Assembly: GCA_964531635.1 (NCBI GenBank)
Contig: CAZHCZ010000001.1
Coordinates: 1,621-65,620 of the forward strand
From: an uncultured Hyphomicrobiales bacterium
GTDB lineage: Bacteria; Pseudomonadota; Alphaproteobacteria; Rhizobiales; OSC116
Direction of reading: 5' to 3'
Length of the DNA: 64,000 nucleotides
The position numbers and the translations under genes were made by a program. Each line of letters begins with the position of its first letter. Within the stretch, counting starts at the first letter, position 1. Positions 1 through 64,000 of the stretch are shown one piece after another. The notes below the pieces were generated by a model that searched no databases, was not told the DNA's origin, and saw only the letters and a program-made list of their open reading frames with translations.

Positions 1-435
1 ACGCGTGTCACCTCTAACTCTTATTAACCTGTCTTTACTGATTAATAAACTGTCAAACGCCGCCATAATTTGTTGCACAACAGTTTCATTGCGCAAGTCG
101 TAATTGGCTTCAATCATTTTTCCAGACAATGATTTCTGTAAAATTAGGTGGCGTCTATCCCCACGTTTTAAAACTATAATTTCGGCACCAACATTGGTTA
201 GTAATTCTTGTTTTAATTCTTCGGTGACCATAGCATCGGGTGCACTTTCAAGCACCAAAGTGGCGATTTGGGCTTTTGCCAGCCTTTCCTCAAGCCAAAC
301 ATTTCTAAAGTTAGCAATAGACGGCACAAATATAAAAAATTCACCAATAAAAACAAAAACTATTGTTAGCAATAGCAGCCGCCCCGAAAGCCCGTTCATG
401 TTCCATAATTTTGCTTTTATTGGCTTGCTTGGCAT
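1..435 (-). CDS. membrane sensor (histidine kinase-like) protein, N-terminal part only, runs off left edge
   Basis: Absent from the ORF track because it has no in-window stop. The reverse complement from ATG (435..433) reads MPSKPIKAKLWNMNGLSGRLLLLTIVFVFIGEFFIFVPSIANFRNVWLEERLAKAQIATLVLESAPD..., i.e. one TM helix followed by an extracytoplasmic-looking segment. The + strand ORF 104..439 is its antisense shadow. Family assignment rests only on weak recall of alphaproteobacterial sensor kinase N-termini. Confidence 0.45.
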   Translation of the reverse strand, partial: MPSKPIKAKLWNMNGLSGRLLLLTIVFVFIGEFFIFVPSIANFRNVWLEERLAKAQIATLVLESAPDAMVTEELKQELLTNVGAEIIVLKRGDRRHLILQKSLSGKMIEANYDLRNETVVQQIMAAFDSLLISKDRLIRVRGDTR

Positions 436-607
436 ATAAAAAACTTTGTAAGACTAGAGTGATATTTGTTTTGATAGTAATTTAACAGATATTTCCTTTA
501 AAATCTGCAAATTAATAGATTCTGTCCTTAGTGACTATATATTTGTATATCATAATAATTTAATTTCGAGTTATGCTTTTAAACCAGTGTTATTCTGTAT
601 TTGAATT

Positions 608-2056
608 TTACCCAAATTTGCGTAAAATGCCAAGCACCGTTCGTAAAATTTTATTTTTTGCAAAATCTTTATAGTTATCTTGTGCCGCGCGTTTTACAAT
701 TTCGGCAAGGGTTGGGTAGGCAACTGTCATTGTTGCTAATTTCGATATTTTAATTTTCTGACTTATCATTAGAGCCAAAATAGAAATTAACTCTCCTGCA
801 TTTTCGCCCAATATTGTTGCACCGACAACATAGCCTTTTTTGGTTACAAAAAACTGCGCGAACCCAAGTGTTTTATTGGTTGCCACTGCACGGTCATTGC
901 CATCATAACGGGCGGATAAAACTTTAATTTCACCATATTTTTGTCGGGCTTGTTTCTGGTCTAAACCCACATGGGCAAGTTCGGGGTCAGTATAAATTAC
1001 CCACGGCAAAAAGTCGTAATTGACCTTGGTTGGCATTCTGAATAACGCCGACCTTATTACCAAACCCGCATGATAATTGGCAACATGGGTAAATTGCGGG
1101 TTAAATGCCATGCCGTTAATTTGCACAACATCACCAATAGCATAAACCCGCTTGGCATTGGTGCGTAACGAAGCGTCAGCTTTAACCCCTTTGCGGTCAA
1201 ACTCAATGCTGGTTTTATCTAAATCTAACCCCGATATATTTGCAGACCTACCCGTTGCAACCAATAAATGTGACGCATTAATCGTCTGTGTTTTACCATT
1301 TTCATCTTTAATGGTTATAGAAATTTCATCGCCTTGATTTGCAACTTTTTCAACCATCATATTGTCATAAATAACAATACCTTCGGCTTTAAGCTGTTCA
1401 ATAATAATATTCGCAAATTCAGCATCTTGGTTGCCCAAAACGCTCGCCGCATCAATTAATGTAACCGCGCAGCCCAAGCGCCTATGTGCTTGCGCCATTT
1501 CAAGCCCAATTGGTCCTGCACCAATAACAACCAAATGTTCAGGCTTTTTAGCCAAGCTGAAAATGGTTTCATTGGTGTCATAATCAACATCATCTAAGCC
1601 TTTTATTGGCGGAATAAATGCCGATGAGCCTGTCGAAATAATAAACCGCCTCGCCTTAATAATATAATCTCCAGCAGCAACAGTTTCATCGTCAATAAAT
1701 TTGCCACCCGCTTGAATAACTTTAACCCCAAGCCCCTCAAACCGCTCGACACTGTCATGCGGTTCAATGGTTGCAATTGCATCAGCAACATGTTGTTTAG
1801 CGGCCTCATAGTTAACCTGTGGGGTCGTAAAATTGTTTATATATTTTTCGGCGTTTTTATGATTGTGGATAGATTTAGCGACCGACAATAAAGCCTTAGA
1901 AGGCACACAGCCATAATTCAAGCAATCGCCGCCCATTTTGGCTTTTTCAATCAGCACCACATCTACACCCATTTGGGCAGCCGCAGCCGCAACACTTAAA
2001 CCACCAGAGCCTGCACCAATAATACACAAATCGGGTGTTAAAATTTTATTATTCAT
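608..2056 (-). CDS. class I pyridine nucleotide-disulfide oxidoreductase (dihydrolipoyl dehydrogenase / mercuric reductase-like)
   Basis: 482 aa. FAD fold IIGAGSGG, redox-active disulfide GGDCLNYGCVPSK, NAD fold VVIGAGPIGLE, C-terminal dimerisation domain. Confidence 0.9.
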   Translation of the reverse strand: MNNKILTPDLCIIGAGSGGLSVAAAAAQMGVDVVLIEKAKMGGDCLNYGCVPSKALLSVAKSIHNHKNAEKYINNFTTPQVNYEAAKQHVADAIATIEPHDSVERFEGLGVKVIQAGGKFIDDETVAAGDYIIKARRFIISTGSSAFIPPIKGLDDVDYDTNETIFSLAKKPEHLVVIGAGPIGLEMAQAHRRLGCAVTLIDAASVLGNQDAEFANIIIEQLKAEGIVIYDNMMVEKVANQGDEISITIKDENGKTQTINASHLLVATGRSANISGLDLDKTSIEFDRKGVKADASLRTNAKRVYAIGDVVQINGMAFNPQFTHVANYHAGLVIRSALFRMPTKVNYDFLPWVIYTDPELAHVGLDQKQARQKYGEIKVLSARYDGNDRAVATNKTLGFAQFFVTKKGYVVGATILGENAGELISILALMISQKIKISKLATMTVAYPTLAEIVKRAAQDNYKDFAKNKILRTVLGILRKFG

Positions 2057-2066
2057 TTTATTTTCC

Positions 2067-2822
2067 TTACGCTAAGTTTTTTGCTTTAGCTTTTTTAATT
2101 TTCTTTAAAACAATTGGAATTAACGCCACAAAGCCTATCGCCACAAAGCCAATAAGCAATTCTTGGGAGAATATAGAGCCAATGCTGACATTAAATTCAC
2201 AGGATTTTTCGGTTGTATCTTGTGCCAAACACTGTTTATAGGCTGTGTTTTCGTTAGACAATATAGAACCAATGCCCGCCCCAAAAAAGGTATAAGCAAA
2301 GGTAACAGGCATAATGCCAATAAATGTTGTCCAACTGTATGTCCAAAATCTTGCGCCTAATAATGCTGGCGCTAAATTAACAATAAAGAATGGGAATAGT
2401 GGCACAAGCCTTAAAAACAACAAATAACTTGCCGCCCCATCATTAAACTCGGCGGCAATTTTTTCAAGCCACTTTCCTGCCTTTTGTTTTAAAAAATCGC
2501 TGAGGCTGGTTTTGGCAATTAAAAATATGACCATAGCACCCAATGTAGCGGCAACAACAACAACAGCACCGCCTAAAAGCCCACCAAATAATAAACCACC
2601 AAGCAAAGTTAATATTGATGCCCCCGGAATAGAAAACGCAACAGACGTTGTGTAAAGGGCACAAAAAATTAAGATTGAGTAAATAAGGTTATTGGCAACA
2701 TACAACTCAAGCCTATTCTGATTTTCTGCAATCGCTTGAAGCGAAAAATATTCGCCAATTCCTGCAAACCAAATAATGCCGAACAGCAAAACAAACATTC
2801 CAAGAAGTAAAAACTTTTTCAT
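2067..2822 (-). CDS. TVP38/TMEM64 (DedA/SNARE-associated) family membrane protein
   Basis: Multi-TM protein with the RLVPLFPFFIVNLAPALLG core. Start moved to internal ATG (MKKFLLLGMF...) at 2822, where the hydrophobic N-terminus begins. Stop lies 10 nt before the oxidoreductase start. Confidence 0.8.
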   Translation of the reverse strand: MKKFLLLGMFVLLFGIIWFAGIGEYFSLQAIAENQNRLELYVANNLIYSILIFCALYTTSVAFSIPGASILTLLGGLLFGGLLGGAVVVVAATLGAMVIFLIAKTSLSDFLKQKAGKWLEKIAAEFNDGAASYLLFLRLVPLFPFFIVNLAPALLGARFWTYSWTTFIGIMPVTFAYTFFGAGIGSILSNENTAYKQCLAQDTTEKSCEFNVSIGSIFSQELLIGFVAIGFVALIPIVLKKIKKAKAKNLA

Positions 2823-3035
2823 TATCAATATCCAGTTTAATTTCGTTGTCGCCATTATAATTGATAAAATGCAAACTTCTATCAACATTTAAACAAAATT
2901 TTGTGATAATGATGTGAACGTTATTTACATTTTTATTGACTTTAACAAAACATCCATTATAAACCACACAACTATTTATTAATTTATCTGACCGCATATA
3001 ATGGGTTCAGATTTCCAAATTTTGGAGAATTTAAG

Positions 3036-3170
3036 ATGAAACGTACATTTCAACCTAGCGTTTTGGTTCGCAAACGTCGTCACGGTTTTCGCGCTCGCCA
3101 AGCCACTAATGGCGGTTTAAGAGTTTTAGCACGTCGTCGGGCAAAAGGCCGTAAGCGTTTATCCGCATAA
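3036..3170 (+). CDS. rpmH: 50S ribosomal protein L34
   Basis: Below the ORF-track size cutoff. Hand translation gives [44 protein letters not shown] (44 aa), in the canonical position upstream of rnpA. Confidence 0.95.
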
Positions 3171-3177
3171 AATAAAA

Positions 3178-3516
3178 ATGTATACATTAAAAAAACGAGC
3201 CGATTTTTTAAAAACCGCGAAGGGACTAAAACATGTCGCTCGCGGTTTTGTTTTGCAAGCAAAGCCTCATGCAAACGTTGTCGTTCCATCTGTACGTGTT
3301 GGTTTTACCGCCTCAAAAAAAGTTGGTAATGCCGTATGCCGCAACCGTGCTAAGCGCCGTTTGCGTGAATTGGCAAGAAACACCGCACTAAAAACCGCAT
3401 TAAACGGCTTTGATTATGTATTTATCGCACGCAAAAATATTCTAAATATGGAATTTTCAAAACTAGAAAATGACATTAAATTCGCAATGAAAAAAATTCA
3501 TAAACCCAAAAATTAA
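3178..3516 (+). CDS. rnpA: ribonuclease P protein component
   Basis: 112-aa basic protein (KKRADFLK..., RNRAKRRLRE) directly after rpmH and before yidC. Confidence 0.9.
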   Translation: MYTLKKRADFLKTAKGLKHVARGFVLQAKPHANVVVPSVRVGFTASKKVGNAVCRNRAKRRLRELARNTALKTALNGFDYVFIARKNILNMEFSKLENDIKFAMKKIHKPKN

Positions 3517-3648
3517 ACAAAAGCCAGTCTTGTGTTGTTAAACTTGTAACATATATACCTATAACCCCTATATTTTGGTTCCTTAAATAGGCTTTTGTGG
3601 TTATAAGGTGGTTTAACTTTGTTATGCTGAAATTGTAGGACAGTAAAA

Positions 3649-5514
3649 ATGGAAAATAAAAATTTAATTTTAGTGCTTATATTGAGCTTTGGTTTTTTAT
3701 TTGTATGGCAATATTTTGTTATAGCTCCAAGAGAGGCTATAGAGGAAACCAAGCGTATAGAAATTGCGCAGCAAACCAATAATTTTGCACCAACTTCTGC
3801 GACACCAAGCACCGTGCCTAGTTCCAGCGCATCCAATGCAAATGTTCCGCAAAGCAATGTCACAAGTACAAACATTGCTATGCCCGCATTGCTAAACCCA
3901 ATGTCTATCGCCCAAGAGCTTGCAAAAAACTTAAGAGTGCCAATTGCTTCTAAACGCATAACAGGCAGTATTTCACTCAAAGGCGGTCGTCTTGACGATA
4001 TTAGCCTTAACGACTACCGCCTTACGCTCGATGAAAACAGCGACAATGTCACTATTTTCTCGCCATCAGGCAGCAGAGCACCCTATTATGCCGATTTTGG
4101 TTGGGCACCTGTTGGTACCGTTAAAGTGCCGACAGCCAATACAATTTGGTCTGCCCCAGCGCGCGCTAAATTAAGCGAAGCAACGCCCGTTACTATCCAG
4201 TGGGATAATGGCGAAGGCTTAACTTTTTATCGTCAATATAACATTGATGAAAATTTCCTCATCAGCATAACTCAAAGTGTTAAAAATTCAAGCAATACGG
4301 CTGTAAGCCTGCACCCATATGGTCTTATCGCCCGCCACGGCACTCCAGACACTGACGGCATTTTTATCTTGCATGAAGGGCCAATTGGTCTAATGGGCGA
4401 AGATGGTTTGCAAGAAATTTCCTATGGTGACCTTACTGATAACCCCGCACAATCTTTCACCAATAAAAAAGGTTGGATAGGCTTTACCGATAAATATTTT
4501 GCATCAACCCTTATTCCCGATCAAAGTGAAGAATATACAGCCAAATTTTCTGCCTCAGGCACACCAAGAACCAACTTTCAAACCGATTATTTACTCAGCC
4601 CCCGTACAATTGCTGTCGGTGGCGAAGCCTCGATTAAAAACTCATTATTTGTCGGCGCAAAAGAAGACAATGTCATCACCGCTTACCGCGATAATTTAGG
4701 TTTTGAAAAGCTAGATTTACTCATTGACTGGGGCATTTTCTACTTTATCACCAAACCTCTATTCTCATTATTAATGTTTTTAAACGGTTTAATAGGCAAT
4801 TTTGGTGTGGCAATTTTAGCGGTTACCGTTATTGTTAAAATCATCTTTTTCCCACTGGCAAACAAATCTTACGCCTCAATGGGTAAGATGAAAAAGTTGC
4901 AACCCGAAATTCTAAAGCTCAAAGAGCGTTATGCCGATGACCGTACGCGTATGCAACAAGCGCAAATGGAGTTGTTTAAAAAGGAAAAAGTTAACCCGAT
5001 GGCGGGTTGTTGGCCAATGCTGGTGCAAATTCCTGTTTTCTTTGCACTCTATAAAGTCTTATACATTGCGATAGAAATGCGCCAAGCGCCGTTTTTCGGT
5101 TGGATTCAAGATTTAGCAGCCCCCGACCCAACATCGATATTTAACTTATTTGGGCTCATTCCATTTTCATTACCCGCATTCTTACTCATCGGTGTTTGGC
5201 CAATTCTTATGGGCATCACTCAATTTGTTCAGATGCGCCTTAACCCCGCACCTGCCGATAAAGTCCAAGCGATGATTTTTGGTTGGATGCCCGTATTCTT
5301 TGTTTTCTTGCTCGCGTCATTCCCCGCAGGCATGGTAATTTACTGGACATGGAGTAACTTCCTTGGTGTTATTCAGCAGGCTTATATCATGAAAAAACAC
5401 GATGTCGAAATTGCATTATGGGATAATATTGTTGCCATTTTCAAAAAATCCACCAAAGTGGTTGAGGCTGATGCCAATACCAATACAAAAACCGATACAG
5501 ATGCTAAAAAATAA
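3649..5514 (+). CDS. yidC: membrane protein insertase YidC
   Basis: 621 aa with an N-terminal TM helix, a large periplasmic P1 domain and the Oxa1-like C-terminal core (GCWPMLVQIPVFFALY). Conserved rnpA-yidC-engB synteny. Confidence 0.95.
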   Translation: MENKNLILVLILSFGFLFVWQYFVIAPREAIEETKRIEIAQQTNNFAPTSATPSTVPSSSASNANVPQSNVTSTNIAMPALLNPMSIAQELAKNLRVPIASKRITGSISLKGGRLDDISLNDYRLTLDENSDNVTIFSPSGSRAPYYADFGWAPVGTVKVPTANTIWSAPARAKLSEATPVTIQWDNGEGLTFYRQYNIDENFLISITQSVKNSSNTAVSLHPYGLIARHGTPDTDGIFILHEGPIGLMGEDGLQEISYGDLTDNPAQSFTNKKGWIGFTDKYFASTLIPDQSEEYTAKFSASGTPRTNFQTDYLLSPRTIAVGGEASIKNSLFVGAKEDNVITAYRDNLGFEKLDLLIDWGIFYFITKPLFSLLMFLNGLIGNFGVAILAVTVIVKIIFFPLANKSYASMGKMKKLQPEILKLKERYADDRTRMQQAQMELFKKEKVNPMAGCWPMLVQIPVFFALYKVLYIAIEMRQAPFFGWIQDLAAPDPTSIFNLFGLIPFSLPAFLLIGVWPILMGITQFVQMRLNPAPADKVQAMIFGWMPVFFVFLLASFPAGMVIYWTWSNFLGVIQQAYIMKKHDVEIALWDNIVAIFKKSTKVVEADANTNTKTDTDAKK

Positions 5515-6173
5515 TGTCCTATCAAGATTTTAAACAAAGCCCTTTTGATACTTATAGCGATGCCGAGCTAGAAACCGCTCGGGTCGCCTTTAAAGGTGAG
5601 TGCGAATTTATTAAAGGCGTCGTCGATATGGACGGTCTGCCCAATACTGAAATAACCGAAATAGCCTTAGCAGGTCGCTCCAATGTTGGTAAATCCAGTC
5701 TTATAAACGCTTTAACTGACCGTAAAACTATAGCGCGAACTTCCAATACACCAGGGCGTACGCGCGAGCTTAACTTTTTTAATCTCAACCAAAACCTGCA
5801 AATGGTCGATATGCCAGGCTATGGCTATGCCAAGGCGAGCAAAACCGAAATTTCGTCATGGAATGCACTAATACGCGAATATCTGCGCGGTAGAGTTCAA
5901 TTAAAGCGGGTGTTTATGCTTATTGACAGCCGCCATGGTGTAAAGTCTAACGATATAGAGATTATGAAAATGCTTGATATGTCGGCAGTGTCTTATCAAA
6001 TTATACTGACAAAACTCGATAAAGTTCCTATGCCCGAGCAAGAGGATTTATTCAATAAAACTCAAAGCATCCTCATAAAACGCCCCGCCTGCCACCCATT
6101 TATTTTGGCAACTTCGAGCGCAAAAGGTTGGGGTCTGGCAGAAATGCGGGCAGAGATGATGCGATTAATATAG
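5514..6173 (+). CDS. engB: ribosome biogenesis GTP-binding protein EngB/YihA
   Basis: G1 motif GRSNVGKSSLINAL, DMPGYG, TKLDK. TAATG overlap with the yidC stop. Confidence 0.92.
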   Translation: MSYQDFKQSPFDTYSDAELETARVAFKGECEFIKGVVDMDGLPNTEITEIALAGRSNVGKSSLINALTDRKTIARTSNTPGRTRELNFFNLNQNLQMVDMPGYGYAKASKTEISSWNALIREYLRGRVQLKRVFMLIDSRHGVKSNDIEIMKMLDMSAVSYQIILTKLDKVPMPEQEDLFNKTQSILIKRPACHPFILATSSAKGWGLAEMRAEMMRLI

Positions 6174-6229
6174 GTTTTTTAACGCTTTGCCTATATTAAG
6201 ATAATAAATCAACCAATTGAGCTTTCATC

Positions 6230-7129
6230 ATGAGTGACAAAAATAATAAACATATCGAAACCGCACATATTTTATCCGAAGCCCTGCCGCATATGCAACG
6301 CTATGATAATAAAACCGTGGTTATAAAATATGGTGGTCATGCTATGGGCGACCCACGGCTTGCAGAACAATTTGCGCGTGATATTGTATTGCTTAAACAA
6401 AGCGGCACAAACCCAATTGTCGTGCATGGCGGCGGGCCTCAAATTGCCGAAATGCTCGAAAAGCTCAACATCAAAAGCGAGTTTAAAGACGGTTTGCGCG
6501 TAACCACAGATGAGATTATCGAAATTGTCGAAATGGTTTTGGCTGGCAAAATTAACAAACAAATTGTAGCTTCCATTAATAATGCAGGCGGTCTTGCGGT
6601 TGGTGTTTGCGGAAAAGATGGCAATATGATTGTCGCCGAAAAGCTCACCAAAAAAACAAAAGGGACTGATAGTAATATTGAAAAAATACTCGATTTAGGA
6701 CATGTCGGCACAGTTAAACATGTCAACACCACTATTTTGGACAGTTTTATTAACAGCGATATTATCCCCGTCATCGCTCCCATCGGCACATCTGAAACGG
6801 GGCAAACTTATAATATAAATGCCGATACCGCAGCAGGTGCAATCGCCAGTGCACTTAAAGCCAAACGCTTGCTTATGCTAACCGATATTAAAGGCGTAAT
6901 GGATGAAAACAAACAATTAATCAGTGAGTTATCGGTCGATAAAGCCAAACAACTTATCGACAATGGTACAATAAAAGACGGCATGATACCCAAGGTAGAA
7001 ACCTGCCTAGAAGTGATAGAAAATGGTGCCGAAGCCGCGGTTATCCTCGATGGACGTGAAGAACATGCTGTTTTATTAGAATTATTTACCACCCATGGCG
7101 CAGGTACATTTATCAGAAAGAACAAATAG
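6230..7129 (+). CDS. argB: acetylglutamate kinase
   Basis: [18 protein letters not shown] and [12 protein letters not shown] motifs. 299 aa. Confidence 0.95.
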
Positions 7130-7132
7130 TTT

Positions 7133-7819
7133 ATGTCCGATTTTGCACATATTAAAAATTGGGTATTTGACCTAGACAACACACTTTATTCCCCGCGTTA
7201 TAAGCTATTCGAGCAAATTGATGTGAATATGACGGGCTATATTATGGATTATCTCAAACTGCCAAAAGATGAAGCCCGTATCAAACAAAAATATTTTTAT
7301 CAAATCTATGGAACAACTCTCAACGGTCTTATGACAGAGCATAATGTCGATCCTGAGGAATTTTTATCTCGCGCTCATCATATAGATGTCAGCCATATTC
7401 CAGCCGATGACGAATTGCGCAAACAGCTTATCCGCATTACCAATGAGCGCGATTTTAACCGCCGTATTATTTACACAAATGGCACAAGAAAACACGCGAT
7501 AAACGTCATGAATGCGCTAGAAATTACCGACCTGTTCGATATTATAATCGGCATAAGAGAAACAAGTTTCATTCCCAAGCCCCATAAAGAGGCTTTCGAC
7601 AAATTTTTCGACCTAGTCGACATAAATCCAAAAACCAGTATTATGTTCGAAGATTTGCCGAAAAACCTACTAGAACCAGAAAAACGTGGCATGGCAACGG
7701 TATTGGTACAACCCACCGAAACCCAACACCCCGACAGCCGCTGGGCGTTCGAAGATAATGATGGTCATATTCAACATAAAACTAAGAATTTAGCTGAGTT
7801 TTTAGAAAAAATAATTTGA
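7133..7819 (+). CDS. HAD-superfamily hydrolase (pyrimidine 5'-nucleotidase-like)
   Basis: HAD motif I WVFDLDNTLY, motif II YTNGT, C-terminal FEDL motif. 228 aa. Confidence 0.75.
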   Translation: MSDFAHIKNWVFDLDNTLYSPRYKLFEQIDVNMTGYIMDYLKLPKDEARIKQKYFYQIYGTTLNGLMTEHNVDPEEFLSRAHHIDVSHIPADDELRKQLIRITNERDFNRRIIYTNGTRKHAINVMNALEITDLFDIIIGIRETSFIPKPHKEAFDKFFDLVDINPKTSIMFEDLPKNLLEPEKRGMATVLVQPTETQHPDSRWAFEDNDGHIQHKTKNLAEFLEKII

Positions 7820-7849
7820 GTTTAGTTTGCTAGAAAAAAACTCGATTTT

Positions 7850-8848
7850 TCACAATCGCCCCTCGGCAACACCATGACAGGTTACAGTTGCGCCATCTTT
7901 TTCTAGAGGCATGGGAATTTCGGACTTGCATCTGTCTTGCACATGGGGGCAACGTGGGTGAAAAGTACAGCCTGATGGGGGGCTAATGGGGTTGGGGACT
8001 TCGCCTTTTATGGGCTCTCGTGTTATACCGCTCATTTTTAAATCGGGTATCGCATCTAACAGCATACGCGTATAGGGGTGCTTTGGGTTGCTGAATAATT
8101 GTTTGGCGTCTGCCACCTCGACCAATCTGCCCAAATACATAACACCAATGCGGTTTGCCATATGCCTAACGACTGAAAGATCGTGCGAGATGAATAAGAA
8201 AGTTAAGTTTAATTCGTCTTGCAAATCGCGCATGAGGTTTAAAATTTGCGCTTGTACCGAAACATCTAGTGCCGATGTTGGTTCATCGCAGACTATAAAT
8301 TTTGGGTTTGATGCCAAGGCGCGAGCAATGCAAATGCGTTGGCGTTGCCCGCCCGAAAATTCATGCGGAAATTTATTGCCATCGGCATAGCTTAAGCCAA
8401 CCAAGTCCAATAATTTTTTAACCCGTTGGCTAATATCTTTGGCAGTTTTTTCCAACTTAAAAGCTTTAATCGGTTCGGCAATAATTTTTTCGACTCTCCA
8501 GCGCGGGTTTAACGAGGCAAATGGGTCTTGAAAAATCATTTGAATTTGCGAGCGCATTTCTCTTAATTTAACCAAATCGTTTTTATCGTTAATATTAACG
8601 CCATCGATTATTACTTCACCCTTGCTGGGCGATAATAAACCAACAACCATTTTAGCAACGGTCGATTTGCCTGAACCACTTTCACCCACCAAAGCAAAAG
8701 TTTCACCCTTCATAATATCAATCGAAACATCATCAACCGCACGTAAGAATTTCTTTTTTTCACGTTCAATTATTCTATTAAGCAAAGGCTTAGAAACATC
8801 GAATAAACGGTCAATATGTTTAATTTCTACCAGCATGTTTTTTTGCAT
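7850..8848 (-). CDS. peptide/nickel ABC transporter ATP-binding protein (OppF/DppF-like)
   Basis: Walker A GESGSGKST, signature FSGGQRQRICIA, Walker B IVCDEP, C-terminal oligopeptide-transporter domain with GCTFHPRCP. Confidence 0.9.
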   Translation of the reverse strand: MQKNMLVEIKHIDRLFDVSKPLLNRIIEREKKKFLRAVDDVSIDIMKGETFALVGESGSGKSTVAKMVVGLLSPSKGEVIIDGVNINDKNDLVKLREMRSQIQMIFQDPFASLNPRWRVEKIIAEPIKAFKLEKTAKDISQRVKKLLDLVGLSYADGNKFPHEFSGGQRQRICIARALASNPKFIVCDEPTSALDVSVQAQILNLMRDLQDELNLTFLFISHDLSVVRHMANRIGVMYLGRLVEVADAKQLFSNPKHPYTRMLLDAIPDLKMSGITREPIKGEVPNPISPPSGCTFHPRCPHVQDRCKSEIPMPLEKDGATVTCHGVAEGRL

Positions 8849-9834
8849 TATAATGTCGCCTCTGTCGTATCTTCATCAAACAACCAACAAGCAACCAATG
8901 AATTGCCAACCGTGTTTAAGCGGGCGCGTTGTTTAAAACATTTATCGAAAGCCTTGTCGCAACGCGGGTGAAATGAGCAGCCTGTAGGGATGTCATCGAG
9001 CCGTGGCATCGAGCCTTTAATTTGCACCAAACGCTCTAAATCACTATCCATCGCAGGAATAGAATTCATAAGACCAATTGTGTAAGGATGTTTTGGGTTT
9101 TTAATAAGGTCTGCCGTTTTACCAATTTCAGCAATTTGCCCCGAGTATAACACAGCCATTCTGTCAGCGGTTTCGGCAATCACCCCCATATCATGGGTTA
9201 TCAGCATAATGGCGGTGCCACGCTCACTGCATAAGCGTTTAAGCAAAGCAATAATTTGCGCTTGTACCGAAACATCGAGCGCTGTAGTTGGTTCATCGGC
9301 AATAATTAAATCGGGGTTGGCAGCAAGCGCAAGCGCAATAACCACCCGTTGGCGCATTCCGCCCGAAAATTGATGCGGATAACCATCAATACGCGTTTCT
9401 GGCGCAGGAATACCCACCTCGTTAAGCAATTCTATCGCGCGCTCACGGGCTTGTTGTTTGTTTAGCGGCAAATGTGTTTGAATGGTTTCAATAAGCTGTT
9501 CACCAACCCGATAAAGCGGATTTAAGCTGGTTAAAGGGTCCTGAAAAATCATCGAAATTTTTATACCGCGCAACCCACGCATAGCCTCATCGTCCAAATT
9601 ATCTATACGCTCGCCATTAAAAATAATCTCGCCGCCAGCAATTCTACCTGGAGGGTCTAACAACCCAATAATAGCCGCGCCTGTAAGCGATTTACCCGCG
9701 CCACTTTCGCCAACAACGCCTAACACCTCGCCTTTATTAATCGAGAATGAAACTTTATCGACCGCAGTTAGAGTTTTTTTGCGATTGGGAAATTCAATAA
9801 CTAAATCTTTTACTTCTAATAGAGGCACTGTCAT
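8848..9834 (-). CDS. peptide/nickel ABC transporter ATP-binding protein (OppD/DppD-like)
   Basis: Walker [28 protein letters not shown]-terminal GCSFHPRC. 1-nt overlap with the downstream ATPase gene. Confidence 0.9.
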
Positions 9835-9837
9835 AAA

Positions 9838-10776
9838 TTAATCTCCCGACCGAAGTTTGGGGTTAAGCACATCGCGTAACCAATCGCCAAGTAAATTTAC
9901 CGACAACGCCAAAGTGAGTAACGTAACCGCGGGGAATAATAATATCCACCATTCGCCCGAAAATAAATAACCCTGCCCAATGCGAATTAATGTACCAAGC
10001 GACGGTTGAGTGGGTGGTGCGCCTACGCCTAAAAACGATAATGTCGCCTCGGCAATAATCGCCAATGCCAATGATATGGTGGCAATAACCAAAACGGGAC
10101 CCAATACATTTGGCAATATGTGACCAAGCATAATACCGCCAGACCGCCTGCCATTTAACTTCGCTGCTTGCACATATTCTTTATTTTTTTCAACCAATGT
10201 AGCTCCACGCACAACCCGTGCAAATTGCACCCATTCCGATAAGCCAATGGCAATTATTAGCACCCAAATTGCCATTTCATCGCGCTGGTCAATCGGCGTG
10301 AAACCTTTGGCAATACCAAATATAAGCATCGCCACCAAAATACCTGGGAAAGTAAGTTGTATATCGGCAATACGCATAATCAACGCATCCAACCAACCAC
10401 CAACATAACCTGCAATTAACCCCAACGAAACGCCCAATATCATCGCAAATGTTACGGCTGCGAAACCAACAAATAAAGATATACGCATTCCATAAAGAAT
10501 GGTCGAAAAAATATCGCGCCCTTGGTCATCTGTACCCAGCCAAAAAACCTCACTGGTAAACTGGTTGGGCTGCATGGGTGCTGAAAAGCCGTTCATTAAA
10601 TTAAGTGTCGCGGGGTCGAACGGATTGTGCGGGGCAATGAGTGGTGAAAAAACAGCGCCCAATATAAGAATAAGCGCCACAAGAAACGAAATCATCGCCA
10701 CATATGAATGAGTAAAAGAATACATAAAATCCGACCTTGCGGCACGCACTATATTTTCACGTAATCTGGTTAGCAT
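9838..10776 (-). CDS. peptide ABC transporter permease (OppC/DppC-like)
   Basis: BPD_transp_1 type permease (EYVQAAKLNGRRSG loop). Start moved to internal ATG (MLTRLRENI...) at 10776, so it no longer overlaps the upstream permease, which ends at 10787. Confidence 0.85.
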   Translation of the reverse strand: MLTRLRENIVRAARSDFMYSFTHSYVAMISFLVALILILGAVFSPLIAPHNPFDPATLNLMNGFSAPMQPNQFTSEVFWLGTDDQGRDIFSTILYGMRISLFVGFAAVTFAMILGVSLGLIAGYVGGWLDALIMRIADIQLTFPGILVAMLIFGIAKGFTPIDQRDEMAIWVLIIAIGLSEWVQFARVVRGATLVEKNKEYVQAAKLNGRRSGGIMLGHILPNVLGPVLVIATISLALAIIAEATLSFLGVGAPPTQPSLGTLIRIGQGYLFSGEWWILLFPAVTLLTLALSVNLLGDWLRDVLNPKLRSGD

Positions 10777-10786
10777 AATATACTTT

Positions 10787-11755
10787 CTATTTTTCAAGCC
10801 GCAAACGTGGGTCAATGGCAAAATATAACAGGTCAACAATAAGGTTGATAGAAACAAACATAACCGAAATAAGCATCAAATATGCCGCCATAATCGGAAT
10901 ATCGACAAAGCGAACGGCGTTGATAAACAACAAGCCCACTCCAGGCCATTGAAAAACAGTTTCGGTAATAATAGCAAAGGCAATAATAGAACCCAACTGC
11001 ATACCAATAACCGTAATAACAGGTACAAGGGTGTTTTTAAGCGCATGTCCAAAATTTATTGCGCGTTTTGATAAGCCTCGCGCGCGGGCGAATTTAATAT
11101 AATCGGTGCGTAAAATCTCTAACATTTCAGCGCGTACAATGCGCATAATTAACGTCATCTGATAAAGCCCTAAAGTAATGGCAGGCAATATAATAGCCAA
11201 TAAACCGCTTTTAGTCAGTAAGCCCGTACGCCACCAACCTAGGTCAACCACATCGCCACGCCCAAAGCTGGGCAACCAGCCAAGCTCGACGGCAAATATA
11301 TAAATAAGCAAAATGCCTATTAAAAATGTCGGCAAAGATACGCCAATCAAGGATACGCTCATTATCGTATTCGCCACAAAGCCATCACGCTTAATTGCGG
11401 TAAATATACCCAACCCTACGCCAGCAATTATTGCTAAAACCGCCGAAATAAACGCCAACTCTAATGTTGCAGGAAGCCGCTCAGAAATAATTTGTGAAAC
11501 AGGGCGGCCTTGGCGGTAAGAAATACCAAAATCACCTTTAACAGCCCCTTGTAAAAACTTATAATATTGCACAGGAAAAGGCTGGTCTAACCCAAGTTGA
11601 ATACGCACGCGCTCAACATCGGCATCGGTTCTTTCTTGCCCTAACATACTGTCAACAGGGTCACCAACAAAATTAAACATCGAGAAAGCCACCAGACCAA
11701 CAGCCAATAAAACAATAACCGATTGGAATATGCGCCTAATAGCAAATGCGAGCAT
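10787..11755 (-). CDS. peptide ABC transporter permease (OppB/DppB-like)
   Basis: 322 aa, six TM helices, DYIKFARARGLSKR EAA-type loop. Confidence 0.9.
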   Translation of the reverse strand: MLAFAIRRIFQSVIVLLAVGLVAFSMFNFVGDPVDSMLGQERTDADVERVRIQLGLDQPFPVQYYKFLQGAVKGDFGISYRQGRPVSQIISERLPATLELAFISAVLAIIAGVGLGIFTAIKRDGFVANTIMSVSLIGVSLPTFLIGILLIYIFAVELGWLPSFGRGDVVDLGWWRTGLLTKSGLLAIILPAITLGLYQMTLIMRIVRAEMLEILRTDYIKFARARGLSKRAINFGHALKNTLVPVITVIGMQLGSIIAFAIITETVFQWPGVGLLFINAVRFVDIPIMAAYLMLISVMFVSINLIVDLLYFAIDPRLRLEK

Positions 11756-11800
11756 GAAGATAACCTTAATAATAAAGATAAAATTTTATATAAAATACTA

Positions 11801-11832
11801 TATAAAAATTCGGCGAGATTTCACTCGCCGAA
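11801..11832 (-). terminator. intercistronic hairpin plus T-run between the binding-protein gene and the permease genes (attenuator/terminator)
   Basis: On the minus strand TTCGGCGAG-tgaaat-CTCGCCGAA (9-bp perfect stem) is followed by TTTTTATATA, 18 nt after the binding-protein stop. Confidence 0.55.
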
Positions 11833-11849
11833 CGCTTTGGTTAATAAGC

Positions 11850-13445
11850 TTATTTGCTCATTTTAAAGTATTTAAACTTAGGTGTGTCATCAGGTGCTAC
11901 ACCTGTATCAACCTTATTAGACATACCCCAATTTAACACTTGATGATGAATAGGAATATACAATTGTTCCTTCTGCACCACTGACCAAATATCAGCAATC
12001 GTTTGATTGCGTTTTTCTAGATCTGTTTCTGAAGCAAGACTTTTAATTTTTGCATCCACATCAGTATCAGAGAAACGAACACCATTCCATGACCCATATT
12101 TTTCGCCTTTTGTATGTACTAAAAAGTTGAAAATATATTCACTGTCATATGTTGGAACACCCCAACCGAGCATATAGAAGTCGGTTTTAAGTCCACCAAT
12201 TAATGGGAAATGCTGTGCTTTAGGCAAGGCTTCAAGCTGTATAGTAATTCCAATTTGAGCCAACATGCCGACCGATGCTTGGCAAATCGCTTCATCGTTA
12301 ATATACCTATCATTAGGGCAATTTAAACGAACAGTGAAACCATCACCATAACCCGCATCTTTCATTAGGCCTTTGGCTTTTTCAACATTATTTTCTGGAA
12401 CAGCGTCTAGCTCAGCAGTCCAACCATTAACAAATGGTGGTGAAATCATACCCGCTGGAGCAGATTGATCACGCATAACTACCGTTTTAATAGCTTCACG
12501 GTTAATCGCCATATTCACGGCTTGACGAACACGAAGATCTGCAAATGGGTTTTTACCTTCAACATTATCGGTGGTTAAATCATCATCACCTTGGTTCATA
12601 CCAAAGAAAATAACCCGATTTTGCGCTGCAGTAATAACTTTTAAGCCATCAGTTTCGCCAACACGGGCTAAATCTTGCACAGGAACGTCTTGAATAAAAT
12701 CAACTTCGCCCGAAAGTAAAGCCGCTACACGAGTCGCTTGGTTTTGAATAGGCGTGTAAACAATTTTAGAAATTTCCATTGGGAATTCATCTTTACCCCA
12801 ATAGTTTTCATTTCTTATCAACACAGTTTTAGCATCAGCTTCGCGTGATTCAAGGATATAAGCGCCAGTACCATTGGCGTTGCGTGCTGCAAAAGTATCT
12901 TCGCCGCCTTCAACATCTTGTACTTTAACCGCTCCATTGGCTTCTGCCCAACCCTTATCCATAATAAATAAGTTGGTTAGGTTCGCTGGCATAAGTGGGT
13001 TTGGACCATCGGTTACAATTTCAAAACCATATTTACCTTTAGCACGAACTTCTTTCACTGAAGCGAGCAATTCTTTAAAATTACTTTCTTCTGACATAGC
13101 GCGATTAAATGAAAACACAACATCTTCACTGTCAAATTCAGCACCATCATGGAACTTTACGCCTTCACGCAGTTTGAAAAACCAAACATTAGGGTCGCTT
13201 TCACTTGGTCCCCATTCGGTTGCCAGCGCTGGAACAGTTTTACCTGTCATATCACGCATAAGCAATGGTTCGCTAATTTGATGTTGTAAAGCCGTTGTTG
13301 GGCCTTCATTTTGTGCATGTGGGTCCAGAGTAAGACTGTCACCTGCCCGCGCCCAATTTAATGTTTCTGCATTGACACCAACCGCGCCAAATCCCAACAA
13401 TAATGTGCTGGTTAAAAGGGCTATTTTTACTTTATTAAACTTCAT
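11850..13445 (-). CDS. ABC transporter substrate-binding protein, family 5 (peptide/nickel)
   Basis: Start moved to ATG at 13445 (MKFNKVKIALLTSTLLLGFGAVGVNA signal peptide), preceded by GGAGGAAT. Family-5 SBP size and sequence pattern. Confidence 0.9.
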   Translation of the reverse strand: MKFNKVKIALLTSTLLLGFGAVGVNAETLNWARAGDSLTLDPHAQNEGPTTALQHQISEPLLMRDMTGKTVPALATEWGPSESDPNVWFFKLREGVKFHDGAEFDSEDVVFSFNRAMSEESNFKELLASVKEVRAKGKYGFEIVTDGPNPLMPANLTNLFIMDKGWAEANGAVKVQDVEGGEDTFAARNANGTGAYILESREADAKTVLIRNENYWGKDEFPMEISKIVYTPIQNQATRVAALLSGEVDFIQDVPVQDLARVGETDGLKVITAAQNRVIFFGMNQGDDDLTTDNVEGKNPFADLRVRQAVNMAINREAIKTVVMRDQSAPAGMISPPFVNGWTAELDAVPENNVEKAKGLMKDAGYGDGFTVRLNCPNDRYINDEAICQASVGMLAQIGITIQLEALPKAQHFPLIGGLKTDFYMLGWGVPTYDSEYIFNFLVHTKGEKYGSWNGVRFSDTDVDAKIKSLASETDLEKRNQTIADIWSVVQKEQLYIPIHHQVLNWGMSNKVDTGVAPDDTPKFKYFKMSK

Positions 13446-13634
13446 TTTATTCCTCCCAAATATTAAACGTACCATCATTTAAAGGTGGTACTTAAGCGGC
13501 GATTAAAGCACAAGTTTTCAAACGCGTCTATTTTTTAAGAATAAGTTTTTAAAAAAACCACCTAAACCACTTCAAATAATTTAAAATGCCTTATACTTTT
13601 CAACAACATAATAAGTATTATATTTATTTCATAT

Positions 13635-13690
13635 TGGGTGTAAATAGATGATATTTTGGGCGTAAATAGATGGTATTGTTTGTAAATTAA
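13635..13690. repeat. 22-bp tandem direct repeat (2 copies plus a partial third) upstream of the opp operon
   Basis: TGGGTGTAAATAGATGATATTT / TGGGCGTAAATAGATGGTATTG (19 of 22 identical), then TTTGTAAATTAA. Confidence 0.7.
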
Positions 13691-13714
13691 AGGTTATTTG
13701 GTTAATATTTTGCG

Positions 13715-15436
13715 TTAATAAACATCTCGCACATAACGTTTAGACTTTTTAAGCACGCTCATATAAGCCTTAACACCGTCAGCATCTAAACGCCCATGTT
13801 TGGCGATAATATCTTTCAATGCTTGGTCAACATCTTTTGCCATATAAGTGGCATCACCGCAGACATAAAAATATGCCCCACGCTCTAGCCATTCAAACAA
13901 TTGCGCGCCATTTTCAACCATTCGGGTTTGAACATAAATTTTATGCTCCTGATCGCGCGAAAATGCTAAGTCGAGTTTGGTTAAAAGTTTGGTTTTTTGC
14001 CAATTTTCAATGTCGGTTTGGTAAATATAATCATCAGCGGCATATCTATCGCCAAATATTAGCCAATTATCACCCTTAGAGTTTACCGCTTCACGTTCCT
14101 CTAAAAATGCTCTAAATGGTGCAATACCTGTACCAGGTCCAACCATAATAATAGGCACGTTACCATCTTGCGGCACTCTAAATGCCTTGTTAGGGCTAAA
14201 ATAAACCGCAACTTTATTATCACCAACACGGTCGGACAAATAACAAGAGGCGAGCCCTTCATGCTTGCGCCCAAAACTTTCATAACGCACAGAACTTATA
14301 GTCAAATGCACTTCATCGCCATGCTTTTTCATAGAGCTTGAAATCGAATAAGCCCTTGGCTGTAATTTACGCAAAAGTTTAATAAATTCATCGGCGGTAA
14401 ATGTCAGTTTAAAGTCAATAATAAAATCTACAACATCGCGCCCCCAAAGATAGCTATTCAACGCCTCACGGTCACCATTTTCCAACATCCGTGTTAATTC
14501 TTCATCACCCGACTTTTCGGCAACTGCACCTAAAAAGGGTGCGGTTGGCAGTTTAATATCATAGGTTGTTTTTAACGCAGATGACAGTTTAACATCGCCG
14601 ACCATTTCATCGCCACTTAACCCCAAATATGCCAATAATAATTGCACAAGTTCAACATCATTTACAGGCACAATGTTCAGCGCATCACCCGCTTCATAAA
14701 CTAAGTCACTGCCCGCAAGCCCAATTTCATAATGAATAATTTCTTTACTAGAATTTTTACCCGATAATAATTTTTTGCTTAAAATAGGCGCCAAAAATGG
14801 GTTTTTACGGCTATATTCTGGTTTTTCAATAGCCTGCTTAATAGGCTTAGAAACCGCAACCTGCTGTGGGGCAGAACCCTTGGCTTTAATCGCTTCGAGT
14901 GCAGCTACACACCATTTATCAGCCGCTTCTTCAAAATCTACATTACAGTCGACACGCTCAACAACTCGCATCGCACCAAGTTCAAAAAGCCGATTGTCCC
15001 AATCAATGCCCGCCTTGCAATAATCATCATAAGAACTGTCGCCCAATGCCAAAACCGAAAAATGCGTTTTTTCTAACCGAGGTGCATCATCTTCACAAAT
15101 CGCTTCCCATAAAATTTCGGCATTGTCGGGCATTTCACCTTCGCCATAAGTTGCGCAAATTAATAACAGCCGCTCGACTTTTGCTAAATCCTCAACTTCG
15201 CACTCATCCATGTCTTTAAGCTCAGCACTTAACCCATAATCACCTGCCATGGCAACAAGACCTTCAGCAATGCTCTCACTATTGCCTGTTTGTGTGCCAT
15301 ATAGCACCAATAATGGGCGCATATTCTGCGCATTGGGCTCACCGTTTTTTAACAATTGCGTATTTGCACCCGCAAAAAACCCGTCTAGCCATTGTTGTTG
15401 GTCGTCATTAAACGGCGTTTTATTTTTATCAGACAT
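13715..15436 (-). CDS. CysJ/CPR-type diflavin reductase (flavodoxin-like FMN domain + FAD/NADPH ferredoxin-reductase domain)
   Basis: 573 aa. FMN domain LLVLYGTQTGNSE...ATYGEGE, FAD motif RAYSISSS, NADPH motif MVGPGTGIAPFRAF, C-terminal YVCGD...RYVRDVY. Start lies 12 nt after the stop of the GltB-like gene. Confidence 0.88.
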   Translation of the reverse strand: MSDKNKTPFNDDQQQWLDGFFAGANTQLLKNGEPNAQNMRPLLVLYGTQTGNSESIAEGLVAMAGDYGLSAELKDMDECEVEDLAKVERLLLICATYGEGEMPDNAEILWEAICEDDAPRLEKTHFSVLALGDSSYDDYCKAGIDWDNRLFELGAMRVVERVDCNVDFEEAADKWCVAALEAIKAKGSAPQQVAVSKPIKQAIEKPEYSRKNPFLAPILSKKLLSGKNSSKEIIHYEIGLAGSDLVYEAGDALNIVPVNDVELVQLLLAYLGLSGDEMVGDVKLSSALKTTYDIKLPTAPFLGAVAEKSGDEELTRMLENGDREALNSYLWGRDVVDFIIDFKLTFTADEFIKLLRKLQPRAYSISSSMKKHGDEVHLTISSVRYESFGRKHEGLASCYLSDRVGDNKVAVYFSPNKAFRVPQDGNVPIIMVGPGTGIAPFRAFLEEREAVNSKGDNWLIFGDRYAADDYIYQTDIENWQKTKLLTKLDLAFSRDQEHKIYVQTRMVENGAQLFEWLERGAYFYVCGDATYMAKDVDQALKDIIAKHGRLDADGVKAYMSVLKKSKRYVRDVY

Positions 15437-15448
15437 AATAACCCTAAT

Positions 15449-18400
15449 TTATGCCGCTTGTTCGGCTTTAACGATGCTTCTAACCAATTGCTCCGCAAGC
15501 ATTTGTTTGAAATCGGGGATATGTCCCATTTTTTCAACATTTAGACGGTCTTGTGCAATTATCCAAGCCATGCTTCCTAGTGAATAGATAGATTGAACAT
15601 CTCGCAAACTCAAGCTTTTTTTATAATCCCTAATGCGCTTATCGCTCAACATAATTGCTAGCTCTTGCTCACTGAATTTTTCCAACGCTTTTTTACACTC
15701 TTTTGCCAAAGCTTCAATTAAAGCATAATCCTCGGTTTTAACTAGGTTGCGTGCCGCTTTAGTTTCAAAAACGGGGTTCACCTCAATGGCTTGTTTTTTA
15801 GCCAAAGCATGCACGGTTAGCTTGGCAATTCGCAACACGCCATACGCATTGAGCAATTCAAAACTTAAAGGCGTATCCACCTCATTATGAGCGGGGGCTT
15901 TGCCTGACAATACGGCTTGCCCGTTAGCAAAAGCTTCACGCAAGGGCTTAAGCTGATATTGTGCCATAGCAAAACTGAGTTCACTCATTAATTTTTTACG
16001 CCCCATAGGCAATAAATATTGCGCCGATTGCGTCTGCTCTAAGGCTAGTGGTTGGGTATAGACAAAATGTTTGGCTTCAGCTTGCCAATTGTCTAATAGT
16101 TTTTTTGCCAACTTACTTTGCGTGGCTTCGAAATGCTGTTCAAGCATATATTTAACAATATCAGCATGGGCTATGGCTTCGTCTGTGCCATCATCTAAAT
16201 AGCCATAACGCACCGATGACGCATCATGCAAATTTTCAAATTTTTGTTGCGGGTCATATTGATATGCGTTGCCACCACTCATGCCGTTGGCGAAACCTTT
16301 ACCAAACCCGCCTAGGTTTAACACCATGCCATTTATCATATATTCACACGCAAAATCGCCTACCCCTTCAACCACCGACATAGCGCCTGAATTGCGCACG
16401 GCAAACCTATCACCCGCTTCACCCGCGACAAATAGCATGCCGCCTGTTGCGCCAAATAGCGCAAAATTGCCAATTAAAACATTTTGCACATCGGGTTTTA
16501 CACCATCATTCTTAGGCGGGGTAACCGCAATAGTGCCACCGCTCATGCTCTTGCCAACACCATCATTACATGTGCCTTGATGTTTTAAAGCCATGCCAAC
16601 AATTAAAAACGCGCCATAGCTCTGCCCAGCAGAATTTGTGGTGTTAATTTTTATGGTATTTTCGCCCAAATAATAACGCCCATTATGCCCACGATAAAGC
16701 GATTTTATTTGGCTACGTTGACCGTCGTTCAATTCATAATTAAGCGCACGTTCAATATCAATCGCCAATTGCCCCGCAAAGGTTTTATGCCTATTATTAA
16801 GACTAAATTTTTTGCCCTCAATATTAATGTTTTTAGCATCGCCTGAGAATATTTTACCCTTAACCCGTTCAAACACCCTATCATCATGGCGAAATTCTGC
16901 TTCAAGATAAATCGGGTCTTCAATAATTACCTCGTCAACCTGTTTCAGTAACCCACGCAAATCCAATGCGCCCACCATTTTATCATGCGCCACTAAGTGC
17001 AATAAATGGCTTTTTCCGCGTATATCGCTAAGGCTTTCATAGCCAAGTTCGGCCAAAATCAACCGCACTTCATGGGCAAGGTTCATATAATATTGCGCCA
17101 AAACACGCGCGTCACCATTATAGGCTTCGGGGTTGGTGGTTAAACCGACGGGGCATTTGGTGTTACAGGTTTTAGCTTGCACACAACCCAGCATCATTAG
17201 AGCCGCTGTGCCAAATTCAAAACTATCTGCGCCTAAAATAGCCGATTTTATAACATCCATACCCACCTGATGCGCGCCAGATGTGCGCAAAATTACTTTG
17301 TCGCGCAACCCATTGGCAGACAATGCCTGATGCACCTCCGCAATGCCAATTTCGGCCGCACGTCCTGTGTGTTTTAGGCTGGTCACTTGAGCTGCCCCTG
17401 TGCCACCTGTGCCGCCCGCAATATTAATTACATCTGCACCTGCTTTAGCAACACCAACCGCAATTGTGCCAATGCCTTCAGATGACACCAATTTAACAAC
17501 CACCCGCCGCCGAGTGGCTTTGCAATCGTGAATAAGCTGTCCTAAATCTTCAATAGAATAAGTATCATGATGTGGCGGAGGCGAAACAAGCTCTACATGC
17601 GGTGTGCCTCCACGCATTGCTGCCATTTCAACCGTTACTTTTTGGGCGGGCAGTTGCCCACCTTCACCGGGTTTTGCCCCCTGGGCAATTTTAATTTCAA
17701 TTTCTTCTAGCAATGGGTCGGCTAAATAACCTGCCCAAACTCCAAATCTTCCTGATGCAAATTGGCGAATTTTACTGGCTAAAATAGAATTCGAACGTTC
17801 AAATTCTTCACCGCCTTCACCACTGTTGGACAGCCCGCCCACAATGTTTGTTCCTTGTGCCACTGCCCGATGGGCGGGCTTGACAAGCGCACCATAACTC
17901 ATAGCACCCGAGGAGAAGTAGCGCGTAATTTGATGAGCTGGCTGCACATTGTCAAGCCCTATAGCGCTAGGCGCTGTCTGTATATGGCTTAAATAATGTA
18001 AAAAATGATGGGCGGCGGCAATTGATAAATACCCGTCTTTAACTTTAATTTTGTAATCGGCACTAGAAAACCGCCCAATAAAATGCGCTGCCAATTGCTT
18101 AAGTCGCGCCCTAGAGTTCGCCTTGCTTTCGCCAATAAAACTTACCCGATAAATACCCATAGCTTGGCGTTTAACCTGTAAACCGCGAATATAAAAGCTT
18201 AAATTTCCTTTAATATGCTGGCTGCTCAAGACACTATCAAACTGTTGTTTTGTTTGGCAATCACTAACATCTATCGGCAATGCCATAACATCACGCAATG
18301 TCGCTGGGCGGGTTTGGCGTTCGTTATTCATTTCGTTGGTGAAACGATAATAACCTTTGGTTATTTTATGCGCATCAATTTGTTCAGGAGTTCGGGCTTC

Positions 18401-20941
18401 ATAACCAAAATCTTTATACGCCAAATCCGATGCCAATTCTTCCGCACCAAGTAGGCGCAAATGCTTGGGTTCATCTTGTTCAATAAAGCTAATATTTTCT
18501 TCTAACATCTGCCCATATTCGCGCACCGATGCTACGCCAAAACTATGCCCTGCCCCTTCGGAGCGTTCTTTAAACAAGCCTAAATTTGGTAAGCCACTGT
18601 TTAAATTACACGCTTCATAATGCCACTTCGCACTCGATGAAGCAATGTCGATATAATGCACGCCGCCAACAGGGCTATCAATTTGCGGGAAAGACCGTTT
18701 TAAATGTGGTTCTTTAGTGTCTAAAAAATTGCTTTCAAAAAAATCACCGCCAATATAACTTTCGACCGTGCATAAACCAAATTTACCCATAGTTTTCATT
18801 AAAGATTTTTCTATGGATTTTTTAAAATTACTCATAAGCTTATCGGTATTTTGAGCGTCTAATTCAGTGGCTCTATTTTGTGCGGTAATCGCAAAAAGTG
18901 CCGATGCACCAAAGCCCAAAACGGTTGCCGCATCATGGGTCGATGCTATTTGCCCACTATCGGCAATAAGGCTAGAGTTAAACCGCAAACCACAACGGAT
19001 AAGCCGCTGATTGGCAGCCGAAACCGCTAATAACAACGGAATAGCCGCCTTGCGTTTCGATAGCTTGCGGTCGCTTAAAATAATAAGACCAACATTATCA
19101 CGCGCTGCGGCTTCAACTTCATCACACAATTCATCAATACTCAGTTCAAGCCGAGAGGCATTGCGTTTATTTTGTTCGTAATTTGGTACATATAAAATAT
19201 CAATAATGCGACTGGTCACACTGTTTTGTTTAAGAAGTTTAGCAAAATCTTGCTGTAATAATATTGGCGATTGTAAAATAATTTGCTTTTGTTCATCAAT
19301 AAAATTTGGTTTTGCGCCCAATGCCACGCGCAATGTCATGCCATCGGCTTCGCGAATACTATCAAGCGGCGGGTTGGTCACTTGCGCAAATCTTTGACTA
19401 AAATATTGGCTCATACCACCTTCAATGCCCGATAGCGCATTGGGCGTTAACCCGTAACCCATAGCGTAAACTTTTTCCGCCCCCACCTCGAGCATAGGGT
19501 CGAGCATAAAGCGAAAGCTCTCATCATTCATATAATAGGCAATATGCTTTTGTTCAGCCTGTAAATCACCGTTTGCTGATAATTCACTTTCATCTGCTGC
19601 ATCTAACTGTTCTAAATCCACCTTTGCCTTAGCCAAAATTTCAATATAATTCTTACGCTGCGCTAACGCTAATAAATATTCTTCCCCCGTATAACTGCGC
19701 CCTTCTTCGTGCGCCCAAAACAACATATCTCCCGCTTCAATACGCCCGCGTTTTATAATAGTTTCGGAGGCGAAATTAATCTGCCCCGCTTCGGACATTA
19801 CTGCCAAATAATCCTTAGTTTCTACACTACGCAAAGGTCGCAAACCAAGCCTGTCGAGCCGCGCGCCAACATACTGTCCATTGCCAAAAATAATTGCAGC
19901 AGGTCCATCATTTTTTTCTTCAAACAAGCTAAAATATTCAAGCATCGCTCTAACATTGGGGTCTAAATTTGTTAAATTTTCCCACGCAGGTGGCATCATC
20001 GCGACAATGGCTTCAACCACGGTAAACTTATCGTCAACAATCCTTCTTGCTATAGTTTGGTCAAGCCGTGCCGAGTCACTTTGCCCCTTAGGAAAATGTA
20101 CAGTTTTACCCTGTTGTCGCGCAATAGCCGCTTCGGATAAGCGGTTTTTTTTATCGGTATTCAACTCCCCATTATGGGCAATCCGCCTAAAGGGTTGCGC
20201 CATCATAGTCGCGGGTTCAGTGTTGGTCGAAAAACGTGTGTGAAAAAATATAGAATGTATTTCATGGTCAGGGTCGCGCAAATCCTCAAAATAAGGGATA
20301 AGCTCATTAGAGTTTAACCGCCCTTTTAAAACCTGAGTCCGTGCCGACATCGAGCAAGGGTAAAACCCATCAAAGCCATCGATATTATAACATTCATCTT
20401 CAATATCTGCCAAACAACGGGCTATTTCAATATCAAATTCATGCCATGACGCATCACTTAGTTTAGCACTGCGTTCAAATATCACCTGCCTAATTGGCAG
20501 TTGCGCGCGCACCGAAGCGTCACTTAAAATGCTATTATTCACCTTAACATCACGCCACATAATAATCGGCAACCTAAACCTTCTAAGTTTTTCCTCTACC
20601 AAGTTCACCGCATCATCATCAAAGTCTGAATTTTTTGGTAAAAAGAAATTGGCAACCCCAAACTGCCCCAACTCCAGTTTATTATCACCAGTAATTTTAC
20701 GAAAAAAACTCTCCGAAAGGTCAAGATTAACCCCTGCTCCATCGCCAATGCCTTCGGCACTCATACCGCCACGATGCGGAATTGTGCATAATGCCTCGTG
20801 AGTTTTAACCAAAATATCATGGGTTTGGGTTGAACGTTTATGAGTAATAAAGCCAACACCACAGCTATCACTATGTTGCTCAGGCTTATACAATTGGCGT
20901 GCAGACAAATCGGCAATAAAATCTTTATCAAATTTTTTCAT
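15449..20941 (-). CDS. glutamate synthase large-subunit-like protein (GltB-like) with a C-terminal extension
   Basis: The track ORF starts at TTG 20956; the first ATG is at 20941. Ntn amidotransferase Cys in HSDS-CGVGFI, central domain, FMN domain (SNSGEGGE; LVSPPPHHDTYSIEDL), Fe-S motif GCVQAKTCNTKCPVG, GXGXG domain (GATGGMLFVAGEAGDRFAVRNSG). About 195 further residues follow the usual GltB end. Confidence 0.9.
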   Translation of the reverse strand: MKKFDKDFIADLSARQLYKPEQHSDSCGVGFITHKRSTQTHDILVKTHEALCTIPHRGGMSAEGIGDGAGVNLDLSESFFRKITGDNKLELGQFGVANFFLPKNSDFDDDAVNLVEEKLRRFRLPIIMWRDVKVNNSILSDASVRAQLPIRQVIFERSAKLSDASWHEFDIEIARCLADIEDECYNIDGFDGFYPCSMSARTQVLKGRLNSNELIPYFEDLRDPDHEIHSIFFHTRFSTNTEPATMMAQPFRRIAHNGELNTDKKNRLSEAAIARQQGKTVHFPKGQSDSARLDQTIARRIVDDKFTVVEAIVAMMPPAWENLTNLDPNVRAMLEYFSLFEEKNDGPAAIIFGNGQYVGARLDRLGLRPLRSVETKDYLAVMSEAGQINFASETIIKRGRIEAGDMLFWAHEEGRSYTGEEYLLALAQRKNYIEILAKAKVDLEQLDAADESELSANGDLQAEQKHIAYYMNDESFRFMLDPMLEVGAEKVYAMGYGLTPNALSGIEGGMSQYFSQRFAQVTNPPLDSIREADGMTLRVALGAKPNFIDEQKQIILQSPILLQQDFAKLLKQNSVTSRIIDILYVPNYEQNKRNASRLELSIDELCDEVEAAARDNVGLIILSDRKLSKRKAAIPLLLAVSAANQRLIRCGLRFNSSLIADSGQIASTHDAATVLGFGASALFAITAQNRATELDAQNTDKLMSNFKKSIEKSLMKTMGKFGLCTVESYIGGDFFESNFLDTKEPHLKRSFPQIDSPVGGVHYIDIASSSAKWHYEACNLNSGLPNLGLFKERSEGAGHSFGVASVREYGQMLEENISFIEQDEPKHLRLLGAEELASDLAYKDFGYEARTPEQIDAHKITKGYYRFTNEMNNERQTRPATLRDVMALPIDVSDCQTKQQFDSVLSSQHIKGNLSFYIRGLQVKRQAMGIYRVSFIGESKANSRARLKQLAAHFIGRFSSADYKIKVKDGYLSIAAAHHFLHYLSHIQTAPSAIGLDNVQPAHQITRYFSSGAMSYGALVKPAHRAVAQGTNIVGGLSNSGEGGEEFERSNSILASKIRQFASGRFGVWAGYLADPLLEEIEIKIAQGAKPGEGGQLPAQKVTVEMAAMRGGTPHVELVSPPPHHDTYSIEDLGQLIHDCKATRRRVVVKLVSSEGIGTIAVGVAKAGADVINIAGGTGGTGAAQVTSLKHTGRAAEIGIAEVHQALSANGLRDKVILRTSGAHQVGMDVIKSAILGADSFEFGTAALMMLGCVQAKTCNTKCPVGLTTNPEAYNGDARVLAQYYMNLAHEVRLILAELGYESLSDIRGKSHLLHLVAHDKMVGALDLRGLLKQVDEVIIEDPIYLEAEFRHDDRVFERVKGKIFSGDAKNINIEGKKFSLNNRHKTFAGQLAIDIERALNYELNDGQRSQIKSLYRGHNGRYYLGENTIKINTTNSAGQSYGAFLIVGMALKHQGTCNDGVGKSMSGGTIAVTPPKNDGVKPDVQNVLIGNFALFGATGGMLFVAGEAGDRFAVRNSGAMSVVEGVGDFACEYMINGMVLNLGGFGKGFANGMSGGNAYQYDPQQKFENLHDASSVRYGYLDDGTDEAIAHADIVKYMLEQHFEATQSKLAKKLLDNWQAEAKHFVYTQPLALEQTQSAQYLLPMGRKKLMSELSFAMAQYQLKPLREAFANGQAVLSGKAPAHNEVDTPLSFELLNAYGVLRIAKLTVHALAKKQAIEVNPVFETKAARNLVKTEDYALIEALAKECKKALEKFSEQELAIMLSDKRIRDYKKSLSLRDVQSIYSLGSMAWIIAQDRLNVEKMGHIPDFKQMLAEQLVRSIVKAEQAA

Positions 20942-20973
20942 ATATATATCGTTCAATGTTTTGGTGAAAACTT

Positions 20974-20988
20974 ATGCAAAAATTGCAT
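20974..20988. promoter_or_regulatory. perfect dyad ATGCAA-N3-TTGCAT upstream of the GltB-like operon (T-N11-A, LysR-box-like)
   Basis: The palindrome lies ~33 nt upstream of the first ATG of the GltB-like gene, in the divergent region shared with phoR. Function is inferred only. Confidence 0.25.
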
Positions 20989-21129
20989 CGCCTATATCTT
21001 TATGTTATTTCTTTTAGCAACTTCGATAACAAAAGTCCAATATGAATATAAAAACGTCAGTAATTTTGACTTATTTTGTGGAAAAAACTATGTTAAGATT
21101 AAAAAATTGAAAAGTTATGAGCCTCTATT

Positions 21130-22359
21130 TTGTTTGCACTTATTAAAAAACACATCTTAAGCCTACTATCCCTCGCTGTTATTATCGGGTTTTTAAGCAC
21201 ACAATTTATCAATAACATTTGGGCGATTGTTATTATCATTGGCTTATCCTTAGCGTTTTATATTTTATTACGCGCTTATTTGCAAAAGCCGCAAACACTT
21301 GCGGTAAAAGTCCAAACAAACCCCATAGCCTCCATAAATATTACCGACTTTATAAATACCAGCCTTTTCCCAATAATGGTTTTGAGCAAAGAGGGCAGTA
21401 TAACCCAGCTCAACTCAAGCCTGTTACAAATTTTTACCACAAATACCGATAAATCACTCTATTTAGATAAGCATTATTCCACCCTTATGCGCATTCCACA
21501 AATTACTACACTTTTTGAACAGGTAAGAACCCAAGCGGGCGAGGGTCAATTAAACTTTCAACTGCCCAACACCCCAAACAGTCATTTTTGGCTGCATATT
21601 ACGCCACTAAAAAACCATTATTGTTTTACTTTTAAAGATTTAAGCAAGGATTATAAAATTCAGCAAATGCGTACCGATTTTGTCGCCAATGCTAGCCATG
21701 AATTGCGCACCCCTTTGGCATCAATAAGCGGTTTTATAGAAACTCTGCAAAATGCCGATACGCTCGACAAAGCCACTACGGCTAAATTTTTGAACATCAT
21801 GGCGCAACAAGCTTCCCGCATGACTAGGCTTATTGACGATTTATTATCGTTAAGCAAAATAGAGATTAACGCCCATACCCCCCCACAAACCATTGTCGAC
21901 TTACACGAAATAGCCAGCCACTGCATAAACAGCGCTCAACCTTTGGCGACCGAAAAAAACATCAATATAAATTTCGACACGCAAATATCGAGTGCAAAAA
22001 TAAAAGGCGATAAAGACCAGTTAATCCAACTTATTTCTAACCTGTTAGACAATGCCATTAAATATGGTATTGACGAGAATTCAGACACTCATAAAATCAC
22101 CCTACGCCTTGAACATAATGTGCAACAAATAACTCTGTCAGTTATAGATTATGGGCAAGGAATTTCTGCCCAAAACCTACCACGCCTAACCGAGCGTTTT
22201 TATCGCATATCCACTGCTCATAAAACCAATGGTACGGGCTTGGGCTTAGCAATTGTTAAACATATTGCCCAACGCCATAATGCTGAACTTAATTTCACCA
22301 GTAAAATTAATAAAGGTACAAAAGTTAAACTTAGTTTTAACGCTGTCACAAAACTGTAA
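21130..22359 (+). CDS. phoR: phosphate regulon sensor histidine kinase PhoR
   Basis: Two N-terminal TM helices, a PAS-like segment, H-box FVANASHELRTPL, N box LLDNAIKY, G box GTGLGLAIVKH. Apparent TTG start. Heads the pst cluster. Confidence 0.88.
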   Translation: MFALIKKHILSLLSLAVIIGFLSTQFINNIWAIVIIIGLSLAFYILLRAYLQKPQTLAVKVQTNPIASINITDFINTSLFPIMVLSKEGSITQLNSSLLQIFTTNTDKSLYLDKHYSTLMRIPQITTLFEQVRTQAGEGQLNFQLPNTPNSHFWLHITPLKNHYCFTFKDLSKDYKIQQMRTDFVANASHELRTPLASISGFIETLQNADTLDKATTAKFLNIMAQQASRMTRLIDDLLSLSKIEINAHTPPQTIVDLHEIASHCINSAQPLATEKNININFDTQISSAKIKGDKDQLIQLISNLLDNAIKYGIDENSDTHKITLRLEHNVQQITLSVIDYGQGISAQNLPRLTERFYRISTAHKTNGTGLGLAIVKHIAQRHNAELNFTSKINKGTKVKLSFNAVTKL

Positions 22360-22360
22360 T
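22343..22360 (+). promoter_or_regulatory. Pho box (PhoB binding site) for pstS
   Basis: CTGTCAC-AAAA-CTGTAAT, two 7-bp direct repeats with a 4-bp spacer, matching the enterobacterial CTGTCAT-N4-CTGTCAT consensus. A TATATG -10-like hexamer lies 10 bp downstream. The site is 46 nt upstream of the pstS ATG and overlaps the phoR stop. Confidence 0.6.
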
Positions 22361-22405
22361 ATAACTCCGCTATATGAGAATTGTCTAAAATTAGTCGAGC
22401 ATATT

Positions 22406-23449
22406 ATGAAAAAAACTCTAAAGTTATTAAGCGCAACTGCGTTAATAATATCATCATTCTCACTGCCCGCATTTGCCCGTGAGCAAATTCAAATTGTTGG
22501 TTCATCAACAGTCTTTCCATTCTCTGCATTGGTTGCCGAAAAATTTGGCAAAACAAGTGGCTTTAGAACGCCAGTTGTCGAAACAACAGGCACAGGCGGC
22601 GGCATGAAATTGCTCTGTTCTGGCATTGGCGAGCCTTTCCCCGATATTTCCAACGCCTCACGCCGTATAAAGTCTGGCGAAATTGCAAATTGTCAAAAAA
22701 ATGGCATAGAGCTTATCGAGGTAAAGGTTGGTTTTGATGGTATTGTACTGGCAAACGAAGTTAATGCGTTTGATTTTGAACTGACAAAAAGACAAATATA
22801 CATGGCACTCGCCAAAAAACAACCCGATGCCACTGGCAAGCTTATCGACAACCCTTATGTTAAATGGTCAGATATTGCCGATAATTTACCCGATATAAAA
22901 ATCGAAGTGCTAGGGCCGCCACCAACATCTGGCACGCGAGATGCCTTTGTCGAACTGGCAATGGAGGGCGGGGCAATAACCTTCCCAAGCCTAGCCGCTT
23001 TAAAGAAAACCGATAAAAAACTTTTTAAAGCCATCGCCCATGGTATCCGCGAAGATGGGGCATTTGTCGAGGCGGGCGAAAATGACAATCTCATCGTCCA
23101 AAAACTTAAAGCCAATACAACCGCCTTGGGTATTTTTGGGTTTTCATTCCTAGACCAAAATGAAGATAAAATCAAAGGCACAATTATTAATGGTGCATCT
23201 CCAAGTTTTGAAAATATAGCCGATGGCTCATATGGTATTTCTCGCTCATTATATTATTATGTCAAAAAACAACATGTCGGCATTATTCCGGGTTTAAAAG
23301 AATTTACCGAAGAGTTTTTAAGCGACAAAGCTATGGGTGAAGATGGCTACTTACTCGATAAAGGTCTTATTCCGCTCGATGAAGATATATTGAGTGAGGT
23401 TATTAATAATACCAACGCTCTTACCCCTGTTAAATTGTCAGAAGAATAG
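22406..23449 (+). CDS. pstS: phosphate ABC transporter substrate-binding protein PstS
   Basis: Start moved to ATG 22406 (MKKTLKLLSATALIISSFSLPAFA signal peptide). PstS family (GSSTVFPF, SGTRD). Confidence 0.92.
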   Translation: MKKTLKLLSATALIISSFSLPAFAREQIQIVGSSTVFPFSALVAEKFGKTSGFRTPVVETTGTGGGMKLLCSGIGEPFPDISNASRRIKSGEIANCQKNGIELIEVKVGFDGIVLANEVNAFDFELTKRQIYMALAKKQPDATGKLIDNPYVKWSDIADNLPDIKIEVLGPPPTSGTRDAFVELAMEGGAITFPSLAALKKTDKKLFKAIAHGIREDGAFVEAGENDNLIVQKLKANTTALGIFGFSFLDQNEDKIKGTIINGASPSFENIADGSYGISRSLYYYVKKQHVGIIPGLKEFTEEFLSDKAMGEDGYLLDKGLIPLDEDILSEVINNTNALTPVKLSEE

Positions 23450-23488
23450 AGATAGAAGAATTATGAATTTATTTGCGGATCGAATATT

Positions 23489-24880
23489 ATGTCAGATTTA
23501 ACTTTATTGGTCGTGCTTGGTATGCTGATTTTTGTCGGCTACACCATTGGCAATCGCCGCGCTAAAAGTTTAAAGCCTGCATCGCGCAGTAAATTGCCTG
23601 AGAATAAGTTACACTCTTTACCAGGGTTTCATGGGGCATATGTTGCTTTATGGTGCGGCATTCCAAGCCTTTTGCTTATGTTTATCTGGCTGTTTTTAGA
23701 ACCAAGTATCCTCTCCCTTATGCTCGAAAAACAACTCGGAGCCGAGGCAATATCTCTATCTGCCGATAAGCTTGAATTGCTAAAGTCGGCTATTAGACGC
23801 GCGGTCAATAACCCGCAATATCCAGTCGCCGAAAACCTTATCCCAATTGCCGAAAGCTATAAAAACATCAAAAGCACAGTCAGCACCACTGGTATAGTAC
23901 TTATTGTTTCGGGTGCAATATTGGGTTTATTCATTAGCCAACGTAAAATCAGCCAACGCTTTGTCGCCCGCCATAAAGTCGAATATATCTTCTCCATTAT
24001 AATGTTACTCGCATCACTTGTTGCTGTGCTGACCACATTTGGCGTGGTTATATCGTTAGTGTTCGAAACGTTCAGGTTTTTCCAAATGGTGTCGGTTACT
24101 GAATTTTTATTCGGTCTGCAATGGTCGCCACAAATTGCCCTGCGTGGTGACCAAGTGGCAAGCTCAGGCTCGTTTGGTGCTGTACCAATTTTTACAGGCA
24201 CATTGTTAATTACTTTTATTGCAATGTTTATTGCCGCTCCAATCGGGCTGTTTTCTGCCATTTATATGTCTGAATATGCTAGCCCTAGGTTTCGCAGTTG
24301 GGCAAAGCCTCTGCTCGAAATTTTGGCGGGTATTCCCACCGTAGTTTACGGTTTTTTCGCCGCCTTAAGTGTCGCGCCTTTACTGCGCGGTTGGGGCTTT
24401 GAATTTGGGCTGGTAATATCGAGTGAAAGCGCATTGGCGGCAGGTTTGGTTATGGGGGTCATGATAATCCCCTTCGTGTCGTCTTTATCTGACGATGTTA
24501 TAAATGCCGTGCCGCAAACCATGCGCGATGGCTCATATGCGTTGGGCGCAACCCAAGGCGAAACTATTAAATTGGTTTTACTCCCTGCAGCATTGCCGGG
24601 GATTGTCAGTTCAATATTACTTGCCACATCGCGCGCAATTGGCGAAACGATGATTGTGGTTATGGCGGCAGGGCTTACTGCCAACCTAACCGCCAACCCG
24701 TTCCAAGCGGTTACCACAGTAACGGTGCAAATTCTCACCCTGTTGGTTGGCGACCAAGAGTTTGATAGCCCAAAAACTTTAGCGGCTTTTGCCTTAGGGT
24801 TTGTTTTATTCATCATTACTTTGGGCTTAAATATCATAGCACTAAAAGTTGTCCGCAAATATAGAGAAAAATATGATTGA
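23489..24880 (+). CDS. pstC: phosphate ABC transporter permease PstC (long form)
   Basis: 463 aa. C-terminal PstC core (SRAIGETMIV) with an N-terminal extension. Confidence 0.92.
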   Translation: MSDLTLLVVLGMLIFVGYTIGNRRAKSLKPASRSKLPENKLHSLPGFHGAYVALWCGIPSLLLMFIWLFLEPSILSLMLEKQLGAEAISLSADKLELLKSAIRRAVNNPQYPVAENLIPIAESYKNIKSTVSTTGIVLIVSGAILGLFISQRKISQRFVARHKVEYIFSIIMLLASLVAVLTTFGVVISLVFETFRFFQMVSVTEFLFGLQWSPQIALRGDQVASSGSFGAVPIFTGTLLITFIAMFIAAPIGLFSAIYMSEYASPRFRSWAKPLLEILAGIPTVVYGFFAALSVAPLLRGWGFEFGLVISSESALAAGLVMGVMIIPFVSSLSDDVINAVPQTMRDGSYALGATQGETIKLVLLPAALPGIVSSILLATSRAIGETMIVVMAAGLTANLTANPFQAVTTVTVQILTLLVGDQEFDSPKTLAAFALGFVLFIITLGLNIIALKVVRKYREKYD

Positions 24881-26159
24881 TACAAAATTCAAGCGTTCAG
24901 CACATTTAAAAAAACGTTACGCAGCCGAAATGCGTTTTAAATTATATGGCTTTGTCGCCATTATATTTGCCTTAGGGTTTTTAGCAATTATGCTGGTTAC
25001 CATTAGCATAAAAGCCATACCTGCCTTTACTCAAACCTATATAAAAATATCGGTCGAGTTGAACGAGAAAATTATAGATGAAAAAGGCACACGCAATATT
25101 AAAGACATTGCCCGTGCCGATTTTCAAAAAATTGTTCGCAACGGTATTTATGCTCAATTTCCCGATGTTAAAAGCCGCAAAGACAAAAAGCGGCTTAAGA
25201 AAATTATCTCAAGTGAAGCAGGCTACCATCTTGGCAAATCTCTACTCAATGAAGGTGGTGATTTAAGTTTTATAAACACCAAACGAGATGTCTGGGTAAA
25301 ATCTTCTGACGATATTGATAGTTTTATCAAAGGCAATATTAGCCGCGATGTCGACGAAAGCAAACGCCGCATTAACAACCAACAAATAACGTGGATAGAT
25401 ACATTACAAGCGCAAAATAAATTAGAACGGCGTTTTAATTGGGATTTTTTTAAACTTTCCGATAGCCGCTCACCAGAAGATGCAGGCATTAGAGGCGCTG
25501 TAATGGGTTCATTTTTAACCCTTATCATCACGCTTATATTAAGCTTTCCGTTAGGCGTTTTGGCAGCAGTTTATCTCGAAGAATATGCCAAACAAAGTAA
25601 AATTACCGACTTTATCGAGGTTAATATTAACAATCTAGCCGCCGTACCGTCAATCGTCTTTGGTTTGTTAGGCTTGGCGCTGTTTTTAAATTTTTTCAAT
25701 ATGCCGCGCTCAGCCCCTTTGGTTGGTGGTATGGTATTATCGTTAATGACTTTGCCAACCGTTATTATTACCACTCGGGCGGCACTTAAATCTGTTCCGC
25801 CTTCAATTCGCGAGGCGGCTTTGGGCATTGGTGCTTCAAAAATGCAAACTATTTTACACCATGTTTTACCATTGGCTATGCCGGGGGCGTTAACGGGTGC
25901 AATTATCGGCATGGCGCGCGCCTTGGGCGAAACCGCACCATTGTTAATGATAGGCATGGTCGCCTTTATTGTCGATATTCCAAATGGTGTAACCGACCCC
26001 GCCACCGTACTACCCGTACAAATTTATATTTGGGCCGATAGCCCCGAACGGGCTTTCGAAGCAAAAATGAGCGCAGCCATCTTAGTATTGCTGTTTTTTT
26101 TAGTGGTTATGAACGCCATTGCTGTAATATTACGCCGCCGTTACGAACGCCGCTGGTAA
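24873..26159 (+). CDS. pstA: phosphate ABC transporter permease PstA (long form)
   Basis: Start taken at ATG 24873, overlapping the pstC stop (ATGATTGA). MARALGETAPLLM core. Confidence 0.9.
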   Translation: MIDTKFKRSAHLKKRYAAEMRFKLYGFVAIIFALGFLAIMLVTISIKAIPAFTQTYIKISVELNEKIIDEKGTRNIKDIARADFQKIVRNGIYAQFPDVKSRKDKKRLKKIISSEAGYHLGKSLLNEGGDLSFINTKRDVWVKSSDDIDSFIKGNISRDVDESKRRINNQQITWIDTLQAQNKLERRFNWDFFKLSDSRSPEDAGIRGAVMGSFLTLIITLILSFPLGVLAAVYLEEYAKQSKITDFIEVNINNLAAVPSIVFGLLGLALFLNFFNMPRSAPLVGGMVLSLMTLPTVIITTRAALKSVPPSIREAALGIGASKMQTILHHVLPLAMPGALTGAIIGMARALGETAPLLMIGMVAFIVDIPNGVTDPATVLPVQIYIWADSPERAFEAKMSAAILVLLFFLVVMNAIAVILRRRYERRW

Positions 26160-26179
26160 ACGTTTAAGGATATAAAAGT

Positions 26180-26935
26180 ATGACAAAATATCAACTGAAT
26201 AATGTCGATGTGTTTTATGGCGATAAACAAGCCTTATTCGACATCAATGTCGATATTGCTCAAAACCAAGTCACCTCATTCATTGGGCCTTCAGGTTGTG
26301 GCAAATCCACCTTATTGCGCTGTTTAAACCGCATGAATGACGTTATCGAAATTTGTAAAATAACGGGCAATATTTTACTCGATAAACAAGATATTTATTC
26401 AAATGCCATAGATGTTGTCGAACTGCGTGCCCGCGTTGGTATGGTGTTTCAAAAGCCCAACCCTTTCCCTAAAAGCATTTACGATAATGTGGTTTACGGC
26501 CCCCGCATACATGGTATGATAGACCATAAAGACGATGCCGATGAAATTGTTGAAAAATCACTAAAACGTGCAGGATTATGGGAAGAAGTAAAAGACCGTT
26601 TAAATAGCCCCGGCACTGGTTTATCGGGCGGTCAACAGCAACGCTTATGCATTGCTCGCGCCATTGCCGTTAGCCCCGAAGTTATTTTAATGGATGAACC
26701 GTGTAGCGCATTAGACCCTATCGCCACCGCCCGCATCGAAGAGCTTATCGACGAATTAAAACAAAAATTTACCATCGTTATTGTTACTCACTCTATGCAG
26801 CAAGCGGCACGGGTAAGCCAAAAAACTGCATTTTTTCATCTTGGTAAACTTATTGAGTTTGGCGAAACTGACCAAATTTTTACCAACCCACTAAACCAAC
26901 AAACCCAAGATTATATTACAGGGCGTTACGGCTAA
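26180..26935 (+). CDS. pstB: phosphate ABC transporter ATP-binding protein PstB
   Basis: Walker [10 protein letters not shown], signature [13 protein letters not shown], Walker B ILMDEP. Confidence 0.96.
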
Positions 26936-26951
26936 TTTTTAGGAGATTATT

Positions 26952-27641
26952 ATGCAAAAACATATTGTAAGCGCATTCGAACAAGAGCTAAAAAACTTGG
27001 ACAACAAAATTTCACAAATGGGTGGTTTGGCGGAATCACAATTAGCATTGGCAATAAAATCATTAAAAAATAAAGATTATGACCTCGCAAAGCAGGCGAT
27101 AAAATCCGACAAAGCAATTGATAAATTAGAACTAGAACTAGAAGAAGAAGCCATTTTAATGATTGCCAAACGCCAACCTATGGCATCAGATTTACGCCGC
27201 ATCATTGTTACAATTCGCATTAGTTCCGACTTAGAACGTGTTGGCGATTTGGCAAAAAACATCGCCAAACGGGTTATCGCCATTAATGGGCAAGCCCCAA
27301 AAAGCTTAATTACGGGTTTAAGCGCAATGAGCCAACTGGCGCAAAAGTCTTTAAAAAATGTGCTCGACGCATTTAGCACCGAAGATGTCGACAAAGCCGT
27401 TAAAGTGTGGGAAAATGATAAAGACCTAGATGCGTTATACAATAGTATTTTTAACGAAATTCAAACCCATATGAAACAAAACAGCGCCAATATAGATTAC
27501 TGCACTCACTTGCAATTTGTTGCCAAAAACATTGAACGTATTGGCGACCATGCGACTAATATTTCCGAAAATATTCACTATATGGTACGCGGCGAATGGA
27601 TAGATGCCGACCGCCCAAAATCCGACTTATTCAAAGCCTAA
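26952..27641 (+). CDS. phoU: phosphate signalling complex protein PhoU
   Basis: 229 aa with two PhoU repeats (DLERVGDLAKNIA and NIERIGDHATNISE). Confidence 0.95.
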   Translation: MQKHIVSAFEQELKNLDNKISQMGGLAESQLALAIKSLKNKDYDLAKQAIKSDKAIDKLELELEEEAILMIAKRQPMASDLRRIIVTIRISSDLERVGDLAKNIAKRVIAINGQAPKSLITGLSAMSQLAQKSLKNVLDAFSTEDVDKAVKVWENDKDLDALYNSIFNEIQTHMKQNSANIDYCTHLQFVAKNIERIGDHATNISENIHYMVRGEWIDADRPKSDLFKA

Positions 27642-27649
27642 AGAAAATT

Positions 27650-28339
27650 ATGACCGTTTCAATTCTAATTGTCGAAGACGAACCTGCCCTAGCCACTCTG
27701 CTTATCTATAACCTAGAAGCTGCAGGCTATAAAACCCGCCTATGCATACATGGCGATGAGGTTTTTACCTTTATTAAAGAAGAATTACCCGACCTAATTT
27801 TACTCGATTGGATGTTGCCAGGTATGTCAGGTATAGAAATATGCCAAAATTTGCGCAACCAATCATCGACCCGTAATACCCCAATAATTATGACCACCGC
27901 CCTTGGCGAACAAGCAGAAAAACTCCGAGGGTTCGATGTCGGTGCTGATGATTACCTCGTAAAGCCCTTCGCCATAAAAGAACTGCTCGCCCGCATTAAA
28001 GCCGTATTAAAACGAACTGCGCCTGCGCAAATAAATGAGCAAATAACCAGCGGTAATATTAAACTTAACACCAGCACCCAACGTGTAACATGCAACAATA
28101 GCCCAGTAAGTTTAGGGCCAACAGAGTTTAAACTCCTGCACTATCTTATAGGGCAACCCAACCGCGTTTTCACCCGCACGCAATTGCTCGACAATGTTTG
28201 GGGGCAAGATGTTTATCTAGATGAACGCACGGTCGACGTGCATATAGGGCGGTTAAGAAAAGCTCTAAGCAAAACCACCGCCAAAGACCCAATCCGCACC
28301 ATTCGGGGGACAGGCTATAGCTTTGACGATAAGTTATAG
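27650..28339 (+). CDS. phoB: phosphate regulon response regulator PhoB
   Basis: Start moved to ATG 27650 (MTVSILIVEDEP). Receiver domain (LILLDWMLPG), OmpR-type winged helix (RTVDVHIGRLRKAL). Confidence 0.93.
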   Translation: MTVSILIVEDEPALATLLIYNLEAAGYKTRLCIHGDEVFTFIKEELPDLILLDWMLPGMSGIEICQNLRNQSSTRNTPIIMTTALGEQAEKLRGFDVGADDYLVKPFAIKELLARIKAVLKRTAPAQINEQITSGNIKLNTSTQRVTCNNSPVSLGPTEFKLLHYLIGQPNRVFTRTQLLDNVWGQDVYLDERTVDVHIGRLRKALSKTTAKDPIRTIRGTGYSFDDKL

Positions 28340-28346
28340 ATAAATT

Positions 28347-28871
28347 CTAAGATGTAGCCGCCTTTTTAGCTCTGCGACGCACAGCTGGTTGATAAGCAAC
28401 TGCGGCATGGGTTTTGCAATATGGTCCAGTATCATTATTTCGTTCGCCACAAAAATGAAAATTATCTGTGCTTGGGTCGCCTTCAGGCCAGCGGCAAGTA
28501 TATTCGGTTAAATCAAAAATAGAAATATTATTGCCCAATTTGGCTTTTACCAAAGTTAGCGGTACAATTTTTTCTTCTCTTATAGGAATAGCCTTGGTTT
28601 CAGGTGCGGTTTTAAAAGCCGTATTGCCGCTTACATTTGGCATTTTGGGTTCACGCCGTTGGCTGCGTTGTTTCGATGCCGCCGTTTTGCCAGTTTTATT
28701 CGCCGCCCGACCACGTGTCGATGTTGCCCGACCCGATAACCCTAAGCGATGCACTTTACCAATAACCGCGTTACGAGTTACACCACCCATTTGATTGGCA
28801 ATTTGTGACGCACTTAAGCCGTCAATCCAAAGTTTTTTTAACAATTCGACTCTATCATCTGTCCACGCCAT
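28347..28871 (-). CDS. gcrA: cell cycle transcriptional regulator GcrA
   Basis: Canonical GcrA N-terminus MAWTDDRVELLKKLWIDGLSASQIANQMGGVTRNAVIGKVHRLGL and C-terminal CRWPEGDP...FCG motif. Start taken at ATG 28871. Confidence 0.9.
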   Translation of the reverse strand: MAWTDDRVELLKKLWIDGLSASQIANQMGGVTRNAVIGKVHRLGLSGRATSTRGRAANKTGKTAASKQRSQRREPKMPNVSGNTAFKTAPETKAIPIREEKIVPLTLVKAKLGNNISIFDLTEYTCRWPEGDPSTDNFHFCGERNNDTGPYCKTHAAVAYQPAVRRRAKKAATS

Positions 28872-29197
28872 AAAACCCCTCAATAAATATAAATTTTATA
28901 TTATACTAACCGCATCCCCTACATAATGTGGTTAACAAATAGTAAACTACACCATATGCTGAATCTGTGGCAAGGCTAAGGCTTAAAAAAAATTATTTTT
29001 CCCCAGTAAAAAAATATTGTTGGGCAATATACCCGAATATAAAATTTTATTGTATGCTTATGCACAGGCGGCGCGGTTTATTTGTTTATATTAAGGCAAA
29101 AACTACACGTTTAATTCATCAATATTTTTGTCTTGAATATAAGCGTGTATCAATAGATAGTGCAAATAAATCTAAATCTAACTGCTTTAAGGCTTCC

Positions 29198-30043
29198 ATG
29201 AAAACCCCAGACGAGCCCCCATCATCACAAATTATCACTAAATTTACTGAGCATGAGTTTGGTATTCGTAAATTTGGTCGAGTAAATTGGCTTGGTCTGT
29301 TCACTCTTTATAAAAAAGAGGTTATGCGGTTTGTCAGTATTTACAAACAAACCATCATCGCCCCTGTTATATCTATGTTGCTTTTTTTAGCAATTTTTAG
29401 CATTTCAGTTGGCGAGTTTAGGCCGCAAATTAATGGCGTAAGCTTTATTAGCTTTATTATCCCAGGGTTAATTATGAACGCGATGATGCAAAATGCCTTT
29501 GCCAATTCTTCATCTTCATTATTGGTTGCTAAAATCCAAGGCAATATTGTCGATATTTTAATGCCACCAATTTCGGCGGCAGAACTTATGCTGGCATTAA
29601 CAATGGGCGGCGCATCAAGAGGTTTAGTCGTTGGGCTTAGCACTGGCATTGTTATGATATATTTTGTCGATGTTCCTATACAGCATTTTTGGGTTATTAT
29701 TGTCTTTGCCATCTTAGGCAGTATGGTTATGTCGTTAATGGGACTTTTAGCAGGCATTTGGGCCGAAAAGTTTGACCACCTCAACACAGTAACAACTTTT
29801 ATTATACTACCCGCAACATTTTTATCTGGTACATTTTATTCTATTAGCCAATTGCCCGACTTTGCCAAAACCATCACTGCATTTAACCCTTTCTTTTATT
29901 TAATAGACGGCTTTCGGTATGGCTTTATTGGTAAAATAGAAAGCAGCCTACCGCTGGCTATTACTGTGGGCATTGTCACCTGCCTTATTTTATGGGTCTG
30001 GACATACAGTTTACTTAAAAGAGGCTATCGGTTAAAGTCATAA
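29198..30043 (+). CDS. ABC-2 type transporter permease (no adjacent ATPase)
   Basis: Start moved to ATG 29198 (MKTPDEPP...). About 280 aa with six TM helices of the ABC-2/NodJ type. The 77-codon upstream part of the track ORF (GTG start) looks non-coding. Confidence 0.78.
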   Translation: MKTPDEPPSSQIITKFTEHEFGIRKFGRVNWLGLFTLYKKEVMRFVSIYKQTIIAPVISMLLFLAIFSISVGEFRPQINGVSFISFIIPGLIMNAMMQNAFANSSSSLLVAKIQGNIVDILMPPISAAELMLALTMGGASRGLVVGLSTGIVMIYFVDVPIQHFWVIIVFAILGSMVMSLMGLLAGIWAEKFDHLNTVTTFIILPATFLSGTFYSISQLPDFAKTITAFNPFFYLIDGFRYGFIGKIESSLPLAITVGIVTCLILWVWTYSLLKRGYRLKS

Positions 30044-30093
30044 TTGGTTATGCCAATTTGGGTTTTTATGTTCGGCTTTGCCTCTCTCTGTTA

Positions 30094-30321
30094 CCTGCGG
30101 GCGGGTGCGCTGCACCCTTGCTTACGCTCCGCGGTCGGGCGCTTGCCCTCCTTCGTAAAAAATGTATTTTTTACTCACCCTTTTTACCCTCGACAGGTTG
30201 GAGGGTTTTCCCTAATAAACTTTGCTTGCGTTTTGCATTATAATTAAGCGTGAGGGGTAGGTTAGCGTTTTAATGGTGGGCGAACACGCGCTAACAAGGG
30301 CGCAGAACACCCGCCCGTAGG
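30094..30321. other. GC-rich, highly structured intergenic element (candidate ncRNA or MITE)
   Basis: 27-nt arms at 30094..30120 and 30295..30321 pair with 23 Watson-Crick pairs, 1 GU and 3 mismatches. Internal hairpins lie at 30137..30148, 30155..30174, 30186..30206 and 30261..30295. The element is locally far more GC-rich than its surroundings and lies between two convergent gene ends. Confidence 0.4.
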
Positions 30322-30361
30322 TCAAAAAAAAGAGAAGCAAATTCATCTGCTTGCTAGCAAG

Positions 30362-31774
30362 TTAACATTTTGTTAACTGTGTAAACTTTTGTTCCAAAAC
30401 AGAAAAAATTGTTCTAATGCCTTGTGCTTCGCCACCAATGGGGCGTGCGGGGCGGTCAGATATGTTCCATGCGTTCAAATCCCAATGAATATAGACCTCT
30501 GCATTTTCGACAAAGTTATCTAAAAACAGTGCCGCTGTTGTTGCACCTGCTAAGGGCATAGATGATATATTGTTTAAATCCGCAACTTTGCTTTTTAATG
30601 TTTTTGCATAGGGTTTGTGTAACGGCAATTGCCAAACGGGGTCATGAGTTTTTAACGCATGTTTATTTAAGTCCGCCGCGAACTCGGCATCGTCGGTAAA
30701 AAATGCTGCAATTTCAGGCCCTACAGCAACCCGTGCTGCGCCTGTTAAGGTTGCCATATCAAGTAATAAATCTGGAGCATCTTCGTCGGCATAGGCCAAT
30801 AAATCAGCAAGCACCAACCGCCCTTCGGCATCGGTATTGCCAATTTCTACACTTAAACCCTTATAAGATGTCAAAATATCCGATGGTCTAAACGCATCGG
30901 CCGAAACTGAATTTTCGACCGCACCAATAAGCACGGTTAAATCAATCGGCAATTTGGCACTCATAATCATAAAGCATAGACCGATAACATTGGCCGCCCC
31001 GCCCATGTCTTTTTTCATGGTCAACATGCCAGCTGCTGGTTTTAAGTCCAAACCGCCTGTATCAAACACCACGCCTTTGCCAACCAAAGTTACTTTGGGC
31101 AGGTTTTTTGCATCACTGCCACGCCATTGCAATTTTGCCAAGCGTGGCGCGCGCGCACTGGTACTGGCGCGCCCAACCGCATGAACAAGGTTAAAATTAT
31201 TTTTTAATAAATCTTCGCCAATAATCTCGCTATAAGTACCACCAAATTTATCGGCAAGTTTTTTTACTGCATTGCTAAGTTGTTCGGGCCCCATATCATT
31301 GGCAGGGATATTAATTAAATCTCTAACCATAATGGTCGCGTCAATTTTCACCTGAACATCAAACAAATCTACACCATGTCCAACAACTAAGTTTACTTGA
31401 GCTTTTTCATTATTCGCCGTTTGTTTATATCTATCAAAATCATAATCCGCCAAACCAAAAGCCAAATAGGCCACTTCGGCACTATAAAGCATACCCGATA
31501 TTTCATAATTTCCAGCAGGCAATTGGTTTAATTTAGCCAAGTTAAATGGGTCTGCCAATTCAAAATTTTGGGTTTTTTGATTGCCAACACCAAAATAAAC
31601 TTGCGCAATAAAACCCGCCTCGTCTTGAATAATAGCAATCTCTCCTTCGCCAGCGCTAAACTTATTTATGCCCAACCAAGTCATGTGCGCGGCAGGAAAA
31701 TCACCCTTTTCATACATTTCACACGAAATAAGTGCAATTTCTATTGCATTGTCTAAGCCATTAATAAGCGCCAC
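30362..31774 (-). CDS. M17 family leucyl aminopeptidase-like protein
   Basis: VGKGVVFDTGGLDLKP and NTDAEGRLVLAD metal-ligand motifs. 470 aa. Confidence 0.88.
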   Translation of the reverse strand: MALINGLDNAIEIALISCEMYEKGDFPAAHMTWLGINKFSAGEGEIAIIQDEAGFIAQVYFGVGNQKTQNFELADPFNLAKLNQLPAGNYEISGMLYSAEVAYLAFGLADYDFDRYKQTANNEKAQVNLVVGHGVDLFDVQVKIDATIMVRDLINIPANDMGPEQLSNAVKKLADKFGGTYSEIIGEDLLKNNFNLVHAVGRASTSARAPRLAKLQWRGSDAKNLPKVTLVGKGVVFDTGGLDLKPAAGMLTMKKDMGGAANVIGLCFMIMSAKLPIDLTVLIGAVENSVSADAFRPSDILTSYKGLSVEIGNTDAEGRLVLADLLAYADEDAPDLLLDMATLTGAARVAVGPEIAAFFTDDAEFAADLNKHALKTHDPVWQLPLHKPYAKTLKSKVADLNNISSMPLAGATTAALFLDNFVENAEVYIHWDLNAWNISDRPARPIGGEAQGIRTIFSVLEQKFTQLTKC

Positions 31775-31861
31775 ACGCTACTCCTAAATATAATATATAG
31801 TTAACACTTAATTAACAGACTCGCATCATTATAACAACACGTCAATATTCAAAAGACTTAA

Positions 31862-32629
31862 ATGCCCATGTTTATCAAGAAAAGCACCTTCGCTCAACAT
31901 TCACGCAAAGCACTTATCTGCGGGTGTTTTTTGTTATTGGCTAGCTGCGCCACCAATTCCGACCCCACATCGACCGCCAATAACGCACTCACCCCAACAG
32001 GGGACCCTGCGGTAGACCAACAAGCAACTGCATTTCGAAATGTGCAATTGTGGAGCAAGGCTTACCAAGACAACAAATCAAACCCAAGCAATATTATCGG
32101 CTATGCGAAAGCCCTTAGCTCTATTGGCTCGACCGATAGAGCAATAAAGGTTTTAACCGATGGCGCAACAAGCAACCCACAAAACCCCGATATTATCCGC
32201 GCACATGGTCATTTATTAACGCAAAAAAACTTGCTTGGCCCTGCCTTACGCAAAATGCAATTGGCGTTAAAATACAGCCCAAATGATTGGCGTGTTTACA
32301 ACAGCATTGGTGGCTTACATAGCAAAATGGGCGAAAATATTTTGGCTATAAATAGTTTTAAACGCGCCTTAAGCCTTTCGCCTAATAACCCAAACATTCA
32401 TAACGACATGGGTTTGGCTTATATTTTATCTAAAAACTTAAGCCAAGCAGAACGGCATTTAAAAACGGCAGTAAACTTGCCCAATGCCACGGCTAAAATG
32501 CGCGGCAACTATGCCCTAGCACTTGGTCTGCAAGGAAAATATGAGCAATCTAGAAAAATGTTTTTGCAAGATTTAACGCCAGCACAAGCCAATGCTTATA
32601 TCGCCCAGTTTAAAAAACTTAAAGATTAA
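31862..32629 (+). CDS. TPR-repeat lipoprotein (TadD-like)
   Basis: Lipobox LLLASC. Several TPR units (e.g. AINSFKRALSLSPNNPNIHNDMGLAY). Size and architecture match Flp pilus protein TadD, and the gene is ~1.5 kb from the tad locus. Confidence 0.65.
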   Translation: MPMFIKKSTFAQHSRKALICGCFLLLASCATNSDPTSTANNALTPTGDPAVDQQATAFRNVQLWSKAYQDNKSNPSNIIGYAKALSSIGSTDRAIKVLTDGATSNPQNPDIIRAHGHLLTQKNLLGPALRKMQLALKYSPNDWRVYNSIGGLHSKMGENILAINSFKRALSLSPNNPNIHNDMGLAYILSKNLSQAERHLKTAVNLPNATAKMRGNYALALGLQGKYEQSRKMFLQDLTPAQANAYIAQFKKLKD

Positions 32630-32631
32630 AC

Positions 32632-33369
32632 TTAATAATCAATTTGCATAAAATACAAACCCATTGCAGGGGCAACTTCACCACATTTATGGCGATCACA
32701 AGCTTTAAGTGCAGCTTTCATATCATTTGGCGACCAACGCCCCTCGCCTACATTTTTTAAACTGCCAACAAATGACCGCACTTGGTTGTGCATAAATGAA
32801 CGCGCTGATACCTCAATATCAATGGCATCGCCTACAGCCGTAACCATAATTTCATCAACAGTTTTTATAGGCGATTTTGCCTGACAATGCACCGACCTAA
32901 ATGTCGTAAAATCATGATGACCAATAAGACAACGTGCCGCTTGTTGCATATCAGTAACATTTAACGGCGGTTTTACATGCCACGCCAAGCCTTTATCAAT
33001 GGTCAATGGTGGGCGGCGGTTTATAATCCTATATATATAGTGTCGTTGTTTTGCGTCAAACCGTGCATCAAAATTATTATCGACCCGCTTTGCCGATAAA
33101 ATAGCAATCGGGTCAGGTTTTAAATGAAAGTTTAATGCATCTCTTATTTTGCAGCAATCCCATTCTTCTTCCAAATCAAAATGCGCCACTTGCCCCAAAG
33201 CATGAACGCCCGAATCTGTTCTCCCTGCACCATTAATGCGCGGTTTTGTTTTAATAAACTTTGCTAATGCTTGTTCGAGCTGGCCCTGTACAGTGCGCCC
33301 ACTGTCTTGAATTTGCCAGCCAAAGAATGGTGCGCCATTATATTCAATTGTTAATTTATATCGGTACAT
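32632..33369 (-). CDS. truA: tRNA pseudouridine(38-40) synthase TruA
   Basis: GAGRTDSGVHALGQVAHFD catalytic motif. 245 aa. Confidence 0.95.
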   Translation of the reverse strand: MYRYKLTIEYNGAPFFGWQIQDSGRTVQGQLEQALAKFIKTKPRINGAGRTDSGVHALGQVAHFDLEEEWDCCKIRDALNFHLKPDPIAILSAKRVDNNFDARFDAKQRHYIYRIINRRPPLTIDKGLAWHVKPPLNVTDMQQAARCLIGHHDFTTFRSVHCQAKSPIKTVDEIMVTAVGDAIDIEVSARSFMHNQVRSFVGSLKNVGEGRWSPNDMKAALKACDRHKCGEVAPAMGLYFMQIDY

Positions 33370-33394
33370 TTAGGGTCTTTAGATAAACATAGGC

Positions 33395-33991
33395 TTAGTT
33401 TTGTGGCGGTAATATTGTGAATGTTTGAAAAGTTTCGTTCGGCGCATCATCTTCATCGCCTGTCGGCGTTGATACTGCAGATATAAAGTCAAATTCACCC
33501 GTAGCAGCGGCAGCCGCACTTGCGGCACCTTCAACTTGAGCCATTCTTGCGCTAATCGCTCCCAAATTATTAGTAAACACTTCTATATCGTCATTAGCAT
33601 TGATAATGCTTTCACAATATGGTGCGCAACTAAAGCTTGCTTGCTTCGAACCATTAAACATTGTTAAATTATTGGTCTGTTCTTCTTGCACTGCCAAATC
33701 ATAATTATATAGCGTATTGCCTTTATCGTCTAAAATAATAATATTGGTTCGCCCGCTGGATTTTCCTGTTAACACAACTATATTATTATCTTGAACGCTA
33801 ACATCGGCAATAGCAGGGTTGCCAATTATAATTGTCGATGGCGTAGAGACTAATTTTAAAATGCTGGCTTTATTCACTTCAATGCGCAGAGTTTGTACAG
33901 CCAATGCTTGGGTTGCTACAAATATAAATAAAATGAACAAAATAATTTTATACAGGTAATTTTTAAAGTTAATAACATTGATTATAGACAT
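33395..33991 (-). CDS. secreted pilus-assembly N-terminal-domain protein
   Basis: Signal peptide, then LRIEVNKASILKL...IIIGNPAIADVSV...GKSSGRTNIIILD. This resembles the N-terminal domain of the CpaC secretin in this window (LVIELPRNARDILIGNPEIAEVV...GKKNGSTNIIYFD). Divergent from the flp genes. Confidence 0.65.
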   Translation of the reverse strand: MSIINVINFKNYLYKIILFILFIFVATQALAVQTLRIEVNKASILKLVSTPSTIIIGNPAIADVSVQDNNIVVLTGKSSGRTNIIILDDKGNTLYNYDLAVQEEQTNNLTMFNGSKQASFSCAPYCESIINANDDIEVFTNNLGAISARMAQVEGAASAAAAATGEFDFISAVSTPTGDEDDAPNETFQTFTILPPQN

Positions 33992-34255
33992 AAAAGCGTC
34001 CTTTATTAGATGGAAAACCCAATATTCAATAATTTATTGTGTGTTTTGCCAAAGTGTTTCTTATATTTCACCCTAGCCTTAACCGTAAAAGGTGAACGAA
34101 TTGCAAATATTTTATAAAAATGTACCAAATAAACACAAACCATTCCCAAAGAACCTAGACCAATTAAAAGATACTATAAAATGCAATGTTATTTTTACCC
34201 CAATTCAAATAAATCCCACTCAATAACTTACTTAAATTGTGATTATATCAAAACA

Positions 34256-34270
34256 TTAACAACTTATTAA
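34256..34270 (+). promoter_or_regulatory. CtrA-box-like motif TTAA-N7-TTAA upstream of flp1
   Basis: TTAACAACTTATTAA. The homologous position in cassette 2 is TTACCACCTGATTAA, i.e. one half-site degenerate. Confidence 0.25.
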
Positions 34271-34298
34271 CTACGATACTCTTGCAAAATATTCGCTA

Positions 34299-34313
34299 TT
34301 AATAAATAATTAA
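34299..34313 (+). promoter_or_regulatory. CtrA-box-like motif TTAA-N7-TTAA upstream of flp1, conserved in cassette 2
   Basis: TTAATAAATAATTAA. Very AT-rich context, so a chance match is likely. Confidence 0.3.
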
Positions 34314-34511
34314 TCACGTTAATCTTCGTTATATTAAATAAACCTTAAATATACCCTAAACATACATCAAACATATACTTAAGTTATTTCTTCGTATATT
34401 GAATCGTTGCATTAACACGTTGGTAATAATTGAGATATATATTACATATAGTTCAAGTTAAAATAACTTAACTTGAGTGGTGCTTAAAATAACGTGTATG
34501 GAGTATATCTT

Positions 34512-34682
34512 ATGAAAAATTTACTAAAAAACTTTGTTGCTGACGAATCTGGTGCAACTGCAATTGAATATGGTTTAATCGCTGCTGGTATTGCTATTGC
34601 AATCATCGCTGCTATTCAAACATTAGGTACTGATCTTGGTGCTCTATTCGGTAAGGTTAGCGTAGCAGTTAAGGCAGCGTAA
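34512..34682 (+). CDS. flp: Flp family type IVb pilin
   Basis: MKNLLKNFVADESGATAIEYGLIAAGIAIAIIAA... has the Flp motif (G/ATAIEYGLI). GGAG lies 9 nt upstream of ATG 34512. The track ORF starts at an upstream GTG. Confidence 0.9.
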   Translation: MKNLLKNFVADESGATAIEYGLIAAGIAIAIIAAIQTLGTDLGALFGKVSVAVKAA

Positions 34683-34714
34683 GTACATAATCTAAACAAT
34701 AGATTATATTTGAA

Positions 34715-34746
34715 ATGGTCTCAGATTTTCTGAGGCCATTTTTTGT
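34715..34746 (+). terminator. rho-independent terminator after flp1
   Basis: ATGGTCTCA-gattttc-TGAGGCCAT (9 bp including one GU), followed by TTTTTGTG. Confidence 0.65.
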
Positions 34747-34927
34747 GATATTGTTTTAAATTTTCAGTATAAAAATATGTTCAAAAACTTTACTATTAAA
34801 AATGCTATAAAATACAACCTATTATTACCCCAAATTAAATAAACTCCAGCCCAAACCAACCTACGGAATGGTTATATTAAAATATTACCACCTGATTAAC
34901 CACGATATTCTTTCAGAACACCCAATA

Positions 34928-34942
34928 TTAATTAATAATTAA
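34928..34942 (+). promoter_or_regulatory. CtrA-box-like motif TTAA-N7-TTAA upstream of flp2
   Basis: TTAATTAATAATTAA, at the position homologous to 34299..34313. Confidence 0.3.
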
Positions 34943-35130
34943 CCCTGTTAAACTTGTATATATTGAATATATATTAAATATACTTTACATATATACTTTA
35001 GTTATAGACATCTATATTAAAGAGTTGCTGTTAACAAATTAGTAACAACTAGTATCTATATTATAAATAGTTCAAATTGAAATTATTTATTTAGAACAGT
35101 GCTTAAAATAACGTGTATGGAGTATATCTT

Positions 35131-35310
35131 ATGAAAAATTTACTAAAAAACTTTGTTGCGGACCAGTCTGGTGCAACTGCAATTGAATATGGTCTAATCG
35201 CTGCTGGTATTGCTATTGCAATCATCGCGGCGGTTCAAACATTAGGCACTGACATTGGTGCGCTGTTCGGTGAAGTTAGCACAGCAGTCAAGGCGGTTCC
35301 TGTAGCATAA
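35131..35310 (+). CDS. flp: Flp family type IVb pilin (second copy)
   Basis: MKNLLKNFVADQSGATAIEYGLIAAGIAIAIIAAVQTLGTDIGALFGEVSTAVKAVPVA, with the same RBS and leader as flp1. Confidence 0.9.
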   Translation: MKNLLKNFVADQSGATAIEYGLIAAGIAIAIIAAVQTLGTDIGALFGEVSTAVKAVPVA

Positions 35311-35335
35311 TAATCTAAGCAATAGATTGTGTTTA

Positions 35336-35367
35336 AACGGTTTCAATTTTTTGAGACCGTTTTTTTA
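35336..35367 (+). terminator. rho-independent terminator after flp2
   Basis: AACGGTTTCA-attttt-TGAGACCGTT (10 bp including one GU), followed by TTTTTATG. Confidence 0.65.
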
Positions 35368-35497
35368 TGCCTAATCCAACAAACCTCTAGCCCTACTTTG
35401 GTATTAACCCAAATTTTTTAGTTAAAAACCTCACCTGTTAAGAAATCATTTACCATAACATGCGATTTTGCATGTGATAGAAATTTATAGGTGTGTA

Positions 35498-36013
35498 ATG
35501 AGTGAATTGATTAATATTTTTATAAAACTTTTTTTCCCAACAATGATGATGGGCATCATTGTCTATGATTTTTTTACCCTAACTATACCCAATACGCTCA
35601 ATGCTTTAATTTTTATTGGCTTTATTGCTATTGTTTTTATAACAAATATGCCTCTTATCGACTCTGCTTGGCACATTTTAACGGCAATTTTGGTTCTTAT
35701 AGTCGGTTTTGGGTTGTTTGCCGCCAATATGTTTGGCGGAGGCGATGCCAAAAGCATTGCCGCAGTTGCCGCATGGTTTGGTTGGCAAATGGAAACACTC
35801 TATTTTTTAATTCTAACCGCTTTGCTCGGGGGAATTTTTGCCCTCATTCTGCTCGTTGTTAGAAATAAAAGCATCCAACATATGTTGCCTGAAAAAATTA
35901 AAAACATTGAATGGGTGGAGGCTATTGTTACGCCAAAAGCCCGCATGCCCTATGGCGTGGCTATTGGTGCAGCAGGTTTGTATCTATATTCACCCGAAAA
36001 ATGGTTGGTATAA
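35498..36013 (+). CDS. cpaA: A24 family prepilin peptidase CpaA/TadV
   Basis: Polytopic membrane protein with a GGGDAK active-site motif. Start taken at ATG 35498 (MSELINIF...). Directly downstream of the flp genes. Confidence 0.85.
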   Translation: MSELINIFIKLFFPTMMMGIIVYDFFTLTIPNTLNALIFIGFIAIVFITNMPLIDSAWHILTAILVLIVGFGLFAANMFGGGDAKSIAAVAAWFGWQMETLYFLILTALLGGIFALILLVVRNKSIQHMLPEKIKNIEWVEAIVTPKARMPYGVAIGAAGLYLYSPEKWLV

Positions 36014-36058
36014 GTTTAAAGTAAGAACAGAAAAGTAAAGTTTTAAAGGATAATAATA

Positions 36059-36808
36059 ATGAATATGTCAAAAATATTAATCATCGTCATCGCCCTAGGC
36101 GCTGCCATTGGCGCGATGATGTTATCTCAAAGCTTAATGGAACCTGAACAACAACAAATTGCCGCACCTATTATACAAGAGGTTGAAAAGGTCGATATAC
36201 TATTAGCCGCAAGCACTATGAAAATGGGTCAAAGAGTACGCTCGCGCGATGTGGAGTGGCGGGCTTGGCCTAAAGAAATGCTTCGCGATACTATGATTAC
36301 ACGTGATGATAATGACGATAAAATGCAGAAAGCGGTGGGTTCTATTGTCAAGGTTCAAATAGATGAAGGCGACCCAATACGGTTTTCAAAATTGGTAAAC
36401 CCCGAGAATGGCGGACTATTATCGGCCATTTTAGCCCCAGGAATGCGCGCAATCAGCACCCCAATTTCACCAGAAACGGGCGCAGGTGGGTTTATTTTAC
36501 CCAATGATAAAGTCGATGTTTTATTGGCCAAAGAAGATAAAAGTGGGAAAATACGTATATCAACAATCTTATCCAATATCAGGGTTTTGGCTATTGACCA
36601 AACCATCAGAGAAGAAGATGGCGAACAGGTTGTCGTTGGTAGAACAGCAACCCTTGAGCTTAACTCCATACAGTCTGAAGCCCTAACATTAGCCAATAGC
36701 GAAGGCAGCTTAACATTAAGTTTGCGAAGCCTTGCCGACCGTAATGTAACCGAAGAATCTATAACACGTAAGAAAAAACTAACTATTTTACGCAGTGGGA
36801 GGTCATAA
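36059..36808 (+). CDS. cpaB: Flp pilus assembly protein CpaB/RcpC
   Basis: N-terminal TM helix, SAF-like region and RcpC region (IRVLAIDQ). Position in the locus. Confidence 0.88.
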   Translation: MNMSKILIIVIALGAAIGAMMLSQSLMEPEQQQIAAPIIQEVEKVDILLAASTMKMGQRVRSRDVEWRAWPKEMLRDTMITRDDNDDKMQKAVGSIVKVQIDEGDPIRFSKLVNPENGGLLSAILAPGMRAISTPISPETGAGGFILPNDKVDVLLAKEDKSGKIRISTILSNIRVLAIDQTIREEDGEQVVVGRTATLELNSIQSEALTLANSEGSLTLSLRSLADRNVTEESITRKKKLTILRSGRS

Positions 36809-36810
36809 TA

Positions 36811-38292
36811 ATGCACGTTTTATCTCACCTTAAAACTAAAACACCTGTATATCGGTTCAATATTTTACAAAAAATGAGCTTATTGTTAATGGCAGCTTTA
36901 TTGCTTAGCTTAACAAATGTCATGCCCGTCTATGCCGATGAAGACAGTTACATAAAAATTAAAAGCTCAAAAACCGTTGTAACCCGTACGGTTAATTTGG
37001 GTAAAGATAAAACTCTGGTAATCGAGCTGCCGCGTAATGCCCGCGATATTTTAATCGGCAACCCCGAAATTGCCGAAGTTGTTGCCCGTAGTGCGCGTAA
37101 ATCTTATGTCATTGGCAAAAAAAATGGTTCGACCAATATTATTTATTTCGATGCCCGCAACCGCCGCATTGCCAATATTATCATAAATATTGAACCTGCA
37201 ACTTCGGCATTGGCCAACCTATTTTCTAGTAAAATGCCCGGAACGCGTATTAATGTCGAAGCCATAAATGGCAATATTGTTCTATCTGGGCAAGTTCGAA
37301 GTGCTTCTCAAGTTGGGCGTGCGGTGGCTATTGCCAGTAAATATATAAATAATGGTGAATCATCCGACGGTAAATTAGACACTAAAAATGTTATCAATAT
37401 GCTCACTTATAACGCACGTGAACAAGTTATGTTAAAAGTTTCTATTGTCGAAATGCAACGTAATAGTGTTAAACAGTTGGGCATTAACTTAGCGGCTATC
37501 GGCAATGTTGGTTCATCTATTATTAATTTTGCTAATGGCAACCCCTTTACATTGGGCAACGCAGCAGGTGGGCTAACAACATCCATCAGCAATGGCGGCT
37601 CCAGTGCGATGATTAGGGCTTTAGAGCAAATTGGTGTCGTTAGAACCCTTGCCGAACCTGTTCTGACCGCTATATCAGGCGAAACCGCAAACTTTTTGGC
37701 AGGTGGTGAAATTCCTATCCCCGCAGGTTATGACCCGGAAACAAATACAGTTTCTATCGAATATAAACCCTTTGGTGTTGGTTTAACCTTTACTCCTGTT
37801 GTGTTAGACAGAGGGCGCATTAGCCTAAAAGTCAATACCGAGGTTAGCGAAATTGTCGCCGATGGCTCAATTGCTATCAATGAAAACCTTACACTTCCAT
37901 CTATAAAAGTGCGTCGCGCTACCACTACGGTTGAACTGCCATCAGGCGGGTCGTTAGTCTTGGCAGGGCTTATTCAAGAATCAACCAAAAAAACCATTTC
38001 TGGTGTACCATTCTTTAAAGATATACCAATTTTAGGCTCATTATTTAGAAGTGTTGATTTTATTAATAACGAAACCGAGTTGGTGATTATAGCCACCCCC
38101 TATATTGTCGACCCAACATCACAAGCAAGCTTAGGCAGGCCTGATGCAGGCTTTAAAGTTACCGATGATTTTTCAGGAACATTTATGGGACAAATCAACG
38201 CCATTTATGGCGGAGGTGATGCCAGCGGTGTTGCCAATGGTATAAATAATATTAACCTCGCCAAAGATTTTGGTTTTGTAGGAGAACAATAA
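36811..38292 (+). CDS. cpaC: Flp pilus secretin CpaC/RcpA
   Basis: Pilus N-terminal domain plus the secretin C-terminal domain (VELPSGGSLVLAGLI, VPFFKDIPILGSLFRS, ELVIIATPYIV). The true start may be the internal ATG at 36874 (MSLLLMAALLL signal peptide). Confidence 0.92.
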   Translation: MHVLSHLKTKTPVYRFNILQKMSLLLMAALLLSLTNVMPVYADEDSYIKIKSSKTVVTRTVNLGKDKTLVIELPRNARDILIGNPEIAEVVARSARKSYVIGKKNGSTNIIYFDARNRRIANIIINIEPATSALANLFSSKMPGTRINVEAINGNIVLSGQVRSASQVGRAVAIASKYINNGESSDGKLDTKNVINMLTYNAREQVMLKVSIVEMQRNSVKQLGINLAAIGNVGSSIINFANGNPFTLGNAAGGLTTSISNGGSSAMIRALEQIGVVRTLAEPVLTAISGETANFLAGGEIPIPAGYDPETNTVSIEYKPFGVGLTFTPVVLDRGRISLKVNTEVSEIVADGSIAINENLTLPSIKVRRATTTVELPSGGSLVLAGLIQESTKKTISGVPFFKDIPILGSLFRSVDFINNETELVIIATPYIVDPTSQASLGRPDAGFKVTDDFSGTFMGQINAIYGGGDASGVANGINNINLAKDFGFVGEQ

Positions 38293-38293
38293 T

Positions 38294-39016
38294 ATGACAA
38301 ATATACTTCAAACATTCGTCAAAAAAAGTGGCATTAAAAGTTTTGTTATGCTGCTGGCAGCACTAAGCTTAAGTGGTTGTGCCCAAACTTATTCAACCCC
38401 TCAAGGTGGCAATATTAATCAGCCTGACTTTCAGCGCAATAACCCAATAAAAGTTACACAAGGCAAACAAGAAATAGACCTTGTGCCGCCAAAAGGTGCT
38501 TACGGTTTAACACCAGGGCAAGTGGCAGCATCGGCAAGTTTTATTATAGATTATATGGACAAAGGCGAAGGGCGGTTAGAAATTTGGGCGCCACGCGGCA
38601 ATAAAAACACTGCGGCTATAAATCGCGCTCAGAAAACCATTAAAAATATTTTATACGATGCAGCAATCCCCAATTCAGCTATCGATTACCGAAGCTATAA
38701 TGCCCATGGCAATAGCAAAGCGCCTCTTGGCATGAAATTTAAGCGCTATTATGCGAGTGTTGAAAAGTGCGGCGGCATTAGAACAAATTTAGGTGCAAAT
38801 TATAACAATGTAAATTATAAAAGCTTTGGCTGTGCTTATCAAACAAACATCGCGGCAATGGTTTCGAACCCTAAAGATTTATTAGGACCGGGTGCTATGA
38901 GTGGTGCATCAGCCGAAAGGCGTCAAATAATTTGGGCAAAATATGTTGCAGGTCAGCCCACAGGAGCAACACGCTCTGCCGATGAAAGAGTTTTAATTAA
39001 GGATGTCGCAAAATGA
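38294..39016 (+). CDS. cpaD: pilus assembly lipoprotein CpaD
   Basis: Lipobox LSLSGC. 240 aa. Sits between the secretin gene and cpaE, as in Caulobacter-type loci. Confidence 0.75.
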   Translation: MTNILQTFVKKSGIKSFVMLLAALSLSGCAQTYSTPQGGNINQPDFQRNNPIKVTQGKQEIDLVPPKGAYGLTPGQVAASASFIIDYMDKGEGRLEIWAPRGNKNTAAINRAQKTIKNILYDAAIPNSAIDYRSYNAHGNSKAPLGMKFKRYYASVEKCGGIRTNLGANYNNVNYKSFGCAYQTNIAAMVSNPKDLLGPGAMSGASAERRQIIWAKYVAGQPTGATRSADERVLIKDVAK

Positions 39017-40437
39017 ATGATGATAATTTTTTCGATGCTTTACCCGAAGATATGGACATTACAAAAAGCAATGTGGAACAATCGCAACCGATTATTCGCC
39101 CCAACACAAACCCAACACTCGATATTGGGTTGGATGATGAAAACAATCTAAGTGGCAATAATAATGCAGTAAAACAAACCGCTATGGAGCATAATGTTAC
39201 TCAACATGTTTCATCTTTTGATGGTGATAGCGTCAATAAACCTTTGCAAATCCCTCAAATTTCTATCCAAGCATTTTTTGAAACTCAGGCGACAGCGCAA
39301 TTGTTTCAATTGAGCGCAACCGATAGGCGCATGTCACGCGCGCACATAACCATGCAAGCGGGTGGTATTGTTGCCGCTAAAAACTTCTATCAAAACACCC
39401 CTACACCCAATTTAATAGTTATCGAAAGCCGCTTAGCCCAAGACCAATTGCTCGCGGCGTTGGACGACCTTGCTTCAGTGTGTGATGAAGGCACAAAAGT
39501 TTTTGTACTGGGTCATGAAAATGACATCCACCTCTATCGCAATTTGGTTTCAAAAGGCATTAGCGATTATTTGGTGTTGCCAACATCTCCACTTAAATTC
39601 ATCGAAACCATTTATAATATATATCATGACCCAAGCAGCGAGCCTATGGGTAAAAAATATGCGTTTTTTGGGGCAAAAGGGGGCGTGGGGTCAAGCAGTT
39701 TAGCACATAATATTGGCTATTCCATTGCAGAAAATATTCACGACAGTGTAACAATTGTAGATATGGATTTTGCGTTTGGTACATTGGGTCTTAACTTTAA
39801 TCAAGATGCAGTTCAAGACATTGTCAAACTGCTAAAAACACCCGAGAGAATAGACCAAGCCACAATTAATAAAATGCAAATAAAGTATAATGAATATCTA
39901 AATTTACTGCCCAATATTTCAACCATTGACGATGATGAAAATGTTAGCGTTAATGCTGTTAATGCTTTATTGCAATCTATGACGCAAAATGTTTCCAATT
40001 CAATTGTCGACTTGCCACATGTTTGGAATAACTGGGTAAAGTCAACCCTTATCCAAGCCGATCAAATTGTCATCACCACCACACCCGATTTGGCGTGCCT
40101 AAGAAACACCAAAAATATTATAGATTATTTAAAAAGTAATCGCCACCAAGATGTCGACCCATTGGTGGTTATGAACCAAGTTGGCATGCTAAAAAAACCC
40201 GAAATTAAAGCCAAAGATTTTGCCGATACCATTGGTGTTCCAATTATAGCCGAAATTAATTATGATCCGTATTTGTTTGGTACAGCAGCCAATAATGGGC
40301 AGATGATTGACGAATTTAGCAAATCTGAAAAGATTTTAGACCAATTTAACCAAATTGCACAGATTTTAGTTGGTAAAAAAACCCAACCAATAAGTCATAA
40401 AAAAAACCTATTCGATTTTTTTAAAAAGAAAGCATAA
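39013..40437 (+). CDS. cpaE: pilus assembly protein CpaE/TadZ (ParA/MinD-like)
   Basis: Deviant Walker A GAKGGVGSSSLAHNIG preceded by a receiver-like region. ATGA overlap with the cpaD stop. Confidence 0.85.
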   Translation: MNDDNFFDALPEDMDITKSNVEQSQPIIRPNTNPTLDIGLDDENNLSGNNNAVKQTAMEHNVTQHVSSFDGDSVNKPLQIPQISIQAFFETQATAQLFQLSATDRRMSRAHITMQAGGIVAAKNFYQNTPTPNLIVIESRLAQDQLLAALDDLASVCDEGTKVFVLGHENDIHLYRNLVSKGISDYLVLPTSPLKFIETIYNIYHDPSSEPMGKKYAFFGAKGGVGSSSLAHNIGYSIAENIHDSVTIVDMDFAFGTLGLNFNQDAVQDIVKLLKTPERIDQATINKMQIKYNEYLNLLPNISTIDDDENVSVNAVNALLQSMTQNVSNSIVDLPHVWNNWVKSTLIQADQIVITTTPDLACLRNTKNIIDYLKSNRHQDVDPLVVMNQVGMLKKPEIKAKDFADTIGVPIIAEINYDPYLFGTAANNGQMIDEFSKSEKILDQFNQIAQILVGKKTQPISHKKNLFDFFKKKA

Positions 40438-40459
40438 CCATTAAGGTTGAGGAAAATAT

Positions 40460-41917
40460 ATGTTTGGAAAGCGCAACGAATTTAGCAATAAAACAGCAGC
40501 CCAAAACAAGCCTGCAGACGTTGTTGCGCCTACCGAGCAAACGCATGTAGCGCACAAAGTGACGGCTAAAGGTGGGCAAATTCCCGATATTAATATTACC
40601 CCAACAGCACCAACTGTTAAAGAAAAAACACCTGAATATTATGCCACCAAAAAAAGCGTGTTCGATACATTAATCGAAACCATCGACATGACGCAACTCG
40701 CCCAAATGGATAGCGATACAACCAAGGCCGAAATTGCCGATGTGGTCAATGAGATTTTAATAATCCAAGGCGATGTTATGTCGATAGCCGAGCAAGAAGA
40801 ATTGCTCGAAGATATTTGCAACGATGTACTCGGTTATGGACCTTTAGAGCCTCTATTGGCGCGCGATGATATTGCCGATATTATGGTCAATGGCGCAAAT
40901 AAAACCTATATTGAAGTTAATGGTAAAATGGAACTGACCAATATTAAGTTTCAAGACAACGCACAATTAATGAATATATGCCAACGTATTGTAAGCCAAG
41001 TTGGCAGGCGAGTCGATGACAGCAGCCCAATTTGTGATGCACGCCTTATGGATGGTTCTCGTGTTAATGTTATTGCTCCTCCGCTCGCCATTGATGGGCC
41101 AACACTCACTATCCGTAAATTTAAAAAAGACAAACTCACTCTCGCCAATTTGGTTAACTTTGGAACAATTACTCCAGATGGCGCAACAATACTCGAAATT
41201 ATAGGGCGTTCTCGGTGTAATGTCGTTATCTCAGGCGGTACAGGCTCAGGTAAAACCACATTGCTCAATTGTATGACCCAATTTGTCGATGCCGATGAGC
41301 GGGTTATAACCTGCGAAGATACAGCCGAACTGCAATTGCAGCAAGACCATGTTGTGCGCCTAGAAACCCGCCCGCCAAATCTCGAAGGCGAAGGCGAGGT
41401 TACCATGCGCGAGCTCATTAAAAACTGCCTGCGTATGCGGCCAGAGCGTATTATAGTTGGCGAGGTGCGTGGGCCCGAAGCGTTTGACTTGCTACAAGCA
41501 ATGAATACAGGCCATGATGGTTCAATGGGCACATTACATGCTAACAGCCCGCGTGAAGCTTTGTCACGGATGGAAAGCATGATTACTATGGGCTATAGCC
41601 TACCCAGCGCCACCATAAAAGAAATGATAGCAGGCGCGGTTGATATCATCATCCAAGCCGCAAGGTTGCGTGATGGTTCACGCCGCATCACCCATGTTTC
41701 AGAAGTTATCGGCATGGAAGGCGATGTTATAGTTCTGCAAGATTTGTTTGTTTATAATATTCTTGGTGAAGATGAAAATGGCAAGCTTATTGGGCGGCAT
41801 CAATCGACAGGCATCGTCAAGCCCCACTTTTGGGATAAAGCTAAATATTATGGCGAGCATATGAAACTCGCAGAAGCCTTAACCAATAGTGCCGCGCAGG
41901 AGGATAATTTTGCTTAA
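40460..41917 (+). CDS. cpaF: Flp pilus assembly ATPase CpaF/TadA
   Basis: Walker A GGTGSGKTT, Walker B RIIVGEVRG, His box TGHDGSMGTLHANS. Confidence 0.95.
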   Translation: MFGKRNEFSNKTAAQNKPADVVAPTEQTHVAHKVTAKGGQIPDINITPTAPTVKEKTPEYYATKKSVFDTLIETIDMTQLAQMDSDTTKAEIADVVNEILIIQGDVMSIAEQEELLEDICNDVLGYGPLEPLLARDDIADIMVNGANKTYIEVNGKMELTNIKFQDNAQLMNICQRIVSQVGRRVDDSSPICDARLMDGSRVNVIAPPLAIDGPTLTIRKFKKDKLTLANLVNFGTITPDGATILEIIGRSRCNVVISGGTGSGKTTLLNCMTQFVDADERVITCEDTAELQLQQDHVVRLETRPPNLEGEGEVTMRELIKNCLRMRPERIIVGEVRGPEAFDLLQAMNTGHDGSMGTLHANSPREALSRMESMITMGYSLPSATIKEMIAGAVDIIIQAARLRDGSRRITHVSEVIGMEGDVIVLQDLFVYNILGEDENGKLIGRHQSTGIVKPHFWDKAKYYGEHMKLAEALTNSAAQEDNFA

Positions 41918-42902
41918 TCAAAACTTAGTAGAAATAGCAACAATTACCATTGTCACTTTGGCCGTTCTGGCGATTGTATATACAATATTGTCGACATTTT
42001 TTAACAAATCAAAATCCGATATCCGCAAAAAAAATATTTCATCTAAACGCACTAACTCTCTATCCGTCGAAGTGAGTTCAAACGATAGAAGCTCTGACTT
42101 AAGACGCAAAGAAATTCAAAACAAACTCAAAAGACAAAAAAAAGAGAAAAAAACAAAAAAACTATCCATGCAACAGCGTTTGCAACAAGCGGGGCTTAAC
42201 ATTTCAATCACATTATTCTTTGTATTGTCTGCTATACTCGGTTTTATTTGCGCCATTGTAACTCTTATGGTTGCACCAAATTTAATGGTTGCTGGCTTTG
42301 CATTTTTTGTCGGTATGTTTGGGCTACCACGGTTTATTTTAAGCCGAATGAAAATCCGCCGTCAAAAAAAGTTTTTAGATGAATTCCCAACCGCCATAGA
42401 TGTTATTGTTCGCGGTGTGCGTTCAGGACTACCGCTTAACGATGCCCTTAAAATGATTGGCGAAGAATCAACAGAGCCTTTACGCTCAGAATTTTTACTT
42501 CTAATTAATGAGCAAAAAATGGGCATTACTATTCAAGAAGGTTTGTTTAGAATGAACGGGCGTATAGAATTGCCTGAACTTAACTTTTTAGCCATTGTTA
42601 TTAACATTCAACAAACTATGGGCGGTAATTTATCCGAAACTTTGTCTGGTTTATCGACCATTATTCGTGGGCGTAAAAAAATGCGAGCAAAAATAGACGC
42701 CATATCGACCGAAGCTAAAGCCAGTGCTTCGATTATTGGCAGCTTACCGATTTTAATTATGTTGGGCATTAGTGCCGTTTCTCCGGGTTATATGGACCCA
42801 ATGCTTGAAACAACAACAGGGAATTTTTTACTCGGTGGGTCTGCCTTATGGATGTTGTGCGGAATTTTAGTAATGCGCCAAATGATAAATATGAAAATAT
42901 AG
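41910..42902 (+). CDS. tadB: Flp pilus assembly inner-membrane protein TadB
   Basis: T2SSF-type domain. Start placed at TTG 41910, 7 nt after AGGAGGA inside the cpaF 3' end. The track ORF starts at 41889. Confidence 0.85.
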   Translation: MLNQNLVEIATITIVTLAVLAIVYTILSTFFNKSKSDIRKKNISSKRTNSLSVEVSSNDRSSDLRRKEIQNKLKRQKKEKKTKKLSMQQRLQQAGLNISITLFFVLSAILGFICAIVTLMVAPNLMVAGFAFFVGMFGLPRFILSRMKIRRQKKFLDEFPTAIDVIVRGVRSGLPLNDALKMIGEESTEPLRSEFLLLINEQKMGITIQEGLFRMNGRIELPELNFLAIVINIQQTMGGNLSETLSGLSTIIRGRKKMRAKIDAISTEAKASASIIGSLPILIMLGISAVSPGYMDPMLETTTGNFLLGGSALWMLCGILVMRQMINMKI

Positions 42903-42911
42903 GAGATAAAA

Positions 42912-43883
42912 ATGGAATCTTTTATTAATTATATGACAGATCCGCAAAATCTTGTTGTTATAATTGTCGGAATATCATCATTCATCACAATATTTATTCT
43001 CGTCGGTCCAATGATTGCAGGCAATCCTTTAGACACTCGTATGAAATCTGTCGCCGAAGAGCGTAAACGCCTAAGAGAACGCCAGCTAAACGAAGTCAAC
43101 AAAAAAACGCTCAATAATGCGCGCTCTGGGCAAGAAGACTTTATGAAGATAATAGTCGATAAGTTTAACTTGCGTAAGGCGTTCGAGAGCAAGGATACTA
43201 TTAACTCTTTACGTATGGCGGGCTTTCGAGGGCAAACTTCAATTTACGTATTTTTATTTTTTCGCTTAGCAGTGCCTATTGTTTTACTTATCACATCATT
43301 GCTTTATATGTTTTTTGTCAATGATTTTGATCAAACGAACACAATGATTTTTGTTTATGCCTTTGGTCTTTTCATTCTCGGGTTTTATTTGCCAAACCTA
43401 TATTTAAAAAATGCAATCACCAAACGACAAGAAATTTTACGCGCCATTTTCCCCGATACTATGGATTTATTACTTATATGTGTCGAGGCAGGCATGGCAA
43501 TTGAAGCCGCCTTTAATAAAGTTTCGACCGAAATAGCCGTGCAGTCTATGGAAATGTCCGAAGAATTGGCATTAACAACTGCCGAACTTTCTTATCTTTC
43601 TTCACGCACAGCCGCTTATAGAAATTTAGCAGCACGCACAGGGTTAGATGAAATTAAAGCCCTTACAACTTCACTGGTACAAGCCGAGCAGTATGGTACG
43701 CCTTTAGGCTCAGCCCTTCGTGTTATTTCCGCCGAAAACCGTGATGCCCGCATGACAAGAGCCGAGAAAAAAGCCGCATCATTACCACCCAAACTCACAG
43801 TACCAATGATATTGTTTTTCTTGCCCGTTATTTTTGTAGTTATCTTAGGCCCAACAATTATGCTTGTTTCCAAAACCTTCTAA
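42912..43883 (+). CDS. tadC: Flp pilus assembly inner-membrane protein TadC
   Basis: T2SSF-type domain (DTMDLLLICVEAGMAIEAAF). Follows tadB. Confidence 0.88.
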   Translation: MESFINYMTDPQNLVVIIVGISSFITIFILVGPMIAGNPLDTRMKSVAEERKRLRERQLNEVNKKTLNNARSGQEDFMKIIVDKFNLRKAFESKDTINSLRMAGFRGQTSIYVFLFFRLAVPIVLLITSLLYMFFVNDFDQTNTMIFVYAFGLFILGFYLPNLYLKNAITKRQEILRAIFPDTMDLLLICVEAGMAIEAAFNKVSTEIAVQSMEMSEELALTTAELSYLSSRTAAYRNLAARTGLDEIKALTTSLVQAEQYGTPLGSALRVISAENRDARMTRAEKKAASLPPKLTVPMILFFLPVIFVVILGPTIMLVSKTF

Positions 43884-43961
43884 GATTAAAGCCTTGCTCA
43901 AACAGCCCGTCTGGTTTAAAAAGTCTGCATAAGAAAAAAGACCCGCAGAATAGAGTTTATC

Positions 43962-45467
43962 ATGAGCAAGAAAAAAAAATCATTTCGTCCCAAAGCACGG
44001 CTACCGCGCGGTTTTGGCGATATTCACGCCAACCAAGTGCGTAATATGGCAGCAATGGTTAAAAAAATTGCCGATATTTACGAACTATACGGCTTCGAAC
44101 CACTAGAAACACCGGCACTAGAATTTGCTGAATGTTTGGGTAAGTTTTTACCCGATGCCGACCGCCCCAATGAAGGCGTGTTTGCCCTACAAGATGATGA
44201 CGAGCAATGGATGGCTTTGCGCTACGACTTAACCGCCCCAACCGCACGGTTTGTCGCCCAAAATTACGATGCCATAGCCAAACCGTTCCGTCGTTACCAA
44301 ACAGGCTTAGTTTGGCGTAACGAAAAACCAGGGCCAGGGCGGTTTCGCCAATTTGTTCAATTTGATGCCGATACAATAGGCAGTGCCGAAATGGCAGCCG
44401 ATGCCGAGCTTGCAATGATGTGGGCAGATGTAATGGAAGCGCTTAATATAAAACGTGGCGACTATATTATTAACATGAATAACCGCAAAATTCTCGATGG
44501 TGTGCTTGATAAAATCAACATGCTTGGGCAAGATGAAGCCTCAACCAACACCCGCCTTATAGTCATGCGCGCAATGGATAAACTCGACCGCTTAGGCATT
44601 GAAGGCGTGCGGGCATTATTAGGCGAAGGGCGCAAAGATGAAAGCGGCGATTTTACCAAAGGTGCAAAATTAAACCAAACCTCTATTGATAAAATTATTA
44701 ACTTTGTTGAAGCAGGAAAACCCACCAATAAAGCCACATTAGAAGCCTTATCAAAACTTATAAAAGGCAGTGAAATTGGCGAACAAGGCATAGCCGAACT
44801 TGCCGAAATTAATGAACTAATTTTAGCCGCAGGTTATAGCGAAGACCGCATCCGCTTTAACCCCTCTATCGTCCGTGGTTTGGGCTATTATTCCGGGCCC
44901 GTAATGGAAGCCGAACTCACCTTTAAAATCAAAGACGAAAAAGGCAATTTAGTGCAATTTGGGTCAGTAGGCGGCGGCGGTCGTTATGATGGCTTGGTTG
45001 CTCGGTTTAAAGGCATAGAAATTCCCGCGACAGGCATTTCTATCGGTGTCAGCCGTTTATATGCTGCCCTTGAACAATTGGGCAACCACAAAGTCAATAC
45101 TATTCTTGCCCCTGTAATCATCTTGGTTATGGATAAATCCGAACGCGCCATCTATCAACAAATGGCAACCGACTTGCGCCAAGCAGGCATTCGTGCCGAG
45201 GTTTATATGGGCAGTAGTGGTATGAAAGCCCAACTTAAATATGCCGATAAACGCGGCGCACCCTTAGTCATCATTCAAGGCGAAGATGAGCGCGCGAATA
45301 ATGAGATAACCATCAAAGATTTGGTTGTCGGCACTCAAGCTTCAAAAGACATTACCGACAATGAGCAATGGCGCACTTCTCAAGTGGCGCAAATGTGTGT
45401 TAAAACTACTGAACTGGTAAAAACCGTGCAACAAATCCTAAACAAACCCCATCATCATATTGAATAA
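43962..45467 (+). CDS. hisS: histidine--tRNA ligase
   Basis: Class II motifs (RYDLTAPTARF, FRQFVQFDADTIG, GGGRYDGL) plus an anticodon-binding domain. 501 aa. Confidence 0.95.
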   Translation: MSKKKKSFRPKARLPRGFGDIHANQVRNMAAMVKKIADIYELYGFEPLETPALEFAECLGKFLPDADRPNEGVFALQDDDEQWMALRYDLTAPTARFVAQNYDAIAKPFRRYQTGLVWRNEKPGPGRFRQFVQFDADTIGSAEMAADAELAMMWADVMEALNIKRGDYIINMNNRKILDGVLDKINMLGQDEASTNTRLIVMRAMDKLDRLGIEGVRALLGEGRKDESGDFTKGAKLNQTSIDKIINFVEAGKPTNKATLEALSKLIKGSEIGEQGIAELAEINELILAAGYSEDRIRFNPSIVRGLGYYSGPVMEAELTFKIKDEKGNLVQFGSVGGGGRYDGLVARFKGIEIPATGISIGVSRLYAALEQLGNHKVNTILAPVIILVMDKSERAIYQQMATDLRQAGIRAEVYMGSSGMKAQLKYADKRGAPLVIIQGEDERANNEITIKDLVVGTQASKDITDNEQWRTSQVAQMCVKTTELVKTVQQILNKPHHHIE

Positions 45468-45504
45468 AGTTTCAATATTAGACTGATTTAAAGGGTATAA
45501 GAAA

Positions 45505-46650
45505 ATGACACAAACATTAGAAGAAAAAATTAAAAAACTAACAAAACAGCTTGGCTACCAACAAGTCAGCCCCAGTATTATTCAGCCCGCAACGGCATAT
45601 TTCGATATGCTAAGCGACAATTTACGCCGCCAACTGTTTATCGTACAAGACGCATTTAACACCAACACTCAGCAAGATTGTGTGCTGCGCCCCGAGTTCA
45701 CCATCTGCACCTTGCGCGACTATTTGCAAAATAGTGAAACTAACAAGCCCGCCCGCCTATCCTATTGCGGGCCGATATTTCGGTCAGATGCTTACAACCA
45801 CAGCTGCAATGAATTCACCCAAACAGGCATAGAAATTTTTGCCGCAAAAGACAGCTTTAAAGCCGATATCGAAACCATAGAATATGCACTTAACGCGCTG
45901 AATATTTTAGATGTTAATGATATAAAATTAAAAATGGGCGATTATTCTCTGTTTTTCACTCTCGTTGATAATCTCGGCATTTCAGACATATGGCGTAAAA
46001 AAATTAAACGCCTGTTTTTGTCGCACAATAATTTGAGCGACCTATTCGCCGCGCTAGAAAAGCCGCAAGTAACGCCAGTTAATAACGAACGTGCTGCCTT
46101 TCTTAATGCCATTGAAGGGTTAGAAATTAATGCCGCGCAAAAACTGGTCGAAAATGTGTTAAGCTTTAGCGGTATCGACCTTATCGGTGGGCGCAGTGCC
46201 AGCCAAATTGCCGAACGGTTTTTAGAACAAGCCGCCCTAAGTGCTAGCCCCACATTGCCTAAAGATGCCATACAAATTATTGGCGAATATTTTAGTATCA
46301 CTGGCGATGCCCAACACAGCATTAAGCAACTTAAAGCGTTCAACAAAAAACACGCATTAGAATTAGATGATAAAATAGCCGAAGTTAGCCAGCGGTTTGA
46401 CGCAATAAAGGCGTTAAAATTTAACGTAGAAGATGTTGTTTTTAACCCGTTTTTAGGGCGTGGATTTGAATATTATACAGGCATGGTATTCGAAATTGTC
46501 GATGCTAAAATGCGTGTCGATAAGCCGCTCATAGCAGGCGGACGATATGATGGTTTGGCAAAACAATTGGGCGCAAAGCAAAATATAAATGCTGTTGGCG
46601 CTTCATTATGGAATGCCCGTATTGCCGCGATTAAACAAGGAGCAAATTAA
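45505..46650 (+). CDS. hisZ: ATP phosphoribosyltransferase regulatory subunit HisZ
   Basis: HisS paralogue lacking the anticodon-binding domain (GGRYDGL retained). Lies immediately upstream of hisG with a TAATG overlap. Confidence 0.88.
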
Positions 46651-47633
46651 TGTCTAAATCCAATAAACTAATAATTGCTGTTCCAAGTAAAGGCCGCTTG
46701 CAAGAAAACACATCAAAGTTTTTTAAAAAGCTAGGTCTTAACATTAAACGAACCCAAGGTGCGCGTGGCTATAAAGGCGAACTTGTTGGGCTTGATAATG
46801 TAGAAATTACCTTCCTAAGCGCATCAGAAATTGCCAAATCGTTAGACCAAGGCTTAGTGCATTTGGGCGTAACGGGTGAAGATTTATTGCGCGAAACCAT
46901 CAGTAATACCGATGAAAAAGTTGAAATTTTAAACCCGCTAGGCTTCGGTCAAGCCAATGTGATTGTTGCCGTTCCGCAGAGCTGGATAGATGTAAACACA
47001 ATGCAAGATTTAGACGAGGTTGCCAACCGTTTCCGCGATGATAATGGTCGTCGGTTGCGCGTTGCGACAAAATATAACCGCCTAACCGCTAACTTTTTTA
47101 GCCAACATGGCATTGAAAATTACCGCCTTGTTGCCAGTGCTGGCGCTACCGAAGGCGCACCCGCGACAGGCAGTGCCGAGCTTATCGTCGACATCACCTC
47201 AACAGGTTCAACCTTAGCGGCAAATAATCTTAAAATCTTATCAGACGGTGTTGTTTTGCGCAGCCAAGCCAATTTAACTTTATCTTATAGCGCGTCATGG
47301 AATGAACAGCAGCTTAGCGCATTGGAAAAGTTACTAAACCTAACAGCCGCCGAGCAATCCGCCCGCCAAATGCAAGAAATTAATTGCAAAGTCGATAAAT
47401 TATCTACCAAAGACATTAAAGCCATAACCGAAAAATATAATTGCCAAATGCCTTTCGGCACAGCACAAAATAACAAGCTCACCCTAATTGCCAATAAGGC
47501 CGATATATTTAATATAGTCGATGCCCTAAAGTTAGCAGGTGTCGACTATATAAGCGTGTCTGATTTAAAGTATATATTCACCGCACAAGGGCAAAAATTT
47601 ACGCAAATTAAACAAAAGATAATCAATGTTTAA
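46650..47633 (+). CDS. hisG: ATP phosphoribosyltransferase HisG (with ~100-aa C-terminal region)
   Basis: AVPSKGRL and [15 protein letters not shown] motifs. 327 aa. Confidence 0.9.
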
Positions 47634-50059
47634 CCGCGCAATTTACCGCCTGTAGTTTTTTCAACTTTAGCGATTACCTTATTCATAATCACAGCAATTT
47701 CTTCATCATTCAAAGTTTTATCGCTTTGCTTAATGCTAAATTCGACCGCCAGTGATTTTTTACCCAAGCCCAAATTTTCATCTTGATAAACATCAAATAG
47801 TTTCGCCTCCGAAACTTGTTTTTTATCAGCACCAATAACCGCGCTTAATAACTTAATGGCTGGCAAATTTTCATCAACAATAAACGCCAAGTCTTTTTTA
47901 ACAGACAGCAAGTTCGATAGGTTAAGCGCACCTTTGCCAATATTTTTTTGTCGTGGTTTAGGCAAAACATCAAGCGTAATTTCAAACGCCACAATGGTTT
48001 CATCAACATCAAATGCTTTTAAAATACGCGGATGAATTTCGCCAAAATGGGCAATAATATTTTTAGGCCCAAGTTGTAATGTTCCGCTTCGCCCTGGGTG
48101 ATAATGCTCAGGCGCACCTGCTACACACTGAAACTTGTCTGCCGCCACACCAATGCCGTTCAGCAAAGCCATAACATCTGCTTTGGCATCATAAAGGTCT
48201 ATTTTTTTATTTTCCTGCCAATGCCGCCCTTGCCCTGCAAGTTTAGCAGTACCACGCCTTATGCCACTAACCGATATTTTTTGGTCAGTATTTTCCGCAC
48301 CCAAAAACACTTGCCCAACTTCAAACATAGCTTGGTCAGTAATTCCTCGCCCCGCATTACGCGCCGATGCCGCCAATAAGTTTGGCAATAAAGATGGGCG
48401 CATAGTCGACATTTCAACCGAAATAGGGTTCGAGAGCACCAATTCATCTGCTCCACCACCAAACATTTTAGCATGGTCTTGCGGTATAAAACTATAAGTC
48501 ACAGCTTCTTTCATACCCCGCGCAGCCAACACTCGACGGCTGCGCATAGTTTTGTCTTGCAACATGCTTAAAACTGGTTTTCCCGCCACATTTAAACGCT
48601 CTAATGGTACAGACTTTACATGTTCAAAACCAAATATCCGCACAATTTCTTCGACAAAATCTTGCTTGCCATGTATATCAGGGCGCCAATCAGGCACGGC
48701 AACATTAAGCACATCGCCATCACCCAACACCACAAAACCAAGGTCAGACAATATGCTAATTATCCGTGCTTTTGGCACATCAAGGCTCGACAAACGCTTC
48801 ACCTCTGCAAGCGGAAAATCAATAACCATGTTACGACTGGGCGTATCTCCTGCCACCACAATATCGCTAATAACCGTATTTTCTGTTCCACAAAAATCTA
48901 AAACCAATTGGGTCGCAAATTCTAAACCATCAATCGCGCTTAACGTGTCTATACCGCGTTCATTTCGGTAACGCGCATCTGATTGAATGTTGGTCTTACG
49001 TCCTGTAATGGCGGTCGAAATGGGGTCAAAATAAGCCGATTCAATAAATATATTTTGGCTGTCCAGTTGCGAGCCAGAATACACCCCGCCCATAACACCA
49101 CCAAGCCCCAACACCCGCACATCATCGGCAATCACGCACATGCTGGCATCTATATTATAATCCTTACCATCAAGCGCACTGAGTTTTTCACCATCTTTAC
49201 CCAACCGCGCACCAATAGTACCACTAATTTTATCGGCATCATAAACATGCAAAGGTCGGCAGCGGTCATAAGACACATAATTGGTAATATCGACCAAAGC
49301 CGAAATAGGACGCAAGCCAATGGCCGTTAATCGACGTTGTAGCCATTTAGGGCTAGGCTTATTTTCAACATTTTTTATTAAGCGCCCCGCAAATTGCAAA
49401 CATGCTTGGTTATTATCATCCGCAAAATCGAGCTTAATATCAATGTCACTTTTAAAGCTACCCTCAACAGGTGCAATTTTATTCTGCTCAATTTTAAGAG
49501 TTCCTAATCCTGCAGCTGCCAAATCGCGGGCAATGCCATAAACACCCAGGCAATCAGGGCGGTTCGGGGTAATGGTCACCTCAATAACAGGGTCATCAAT
49601 ACCTAAAATTCCTGCAAATGGCACGCCGACCTCCGCATCAGCAGGCAATTCAATAATACCATCATGGTCGTCCGATATGCCCATTTCAAGTTCAGAACAT
49701 AACATCCCGCAAGATTTTACACCGCGTATTTCGGTAGGCTTTAATAACATGCCATTGCTGGGGATAGTTAAACCCTCGCGCGCAAATACAATTTTTATGC
49801 CCGCGCGCGCATTATGCGCCCCGCAAACAACTTGCATGCTTTCGCCTGCGCCAATATCCACCGTACAGAGTTGTAATTTATCGGCATTAGGATGTTGTTC
49901 CGCCGCCGTAACAAAACCAACGGTAAAGGGTGCAAGCACTGCTCCACGGTCAATAACATCTTCAACCTCTAAGCCAATATCGGTTAGCGTATCGCATATT
50001 TTTTCTAAACTTGCATTTGTGTCTAAATGGTCTTTTAACCAACTTAAGGTAAATTTCAT
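47630..50059 (-). CDS. pheT: phenylalanine--tRNA ligase beta subunit
   Basis: 809 aa. N-terminal tRNA-binding domain ([15 protein letters not shown]), B3/4 and B5 domains, C-terminal FDX-ACB domain. Confidence 0.96.
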
Positions 50060-51138
50060 CGGCTTAAGCCTCCTGTTAAAGACGGTATATCAAACGGTGC
50101 AAATCCATAATGTTCAATCCAACGTAAATCCGCATCAAAAAACGCCCGCAAATCAGGAATACCATATTTAAGCATTGCGATGCGGTCAATGCCCATACCA
50201 AAGGCAAAACCTTGATAAATATCGGGGTCGAGGTTGCAATTGCGTAAAACATTGGGGTGAACCATGCCCGAGCCTAAAATTTCGAGCCATTCATCACCAT
50301 CACCAATAATAATTTGGTTGCCCTTGCGCGTGTAAGCAATATCCACTTCATAACTAATTTCAGTAAACGGAAAATGGTTGGCTCTAAACCGCATTTTTAA
50401 ATTATCAATCTCAAAAAACGCTTTAAAAAACTCTTCCAACGTCCCCTTTAAATTCGCCAATGTCGTGCTTTTATCAATAACTAAAGCTTCAATTTGGTGA
50501 AATTGTGGTGTGTGGGTTAAATCACTGTCATTTCTATATGTTCGCCCTGGGGCTACCACACGAATGGGTGGCTGTTGTGCCTCCATAGTCCGAATTTGCA
50601 CATTCGATGTTTGGGTGCGTAACACTTTACGGTTACCATCTGTATCGGGTGCGAAATAAAATGTGTCATGGTCTTGCCGCGCTGGGTGATGCGGCGGAAT
50701 ATTAAGCGCGGTAAAATTATAAAAATCGGTTTCAATATGCGGGCCATCGGCAACGGCAAACCCCATATCGGCGAAAATAGCCACCACTTCTTCCCACACT
50801 TGGCTAAGCGGATGTATCCGCCCTTCATTGGCAGGGTCAGCTTGTACGGGCAAGGTTACGTCAAGTGTTTCAGTAGCAAGTCGCTTATCTAGTGCCTCAT
50901 CTTCTAAACTGACCTTACGCGCTGCAATGGCGGCATTCACTCGAGCTTTTAACTGGTTAACGGTCGCCCCGAATGTCTTGCGTTCTTCAGGCAACATTTT
51001 ACCTAGGGTTTTAAGCAATAAAGAAATTTCACCCTTTTTACCCACCGCCTCAATACGAATATTATCGAGCGCATCAAGCTTATTAGCACCCTCGATAGAG
51101 GTCAATATCTTTTGTTCCAACTCAGTAAGGTCTGCCAT
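50056..51138 (-). CDS. pheS: phenylalanine--tRNA ligase alpha subunit
   Basis: Class II core ([37 protein letters not shown]). 4-nt overlap with pheT. Confidence 0.96.
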
Positions 51139-51240
51139 ATTTTTTACCCATTTATAAAATTAAAAAAGCCCTATCAACGTTTGCGTTTTACGCTAACGCT
51201 CATAGAGCTTCAAATCTTCAAGCTTTTTTAAAACTGCTAT

Positions 51241-51600
51241 TTAAGCAGCAATCGCAGCCTTGGCTTTCTCTACAAGTGTAGCAAATGCCTCAGGTTCACG
51301 AACAGCTAGGTCGGCCAAAACTTTACGGTCAACTTCGATGCCAGCAACGCTGAGACCGTTAATAAAGCGACCATAGTTTAAACCATTTAAGCGCGACGCA
51401 GCATTGATACGTTGTATCCATAATGCGCGGAACGCACGTTTTTTATTGCGCCGATCGCGATAGGCGTATTGCCCAGCTTTTTCGACCGCTTGGTTGGCAA
51501 TACGAAATGTATTTTTACGAGCGCCGTAATAGCCTTTAGCGGCTTTAATAATTTTACGATGACGGGCGTGAGTAGTGACGCCTCTTTTAACACGTGACAT
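51241..51600 (-). CDS. rplT: 50S ribosomal protein L20
   Basis: [29 protein letters not shown]...; 119 aa. Confidence 0.97.
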
Positions 51601-51618
51601 GTCTAAATTCCTTTAAGC

Positions 51619-51816
51619 TTAGCCGTACGGCATAAATTGTTTAACAATACGCGCATCGGCTGCACACAAAATAGTTGTGCCACGTTTATTACGTATTTGT
51701 TTGTTACTTCTTTTAATCATGCCATGGCGTTTACCAGCTTGTCCTGCTTTTACCTTGCCTGATTTTGTTAGCTTAAAGCGTTTTTTGACACCGCTTTTTG
51801 TTTTCAACTTGGGCAT
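51619..51816 (-). CDS. rpmI: 50S ribosomal protein L35
   Basis: Start moved to ATG 51816 ([23 protein letters not shown]...). 65 aa. Confidence 0.95.
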
Positions 51817-51950
51817 TTTGCTTTGTCTTTCTATAACGGTGGGTAATCCCACCAATGTTTCAATAAGCTTTAATAGTCAACACGGCAACCCATATGAGCC
51901 GGCCGACTAACGAAGGCGTTTATAAAATGCTTTCAGTTAAAAAGCAAGAG

Positions 51951-52487
51951 TTATTTACCAGTTAATATCATAATCATTTGTCGGCCTTCAAGTTTAGGCT
52001 CAAGTTCGGGTTTAGCATAGGCTTCAGCATCGGCTTTTACCCGTTGCAACAATTCCATACCCAAATTTTGATGCGCCATTTCACGACCTCTAAAACGTAA
52101 GGTAACTTTAACCTTATCGCCTTTGGTAATAAATTTTTCAAGGTTGCGCATTTTGGTGTCATAGTCATGCGTATCTATATTGGGGCGCATTTTAACTTCT
52201 TTCACCTCGACAGTTTTTTGTCGTTTGCGGGCTTCCGATGCTTTTTTCTGCGCTTGGAATTTATGCTTTCCATAATCCATAATTTTACAAACGGGCGGCT
52301 TAGCATTTGGCGAAACTTCGACCAAATCCATACCAACTTCAAACGCTTGGTCAATAGCATCTTGTGTGCTAATAACACCAACATTAACGCCATCGGCGCC
52401 AACAAGCATCACTTCAGGGACTTTAATCAGCTGATTAATTTTAGGGCCAGTCCTGCTTGGCATCTTATTCATGGGTCGGCGGGCTAT
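51951..52487 (-). CDS. infC: translation initiation factor IF-3 (non-AUG ATA start)
   Basis: IF-3 N- and C-terminal domains ([17 protein letters not shown]...). AAGGAG-N7-ATA at 52487. The GTG-extended track ORF (to 52544) contains a terminator hairpin and is rejected. Confidence 0.88.
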
Positions 52488-52510
52488 TGATACGCTCCTT
52501 ATATTGCCAA

Positions 52511-52535
52511 TAAAAACGCAACGTCCATGCGTTGC
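52511..52535 (-). terminator. rho-independent terminator of the upstream queG-SDR-ORF118 unit
   Basis: On the minus strand GCAACG-catgga-CGTTGC is followed by GTTTTTATT, 33 nt after the ORF118 stop and just upstream of the infC RBS. Confidence 0.65.
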
Positions 52536-52567
52536 AATTAGCACATAAAATCATTAACCCCTATAAG

Positions 52568-52924
52568 TCAAGTAAACTCAGTGAGTTTTTCAAAAATACC
52601 GTGCTTATTTATAATTTTAGGCCTGGGGAGCAGTAAAAAGCATAAAATATTGTCAAGAGTGCCTTGTTCCCAATTGATAACCAAATCAAAAGAGCTCCAA
52701 GACATACGCCGCGATATGGTCAAAATTTTCATAAATCCTGAGCGAGCACCATCAGTCCACACTTGCGGGCGCGGTTTAATTTCATCAAAATGCGGTACAA
52801 TAAGGGTAAATTTTGCCTGTGGAAAATACGCAACTAAACGTTCATAATCTTCCACACTTATCCCATGCCCAATCGCCAAAACACATATATTATGCGCGGC
52901 TTTTAATTCTGCATCTGCTGCCAT
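52568..52924 (-). CDS. hypothetical protein (118 aa)
   Basis: The ORF overlaps the 3' end of the upstream SDR gene by 22 nt and is followed by a terminator. I recognised no family. Confidence 0.4.
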   Translation of the reverse strand: MAADAELKAAHNICVLAIGHGISVEDYERLVAYFPQAKFTLIVPHFDEIKPRPQVWTDGARSGFMKILTISRRMSWSSFDLVINWEQGTLDNILCFLLLPRPKIINKHGIFEKLTEFT

Positions 52925-53709
52925 ATAGCCCTTAACCCTTGTTTGTAATTGGGGTGTTTTAATTCAATCCCCAACTCATTTTTAATTTTATCATTTTTTA
53001 TATATTTACACTCAGCATAAAAACTCTGCGCCATCTCACTCATGCCCGCTTTGTCCTCTGCTACAAGCTTAGGCACAGCAACTCCCATAATTTGCGCGGC
53101 AAATTCAATAATATCGGCATTCGGGGCAGGCAAATCATCGGCGATATTATAAATATTCACTCCCCTTAGCCCACCCAACAGCGAGGCTTTAAGTACCTGT
53201 GCAATATCATCAACATGCGCCCGACAAAAAAACTGCTTATCATTATTTTCAAGCCGCACATCAACCCGCCTAGCCCGCCCCTGGTTAAGCGCATCAAAAG
53301 CCGAGCGACCAAGCCCATAAATACCAGGTAGCCTAAATATATTAACCGAATCAATTGAGCAACCAGACCATTGATTTTCCGCCAACACCCGCCATTTCGC
53401 CCGCAAACTTTGTGCAGCAGTATGTGTAGTTTCATCAACAAACCCACCCTGATGGTCGCCATAAACCCCAGTTGTCGATAAATACCCCAACCATTTAACG
53501 TTACTATTTTCTATCAATTGCCCAAACTTCTCATAAACAACATCGCCTTTATCGCTCGGTGGAATAGACATTAAAACCGCGTCCGCACTGTCTAGCTCCT
53601 CAACCCCGCTCCAGTCGCGCGAAACTCCAACAACCTCGAACTGCTCAACCAAAGCATCGGTCAAATGCTGCCCAACATAGCCCATGCCAAATATCAACAA
53701 TTTGCGCAT
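52903..53709 (-). CDS. NAD(P)-binding SDR-family epimerase/dehydratase-like protein
   Basis: Start moved to ATG 53709 (MRKLLIFGMGYVGQHL Rossmann motif), which overlaps the queG stop as TAATG. Confidence 0.8.
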   Translation of the reverse strand: MRKLLIFGMGYVGQHLTDALVEQFEVVGVSRDWSGVEELDSADAVLMSIPPSDKGDVVYEKFGQLIENSNVKWLGYLSTTGVYGDHQGGFVDETTHTAAQSLRAKWRVLAENQWSGCSIDSVNIFRLPGIYGLGRSAFDALNQGRARRVDVRLENNDKQFFCRAHVDDIAQVLKASLLGGLRGVNIYNIADDLPAPNADIIEFAAQIMGVAVPKLVAEDKAGMSEMAQSFYAECKYIKNDKIKNELGIELKHPNYKQGLRAIWQQMQN

Positions 53710-54824
53710 TATACCATTTCCCACTCTTGACGCACATCGATGTCTGTTTCTAACTCCACCCACTCATTATATAAAGCCGCAAATTCTTGGCTTTTCATTA
53801 ATTGCCCTGCTGCCCAAACAGCCGCTCCGCGAATTAGCGGTTCATCATCTGCCAACAACCCAATAATCTGTGGTAGATATTTACGGTTTTCACTATTGCC
53901 AATGGCAATTAAAACATTTCGAATAAACCGTCGCCGCTTAATGCGTTTAATGGGCGATGCGGTAAATAAATCTCTAAATTCGTCATCGTTTAACGCCACT
54001 AAATCCGCCAAATCGGGCATTGACAGTTCCGCTCGCGCATGAAATTTTGCTTCAGCGGATAATTGCGCAAACTTATTCCACGGACAAACCGCCAAACAAT
54101 CATCACAGCCATAAATATGGTTGCCAATAAGTGGGCGCAATTCAAGCGGAATATGTCCGCCATATTCAATGGTTAAATAAGAAATACACTTGCGCGCGTC
54201 AATTTGGTTGGGTTGCACGAACGCATCGGTTGGGCAAATGTCTAAACACGCGGTACAAGACCCGCAAACATCTTCACCCACATCACTTTGTGGCAGCTCC
54301 AACGTGGTGAATATCGAGCCCAAAAACAACCAAGAACCAAATTCTTTGCTCACTAAGTTTGTATGTTTGCCTTGCCACCCCAAACCCGCAGCCCCAGCCA
54401 GAGGCTTTTCCATTACAGGCGCGGTATCTACAAACACTTTAACATCAATATCTGGCAATTGCCCCACCATATAACGCGCCAAGGCTTTGAGTTTTTTCTT
54501 TATCAAGTCATGGTAATCATGCCCACGTGCATAAACACTAATTAGCCCTTTGTCTTTATGCTCTAGCTGCCATAACGGGTTTTGCTTAGGTCCATAATTA
54601 ACCCCCAACATAATAACGCTATTAACCTCTTGCCATAAATTATTAGGAGCAGAGCGGCGTTCCAACGTATCTGCCATCCACCCCATTTCACCATATAATC
54701 CCTGCGCAACAAATTCTTGTAAACCCTCACCCGCATAGGCTATTTTTTCGGGCTGAGTAAAACCAACAACATCAAACCCTAGGCGTAATGCTTCTGCTTC
54801 TATTAATTTTGCAATATCTGTCAA
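53709..54824 (-). CDS. queG: epoxyqueuosine reductase QueG
   Basis: Two 4Fe-4S motifs (CGSCTACLDICPT and CDDCLAVCPWN) and a HEAT-like C-terminus. Apparent TTG start embedded in the first copy of the 18-bp repeat. Confidence 0.9.
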   Translation of the reverse strand: MTDIAKLIEAEALRLGFDVVGFTQPEKIAYAGEGLQEFVAQGLYGEMGWMADTLERRSAPNNLWQEVNSVIMLGVNYGPKQNPLWQLEHKDKGLISVYARGHDYHDLIKKKLKALARYMVGQLPDIDVKVFVDTAPVMEKPLAGAAGLGWQGKHTNLVSKEFGSWLFLGSIFTTLELPQSDVGEDVCGSCTACLDICPTDAFVQPNQIDARKCISYLTIEYGGHIPLELRPLIGNHIYGCDDCLAVCPWNKFAQLSAEAKFHARAELSMPDLADLVALNDDEFRDLFTASPIKRIKRRRFIRNVLIAIGNSENRKYLPQIIGLLADDEPLIRGAAVWAAGQLMKSQEFAALYNEWVELETDIDVRQEWEMV

Positions 54825-54900
54825 AATTCGTTACTTATCAAAAATTCGTTATTTATCAAAAGTCCGTTACTTATCAAAAGTCCGTTACTTATCAAAAGTC
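54821..54900. repeat. 18-bp tandem repeat, 4 full copies plus a partial one, filling the GST-queG spacer
   Basis: TCAAAATTCGTTACTTA / TCAAAAATTCGTTATTTA / TCAAAAGTCCGTTACTTA / TCAAAAGTCCGTTACTTA / TCAAAAGTC... The first copy contains the queG TTG start and the last contains the GST stop. Confidence 0.85.
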
Positions 54901-55587
54901 TAAGTCCGCATAATGTGCCGCAGGGTGAAAGCCGAGCATCTTGTCTTCTAAAACACCCTGAAATGAAGGGCGCGATTTTATCCGCACATACCATTCTTTA
55001 ACTTGCAAAAAGTCTTTCCACGGCACGTCCGATGTATAATCTAAACAGCTTAAATGGCTCGCGGCGGAAAAGTCGGCTTGGCTCATATATTCACCCGCCA
55101 ACCAATGCCGATCAATTAATAAGTGGTCGATATATTTTAGATGATAATTTAAGTTTTCTTTACCCGCTCTTATCACTTCCATATCGGGCGAGCCACCACC
55201 AGAACCAACAGCAATAAACCGTTTATAAATTTTTTCCGATACAATAAGTTCAGTCACTTCGCGGTAAAATTTAGCATCAAACCATTCGACCAATCGCCTA
55301 ACCTCCGCCCGCTCGACTGCAGTCCCGCGTAATAAAGATACATGGCTAGCGCTGGTTTTAACCGTAGTTTCATCAAAATATTCGGTAATGGCTACAATTC
55401 CGCATAAAACCACATTTTTATTTTCGACCAAAACGGGTAAATTAGCGGCAGGGTTTAAGGCTAAAAACTCCTCATTCCACGCCCAAGGGTGTTCCTCAAG
55501 CATTTCATAGCTTATATTATATTCGTCCATCGTTACCCGCGCTCGGCGCGAAAATGGGCAAAGCGGAAATTGTAAAAGTTTCATCAT
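54892..55587 (-). CDS. glutathione S-transferase family protein
   Basis: Thioredoxin-like N-terminal domain (LLQFPLCPFSRRARV) plus a helical GST C-terminal domain. 231 aa. Confidence 0.85.
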   Translation of the reverse strand: MMKLLQFPLCPFSRRARVTMDEYNISYEMLEEHPWAWNEEFLALNPAANLPVLVENKNVVLCGIVAITEYFDETTVKTSASHVSLLRGTAVERAEVRRLVEWFDAKFYREVTELIVSEKIYKRFIAVGSGGGSPDMEVIRAGKENLNYHLKYIDHLLIDRHWLAGEYMSQADFSAASHLSCLDYTSDVPWKDFLQVKEWYVRIKSRPSFQGVLEDKMLGFHPAAHYADLDF

Positions 55588-55695
55588 TTAACTACAGCTT
55601 TCATAATTAATTTGCGATATTGTTCTAAGTTATATATGAAATTGATTATTATGTTAATACATTAAGACACTATAATTTTTAATATAGAAGAACTT

Positions 55696-56502
55696 ATGCC
55701 AATAGAACAAATAATAATCCTCGCCATCGTGCAAGGCATTACCGAATTTTTACCTATATCCTCATCAGGTCATTTGGCACTCGTGCCTTTGTTAACGCCG
55801 TGGCAAGACCAAGGCGTTATGAATGATGTCGCCCTACATTTCGGCACATTAATAGCAGTGTTGATATATTTTCACCGCGATGTAAGAAATTTATTTAGCG
55901 GTTTTTTAGATATTTTTCGTCGAAAAAGCACCGCAAATCGTCGTCTATTTTTGCTTATCGCTTTATCCACAATTCCAGTTTTCATAGGCGGCTATATTTT
56001 AAAGGTTACAGGCATCGCGACCGATTTACGCGATATAAAAGTCATCGCATGGGCAAATATAATTTTCGCCATTTTTCTCTATATTTTCGACCAAATCGGC
56101 AAGCAAATTCAAACGGTCGAAACCCTAACCTTAAAACACGCTGTCTTAATCGGTTTAGCCCAAGTTTTAGCCCTAATACCGGGGTCAAGCCGCAGTGGCA
56201 CAACCATGACTATGGCAAGGTTATTAGGCTTTAAACGCAGCGAAGCCGCCCGTTTTTCTATGCTCATGAGCATTCCCACTATTCTAGGTGCAACCGCTTT
56301 ATTGTTAATAGACCTATCCAAAGAAGCAGACATAACCGTAAAAAGCGATGCCCTGTTAATGGCAAGCCTGTCCTTTATAGTCGCCTATTTTGCTATCTGG
56401 GGTTTAATGGCAATGCTAAAGCGCATGAGCATGACCCCATTCGTAATCTACCGCCTTGTGCTCGGTGCGGCTTTGCTGATTTATGTCTATTTTTATCTTT
56501 AA
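55696..56502 (+). CDS. uppP: undecaprenyl-diphosphate phosphatase
   Basis: BacA/UppP signature LAIVQGITEFLPISSSGHL and PGSSRSGTT. 268 aa. Confidence 0.95.
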   Translation: MPIEQIIILAIVQGITEFLPISSSGHLALVPLLTPWQDQGVMNDVALHFGTLIAVLIYFHRDVRNLFSGFLDIFRRKSTANRRLFLLIALSTIPVFIGGYILKVTGIATDLRDIKVIAWANIIFAIFLYIFDQIGKQIQTVETLTLKHAVLIGLAQVLALIPGSSRSGTTMTMARLLGFKRSEAARFSMLMSIPTILGATALLLIDLSKEADITVKSDALLMASLSFIVAYFAIWGLMAMLKRMSMTPFVIYRLVLGAALLIYVYFYL

Positions 56503-56651
56503 AAGGCATTAAAAAGTGGAGTTTAAAAACGAAATATCTATCGACCTCCCCCTTAAAGGGGAATGGTAAAAATATTAAGTTACTCAATGTAGATGCGACT
56601 TTTGCCTATGTCGCAAAGTTAAAATAATATTGCGGCCATTATTATAATCTT

Positions 56652-56702
56652 TAACAAGTGTTTGAAACCTAATCATTTGTTCTAACCTCATGCAAATCAT
56701 AG
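56652..56702 (-). pseudogene. remnant copy of the 3' end (last ~11 codons, stop and ~20 nt of 3' UTR) of the NDUFA9-like SDR gene
   Basis: About 50 nt are ~80% identical to ~59236..59285, including the exact 21-mer TCTAACCTCATGCAAATCATA. The remnant reads ...HYDLHEVRTND* against the genuine ...DYDLHEVRAKD*. Confidence 0.7.
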
Positions 56703-56977
56703 TGTTTATGAATTGTGCGATAAAAATGTATCAAAAACTACCACAGGCTTAATATGCTCCGTGCACATTACAGGTATATTGTCTAAAATGCACCTAAATA
56801 GAATTTATTGCTGTTTGTGTCGTATAAAACAGCAAAAAACACTTATAATGGAGTAGAAGTTTTCAAAGTTCTAAATGATGGGCTTATATATTTAAAAGTA
56901 GGAAAAAATTAACTCTAACTGTATTTAATAGACATTAGTACTTAATAAAAAGTACAACTTTTACTTCAGGATCAATT

Positions 56978-59053
56978 ATGTTTGCTAAGTTTATGATTTA
57001 TTTGAAAAATACAAAATTCACCTTGAAGGAAAAGTTCACAAAAAAAACAGCCCCTAAGAACAATTCAGCTTTATTCTCATCTTTTAAAATTGCGACCAGA
57101 ATTAACACCCTTGTGGTTTTATCAATTGTTGCTATGTCCGCCATTGCAGGTTTGGCATATTTTCAAAAAAATGAAAGTTTATTATTTGAACAACAAGAAA
57201 ACAATGTAGGAAGTTTAAGCGCGCAGGCCTTAACGTTGGAAAAAGCTTCTTTGTCTTTCTCCAAGCAATCACGAGATTTTTTTATAAGAAAAGACATTGG
57301 GTATGCTAAAGATGTTAAAGCGACACTGGATAAATTAATTAGGTCGTTAAAGCGCATGAAAAATTTACCAGGTGCAGAAGCTGTTGATGCCGAAATTAAT
57401 ACACTTGTTGCCAATAGTAATAAGTTAAGCACTATATTTTCTAGCTTAGTAGAGCAACAAACAAAACTTGGTTTTAATAAAAATTCTGGTTTGCATAAAG
57501 CCTTTGATATAGAGGCAGAGGCCTTTGAAACTATAATCATTAAAACTGGTAATTTGCTTAAAATTGAAAACAAACTTAATACAATGCGTCGGTTCGAGTC
57601 TTATTATTTAGCAACAGGTGATTTAAAATATATTACACCTGTGGCAAAGGCCAGAAACCTAACCCAAGGTTATTTTTATGCTGGTGGAATTGATAAAGAC
57701 ACTCGTAAAGTGCTTGGTGACCATTTAAAAGCTTATTTTAATGCTTTTAAGCTATACGTAAAAGAAGCAGGGGTTTTAGGTGAAACATTGGAGCAATTTA
57801 AAACTGAATATGCACAACTTCAGCCTAACTTTAAAAAACTAAAGGTTGCCGCAGATTTAAAACTTAGTGCTGTTAGTGCTGCTCGTGCGACAAGTGAAGA
57901 ACGCTTAACCATTACTATTTATACTGCTATGGGGGTTATTATAACGCTTATTATTGGTTTTGGTTGGATTATTGGGCGTTCAATTTCTAAACCCTTATCG
58001 GCTATGGTCGCTTTAATGGAAAGGTCATCAAAAGGCGAAATTGGTCTTGATATTCCTGCTACACAGCAAAAAGATGAAGTGGGTGATTTGGCAAGAGCGC
58101 TCGAGATTTTTGATATGAATAATGCCGAAGTTGCGCGTCTAAAAGCAAAAGATGAAAAAGGCCGCGAGAAAGCAGCGCAAGATAGAAGTGATGAACTGAG
58201 TTCAATAGCCAATTCTTTGGAAACCCAAGTGCAGTCAGTTGTTGGCAATGTGTCAAAACAATCGCAAACAATGAGCAGTGAATCCACACGTTTGGACGGT
58301 GTTATTGATACATTGGTTTCACACACTCAAAGCGCGAGTACAAATGCCAATAATATATCAGGGCAAATTAATATGATTGCATCGGCTGCCGAAGAATTGT
58401 CATGCTCATTTTCTGAAGTGGCGGTTCAGGTTGAAAAATCGAGCGAAATTTCACAAAATGCAGTTACACAATCGAATGAAATTAACAGCACTGTTAAATC
58501 TCTCGCCAGTTCAGCACAAGCAATTGGTGATGTGGTTAAGCTTATTTCGGATATTGCCGAACAGACAAATTTATTAGCACTTAATGCAACAATTGAAGCC
58601 GCAAGAGCAGGCGATGCTGGTAAAGGCTTTGCTGTTGTAGCATCGGAAGTAAAAAATCTTGCCAACCAAACCGCCAATGCAACGGTGGAAATTTCTAATC
58701 AAATCTCAACCATTCAAGATGTGACCAATAATACCGTCACTTCGATTGCTGAAATTAGCAATACGGTGCAAGATATGGGTGAAATTACCAACCAAATTCA
58801 ATCGGCTGTTGAGCAACAAACAGCGGCAACCGCAGAAATTAGCCGTAATGTTCAAGAGGCTGCACAAAGCACAAATGAGTTTAGCCAAATTTTAGAAGCT
58901 GTTTCGACCCAGACCAATACAGTTGGCGATATTTCATCTACAGTATTGAGCGAAGCCGATAAAACCACAGTGCAAATTGGTGAGCTTGGCAGTAGAATGA
59001 CAGATGTTATTGACAGCCTACAACAAAGCTCTAAGGTAACGAACGCGGCTTAA
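56978..59053 (+). CDS. methyl-accepting chemotaxis protein
   Basis: Two TM helices flanking a ~270-aa periplasmic helical domain, a HAMP domain, and the conserved signalling hairpin [39 protein letters not shown]. Confidence 0.93.
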
Positions 59054-59110
59054 TAACTTAAGCGCGCACGCAAGTGCTAACAGTGAACTATAGCAAACGT
59101 ATAAATGTAA

Positions 59111-59144
59111 GAACCCGTAGCGCTTTCAGGAGTGCTACGGGTTC
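59111..59144. terminator. GC-rich hairpin between the convergent MCP and SDR genes (putative bidirectional terminator)
   Basis: GAACCCGTAGC-N12-GCTACGGGTTC (11-bp perfect stem). Only short T runs on either side. Confidence 0.5.
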
Positions 59145-59252
59145 TTTCACTAGGCGTTTGCGTTTGTACTAACTTTAGCTTTTAAGATACAGAAAAGCAA
59201 AAATACCGCCAATAATTACAAGCCAGTAATGTTAATTAAACAAGTGCTGGGG

Positions 59253-60245
59253 CTAATCTTTTGCTCTAACCTCATGCAAATCATAATCGCCTTTGGGGCG
59301 GTAATGCTGTAGGTAGGGCAATATTGCTTGTTGGGTTTGGGTGGCTTTTATGCCGAGCGCTTCTAATGTGCGGTTTTCAGCTTTAGCCGCGTCTGAAACC
59401 AAATTGTCGTTTGACCAAAGTTTAACTTCGCCTTTGGTTAGCCATGAATAAGGCAACATGGTGCAAATGCTCGCGAATATATTGGTAATAATGCTTGGGA
59501 TAGCGATGATTTTAATATCGCGATTACAGGCGGATAATGTTTGTTCGGCAATTTGGCGCATGGTCATTTTATTAGCACCACCTAGCTCGAAAACTGTAGC
59601 TTTATGGTCGCCTTCTAGTAGCGCTACTACGGCTTTGGCTATATCGTCGGCATGAATGGGCTCAGAAACTTTATCCAAGTCGCCAAATACTGGTGCAAAA
59701 AACATTTTCACCTTTGCAAAATGAGCGATTAAGTTGAACAATCTATCCTCAGGACCGAAGACTAATGATGGGCGAATAATTATGGCATTAGGGAAGGCTA
59801 GTTTTACGTTTTCTTCGCCTTCATAATTTGAAGTTAAAAAACTATCAGCATCGTCTTTATCGGCTTTGGGTTCGACATTTAAAATTGAAAAATGGATGAG
59901 TTTTTTTACATTGTGCTTTGCTGCCATTTCGGCAACTATTTTAGCCCCTTGAGCGTTGACAGCACTAAATTTTTGTTTGCCGCTTTGGTCAATAATTCCT
60001 GCTAAATTTATAACATAATCAGCACCTTTAACAGCCGCTTCTATAGAGTTGGGATAGCGCACATTGCCTTGAACGGAAGAAACTTGCCCAGCACTACCGC
60101 TGGGTTGCAAATAACCCGTTAAGTCAGGGCGTCTAACTGCTATGCGAATACGATAACCTGCCTTGGCAAGGCGGCGGGTAATATAACGCCCAATAAAGCC
60201 TGAACCACCGATGATTGTAACAATTTTATCTGCTGTGTTTTTCAT
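59253..60245 (-). CDS. complex I NDUFA9-like NAD(P)H-binding SDR protein
   Basis: Start moved to ATG 60245 (MKNTADKIVTIIGGSGFIGRY). About 330 aa of the atypical SDR type common in alphaproteobacteria. Confidence 0.85.
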   Translation of the reverse strand: MKNTADKIVTIIGGSGFIGRYITRRLAKAGYRIRIAVRRPDLTGYLQPSGSAGQVSSVQGNVRYPNSIEAAVKGADYVINLAGIIDQSGKQKFSAVNAQGAKIVAEMAAKHNVKKLIHFSILNVEPKADKDDADSFLTSNYEGEENVKLAFPNAIIIRPSLVFGPEDRLFNLIAHFAKVKMFFAPVFGDLDKVSEPIHADDIAKAVVALLEGDHKATVFELGGANKMTMRQIAEQTLSACNRDIKIIAIPSIITNIFASICTMLPYSWLTKGEVKLWSNDNLVSDAAKAENRTLEALGIKATQTQQAILPYLQHYRPKGDYDLHEVRAKD

Positions 60246-60421
60246 TGCTATGCCCACTCTTATATTTATTCTTTTTCATACATTATGTTGAGTTCATCTG
60301 TAACTCAAGTGGTAAATTATGGTCAGGAGCAAAGAAATAGACTTATGGGGAGTATTCTCTTTGTACATTAGTGCTTAAGGTGTTAAACAGGGCTAAATAA
60401 AATTATATTGGATTTTAAGTG

Positions 60422-61048
60422 ATGAGCCAAAAAATACACTTTCATAAAGGTGATCTGCCAAACGATTTACAATTTGGTGACAGTGTGGCGGTAGACAGTG
60501 AAACCTTAGGGTTAAACCCATTGCGTGATAAGTTATGCCTTGTGCAAATCTCGTTTGGTGATGATGAAGCCCATTTGGTGCAACTTGACCGCGCAACCTA
60601 TGATGCGCCAAATTTAAAACGCTTATTGGCTGATGATAAAATTTTAAAAATATTTCATTATGCGCGTTTTGATGTGGCAGTGGTAAAACACTATTTACAA
60701 ATTGATTGCACGCCGATTTACTGCACTAAAATTGCTTCGAAACTGGTTAGAACTTATACCAGTTATCATGGGCTTAAAGACCTTTGCCGCGAGTTAATTG
60801 GTGTAAGCTTAGATAAAGGTCAGCAAAGTTCGGATTGGGGTGCCGAAATATTATCGGACTCTCAACAAAGATACGCCGCTTCTGATGTGTTATATTTACA
60901 CGATTTAAAGAGCAAGCTTGATATAATGCTTGAGCGGGAAGGGCGTGATAAAATTGCGCAAGACTGTTTTGACTTTATTGCCACCCGCGTGACGTTAGAT
61001 TTACTGGGTTGGGGCGAGCATGATATATTTTCCCATAAAGGACAGTAA
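60422..61048 (+). CDS. 3'-5' exonuclease domain protein (RNase D-like, DEDDy)
   Basis: VAVDSETLGL (ExoI), HYARFDVAVV (ExoII), YAASDVLYLHDL (ExoIII with Tyr). Confidence 0.85.
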   Translation: MSQKIHFHKGDLPNDLQFGDSVAVDSETLGLNPLRDKLCLVQISFGDDEAHLVQLDRATYDAPNLKRLLADDKILKIFHYARFDVAVVKHYLQIDCTPIYCTKIASKLVRTYTSYHGLKDLCRELIGVSLDKGQQSSDWGAEILSDSQQRYAASDVLYLHDLKSKLDIMLEREGRDKIAQDCFDFIATRVTLDLLGWGEHDIFSHKGQ

Positions 61049-61054
61049 CAACAC

Positions 61055-62614
61055 ATGGCGTTAACACCACGGTTAGAGTTACGGCAAGGTCAATCCTTAG
61101 TGATGACCCCACAATTGCAACAAGCAATTAAGTTCTTGCAATTGTCTAACCTTGAATTGACCAGCCACATCGAAAGTGAATTAGAGCGCAACCCGTTACT
61201 TGAGTTGGACAGAGGTGAAGCAGACAATAGAGATGATTCTCCCAACGCCACCAATGATGCACGGCTAGATGATGGGGCTAAAAACAGTGACAGTGAAGTT
61301 CAGGAATTAAACCTAAGCCAAGAAACTATTCCCAACCGTGATGAAGGGGCTTTAGACACTGGCTTTGACAATATATATGCCGATGAATCTAAAGCCGATA
61401 AAGCCCAAGACGAGCAGAAATATGAGGCCCAAGCCGATAACAGTTGGGACAATATTTCGGGCGGAGCAACAACCACAACGCGGGAAGACCAATATGGCGG
61501 GACGCAAGCACTTGAGGAGCTTAACAGTGCTGACCTTTCGTTAAAAGACCATGTGGTTGAGCAGGTAAATTATAGCTTTTTTGATAGTGTTGAAAAAGCT
61601 ATAGCTTTGCATTTGGTCGATATGCTAGATGAAAGTGGATATTTACTGGGTACGGTTAAAGGTGCTGCGGAGCGGCTTGGAGCAAGTGAAGATAAAATAG
61701 TGCGTATATTGCATGAATTACAAAAACTTGAACCTGTTGGAATTTTTGCACGTAATGTTTCGGAATGTCTAGCCTTGCAATTGGCTGATAACAATCGGCT
61801 TGACCCGATGATGAAAGTTTTTGTCGATAATATTCATTTACTGGCGGATCATAAGCTTGATGAATTGCAAAAAATTACGGGAGCAGATGCTGAAGATTTG
61901 GCGCAAATGTTGGCGGAGATTAGGCAACTCAACCCTAAGCCCGGTTTAAAATATGGCACAACCAATGTACAAACGGTTATTCCTGATGTTTTTGTACGTC
62001 AAAAAAAAGATGGGTCTTGGCGGATTGAATTGAATAGTGCCAGTTTACCAAGGGTTTTGGTCAACCAAAATTATTATTCAGACATTCGTAAAACGGTGAA
62101 TGAAGAAACCGACATTACATTTTTAACCGAATGTTTGACCAATGCCAATTGGTTGGTTAGAAGCCTTGAACAACGGGCAAATACTATTTTAAAAGTAGCA
62201 ACCGAAATTGTAAAACAACAAGACGCATTTTTGGTTTATGGCGTGGAATATTTGCGCCCGTTAAATTTAAAAACGGTTGCCGATGCGGTCGAAATGCACG
62301 AATCAACCATTAGCCGTGTGACCAACAATAAATATATGATGACCGAACGCGGGCTATTTGAACTTAAATATTTTTTCAACTCTTCTGTACCATCGTCCGA
62401 TGGTGGCGAGGGTCATTCATCACAATCGGTTAAAGCGCGGATTAAAAAATTAATTGATAATGAAGACCCCAAGAAAATTTTATCTGATGATAAATTGGCA
62501 GGTATTTTAAAACAAGCAGGAATTGATATTGCCCGCAGAACCGTAGCCAAATACCGCGAGGCACTAAACATATCCTCTTCGATTAATAGGCGTAAAGAAA
62601 AAAAGCATTTATAA
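61055..62614 (+). CDS. rpoN: RNA polymerase sigma-54 factor
   Basis: Region I MALTPRLELRQGQSLVMTPQLQQAIKFLQLS, acidic region II, HTH ESTISRVTNNKYM, RpoN box ARRTVAKYRE. Confidence 0.96.
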   Translation: MALTPRLELRQGQSLVMTPQLQQAIKFLQLSNLELTSHIESELERNPLLELDRGEADNRDDSPNATNDARLDDGAKNSDSEVQELNLSQETIPNRDEGALDTGFDNIYADESKADKAQDEQKYEAQADNSWDNISGGATTTTREDQYGGTQALEELNSADLSLKDHVVEQVNYSFFDSVEKAIALHLVDMLDESGYLLGTVKGAAERLGASEDKIVRILHELQKLEPVGIFARNVSECLALQLADNNRLDPMMKVFVDNIHLLADHKLDELQKITGADAEDLAQMLAEIRQLNPKPGLKYGTTNVQTVIPDVFVRQKKDGSWRIELNSASLPRVLVNQNYYSDIRKTVNEETDITFLTECLTNANWLVRSLEQRANTILKVATEIVKQQDAFLVYGVEYLRPLNLKTVADAVEMHESTISRVTNNKYMMTERGLFELKYFFNSSVPSSDGGEGHSSQSVKARIKKLIDNEDPKKILSDDKLAGILKQAGIDIARRTVAKYREALNISSSINRRKEKKHL

Positions 62615-62711
62615 CACCCCCCTTAATTAGACAAGCGCCCGAGCGAAGCCACCAAGTGCTATTTGGAGTGCAAGTCAAAGGAAGGCAAAGCCGAACAAAA
62701 AAATGAGCGCA

Positions 62712-64000
62712 TCAAGTAAAAATGGCTATTAAAAAGCCAGTAACCGCGAGCACCAGCACCCCTGTTTGTATTCGGGTATGGCGTTGTGTAACTTTTGCGC
62801 TCTGTGCCATAATCGTGTCAGCTTTTGCTATATCTTCAAGCTTTTGAACATTTTGCGCCATGCCTGCAACCAGTTTGGGTAATTTGGGTAAATATTCCAC
62901 CAGCTCAACCACACTATCAAGCGTGTCTTTAACTTTGGCTTCCATTCCGATGGTTTTTTTGAGCCAAGCTTCAAGCAAAGGCTCAATCGCCTTAAACATG
63001 TCGAATTTAGGGTCTATTATTCGCGCTACCCCTTCAACAATCACTAGGCTTTTTTGTAGCATTACCAATTGTAATTGCGTTTGCATGCCAAATGTTTCGG
63101 TGGTTTTGAGCAATTGCCCAAGCAAGCTGCCCATAGATACATCTTGCGCCCCCTGCCCAAGCATAGGCTCGCCAATAGCGCGTAATGCCAAGGCGAAATC
63201 TTCGACATTATAATCTGCAGACACATAACCCGCGGCAAAATGAACTTCTGCATTGTGTAAATAATCACGCCGAATAAACGCATATAAAATTTCGGCTAAA
63301 ACCCGTCTTTCGTCCTTGCTAATGCGGTCAATAATACCAAAATCGACCAAAGCAATTTGCCCATTGGGCTTAATAAATATATTCCCGGGGTGCATATCGG
63401 CATGAAAAACCCCAAATTCTAAGGCTTGAGTTAAAAAACAAATCACAATATCACGCGCCAATAACGGCATATCAAGCTTAAGTTCGCGAATTTTATTCAT
63501 ATTGGATAACGCCACACCGTCTATCCAATTGGTCGTTAGAATGTTTTTCTTAGTCAGTGTCCAGTCGACATCGGGCACGATAAAATCGGCACCCTCAAAT
63601 TTATTTTTAGCGTCATTCATTTCTGATATAGCTGCCGCCTCAAGCTGCAAATTCATCTCTGCATCGACCGATTTTTTAAGCGTTTCCACTACCTTAACCA
63701 GTCTTAACCGACGCGCTTGTTCATCTAATTTTTCGGCAATCCGCGCAATAAAGAAAAAATCCGATAAATCGCGGGCAAATTTTTTCTCAACATCAGGGCG
63801 TAATATTTTAACGGCAACAATCCGTCCATCTTTTAAGGTCGCCTTATGAACTTGCGCAATAGACGCCGCCGCAATAGGCAAACTAAACTCTTTAAACACA
63901 TCATCAATTTTAGCACCAAAAGCCGCTTCAACCTGCCCCACAGCTATATCATGCTCAAATGGTGGCACATCATCTTGCAATTGCTTTAAACTGCCAGCAA
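62712..64000 (-). CDS. ubiB: UbiB/ABC1 family kinase-like ubiquinone biosynthesis protein, N-terminus beyond right edge
   Basis: AAASIAQVHKATLKDGRIVAVKILRP, HADMHPGNIF and LVDFGI motifs plus a C-terminal TM helix. The reading frame stays open upstream of the track's Met to the window end (..LAGSLKQLQDDVPPF). Confidence 0.9.
   Translation of the reverse strand, partial: AGSLKQLQDDVPPFEHDIAVGQVEAAFGAKIDDVFKEFSLPIAAASIAQVHKATLKDGRIVAVKILRPDVEKKFARDLSDFFFIARIAEKLDEQARRLRLVKVVETLKKSVDAEMNLQLEAAAISEMNDAKNKFEGADFIVPDVDWTLTKKNILTTNWIDGVALSNMNKIRELKLDMPLLARDIVICFLTQALEFGVFHADMHPGNIFIKPNGQIALVDFGIIDRISKDERRVLAEILYAFIRRDYLHNAEVHFAAGYVSADYNVEDFALALRAIGEPMLGQGAQDVSMGSLLGQLLKTTETFGMQTQLQLVMLQKSLVIVEGVARIIDPKFDMFKAIEPLLEAWLKKTIGMEAKVKDTLDSVVELVEYLPKLPKLVAGMAQNVQKLEDIAKADTIMAQSAKVTQRHTRIQTGVLVLAVTGFLIAIFT

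Follow-up and report, generated by a model that had tools for sequence, protein, structure and literature searches.

The ABC-2 permease / aminopeptidase spacer

The window, i.e. the whole 64-kb stretch of DNA that was analysed, originates from an uncultured marine alphaproteobacterium, an OCS116-like member of the Hyphomicrobiales. Genomes of this clade are compact, with spacers of tens of bases. The nearest homologs of the M17 aminopeptidase were 64-70% identical and were labelled Rhizobiales or OCS116-cluster MAGs, and those of RpoN were 77-85% identical. The element described here lies in a core genome neighborhood, consisting of pstCAB-phoU-phoB, gcrA, an ABC-2 permease gene, the element, an M17 aminopeptidase gene, a TPR protein gene and truA. 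It had been placed between two convergent genes by an earlier model reading of the sequence alone (the sequence-only reading), and this placement holds: the element is found between the stop codons of the ABC-2 permease gene (28967-30043, + strand) and the M17 aminopeptidase gene (30362-31774, - strand). The convergent spacers of the window measured -4, 2, 7, 30, 97, 199 and 318 nt, and the element occupies the longest of them.

The ABC-2 permease was called mechanically as an ORF of 358 aa with a GTG start. Its true start is probably near MKTPDEPP, because residue 111 is the first one in the Pfam match and the proteins of relatives have 271-275 aa. No ABC ATPase gene adjoins the permease gene, either here or in relatives. 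A 44-aa ORF at 30212-30346, with a lipobox-like LVSAC, was rejected as a gene, having neither a Shine-Dalgarno sequence nor homologs.

The two 27-nt arms, at 30094-30120 and 30295-30321, have the letters and positions first given for them. The 24 of 27 paired positions reported earlier hold on the + strand when G-U pairs are counted, with 23 of 27 being Watson-Crick pairs; on the - strand the count is 25 of 27. The arms reach 35 nt in a repeat finder (30093-30127 / 30288-30322, 80% match) and 54 nt with one indel in blastn (30077-30127 / 30288-30341, 76%, E 6e-5). All four inner hairpins were recovered (30137-30148, 30155-30174, 30186-30206 and 30261-30295). The arms are also GC-rich in an AT-rich window, as had been noticed, with GC fractions of 0.78 and 0.70 against 0.41 for the window; that of the interior (30153-30260) is 0.38. 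The lowest-GC kilobase of the window (0.28) lies elsewhere, at two tandem, near-identical Flp-type pilin-like ORFs (62 and 65 aa; 34494-34682 and 35113-35310). These are found upstream of a complete tad/cpa pilus cluster (35468-43883), with a prepilin peptidase, RcpC/CpaB, a secretin, CpaD, an ATPase and two T2SSF proteins. One ORF inside this cluster (39013-40437, 474 aa) and another at 52903-53763 (286 aa) had no Pfam match at E<=1e-8.

The inverted repeat and the fold exceed chance expectation. The element is the longest inverted repeat of the 64-kb window, and no other pair of 27-nt arms there matched at 23 or more positions across a gap of 300 nt or less; the same criteria gave no pair in 20 first-order Markov simulations. 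The predicted fold energy was -105 kcal/mol on the + strand (z -5.1) and -108 kcal/mol on the - strand (z -7.2), and none of 200 shuffled sequences folded as well. As we read it, the element is bigger than first reported and extends over ~30063-30345. Its parts, and the residue next to it, are as follows:

30063-30087, + strand: 5' module of the left unit, with a T-run, GTTCGG, the mini-palindrome GGC-TTT-GCC and CCTCTCT
30094-30120, + strand: left arm, pairing with the right arm at 30295-30321; diverged homolog of the family core GCGTGCGTTCGCTCCGCTCTCTTGCC
30121-30152, + strand: continuation of the left unit, with GCGGTCGGGCGCTTGCCCTC and the hairpin GGGC-GCTT-GCCC
30153-30260, + strand: AT-rich interior, with the hairpins 30155-30174 and 30186-30206 and the terminal GTGAGGGGTA at 30250-30259
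30261-30345, - strand: right inverted partial unit, with the hairpin 30261-30295, the right arm 30295-30321 and T8 on the - strand at 30328-30335
30347-30361, no strand assigned: residual half of the aminopeptidase hairpin, CTGCTTGCTAGCAAG, outside the repeat

The right unit mirrors the left one beyond the arms, AGAGAAGCAAA (30329-30339) being the complement of TTTGCCTCTCT (30077-30087). At 30239-30244 the AU-rich interior has a perfect TATAAT that is part of a palindromic context, ATTATAAT.

The ABC-2 / M17 aminopeptidase pair was syntenic in the contigs of five relatives (L001, L002, L007, L008 and L009). The element was missing from the spacer of the pair in all five, and these spacers measured 58-134 nt vs 318 nt in the window. 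Since they are short and lack the element, ~230-260 nt were gained at this spacer in the window genome. In the relatives' spacers, the ABC-2 gene is followed by a simple hairpin, and the aminopeptidase gene by a conserved GCTAGCAAG...CTTGCTAGC hairpin.

The latter hairpin, a palindrome of the form GCTAGCAAG-loop-CTTGCTAGC, lies directly 3' of the aminopeptidase stop codon in L001 (2330-2385), L002 (4440-4500), L007, L008, L009 and L011, and it is kept even in L011, where the ABC-2 gene is missing. The window retains its right half only, which is itself a 12-nt palindrome, CTTGCTAGCAAG. Its role could be that of a conserved terminator or of a binding site for a protein.

A dispersed intergenic repeat family

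A search of the genome for further copies, proposed by the sequence-only reading, was run within the 64-kb window and yielded copies at 62615-62711 and 59054-59108. Together with the reported element, this makes three loci with four units in the window; the expanded spacers of the relative with most copies are listed with them:

Copy A, ~30063-30345, left unit + and right unit -: the reported element, in the ABC-2 / aminopeptidase spacer
Copy B, 62615-62711, - strand: single short unit, in the 97-nt spacer between the convergent rpoN and ubiB genes
Copy F, 59054-59108, - strand: unit cut off, between a chemoreceptor and an epimerase gene, directly after the hairpin 59106-59149
L048, 2425-2977, 7572-8146, 13254-13865 and 18464-19083: expanded spacers of 51-56% GC, with family units and further repeated modules, e.g. 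GCTCTGGAAGTCTGCATTTTT and GACAGTTGGCTGGT

Copies A and B have 15-, 11- and 8-mers in common, all colinear, and their alignment score of 30.5 was the best of 1952 window segments (runner-up 24). Two occurrences of the 21-mer TTTTTNTGTTCGGCTTTGCCT were seen in the window (30063-83 and 62703-683, matching at 20 of 21 positions), where 0.01 would be expected. The 11-mer is TCGGGCGCTTG, from the 30121-30152 stretch. In blastn, copy B matched relatives directly (L048 copy D2, E 3.6e-5; L049, E 1e-4). Its fold was unremarkable (z +1.2 and -0.85). Copy F has a 27-nt exact match to L048 (59083-59057 = 2788-2814), although the RpoN proteins of the two genomes are just 81% identical. Shared 14-15-mers at 51029, 8841, 33252 and 42135 were mostly intragenic and AT-rich, and were treated as chance. 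The window copies are diverged, with none near-identical to another. They are old, and present-day mobility is at most putative.

Copy B is placed exactly at a break in gene order: rpoN is followed by the convergent ubiB here, and by hpf and ptsN in L042, L044, L046 and L048. Family copies lie directly after ptsN in L044 and L048. The repeats may mark or mediate rearrangements. At the locus of copy F, bacA and the epimerase gene are convergent neighbors in relatives, 15-32 nt apart, and are separated by 575 repeat-filled nt in L048. In the window, a 691-aa chemoreceptor gene (56978-59252; MCPsignal, HAMP) lies between the two, and copy F adjoins its stop codon, beside the strong hairpin 59106-59149.

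Among the relatives, examined at their rpoN loci, the L044 contig ends with 95 nt of sequence aligning with 30066-30152. In a windowed scan, this locus (copy C) scored 25.5, the best of 4360 segments, the next scoring 19; the pairwise alignment to copy C scored 28. L048 holds eight units at four loci in a 19-kb contig, two of its copies, D and D2, being 81.5% identical across 363 nt. L049 has a partial copy 96-97% identical to D, and the contig ends inside it. L048 and L049 represent the same organism in two samples, with identical RpoN, and they differ by 18 nt within the copy behind ptsN (L049 5195-5234 vs L048 13370-13380). The 18-nt stretch, GCTCGGGCGCGCTCGTTC, is flanked by a direct repeat, TTCGCTC, and looks like slippage inside the repeat.

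Several parts of copy A reappear in these copies. A module of the 30063-30087 type also opens copies in L044 and L048. The counterpart of the 30121-30152 stretch, GCGGTCGCGCTTGCCTC, is present in the L048 units D_R and D2_L. The terminal GTGAGGGGTA is similar to the L048 3' motif, of which ATGAGGGGTA ends the units S1_b and S2_U1; apart from GTGAGGGGTA, the interior (30153-30260) showed no likeness to relatives. The right unit (30261-30345) is tied to the family solely through its likeness to the left one.

An HMM was trained on the canonical units of the relatives alone, without window sequences. Its top three matches in the window were copy F (E 3e-4), the left unit of copy A (E 0.004; 30063-30122 aligned to model positions 3-64) and copy B (E 0.45). 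A three-sequence model left the ranking unchanged, with weaker E-values (0.09 for the left unit of copy A). When all ten mosaic units were aligned with MAFFT, the resulting relatives-only HMM did not recover copy A; usable models came from alignments of the canonical units only. Judged from these matches, copy A very probably belongs to the relatives' family, the link being real but moderate (E 0.004, ~70% identity over 60-90 nt) and partly a chain via copy B and the L044 copy.

The family is dispersed and intergenic, and its copies are known from at least three genomes. The model found no copy in the other clade DNA that was fetched (L001-L004, L007-L012, L042, L043, L045-L047 and L050-L052), including ~17 kb of the closest relative (L001, L042). 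The distribution is patchy, with abundant copies in L048 and diverged relics in the window genome. The expanded spacers of L048 measure 553-620 nt; in L042, L044 and L046, those between the same genes measure 15-170 nt. Short ORFs called inside the L048 spacers (30 and 74 aa) are probably spurious. The contigs L044, L048 and L049 all end inside or beside copies, which would fit multi-copy repeats, where assemblies commonly break. Each of the eight loci is situated downstream of a gene 3' end (five convergent, three co-directional), and no divergent spacer was found to hold one.

The units share an order of modules: a T-run, ACGTTCGG, a small variable palindrome, CCTCTCTGTTAGCACT, the GC-rich core GCGTGCGTTCGCTCCGCTCTCTTGCC, then GCGGTCGCGCTTGCCTC and, in some units, a 3' (A/G)TGAGGGGTA. 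They measure ~100-190 nt, and doublets 230-400 nt. The small palindrome, which follows ACGTTC, varies in sequence and keeps its pairing: the versions seen were GGC-TTT-GCC, GGCTTAAGCC, GCCTTAAGGC, GCTTAAGC, GGCC-TGTC-GGCC and GCCCACC-TTTC-GGTGGGC, with the stem pairs GGC/GCC, GGCTT/AAGCC, GCCTT/AAGGC, GCTT/AAGC, GGCC/GGCC and GCCCACC/GGTGGGC. Copies B and F are singlets; units also occur in pairs of inverted orientation. The arms of the L048 doublets are 18, 31 and 72 nt long and 196-284 nt apart, compared with ~160 nt between the arms of copy A. Copy A is a full left unit (~30063-30260) facing a partial right unit (30261-30345), and its long closing stem arises from the complementary cores of these two facing units. 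The family elements are mosaic with fuzzy ends, and modules such as GCTCTGGAAGTCTGCATTTTT are themselves repeated in L048.

In wider collections, the arm pattern CGGGCGGGTGNNCTGCNCCCTTG gave no match in 185,579 species-representative genomes, a set that does not include the source genome. Its two matches in metagenomes, one coding and one a lone hairpin without a partner arm, were judged to be chance. So were 22 matches of the paired-arm pattern in genome contigs (all in genomes of 63-77% GC and without extended similarity), and seven matches of one arm pattern in GC-rich viral contigs. The viral contigs gave no match for the 5' motif or the family core. Neither the element nor L048 copy D gave a meaningful blastn match to plasmids and phages, and a text search of the literature for the motif returned only one irrelevant primer. 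The family has no Rfam entry and no match in the plasmid, phage and viral collections.

Origin of the element and alternative readings

We consider it probable that the element is an inverted doublet of a lineage-specific, GC-rich intergenic repeat family, non-autonomous and mobile or formerly mobile, of the REPIN / BIME / MITE kind. The sequences show the repeat family, its dispersal, its doublet architecture and the gain of this doublet between two convergent core genes. In the mechanism proposed here, copies would have spread by transposition through an enzyme encoded elsewhere. The covarying mini-hairpin beside a conserved flank suggests structure-specific recognition, by analogy with HUH or RAYT-type enzymes. 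Read-through from either flanking gene would fold into a hairpin of ~-100 kcal/mol, and this predicted RNA hairpin may stop 3' exonucleases or convergent read-through. Tolerated or selfish DNA is more likely than a dedicated gene.

The sequence-only reading had offered a non-autonomous MITE as one possibility. In substance this possibility is supported: the element belongs to a non-coding repeat family dispersed through spacers of at least three genomes. Two signs of a mobile repeat named in that reading were not seen: the window copies are diverged and not near-identical, and no candidate boundary, fuzzy as these are, showed a target-site duplication. No direct repeat flanked 30093/30322, 30091/30325 or 30077/30339, positions at which the true ends are uncertain and for which the relatives' spacers are too diverged to serve as an empty site. 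The element has no coding capacity, with short unconserved ORFs only, and its six-frame translation gave nothing at E<=10 as a protein query. No transposase, recombinase or reverse transcriptase was present among the window ORFs scanned with Pfam, which were most of the window ORFs.

A bolder version of the preferred reading, which we hold to be rather unlikely, would make the family a REPIN-like class of its own, not yet described and unusually large, with units of 100-190 nt and doublets of 230-400 nt. Mobilisation would then fall to a structure-specific enzyme acting on the covarying mini-hairpin after ACGTTC. If so, the elements could multiply intergenic space 5- to 30-fold in otherwise compact marine alphaproteobacterial genomes, and copies would mark rearrangement points, e.g. 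the broken rpoN-hpf-ptsN cluster at copy B.

The placement of all eight loci behind gene 3' ends, with none in divergent spacers, could also point to a family of functional 3'-UTR modules, i.e. RNA units that terminate or insulate convergent transcription, or protect mRNA from 3' exonucleases, and that were multiplied by duplication and recombination, not by transposition. Ordinary hairpins at the same position behind the ABC-2 gene in relatives are consistent with this, and the 27-nt identity of copy F with L048, set against RpoN at 81%, suggests constraint. However, sites behind genes are also where selfish repeats are best tolerated, and the relatives cope with spacers of 15-134 nt. Units are often shortened, and copy B, a singlet, shows no unusual degree of structure (z +1.2 and -0.85). 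A scan for intrinsic (Rho-independent) terminators found no terminator-like site inside the element, and no U-run follows the large stem, which has A8 after it on the + strand and T8 before it on the - strand. The large stem is not a canonical terminator. Judged from the sequence, the T8 and a weak hairpin (AGCAA...TTGCT) together resemble a terminator belonging to the aminopeptidase gene itself. We regard the 3'-UTR explanation as unlikely.

The other suggestion of the sequence-only reading, a free-standing gene for a structured regulatory RNA (6S-like or some other sRNA) with the closing stem and partly open AU-rich centre as its functional fold, now appears very improbable. The element resembles 6S RNA in its long closing stem, less-paired centre and ~200 nt length, both of its strands fold very stably (z -5.1 and -7.2), and the perfect TATAAT lies in its AU-rich interior. 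Between L048 copies D and D2, the 103 predicted pairs included two compensatory and six one-sided changes and none broken, a pattern compatible with a conserved fold; this covariation is without statistical power, being equalled in 116 of 500 shuffles, and such pairing cannot tell an RNA from a ssDNA constraint. Rfam gave no match at the gathering score in the window, 6S included, and between 29950 and 30450 at E<=10 only two matches appeared (E 2.3 and 9.2), both noise; the L048 copies gave nothing. ARAGORN found no tRNA or tmRNA. A single-copy syntenic gene does not fit a member of a multi-copy repeat that is missing at the same locus in five relatives, while homologous units occur at unrelated, non-homologous loci, in both orientations, shortened and mosaic. 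No promoter-like site was seen inside or upstream of the element except one weak match within the ABC-2 gene, and the element is not closed by a hairpin and U-run on either strand.

An invertible DNA switch, in which a site-specific recombinase flips the 160-nt segment with an internal promoter, would make use of the 27-35 nt inverted repeats and of the TATAAT that is palindromic in ATTATAAT, but it is hardly credible: both neighboring genes face the element, so that an internal promoter would give antisense RNA only, no -35 box is suitably spaced, no recombinase gene was found among the scanned window ORFs, and the repeat family already accounts for the arms.

With the repeat-family reading preferred, the element should be annotated as a repeat and not as an RNA gene. 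A family model would improve binning and assembly of genomes of this clade and flag false sRNA predictions; in L048, family units make up 550-620-nt spacers in an otherwise compact clade, and assemblies break there. The family also offers a tractable case of repeat expansion and decay in close relatives, being abundant in L048, present as diverged relics here and absent from 17 kb of the closest relative.

Comparison with known repeat systems

RIMEs are Rhizobium-specific intergenic mosaic elements of the Rhizobiales, ~100 nt in length. By description, they resemble the family in their alphaproteobacterial host, their intergenic position and their mosaic of palindromic modules; at ~100 nt they differ from it in length. 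RIMEs are mentioned in PMC2573895.

Our family shares several properties with MITEs: a length of 100-400 nt, terminal inverted repeats (27-35 nt, 80-85%), no coding capacity, several dispersed copies, presence or absence among relatives, and a stable hairpin predicted for the RNA that is transcribed together with neighboring genes. Bacterial MITEs with terminal inverted repeats include the Correia elements of Neisseria and ERIC/IRU of enterobacteria, and the Rickettsia palindromic elements are listed with them. The Rickettsia elements enter genes, whereas the family copies are found in spacers only. Further differences from MITEs are that neither a target-site duplication nor a parent insertion sequence was found, that the copies are mosaic and of variable length and do not represent one uniform unit, and that they are GC-rich in an AT-rich genome.

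A RAYT gene (Y1 HUH transposase) flanked by REPs is the defining partner of REP sequences, and none was found among the scanned ORFs of the 64-kb window. REPs, BIMEs and REPINs are extragenic and non-coding, with units that stand alone or pair up as inverted doublets, which fold into long hairpins as ssDNA or mRNA; they also form clusters and mosaics with alternating orientation, are lineage-specific and are mostly inherited vertically (PMC3116915, PMC3337134). In function and architecture they are the closest to the family, which likewise has inverted doublets forming hairpins, singlets and clusters, all extragenic, and a small palindrome near the unit start that keeps its pairing. The sizes differ: REP units measure ~20-40 nt and REPINs ~100 nt, compared with units of ~100-190 nt and doublets of 230-400 nt here, where only the 6-18 nt mini-palindrome after ACGTTC is REP-like in size. 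No conserved GTAG-type head was seen in the family units. Because the units exceed REP size, and because a RAYT gene, a target-site duplication and a parent insertion sequence were not found in the DNA covered, we do not file the family as a member of the REPINs or MITEs, and describe it as a lineage-specific family, new but of the same general kind.
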